Below, piece after piece: positions 1 through 13,679 of a stretch of 13,679 nucleotides of DNA (positions are counted from its first letter, which is position 1; each line of letters starts with the position of its first letter). The notes under the pieces were generated by a model, which searched no databases, was not told where the DNA came from, and saw only the letters and a list, made by a program, of their open reading frames with translations. Source of the stretch: Amoeboradix gromovi X-113 (taxonomy: Eukaryota; Fungi; Sanchytriomycota); contig JADGIF010000230.1 in NCBI GenBank assembly GCA_018985225.1, positions 1 through 13,679 of the forward strand, written 5' to 3'. Made by a program: the position numbers and the translations under genes.

Positions 1-80
1 CACTTACCCAAGTTGTCTACACTGAAGGAGTGTGGGATCTCGAAGTAATTTGAGAGCTTCACATTTAACGTAGGCGTCAT
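1..80 (-). CDS. Possible first exon of a gene running off the left edge (MTPTLNVKLSNYFEIPHSFSVDNLG...)
   Basis: ATG at 80-78 on the minus strand, with the frame open to the window edge and a consensus-like donor G|GTAAGT at 8|7-2. No recognisable homology. Confidence 0.3.
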   Translation of the reverse strand, partial: MTPTLNVKLSNYFEIPHSFSVDNLGK

Positions 81-108
81 AAAATATGACTATAATTAAG
101 TTGCACAT

Positions 109-541
109 ATGAAGGTTTGTTAAAATTTGAGAGACTACATCGAAGAAACTTTTGCAATTGTCTGTAGATTTTGAAGCGCATTCCTCTGAAATTCAAACAC
201 TCCTTATGGATCCCGACTTAAGAGTCCTAGTGGACGAGTTATTAGTGAAGTCAACCACCGCTAGTACTGTTGAAAGCATGAGAAAAGCAGCCTTGGATGA
301 ACATACTCAATTAGGTATCCAAAAGGATAAGGATATCGTATTACTACAAAACCAACTACAACAATTGCAGAATCAACTGAACACCAAAAAGCAACAAAAC
401 AAAGTTGTAGAGCTATTAAACACGTATAAAAAACTTACTAACAATATCACGGAACATAATAGCCTTCTTGAGTTCCATAAAAAGAACACATTTAGCCTCA
501 ATTGGGATAACATTGCTGAGTTGGACGCTAATTTAGATTGA
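109..541 (+). CDS. Small coiled-coil protein of unknown function. Proposed model join(109..114,134..541), about 137 aa; alternative start at ATG 206.
   Basis: The frame is open from 131 to the TGA at 539-541 and contains a heptad/Gln-rich helix (LLQNQLQQLQNQLNTKKQQ). The ORF-track start at 152 is TTG, unlikely in a eukaryote. ATG AAG at 109-114 joins in frame if 115..133 is spliced. Confidence 0.6.
115..133 (+). other. Candidate 19-nt spliceosomal intron GTTTGTTAAAATTTGAGAG
   Basis: AAG|GT donor and AG end. Removal gives MK|TTSKKLLQLS in frame. The acceptor is the atypical GAG. Confidence 0.4.
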
Positions 542-553
542 AATATTTACTTT

Positions 554-2218
554 TTACCTAAATTTTTGAATAAACCATTTTACATAATCTGGTATTTCAC
601 TTTTCAGATATGCATTATATCCCAGTCGCTGAGGTCCTAGCTGCAATATTCCTTCTAGATTCTTCGTCATTGGACTGTTCTCTATATTGTACAAATTCCA
701 TGTGAACACAAAGTCGTCCACTATCCGTACTCGCTCTCCTTTTACTGATAGCAACTCTACAGTCATATTTCCTTTGTCTCCTGGTATCTGTATCAGCCAT
801 CCTACATTATCTACATATTCTGAAGATGGATGATATATTGGCAAATCTACGTCGTGCTCAATTGACTTGTAGCTTTGGTAATTACTTTTGCTACTTGTGT
901 TGTGCAGTAAACATTTCTTTAATGCACTTTGTGCTAACGTAATCAATGACTTGTATTCATTAGGTATCCCTCTTACACTGCACTTGTGTATTAGCTGGTA
1001 TATGAACGCGTTACTTATCGAGTCACTAATCGGCTCGTATATCTCAATAACCTCGGAGGATCTAACAAATCTAATAATTCGGTCGGCAGACCTAAAATGG
1101 AAGTCGTCATTCTTCCAGAGCGCAGCCCTCCATGAAGAATCTACTTTTATATAGGAATCGACTTTAAATTCACATAATTCATCAAAAGAGTTACCTTGAA
1201 TCATGATAGAGTGAAAACGCTTAACAAGTTTGTTACTGGCATCCAGGGCAATTCTCAAGGCCATTTTGGCTTTGATTGGTAACTGGGTAGTGCAAAATGT
1301 ACTGTAGTTGCTAAATACTTCATATAGCGCATTTGCGTCAAAATCTAAGCATTTTGATTCAGAATCAAAAAACTCATCAACAATTTGCGTAGGTAACAAA
1401 GTTACACTTCCATTGACATGTACCGCGCAGCTAGGCTGCTGAATCAGTATATCACCAGTCTTGAGGACAGCTATTTTGTTGTTTTGTAGTGACTTTACAA
1501 ATGGACTAATGAACAACGTTTCTAATGGATTAAAAAGATTAAAAAAATAAGTTCCAGATAAGAGATCACTCGCATTAGATCTACAATGGGGATCAGACTT
1601 CATCATGTTGGAAACGAACTTTTTATATGGTAGCGGGATCAGATTGGGTTGCCATTTTAACTGAATGATGTTTGTCATAGTTTTTTTAGCAGTGCCACCT
1701 TCAAATGGTAGAGTGCCAGTAAGCAACGCAAAGCAGCAAACACCAGCAGCAAATACGTCACTCTTGTGTGAAGGGGCCTCTCGATTTAATAACAGTTCAG
1801 GTGCCAAATAATTTGGAGTTCCAGATAATTCAACGGTTTCATTTGTATTGACAGCTAAGCCAAAGTCATTTAATTTGACATCGTATTGTTCATTAAGAAG
1901 AATATTGGCTAGTTTGACATCACGATGGATAATCCCAATAGATTGTAAATAGGATAATGCATTACATAGTTGATATATCCATAAATCAAACATAAAAGAC
2001 ATGTTATTATGGCTATCAAATATGTGCTGTAGGTCACCAATGCAGGCTTCCAATAAAATGCCTTGAGGATGTGTATTTAAAAATTGTATAATATTTGGAT
2101 GGGACATGGTCCTTAGAAATTGAACTTCCCGCTTGCTGGGGTTAGTTTTTAATGCACACTTGCTGTTATTCTTGGACAATAAATACACTGAAGAAGAAGA
2201 ACCTTTTCCCAAAAGCAT
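554..2218 (-). CDS. PLK4: Polo-like kinase 4 (Sak/PLK4-type centriole duplication kinase), compact 554 aa
   Basis: The kinase domain has LGKGSSSSVY, ALK, HRDVKLANILL, DFGLA and GTPNYLAPE (Polo-type). It is followed by cryptic-polo-box-like segments (IAVLKTGDILI, LPIKAKMALRIA, AALWKNDDFHF) and a PB3-like C-terminus (YVDNVGWLIQ resembles FVKNVGWATQ; EIPDYVK resembles KLPDYIK of animal PLK4). Confidence 0.85.
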   Translation of the reverse strand: MLLGKGSSSSVYLLSKNNSKCALKTNPSKREVQFLRTMSHPNIIQFLNTHPQGILLEACIGDLQHIFDSHNNMSFMFDLWIYQLCNALSYLQSIGIIHRDVKLANILLNEQYDVKLNDFGLAVNTNETVELSGTPNYLAPELLLNREAPSHKSDVFAAGVCCFALLTGTLPFEGGTAKKTMTNIIQLKWQPNLIPLPYKKFVSNMMKSDPHCRSNASDLLSGTYFFNLFNPLETLFISPFVKSLQNNKIAVLKTGDILIQQPSCAVHVNGSVTLLPTQIVDEFFDSESKCLDFDANALYEVFSNYSTFCTTQLPIKAKMALRIALDASNKLVKRFHSIMIQGNSFDELCEFKVDSYIKVDSSWRAALWKNDDFHFRSADRIIRFVRSSEVIEIYEPISDSISNAFIYQLIHKCSVRGIPNEYKSLITLAQSALKKCLLHNTSSKSNYQSYKSIEHDVDLPIYHPSSEYVDNVGWLIQIPGDKGNMTVELLSVKGERVRIVDDFVFTWNLYNIENSPMTKNLEGILQLGPQRLGYNAYLKSEIPDYVKWFIQKFR

Positions 2219-2395
2219 GGTTTCGTGGAGAAGTCGTCTCGCGGAATAATTGCATTTTTAAAAGTAGTGCAATTAAAAGAGTTGTATAGTCATACAGAGT
2301 AATTTCAGCGTGATTCTCTTGTCCTCAGCTTTACATAAATAGAGGTGAAAAAAAACTTTCAATTCGAGGGAATTATAAAACAGGTTGAAATATTC

Positions 2396-3316
2396 ATGGA
2401 GGATCGCAGATTTAAGCAATTTGGTGATAGCGACGACGAGAGCATACTTCAGAGATTTAGATTTCAGCCGCAATTTAATCTTAATCATTTTCCACCTTGC
2501 GTTGTTCGGCCATTTACTTTTAGGTTACCAATGGATGAAAACGGGTCTACCATCAGAGAAACTTATCAGCCATATGAAATACAAGAATATGAAGAGCGCA
2601 CATATGTTGTGCTGTTATTTTTAAGAAGCTGGATAGAGTTGGAGCATTTAAGAGCTACTATTGATCGAGACTTGAATACGCGAGTACGAGTTAGCGGACA
2701 AGTCAAGCTACCTGTTTTAGAATATGACTTCATGAGTGCTCATGTTGATTTATACAATCCCAAGGATTCCGGATTGGTCCTGGAATGGGGAATTACGTCA
2801 CTTTATCGTAATTTAAAGAAAGTCGGCAAAGAAAATGGAAACGTCCTGCTTGAGTTCTCGAAGGACATTGAGACTAGCGTGCCATTAGACCATGCATCCT
2901 CTTTTTTAATTCCACAACCACTTGAAGCGGATGAGCAAACTTGGCAACTTGTAGAGTTTCCTAGTACCGGATTATGGCCACCAAATTCCAAAGAGGATTC
3001 TGAGATTGCATACTGGGCATTTAGAAGGATTGAAAGTCCCATAGCATCCCAGCCTTTTGGCCAAGCATCTGAGTCAAGGCCTGACAGTGACGAGAGAAGC
3101 GGATATCAATACCAGCCAACTTACCCAAATCAGTACAGGTATAGGGGTAGAGCTAGATATCGAACATCATACAATGGGAGAGGCCCTTCCACGTATTCAC
3201 CTCACTTTTCTAATCCGGGGTTCGACAGGGGACCAGGGTTTGACAGAGGCTTTGATAGAGGAAGGCGAGGAACACGGCCATATAGACCGCGAGGATTTAG
3301 AGGAAGATATCCATAA
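2396..3316 (+). CDS. Hypothetical protein with a putative HSP20/alpha-crystallin-like beta-sandwich and a C-terminal Tyr/Arg/Gly-rich low-complexity tail
   Basis: Long ORF (frame open from GTG 2345, first ATG at 2396). YEIQEYEERTYVVLLFL...LRATIDRDLNTRVRVSGQVK resembles the alpha-crystallin beta3-beta5 pattern. The tail contains GFDRG repeats and RG dipeptides. AATAAA overlaps the stop. Confidence 0.7.
   Translation: MEDRRFKQFGDSDDESILQRFRFQPQFNLNHFPPCVVRPFTFRLPMDENGSTIRETYQPYEIQEYEERTYVVLLFLRSWIELEHLRATIDRDLNTRVRVSGQVKLPVLEYDFMSAHVDLYNPKDSGLVLEWGITSLYRNLKKVGKENGNVLLEFSKDIETSVPLDHASSFLIPQPLEADEQTWQLVEFPSTGLWPPNSKEDSEIAYWAFRRIESPIASQPFGQASESRPDSDERSGYQYQPTYPNQYRYRGRARYRTSYNGRGPSTYSPHFSNPGFDRGPGFDRGFDRGRRGTRPYRPRGFRGRYP
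3218..3262 (+). repeat. Coding repeat, 3 x GFDR(G)
   Basis: ggg ttc gac agg gga cca ggg ttt gac aga ggc ttt gat aga gga: the peptide is repeated while the synonymous positions have diverged. Confidence 0.8.
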
Positions 3317-3362
3317 ATAAATGAGAATCGTTTTTACCTAAAACAGTTTATTTTGAAATTCG

Positions 3363-5021
3363 CTATATAGTAGAATTGATAGCTGCTGATCGTCTGCTTT
3401 TTCTGCCGCCTTTTGTAGCAACTGTAGGATGCTTCAAAAAAAAAGATATTACAAGAACTATCGCACAGAGTCCAAAGAAAGCACCAAATAATAAATAAAC
3501 TAAAGTGCCATTGAACTGTATAGAACTTTGGGCTTGGACAATTACCATAGTTGTTGATGAACTTGGTATATAATCTACAGTTACAGTGTTCTGAACGTAA
3601 AGTGACTGAAATGTTGTAGAGCTTTTCTTGGCACTACTACCACCTAGTCTAGATTTGACCGATTTTTCACGATAGTCTGTGCCAGATTTGCTCTTCTGAA
3701 GCTCTAAATCCCAAGAAGATTTTTGGACATATATTCTGTCTGACGAAGTAGAAGTAACACCTTCACCTGAATGTAATAAATGATAAGAAGTACCATTAAT
3801 ATATGAGTTTGCAGATGACGAAACTGGCAAATATGAAGACACAAAAGATTCTACCGTTGATATTCGTGTGTTATTACGAGTTGCATCAATGTCTTCATCG
3901 GTAAGTGTTCGGGTTGCTGGATTTTCTAACCAGTTTGAAGAACCAGAATCATACTCTTCGATTGATGAAGTTGTCCCGGAAGAAGTTGTGGCTGCGGTGT
4001 CTGTAGCTGCGATAGAGGGTAGAGATGTGTCAAAACTTGAAGGTGTGGAATACAGAAGAGACTCAGCCTTTTCGAATGTGTAATCTGAAATTGCTTCTAC
4101 CTTTGAGGTTATAAAGTGAGCTATGGTACTGCCCTTGATAGTCGTGCTAACGGGTAACAAGACACTTACGGACATGACGCCAGCGGATTTTGTCATAGTG
4201 GTTGACATGGCGGTACTGCCTTGAAGCGTAGAAGTTGTTGCATAATATAGGCCAATTTTCGTGCACATTGGTAACGATTCCAAGTTTTTGCTTCCTAGAA
4301 GTGGATTATCAGATAAATCACAAGACGTTAACAAGCTGTCGTTTGTTATTACCACATCTGTTACGTAGTTTCCCACTGCGTATAAGGATGTAGGTTTGTA
4401 CAAGGTCAAGGTCCCGGCTAATTTATTTCCATTGTTGCTTGTGCCCAACCACAAGATTTTCAAGCTTGTTGGGAATAAAGGCAAAGTTCCGCTCAACATA
4501 TTCCCATAAGCGTAGAAACTTGATAATCTCTTAGGCAAACTCGGGATAGAACCGGTCAAGAGATTGTTACTTAAAGATATTTGGTTGGACCCTCGAATAG
4601 TTTCTGGAATCACTCCGCTTAATTTGTTGTTCCCTAATATGAGATTCACCAATCCTGAGGGATAAGTAGTGGGAAGAGTTCCGTTGAAGTTATTGTTATT
4701 CAATGCCAAATTCAATAAAGTGGATGGGTATGAAAATGATATTCTACCTGTTAATTGATTGTTATTTAATGCCAAAAGCTTGATGGCCGAGGTTAACAGG
4801 GTTCCATTTATGCTACCATCCAATGACATGAGACTCCAGTCTATTTCAGTAACTCTGCCATTTACACAAGTTATTCCTGTTCCAGAGCTGCAGCAGTTTG
4901 TAGTTATCTTATTCATGACTAGTGGTTGATTAATGTCCAAACGCATCCCTTTGGCTAAATTAATCATATTGGGGCAATCTGCCGATATCGCAGCAACCGC
5001 AAAGTTTATCACACAAAACAT
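3363..5021 (-). CDS. Type-I membrane leucine-rich-repeat receptor-like protein (paralog 1)
   Basis: Hydrophobic N-terminal signal, Cys cap (DC...CC...GITCV.GRVTEI.W), plant-type LRRs (LxLxxNxLxGxIP), CDLSDNPLL C-cap, Ser/Thr-rich stalk, TM helix LVYLLFGAFFGLCAIVLVISFFL and a short basic tail. Confidence 0.9.
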   Translation of the reverse strand: MFCVINFAVAAISADCPNMINLAKGMRLDINQPLVMNKITTNCCSSGTGITCVNGRVTEIDWSLMSLDGSINGTLLTSAIKLLALNNNQLTGRISFSYPSTLLNLALNNNNFNGTLPTTYPSGLVNLILGNNKLSGVIPETIRGSNQISLSNNLLTGSIPSLPKRLSSFYAYGNMLSGTLPLFPTSLKILWLGTSNNGNKLAGTLTLYKPTSLYAVGNYVTDVVITNDSLLTSCDLSDNPLLGSKNLESLPMCTKIGLYYATTSTLQGSTAMSTTMTKSAGVMSVSVLLPVSTTIKGSTIAHFITSKVEAISDYTFEKAESLLYSTPSSFDTSLPSIAATDTAATTSSGTTSSIEEYDSGSSNWLENPATRTLTDEDIDATRNNTRISTVESFVSSYLPVSSSANSYINGTSYHLLHSGEGVTSTSSDRIYVQKSSWDLELQKSKSGTDYREKSVKSRLGGSSAKKSSTTFQSLYVQNTVTVDYIPSSSTTMVIVQAQSSIQFNGTLVYLLFGAFFGLCAIVLVISFFLKHPTVATKGGRKSRRSAAINSTI

Positions 5022-5094
5022 CGGAATGTGGAAAGAGCAAACGCGTTATAAATAGCAAAAGTGATTCGTGCAATTGGTGCACAGTAACTGATTG

Positions 5095-5102
5095 TGATTG
5101 GA
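5095..5102 (-). promoter_or_regulatory. Putative CCAAT box (TCCAATCA) upstream of LRR paralog 1
   Basis: The same 8-mer lies at a similar distance upstream of both LRR paralogs. A TATA-like TATTTATA sits near 5047-5054 on the minus strand. Confidence 0.3.
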
Positions 5103-5148
5103 AGAGCTAGCCACGCCATAAAATAGATATGATTTTATTGTGCTGATA

Positions 5149-6678
5149 CTATGCGGTATGTTTTGTACCAACGGTATTTAACGTGGAAAAGCTGTTTCTT
5201 CTTCCGAATCTGGATTGAATTTTGGGATGTTTAAAAAACTTGGATGCAACTAAAACTACAATGCAAGTGGCAATAAATCCAGAAAACAGCCAGTACACCA
5301 ATAAGCCAGAATCATCATTTGAAAACGCAGTCTCGAGACCTGGGTCTTTAGGATTTTGGTAATCAGTTAATGCACTCTGTGTTTCAATTCCATTTATATC
5401 GTCGTCAGACATAAACAAAACTTCATGATGGATGTTTTTGGTACTTGTTAAACCAAGCATGCTAGTAAAATCAGCCTCATTTGAATAATACGACATCTCA
5501 AAGGTAAAAGTTGGAGCAGACAATGAAATTTTCTCTTCCACAGCAGCTCCAGTCTTGTGAGATTCTTTCAAATCCGCTTCTATTGAAGTTTTTGACTGTC
5601 TCTCGACGACAGAACTGGCGTAATAAAGGTTTGTACTCTCTGCTTTTGGAACATAATCATGTACTGACGACAATTTCAGGTATTCAGAAGATAATTTAGT
5701 GATGGGGAATTTTGATGTTGGAATTGTTTCCACTGAGAAGCTGAATTCTTTTTGAGATGAAATGTCTGAGATGGAATAGTTGTTTTGGTGAGTTGTTGTA
5801 TAATCGGAGATCAAAGTTGTTGTCGTTTCTTGCTGATTAACCGAAGAAAAAGAAGTAACCGAGTTTAAAGTAATCGCATCTTGTGATAAAAGTACTGAAG
5901 GGCTGTAGAGTCCATTTTTCAAGCAGTTGACAGATTTGATGTTTGCATTGTCCAAAAGTGGATTATTTGACAAGTCACAAGTACTTGGGGTCAACAAACT
6001 TGAATCTTGTATAATGATGTCAGTAATGTAGTTGCCGTTTATGTATAACATAGAAGGTTTCTCTAGTCTTAGAGTTCCTGATAGCTTGTTAGGAGTGTTG
6101 AATTGAGTACCCAAATACAGCACCTGCAAGTTTTTCGAAAAAGTAGGCAGCAAACCGGTTAGCCTATTTCCTCCTGCGTAAAAGCGCTTCAACAGAGATG
6201 GCAAAGTTGGTATTGGTCCAGTTAAAAAGTTGTTGCTAAGTGAGATTTCAACTGTAGCAACTATGCTTGGTGGAATGCCACCAGTAAGTTGATTGCTTCT
6301 CAGTAAAAGTATCGATAAGCTTGAAGGATACACTATTGGTAAGCTGCCATTCAACTTGTTGTCATTTAAGTACATGCATATCATCTTAGGCGAATAAATA
6401 GATGGAACTTCGCCAACCAGGTTGTTATAACTTAAATCCAAATAAGTAACGAATGGTGGTATCAGTGAGCTATTCACAGCACCGTCCAAAGATAGCTTTT
6501 TCCAGAAAACCTCCGTTACGCGAGAGTCAACACACGTGATACCAGTCGAATTACAACAATCTTTTGATATGTCGTAAAACAATTGAGGCTGTTTCAAATC
6601 CATGTTCAAACCTAGGGCCAGGGTCTTGATGTTTCCGCAATCTATAGATAGTGCGTAAACCAGAAAATACACAATCAT
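5149..6678 (-). CDS. Type-I membrane leucine-rich-repeat receptor-like protein (paralog 2)
   Basis: Same architecture as 3363..5021: DC...CC..TGITCVDSRVTEVFW cap, LDLSYNNLVGEVP-type LRRs, CDLSNNPLL, S/T stalk, TM LLVYWLFSGFIATCIVVLVA and tail KHPKIQSRFGRRNSFSTL. Confidence 0.9.
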   Translation of the reverse strand: MIVYFLVYALSIDCGNIKTLALGLNMDLKQPQLFYDISKDCCNSTGITCVDSRVTEVFWKKLSLDGAVNSSLIPPFVTYLDLSYNNLVGEVPSIYSPKMICMYLNDNKLNGSLPIVYPSSLSILLLRSNQLTGGIPPSIVATVEISLSNNFLTGPIPTLPSLLKRFYAGGNRLTGLLPTFSKNLQVLYLGTQFNTPNKLSGTLRLEKPSMLYINGNYITDIIIQDSSLLTPSTCDLSNNPLLDNANIKSVNCLKNGLYSPSVLLSQDAITLNSVTSFSSVNQQETTTTLISDYTTTHQNNYSISDISSQKEFSFSVETIPTSKFPITKLSSEYLKLSSVHDYVPKAESTNLYYASSVVERQSKTSIEADLKESHKTGAAVEEKISLSAPTFTFEMSYYSNEADFTSMLGLTSTKNIHHEVLFMSDDDINGIETQSALTDYQNPKDPGLETAFSNDDSGLLVYWLFSGFIATCIVVLVASKFFKHPKIQSRFGRRNSFSTLNTVGTKHTA

Positions 6679-6737
6679 TTAGGATAATATCGAGCTTTAA
6701 TTAGTGACCAGACTATATCAATGCGATAAAAATCCGC

Positions 6738-6745
6738 TGATTGGA
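6738..6745 (-). promoter_or_regulatory. Putative CCAAT box (TCCAATCA) upstream of LRR paralog 2
   Basis: Identical 8-mer to 5095..5102, about 60 nt upstream of the ATG at 6678. Confidence 0.3.
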
Positions 6746-7297
6746 TTCTTTTTGCCGTTAAATGGCTGCATTCAATAGCCATCAAAATTAAGAGTAGCTC
6801 TGTTAATATGTAAGAAAAATAAGACAAGAACATAATATACGATTTTGAGGGGATAACAATTTATCGCTATATCATGAGCTATATCGCAACTATGCACTCT
6901 TTAACTACATAAAACAGTACATTTAAAAACTGGCTAAATTGACGTGCACAATTAGAGGAACCACATTGGTTGAGTAAAATGAAGCATTTACTAGTCAAAC
7001 ATATACAAGGCGTGGTACTTCAGAGAAAACCGATTTGGAGAGTAATACATCCACAAACTGTTAGCTAAAAGTAGGTAGAGACTACATGACAGCAAGGAAC
7101 ATATATGTTTGAAACATAAAGCATCGATATTCAATCTGGAATCACAGTAGTGAAAGCGTGGGCAAACACTGTCACAGAGGCACTTGCCGTTTTAGCTTCT
7201 CTGTGAAAGTTCTTAATCTTCTTGTAAATCAGGAATACTAATGAGGAGAAGTTACATGTTCTCTGCATAGCAGAATTCAAAACGTGGTTTTATATTT

Positions 7298-9897
7298 ATG
7301 AATTCTGTTTCTATATCTGGCAATCCAAATATTAATAACCAGTACGTAAAAGCTTCTTGTTCCATGTACAACATCTCAACTCGTCGATTTTTAGGAGCCA
7401 CATTATCAAGAGACTGCAAAATGCCATTTATTTTAAATTTTACAACTAATCATAGCGTCATTATTATTGAACTCTGCACTTTAGATATGTGCTCAAATGG
7501 ATTTTATGTACTCAACATCCAGCTCAATACCTTTCATTACTATCCTGGTACATGTCGCATCCTTCTAAGTGAGCCACTATTTGAATTGGAGTTTATACCA
7601 CATGAATTACAATTCAGATTCTCTGCAACTGATGTGATACTTCCTATCCCTTGTATACTTTCTAAACTACCTGATATGCAGAATATTAGAGTCAAAATAA
7701 TTGATCTGCAATATGATTCAATGGCCATCATTGATCTGATAAATAAATTTCATAAGAACCCTAGGTTTATACGCAACAATTACTATGTTTTGGTTATGTT
7801 TAACGATTACTTGTATGAACAACATTATTTATTAAGTAACACCACCTCTTTACTAACCATCCCTGAAAACAGTCACTTGTTTTTAGTCGTTGAATCCACA
7901 TATGAGCATGTGTCGAACCTAGATGTGTCTGAATTTCGAATATTACTTGGTTGGTGTGCCTTGCCTGCAGAATTGAAACAAAATAAATTGATTCAGAGTA
8001 AATCCCCTTTCCCATTCGAGGCTCATCCCTTGAATGATTCATTTCCGATTCAAGTTCACTATTCTTTGATTGTTGACGAAGTGCAGTCTCATAGCCCTAT
8101 TCTAAGAAGAAGAAGGACTGTCAAACGTAAGCCTTCCATGGAACCTCTTTTAGAACCAGGACTGGTGGATGATGGCATTCATCATAATGCTCCTATGATT
8201 GACAGGGGCATGAGTTTTGCTGATGCAATGAACAATGATCCATCGATTGTCCCCAAATCTGCTGATTCACTTGGCACCCCATTAATGTATGATTCACCTG
8301 CCCATTCATCATTAGAATCTAATATATCAGCAGCTCCAAATACTCTGCACAACTCTGGCTTGCCCGCTTCATTAGATATATCGCTTCCTAGCTCGATTAA
8401 TGCCGTTGCGCCGGATGTATCTGCCCCTCTGATTCCATCTTATAACTATGATTTGAACAAACAGCATGTTGAAAACAATCTGCCTGATGAGAGTAACTCA
8501 AGCATAATTGATTTAAATATAAAAAACTACAATTGTATCTCAATTGTTAATAACAACATTAATAGACAAGTGGTTTCTAAGGAATTACCCAACAACAACT
8601 ACATAACTGTCAGCTGTGCCATTTTTGCATGTATTACCATCAATAACATGGTACTGATCAACAAAAATGAGTATGCTCTAAAGTCTCCAACATTGTACAA
8701 CAAATTATACATAACAGTGGCTGAGTTAAATGACGACTATAATGCGATAAGCAGCAGCAGTTGGGTTTTAGATTTGGATATCCCATGCCACATCTCTATA
8801 AACGATAAAATTAACATACAAATTGGCAGCGAGTGCGTAATAATTGATGATCTAATAACGACGCCAATTAAGCACTTGAACAGATTAGACAGCGGAACGA
8901 GCAACAGCGATGTTTCATTGATTGACATTGACTTATTATTGAGCATTCCTAAGCTTACAGTAAACCAGATATTGGACGCGCAGAGAATTAATAACAGTTT
9001 CGAGATAACAGGGTATGTTTGCGGTGATTTGCATGTACCTGGTGATGAAGCTACAAGTAGTATAAAAAATATTCTGCACAATGATAAGTTGGAAAACAAA
9101 GGATCATCACCCGTTTATTGTAGACCAGTATTTAAGGTAAATTGTGCTGATGAATCTACCGAAATGCTTGCAATATTCACCTGCAAACCATTTCACATGC
9201 AGGTGGATGGCTACAAGTTCCATTATGACTTAGTGCCGTTACTGGGCATCAAGATAAAAACAATAAAAATGACAGAAACAGATGAATTAGAGATCAGTGG
9301 CATTTATGATGACGCCATATTTTATAAAATAGACGTTTTAAACAGATTCAAGCTCCAAAAACATGTGTTTAAGCATAGTTTGATAATTACACCAATAATA
9401 AATGAATCCTGTACACTGATGATTATACAGCTGGCGAAAATTAAAAACGTGCAGGTTACGCCAATAGAGTTGTACATGAACGAAAGCATCAAAGTTGAGG
9501 GCCATGATGTAAAAATTAGAGGAATAAAATTAATCAGCAACAGTGTGAATATACCGATCACCATTTACCCCATAGAGTATATAAATGTTGCAATAAATAT
9601 GAAGACTAAAAAATGTAAAGTTTTTGAAATAAAAAGAAAAATTCAACACAAGGCATATTATAACTAATGTAGCGCATATTATACACCAATAATTTGCTAG
9701 GAAGTGAGAACAAGGTGTTTATAGCATTTAGCCCAAGTAAAGGACTGGAGATTTTGAAAAACAAGGAATTTGAACTGGAATACAACCATCAGATAATAAT
9801 AGACATTAAAATATCTGAGTTAGTGGACATCTACTACGTATTTATCATATCAGACAATGAATGCTGTGAGGAAATTAAGTTTTTGATGAATAAATAG
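7298..9897 (+). CDS. NPHP4: Divergent nephrocystin-4 (ciliary transition-zone protein). Proposed join(7298..9652,9673..9897), about 859 aa.
   Basis: N-terminal motifs are collinear with NPHP4 as recalled: SMYNISTRRFLGAT ~ SFFDVTYRHFFGRT, SVIIIEL ~ IVAVVEV, SNGFYVLNI ~ SCGFGILRI, YYPGTCRILL ~ LYHGTPRALL. There is a central Ser/Pro linker and a beta-rich C-terminal half. The downstream ORF ends YVFIISDNECCEEIKF, resembling the NPHP4 C-terminus ILIYINDHEDKNEEAF. Confidence 0.7.
9653..9672 (+). other. Candidate 20-nt GC-AG intron GCATATTATAACTAATGTAG
   Basis: AAG|GC donor, branch-like ACTAAT immediately before GTAG, and it contains the in-frame TAA. Removal fuses the 789-aa ORF to the 9694..9897 ORF in frame (QHK|RILYTNNLLGSENK). 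Confidence 0.55.
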
Positions 9898-9935
9898 GTT
9901 TATTAAATAGAGAATTAGAGCCTGTTGCAGCATCG

Positions 9936-10520
9936 CTAGTTCACGTTGAATTTAAAAGGAAGTTTGATGTCATAATAATTTGGATATCCCATTTCATCCT
10001 TGATTCCTTGTTCTAATAGTATATGAAAAAAGTTTTCAATTGATTTGAGATTCTTCAGTTTTGTAGCATCACCTATTTTAGACTCAACAACGCAAGATTT
10101 TACAATGTTTTCAAGACCTGTTTCCAAATTAGAGATACCTCTAATGCTAAACTTGATACAATTATCGATGTAGTTGAGATAAATTATTATCGATATTTGA
10201 AGATTGATGCCAAGTTCTATCGGAAGACCTAAAAAGGGCATGTTCGTCGGATAATCGTATGAGAGAGTAAAACCGCCTGTTATATTAACATTTCCAGTGC
10301 ATTTGAGTGAAAGAAAAGTATCGTATCTATGGCGCTGTTGTTGCGGGTTATACCAGCTGTCCTTTGGATCCTGGATATTGAGTATCTGCATGTCTAAACT
10401 TTCAAAAAGAAGAGAGTCTATGTGGATTGACTTGAAATATGGGTTATCCAAATTTTCAATAAGGTCCTTTAATTTATTCTGAGCAAACTCAATTGCTTCA
10501 GGTTCAATAACAATAGACAT
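9936..10520 (-). CDS. MDM12: Mitochondrial distribution and morphology protein 12 (ERMES SMP-domain subunit)
   Basis: MSIVIE start, PYFKSIHIDSLLF, ILNIQDP...WY, LSYDYPTNMPFLGLPIEL, VESKIGD...LKNLKSIENF and DEMGYPNYY are collinear with Mdm12 motifs (MSIDINW, IKDICDP, LDYP..FVGIP, ESEIG..VLKNVGKVEKF, EFVYPSF). Confidence 0.85.
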   Translation of the reverse strand: MSIVIEPEAIEFAQNKLKDLIENLDNPYFKSIHIDSLLFESLDMQILNIQDPKDSWYNPQQQRHRYDTFLSLKCTGNVNITGGFTLSYDYPTNMPFLGLPIELGINLQISIIIYLNYIDNCIKFSIRGISNLETGLENIVKSCVVESKIGDATKLKNLKSIENFFHILLEQGIKDEMGYPNYYDIKLPFKFNVN

Positions 10521-10677
10521 GAACCAAGAGAAGTGGATGCACTAGTTTCGATTGGGGATGAACCAAAAATGATAAAACCAATGAGATTGTAAATACCTGT
10601 GACTAGTAACAGATAACACTTGGAAAGTTGATAATCGATGTTAATCCTAATACACGTGCTTTTGATTGTTTCAATTG

Positions 10678-11860
10678 ATGCTTATCAAGAAGAATGAATA
10701 TGTTTATAAAAGACCTGTAAATGTAAAATCTGTTGATTACAGTTATTATATACCATTGTTAGCGGACTTATCAGATGAAAAGTCGCTTCTCAAAACTATA
10801 ATCAAGTTAAAGAAACATTCCAGAATTGCTGCACCAATTGAATTAGTCGATCCACTGGTTCCTTTACTGTGTCATCACAACACGCACATTTTACTGAGTG
10901 TTTTGGATATCCTTGCAAGTGTAGTTGTGTTCAGACCAGTCCCAATGAATCTTGTCTATCCTTTAATTCATCACTTAGATTTAAGAATCCAGCAAAACGC
11001 TTGGAACCTCATCTCTAGCTCACTGCATGATGAAGAATGCAGAGATGCCTTGCTAAAAATGTGTATTTTGAATGAAATGAAACTAAACTTGAAAATTAAA
11101 AACTGTAATATTAATGTGCTAAAAACGGTACTGAGTTCGATTTACAACCTTGGATATTACATTTCTCTTCCTGAGGAATATTCTGCTATTATATGCGGCA
11201 ATTTGCTATCAATGCAAGGTGATGTAATTAAGTTTGCATTGTTAATACTTGCACAAATAGCCAACAATTCTATGATGGTGCATGAGATAATGCAGTCTAT
11301 TCATTTGACACAGTTATTTGACCTCATAATCAGCTCTAATGAAGATATTGTGCTAGCAGGGTTAAAGTTTGTACTTTCCTTAACTGCTGGTGACTCAGCT
11401 GATGTCGTTCAGCTTCTGGATTCAAGCCTTGATAAACTATTAGCCTCAGCCAATGATACACATCATGAGCTTGTCGCTTTTATTTTAACGAATGTTGCAC
11501 ATCATAACACTGAAATTCCAATGGCCTATCTAAACAAACTTGAAGAATCGGACTATGAGCTGATTTGCGTTCTAATTGAAAAAGATGTTACCCTCGTCCC
11601 GCGCATTGCAGAAACTTGGATTCCAATTTTGATTGCGAATATGAATGACCCGAACTCACTGTATGCATTAAAAGTGATATTTGAGTATGGGAAGTGCAAC
11701 AAAGGTAACAAAGTTTTATTTAGATAACAAATATGTAGCGGCTGCTCGAAAGCATCAGATAGAATCAAAGCTAGGTTTAATGAGCTCCAAATTCGCATTC
11801 GGTCTTATTGACTTGTACTTTGATGACAGCTTAGTTGACTGGGTTTTTGTCAATAAATAG
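10678..11860 (+). CDS. Divergent importin-alpha-like ARM-repeat protein. Proposed join(10678..11704,11724..11860), about 387 aa.
   Basis: Helical ARM repeats (LVDPLVPLLCHHN, IQQNAWNLIS, LIISSNEDIVLAGLKFVLSLTAGD, ELVAFILTNVA, ALKVIFEYG). The spliced last exon gives DNKYVAAA...AFGLIDLYFD, matching the importin-alpha ARM10 pattern (NPYA...AYxIIxxYF). Confidence 0.7.
11705..11723 (+). other. Candidate 19-nt GT-AG intron GTAACAAAGTTTTATTTAG
   Basis: AAG|GTAA donor and TTTAG acceptor. Removal switches to a frame open to TAG 11860 that encodes the expected family C-terminus. An in-frame alternative acceptor at 11738 would give 34 nt. Confidence 0.7.
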
Positions 11861-12452
11861 TGTTTTTCGCAATAACTAGAAAAACTCTTTACAAAAAACA
11901 TCTCAAGTAGCATCAGTTGGGTAAATGTATCATAATTCTAACTGGCCATGCTCAAAGTGGCAGTTTGCTGTTGTCAGTACCTTGAACTCCACTCACCACT
12001 GTATTTAGAAATAAACAGATCATTCTTCTTATATCAAATAAAAATGGTGAAGTCTTATACGATACACAACCATAGTGTGCTTGCTTTGCTTATCAATGCA
12101 ATAGCCATAGTAGTAAATTTTTAAATCCTATTTACACTGACTCTAATTTTATTGTCTTTATATCTGCATTATCGCGCTTTTGTTTGTAGCGAATGTATTT
12201 TCTATCACGAGCTCTTCAACACCAACAAATTTCTGCTAAGTCAGTATATCTTGCGCTAATTTAAGGTCACCGTAATGGCCTTTTACGTTTAATATGTAGC
12301 TTAGAAAATCAGGGCACCTGCAAATATGAATTGGCTAGTTTTTGCAGCGGATTTGCAATGGTATATTAAAGATTAGTTAGAATTTGTCGTATGTTTACGC
12401 CATCGGTGGCCATAAAAAGCTAGAAATTCCACAGAATTTTAATAAATGTTTA

Positions 12453-13373
12453 TTAAGAAAACCCTTCTTCTTCATTTATTTCCTGAATATTTATCGGAGA
12501 TGGGGCATTCATAGCATGCGGTACTTGAGGAATGTTTGCAGATATCGTATTAGATAGTTTCGCTACTTCAACGTCCAAAAACATAACTATGTCCCTAATA
12601 TTCTTTTCAACAGACTTATGGTTTCCTGAAATTACATCCTCAATTATTAACTGAGCGGCCGACAATTCAGTCGGCAATTCTATATTTCCGCCACCTAGTA
12701 ATGCGATTGACGCACTGCTACCTCCCAAATTTGATATGCACTCATTCATGTAGTTTGTGGCATTTTCTGCCTCATTTATAGCCAAATATATGATGACAAT
12801 CGACAGCTGTACTTTTGGAATTCCTGGCTTCTTGTAACTAGCGAGTACCAATACTTGTTTCTTATACAATTCAATTGCCTTTTTATACAATTTGTTCTTC
12901 AAAAAGAATCCAGTGCTCTTCTTAAAAATATCATGGGATAACAAACCTTTATCATTATCGACTAGCACATCAACTGCCTTGGTGTAAAAACTTCCGGCAC
13001 CAGTAATATCGTTTGCAGATTCTGCAGCTTGGGCAGCGTTACTAAACATATCACTGGCGGTGTCGTTTTGTGCTAGTTTACGATACAAATCACCAGCTTT
13101 ATCAAAAGCAATAACACTCTCAGGTAACTTACTGCTTCTTTTTAGCAACTTTGCTAGCAGTTCCTGACATTTCGCGGCTTCAAATATAATACCAGCTTTG
13201 ATTAGATTTTCGGTAGCACACTCATAGCAAGTGATGGCCTCAGTAACATCTGTATTTGCAAAAACACCAGCAGCACGTTGATAATATATTCCGATGTTTT
13301 CATAGTCCGGTGCCCAACCAAATGACAGAAATGGCTTCTTTTGTAAGTCCAAGGCTTTTTGTTTATGCTCCAT
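12453..13373 (-). CDS. NAPG: Gamma-soluble NSF attachment protein (gamma-SNAP)
   Basis: KPFLSFGWAPDYENIGIYYQRAAGVF resembles gamma-SNAP FLKWKPDYDSAASEYGKAAVAF. It also has FEAAKCQE, TPR-like helices, FLDVEVAKL (~YMDNDYAKL) and an acidic C-terminus EEEGFS. Confidence 0.85.
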   Translation of the reverse strand: MEHKQKALDLQKKPFLSFGWAPDYENIGIYYQRAAGVFANTDVTEAITCYECATENLIKAGIIFEAAKCQELLAKLLKRSSKLPESVIAFDKAGDLYRKLAQNDTASDMFSNAAQAAESANDITGAGSFYTKAVDVLVDNDKGLLSHDIFKKSTGFFLKNKLYKKAIELYKKQVLVLASYKKPGIPKVQLSIVIIYLAINEAENATNYMNECISNLGGSSASIALLGGGNIELPTELSAAQLIIEDVISGNHKSVEKNIRDIVMFLDVEVAKLSNTISANIPQVPHAMNAPSPINIQEINEEEGFS

Positions 13374-13679
13374 GTTTTATAAACTTAATGGCTATCGATT
13401 TTAATGAAATAAACCACTGATAGTGATTGCATGAATTCTGTTATTCGAACAGTTTTTAAGAGATCATAATTCTATAAAAACCAGATTTTCTCATCTACGA
13501 AAAACACTGGAAAACAAATGTGTCATCAAATATAAAAACTGGACTAACTTTCTGTAACAACTTGGAACATTTCAGCTTTGTTAATTCTATGGATTTAAGA
13601 GACGAGTGGACATTGAGCTAGTTGCGGAGTTGACGAGTATAAAAGGAAAATAAATAACTTTTTGTATCGAAATTTCAAA

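Follow-up and report, generated by a model that had tools for sequence, protein, structure and literature searches.

A 20 nt segment at positions 9653–9672 (forward strand) of contig JADGIF010000230.1 of Amoeboradix gromovi X-113 probably serves as a working U2-type spliceosomal intron that has a GC donor and occupies an ancestral GT-AG site. The segment, GCATATTATAACTAATGTAG, was found in the 13 679 bp of that contig analysed here (the window). It begins with GC and ends with AG, is 25% G+C, and is preceded by AAG and followed by CGC. The upstream frame is stopped within the segment by TAA at 9665–9667, and the downstream frame is also stopped within it, by TAG at 9670–9672, so that the two cannot be joined by read-through or by a plain frameshift. 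When 9653–9672 is cut out as a phase-0 intron, an open frame of 859 residues (785 codons plus 74 codons) extends from 7298 to 9897. A branch-point-like ACTAAT is present at 9663–9668, and its predicted branch A (9667) is at position −6 relative to the acceptor. These features, together with the in-frame stop, agree with the description of the segment in a first-pass annotation. That annotation had also placed an open reading frame without an ATG at 9694–9897; it does come into frame after removal of the 20 nt, but the open frame is 9673–9897, 9694 is merely the position of its first TTG, and one ATG exists three codons before the stop.

Judged from sequence only, the segment thus has GC..AG ends and a YTAAY-like branch motif, and its removal restores the frame at a position shared with orthologs. 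The 20 nt cut can be placed in three equivalent registers, and only one of these has spliceosomal ends (GC..AG), the others being AG..GT and GG..TA. U12-type introns carry an RTATCCTT donor and a CCTTAAC branch motif, and neither was found within the 20 nt. A first loose intron scan of the window returned out-of-frame candidates too numerous to be useful. In dinucleotide shuffles of the 375 bases from 9561 to 9935, a comparable bridge arose in 1 of 2000, where a bridge was defined as an 18–22 nt G(T/C)..A(−6)..AG segment linking the long ORF to at least 70 open codons, thresholds that were set with knowledge of this case.

Exon 1 (7298–9652, forward strand) comprises 785 codons, the last of which is AAG (Lys), and is delimited by the ORF and by three orthologs. 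Its intron-blind product is carried in EukProt as a 789 aa protein (P0001). Exon 2 (9673–9897, forward strand) comprises 74 codons that begin with RILYTNN and is closed by a TAG at 9895–9897; the open frame, its codon usage and the tails of the orthologs all support it. Its coding character is evident in three respects. Just 2 of 1000 stop-free random frames fit the genes of the window as well in codon usage. The distance from the end of exon 2 to the next, convergent gene is 38 nt, where an end at 9667 would leave 268 nt; the other convergent gaps in the window are 12 and 46 nt. Finally, an AATAAA that is likely to be the polyadenylation signal lies in the last codons of exon 2 (9889–9894, forward strand), at −8 of the spliced stop. 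An AATAAA is found between −12 and +35 of the stop, a range chosen post hoc, at six of the seven other gene ends (background 330/5000), and none is found in this range at the unspliced stop. A further AATAAA at 9628 precedes the unspliced stop by 39 nt, and a truncated transcript could make use of it. The predicted spliced ends of this gene and of a second gene in the window (9889–9897 and 11852–11860, both forward strand) are the same nine bases, AATAAA then TAG, with the poly(A)-like signal forming the final two codons, and in two further genes AATAAA overlaps the stop.

A query of 1.84 billion representative proteins with the C-terminal 355 residues of the long ORF returned seven matches. 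One was the window protein itself and three were full-length orthologs (P0014, P0015 and P0016; E values 1e-63 to 1e-42) that are 44%, 44% and 40% identical to it. P0016 comes from the algal parasite Sanchytrium tribonematis; the other two, P0014 and P0015, are ENA proteins. The remaining three (P0017–P0019) were repetitive Glomeromycota proteins that matched within a single 52-residue stretch and were discarded as unrelated. The similarity of all three orthologs ends after the same Lys. The next residue is Ala (GCA) in the window and Val (GTN) in all three orthologs, in which Val makes up approximately 7% of residues. The published sanchytrid proteomes are described as TransDecoder predictions from genomic contigs, made without intron models (PMC8371127). 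Calls of this kind would explain why all of these proteins stop matching at the same site, and, as the proteins read into the intron, their tails would carry intron sequence.

The tails were therefore back-translated to find which length of GT/GC..AG intron would let each encode the exon 2 of the window in another frame. For both P0014 and P0016, the best solution was a 19 nt GT..AG intron followed by RILYTNN, with scores of 37 and 54, respectively, against 0 and 8 for the next-best lengths. The 19 nt score was reached by 1 of 300 shuffled P0014 tails and 0 of 300 shuffled P0016 tails, and by none of the 2000 and 1000 random tails, respectively. The tail of P0015 is only six residues and a stop, which is uninformative on exon 2; it fits an intron of 21 nt (with a TAG acceptor) or 22 nt, and 21 nt is probably correct. 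The relatives are thus likely to keep 19–21 base GT-AG introns at this position. In the 19, 19 and 21 nt readings, as back-inferred from the protein tails, an A at −6 and a T at +5 are forced. Together with the window, all four orthologous introns have A at −6, while position +5 is T, T, T and A, and is G in none. Taken alone, the A at −6 for two independently fixed lengths is modest evidence, as we estimate that it would arise by chance about once in eight times in AT-rich DNA.

Attempts to recover ortholog DNA returned nothing. Protein patterns gave 377, 499 and 118 matches in metagenome, viral and prokaryote collections, none of which was confirmed. A DNA pattern made up of the acceptor and the start of exon 2 matched at least 119 loci (approximately 140 estimated), none of which had a tblastn match at an E value of 0.01 to the four proteins or exon 2. 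The most intron-like among the matches listed proved to be the upstream flank of an opposite-strand gene, which we take to be Hsp90-like.

The first-pass annotation had pointed to a GT at 9620 as an alternative donor, and the 53 nt cut from this position is indeed in frame. It has canonical GT-AG ends and starts 33 nt before the GC, at the closest GT that is in frame; it would remove 11 further codons to leave 848 residues. However, those codons (9620–9652, residues 775–785, VFEIKRKIQHK) are conserved: a check against orthologs, proposed in the same annotation, found 5, 8 and 7 of the 11 residues identical in the three orthologs, and just 9 of the 346 eleven-residue windows in residues 430–785 equal this conservation, placing the stretch among the best conserved in the C-terminal half. 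The donor is not conserved, as the corresponding column in the orthologs is L, V and T, and GT is impossible in two of the three. Scored against the U1-complementary consensus, the 9620 donor is also the weakest of the four tested (4 of 11 positions), and a length of 53 nt is far from the 19–21 nt of the orthologs. Codon usage of 9620–9652 was uninformative (274/1000). As the stretch is conserved and the donor is not, the 20 nt intron is favoured, and splicing from 9620 is very unlikely. Restoration of the frame, the break point shared with orthologs and retention of residues 775–785 all identify the 20 nt GC-AG intron of the first-pass annotation as the best reading.

The donor at 9653 is not strong. 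It fits the consensus at 5 of 11 positions, compared with 7 of 11 for a GT candidate at 11705, although the standard consensus used may differ from what the U1 of this organism recognises. GC donors usually compensate by a stronger match to the consensus elsewhere, which is typical rather than a strict requirement, and a strong U1 match was not found around this one. The first 10 nt of the intron (9653–9662, forward strand) are an exact copy of 9674–9683, which are bases 2–11 of exon 2, 21 bases downstream. The window holds two exact direct repeats of at least 10 nt at a spacing of no more than 40 nt, and one of them begins exactly at the donor. At only 2 of 13 529 window positions are the first 10 nt repeated in this way; for any 10-mer of a 20-base stretch, the figures are 44 of 13 529 window positions and 99 of 20 000 random sequences. 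The other repeat, at 12862–12892 (forward strand), likewise has a 21 nt spacing and is inside a SNAP-family gene. The first codon of exon 2, CGC, is a rare Arg codon (6 of the 86 Arg codons counted in six genes of the window), and both informative orthologs (P0014 and P0016) need AGA at this position.

The GC donor is likely to have arisen via a local templated copy from the start of exon 2. The 5′ half of an ancestral GT intron would have been overwritten by the 10-base copy, by slippage or templated break repair, and the change may have survived because the length of the intron and the G at +1 stayed as they were. Conversions of GT to GC donors are known in mammals (PMC7242645). The same repeat keeps two rival explanations alive, as it suggests a sudden and possibly recent change that may have damaged splicing or may be an amplification artefact.

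Under the first of these, the donor of the ancestral intron has been broken, most or all transcripts retain the intron, and translation stops at 9667 after 789 residues. Exon 2 would then be a remnant, still intact but decaying, in a lineage on its way to losing the flagellum. The weak donor, the abrupt event to which the repeat-derived 5′ half points and the AATAAA at 9628 would all fit, sanchytrids are reported to be without many flagellar genes (PMC8371127), and the short introns of microsporidia are spliced on average at less than 20% (PMC6349667). Against this, exon 2 has kept 74 open codons, its codon usage is normal and an AATAAA stands at its end, and the AATAAA at 9628 falls within conserved codons. 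The length, the G at +1, the branch A and the acceptor of the intron are all intact. Moreover, the GT donors of the orthologs likewise have no G at +5, so little donor strength seems to be needed. We consider retention unlikely.

The second holds that the intron is real but that the GC was introduced during amplification or assembly, by a base error or a template switch, and that the organism has GT. All three orthologs have a GT-compatible codon here, and a 10 nt repeat that starts exactly at the donor could be left behind by template switching. Published sanchytrid genomes were derived from whole-genome amplification (PMC8371127). Yet a chimera would have required two switches that together left the intron no more than 1 nt different in length from those of the orthologs. 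As for a base error, true GC donors are much more common than single-base errors in a consensus sequence. In human and mouse, GC donors are found in approximately 0.8% of coding introns (PMC7242645). An artefact is accordingly improbable, more so than retention.

Removal or bypass of the segment by other means (Ire1-type or tRNA-type cutting, a ribosomal hop or a frameshift) is extremely unlikely. Ire1-type introns are similar in length, and the segment folds as a weak hairpin, with a z score of −2.1 for the 71 nt region; the hairpin of the intron alone, however, is no better than those of shuffled sequences (49/200). Ire1-type (HAC1/XBP1) introns have CNG|CNG loops on stem-loops at both cut sites, and such a loop is absent from both ends here in all seven registers, with folds that put the cuts outside loops. 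The introns of the orthologs appear to run from GT to AG with A at −6, and a simple frameshift is ruled out because both frames contain stops.

For a GC-AG intron of 20 nt, we propose that the spliceosome would use the A at −6 for branching and the AG that closely follows as the acceptor. The donor would be found mainly via its distance (13–15 bases upstream of the branch A), the G at +1 and the exonic AG, and because these would define the donor, a C at +2 could be tolerated. Splicing would add 74 residues and yield an 859-residue protein, possibly a shortened NPHP4-like transition-zone protein, the family assignment being a lead. The intron may stay in some of the transcripts, as is often the case for short introns in microsporidia. 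The broader proposal is that the sanchytrid spliceosome is ruler-like, cutting 19–21 base introns via a branch A at −6, the AG and the G at +1, and lax enough to accept a GC derived from a repeat; we regard this as evenly balanced between true and false. The first-pass annotation had suggested that length and branch position, more than donor consensus, define introns here. The weak donor, the A at −6 in four of four cases and the absence of a G at +5 in all four, although few, agree with that idea, but a genome-wide mode of intron definition cannot rest on one GC donor.

A second candidate micro-intron, detected in the bridge scan, counts for the micro-intron reading. It is a 19 nt, phase 1 GT-AG segment at 11705–11723 (forward strand), with AAG before it and an A at −6, in a neighbouring armadillo-repeat gene that extends from 10678 on and has armadillo matches in PDB. 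Its removal extends this gene by 44 codons to 11860, lengthening the product from 349 to 387 residues; the ORF in EukProt stops before the extension. The codon usage of the 44 codons is matched by 9 in 1000, and AATAAA is found at −8 of the new stop and is absent near the unspliced stop. The extension (11726–11857), which may be importin-alpha-like, had no Pfam match and no convincing match in PDB. A weaker 19 nt GT..AG candidate at 115–133 (forward strand) follows ATG AAG, but has no A at −6 and ends in GAG; its removal would give a coiled-coil-like ORF at 131–541 a start. The earlier statement that AAG precedes all three candidate donors is true for 115, 9653 and 11705, which are probably the candidate introns of the window that were meant, but AAA precedes 9620.

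The window is compact and AT-rich (30–46% G+C in 500-base windows), with long uninterrupted ORFs, and five of the eight window proteins that were looked up are present in EukProt as plain ORFs. On the reverse strand, a protein kinase gene lies at 554–2218 (Pfam Pkinase, E value 2e-40); its first ATG is just before the glycine-rich loop, and we take the kinase to be polo-like. Two tandem genes, at 3363–5021 and 5149–6678 (reverse strand), encode a signal-like start, leucine-rich repeats, a long Ser/Thr-rich stalk and a C-terminal hydrophobic segment, and their products look like surface receptor-like proteins. The 552-residue leucine-rich repeat protein of the first (P0005; 3366–5021, reverse strand) clustered with eight JGI peptides of 40–52 residues, which is probably a clustering artefact. 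The convergent neighbour at 9936–10517 (reverse strand) encodes approximately 193 residues with no Pfam match; it may resemble the SMP-domain protein Mdm12. Two gaps of approximately 600 nt (6679–7297 and 11861–12452) are large for this genome. Searches found neither a long ORF nor a tRNA or Rfam match in them, and small genes with micro-introns, or divergent RNAs, may be hidden there. Across the window, Rfam and ARAGORN searches found nothing credible and no snRNA.

The gene interrupted by the intron probably has NPHP4 ancestry, as indicated by an Atlas lead together with features known to us from the family. With exon 1 as the query, the Nephrocystin-4 cluster was third in rank in the Atlas with a score of 0.88, which is under 0.9 and, with low recognition, amounts to a lead. 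PF28126 is found in 83% of the members of this cluster; unnamed eukaryotic clusters were also among those nearest to exon 1, and other ciliary C2 clusters ranked below. NPHP4 proteins have C2 domains in the N-terminal part and Ig-like repeats towards the C-terminus, and the last of these repeats would be expected in exon 2. The N-terminal motifs, and F-E-I and R-I-x-Y-x-N beside the junction, in our view resemble NPHP4. Searches of Pfam and PDB with exon 1 gave no match. No named full-length NPHP4 was found among 3801 long candidates at an E value of 10, which is weak evidence, or among the seven matches of the C-terminal search. Word-based protein searches returned only the window's own protein for exon 1, and nothing for exon 2 or for longer proteins. 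AlphaFold models of exon 1 (pLDDT 36) and exon 2 (pLDDT 47, two strands) were too poor to use, and Foldseek found no match to them at an E value of 0.001. The NPHP4-like C-terminus claimed earlier found no support, as exon 2 had no NPHP4 match in any tool. Nor is the term full-length NPHP4 supported, since canonical NPHP4 is roughly 1400 residues, against 859 here, and support for the family is the Atlas lead. If it is NPHP4, the product would be a much shortened member, complete for this lineage rather than full-length, in keeping with the reduced flagellum described for sanchytrids (PMC8371127).

Introns of similar size are known elsewhere. Those of Stentor coeruleus are 15–16 nt with GU..AG ends (PMC9505925). 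They are similarly ultra-short, have a weak branch consensus and place the branch A at nucleotide 10 (of 15) or 11 (of 16), which again corresponds to −6 from the 3′ end. Unlike A. gromovi, S. coeruleus is a ciliate with thousands of introns, which are shorter and have a strict GUA start, where GCA is found here; the term GC-AG is absent from the main text of that report (PMC9505925). Chlorarachniophyte nucleomorph introns are 18–23 nt, with a donor motif that ends after the first two bases (PMC6461891, PMC10245619). However, nucleomorphs are remnant nuclei of endosymbionts with 800–1000 introns per genome and no reported branch signature (PMC2483917), whereas the intron described here is in the main nucleus of a fungus that looks intron-poor. 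Mikrocytids are also parasites and have a few hundred introns in a narrow range of 16–17 nt (PMC10245619), but they are rhizarians with a highly conserved intron sequence, and the sanchytrid introns described here share little beyond their ends and the A at −6. Myxozoans and dicyemids have intron medians down to 22 nt (PMC13644364).

Among reduced, fungus-related parasites, microsporidia have few and very short introns, approximately 25 nt in Encephalitozoon cuniculi (PMC6349667). Yarrowia, Trichomonas and Giardia share a branch point at a fixed short distance from the AG and the lack of a pyrimidine tract, but have strong consensus sequences and mostly longer introns (PMC2483917). Mammalian U2-type GC-AG introns are similar in that GC follows an exonic AG where relatives have GT. 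However, they are described in long introns (PMC7242645), whereas the intron here is 20 nt, has almost no other donor match and apparently acquired its GC in a 10 nt templated copy, not through a point change. Published work that pairs GC-AG with ultra-short introns concerns plants, fly and human, in the sources found. A search conducted mostly outside subscription journals found no published description of sanchytrid introns.

Ultra-short introns, a fixed distance from branch to AG and the conversion of GT to GC are already known. What is likely to be new is a single position followed across four species, with a GC donor among them and a probable templated origin for that donor. Introns of approximately 20 bases probe the physical lower limit of the spliceosome, and this site is a natural experiment: in four species, the intron appears to be 19, 19, 20 and probably 21 nt, with a GT donor in three and GC in one. 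It can tell which signals matter in introns that have no room for the usual set, and its 10-base repeat points to a specific way in which a donor can change. If the ruler-like model is true, no fungal introns in the literature compared here would be as short as those of this phylum, and the intron-blind public proteomes of the phylum would lack many gene ends. Because sanchytrid proteins have been called without introns, the gene is truncated in all four public records. Claims that sanchytrids have lost or shortened genes, among them ciliary genes, call for re-annotation that allows introns below 20 nt.
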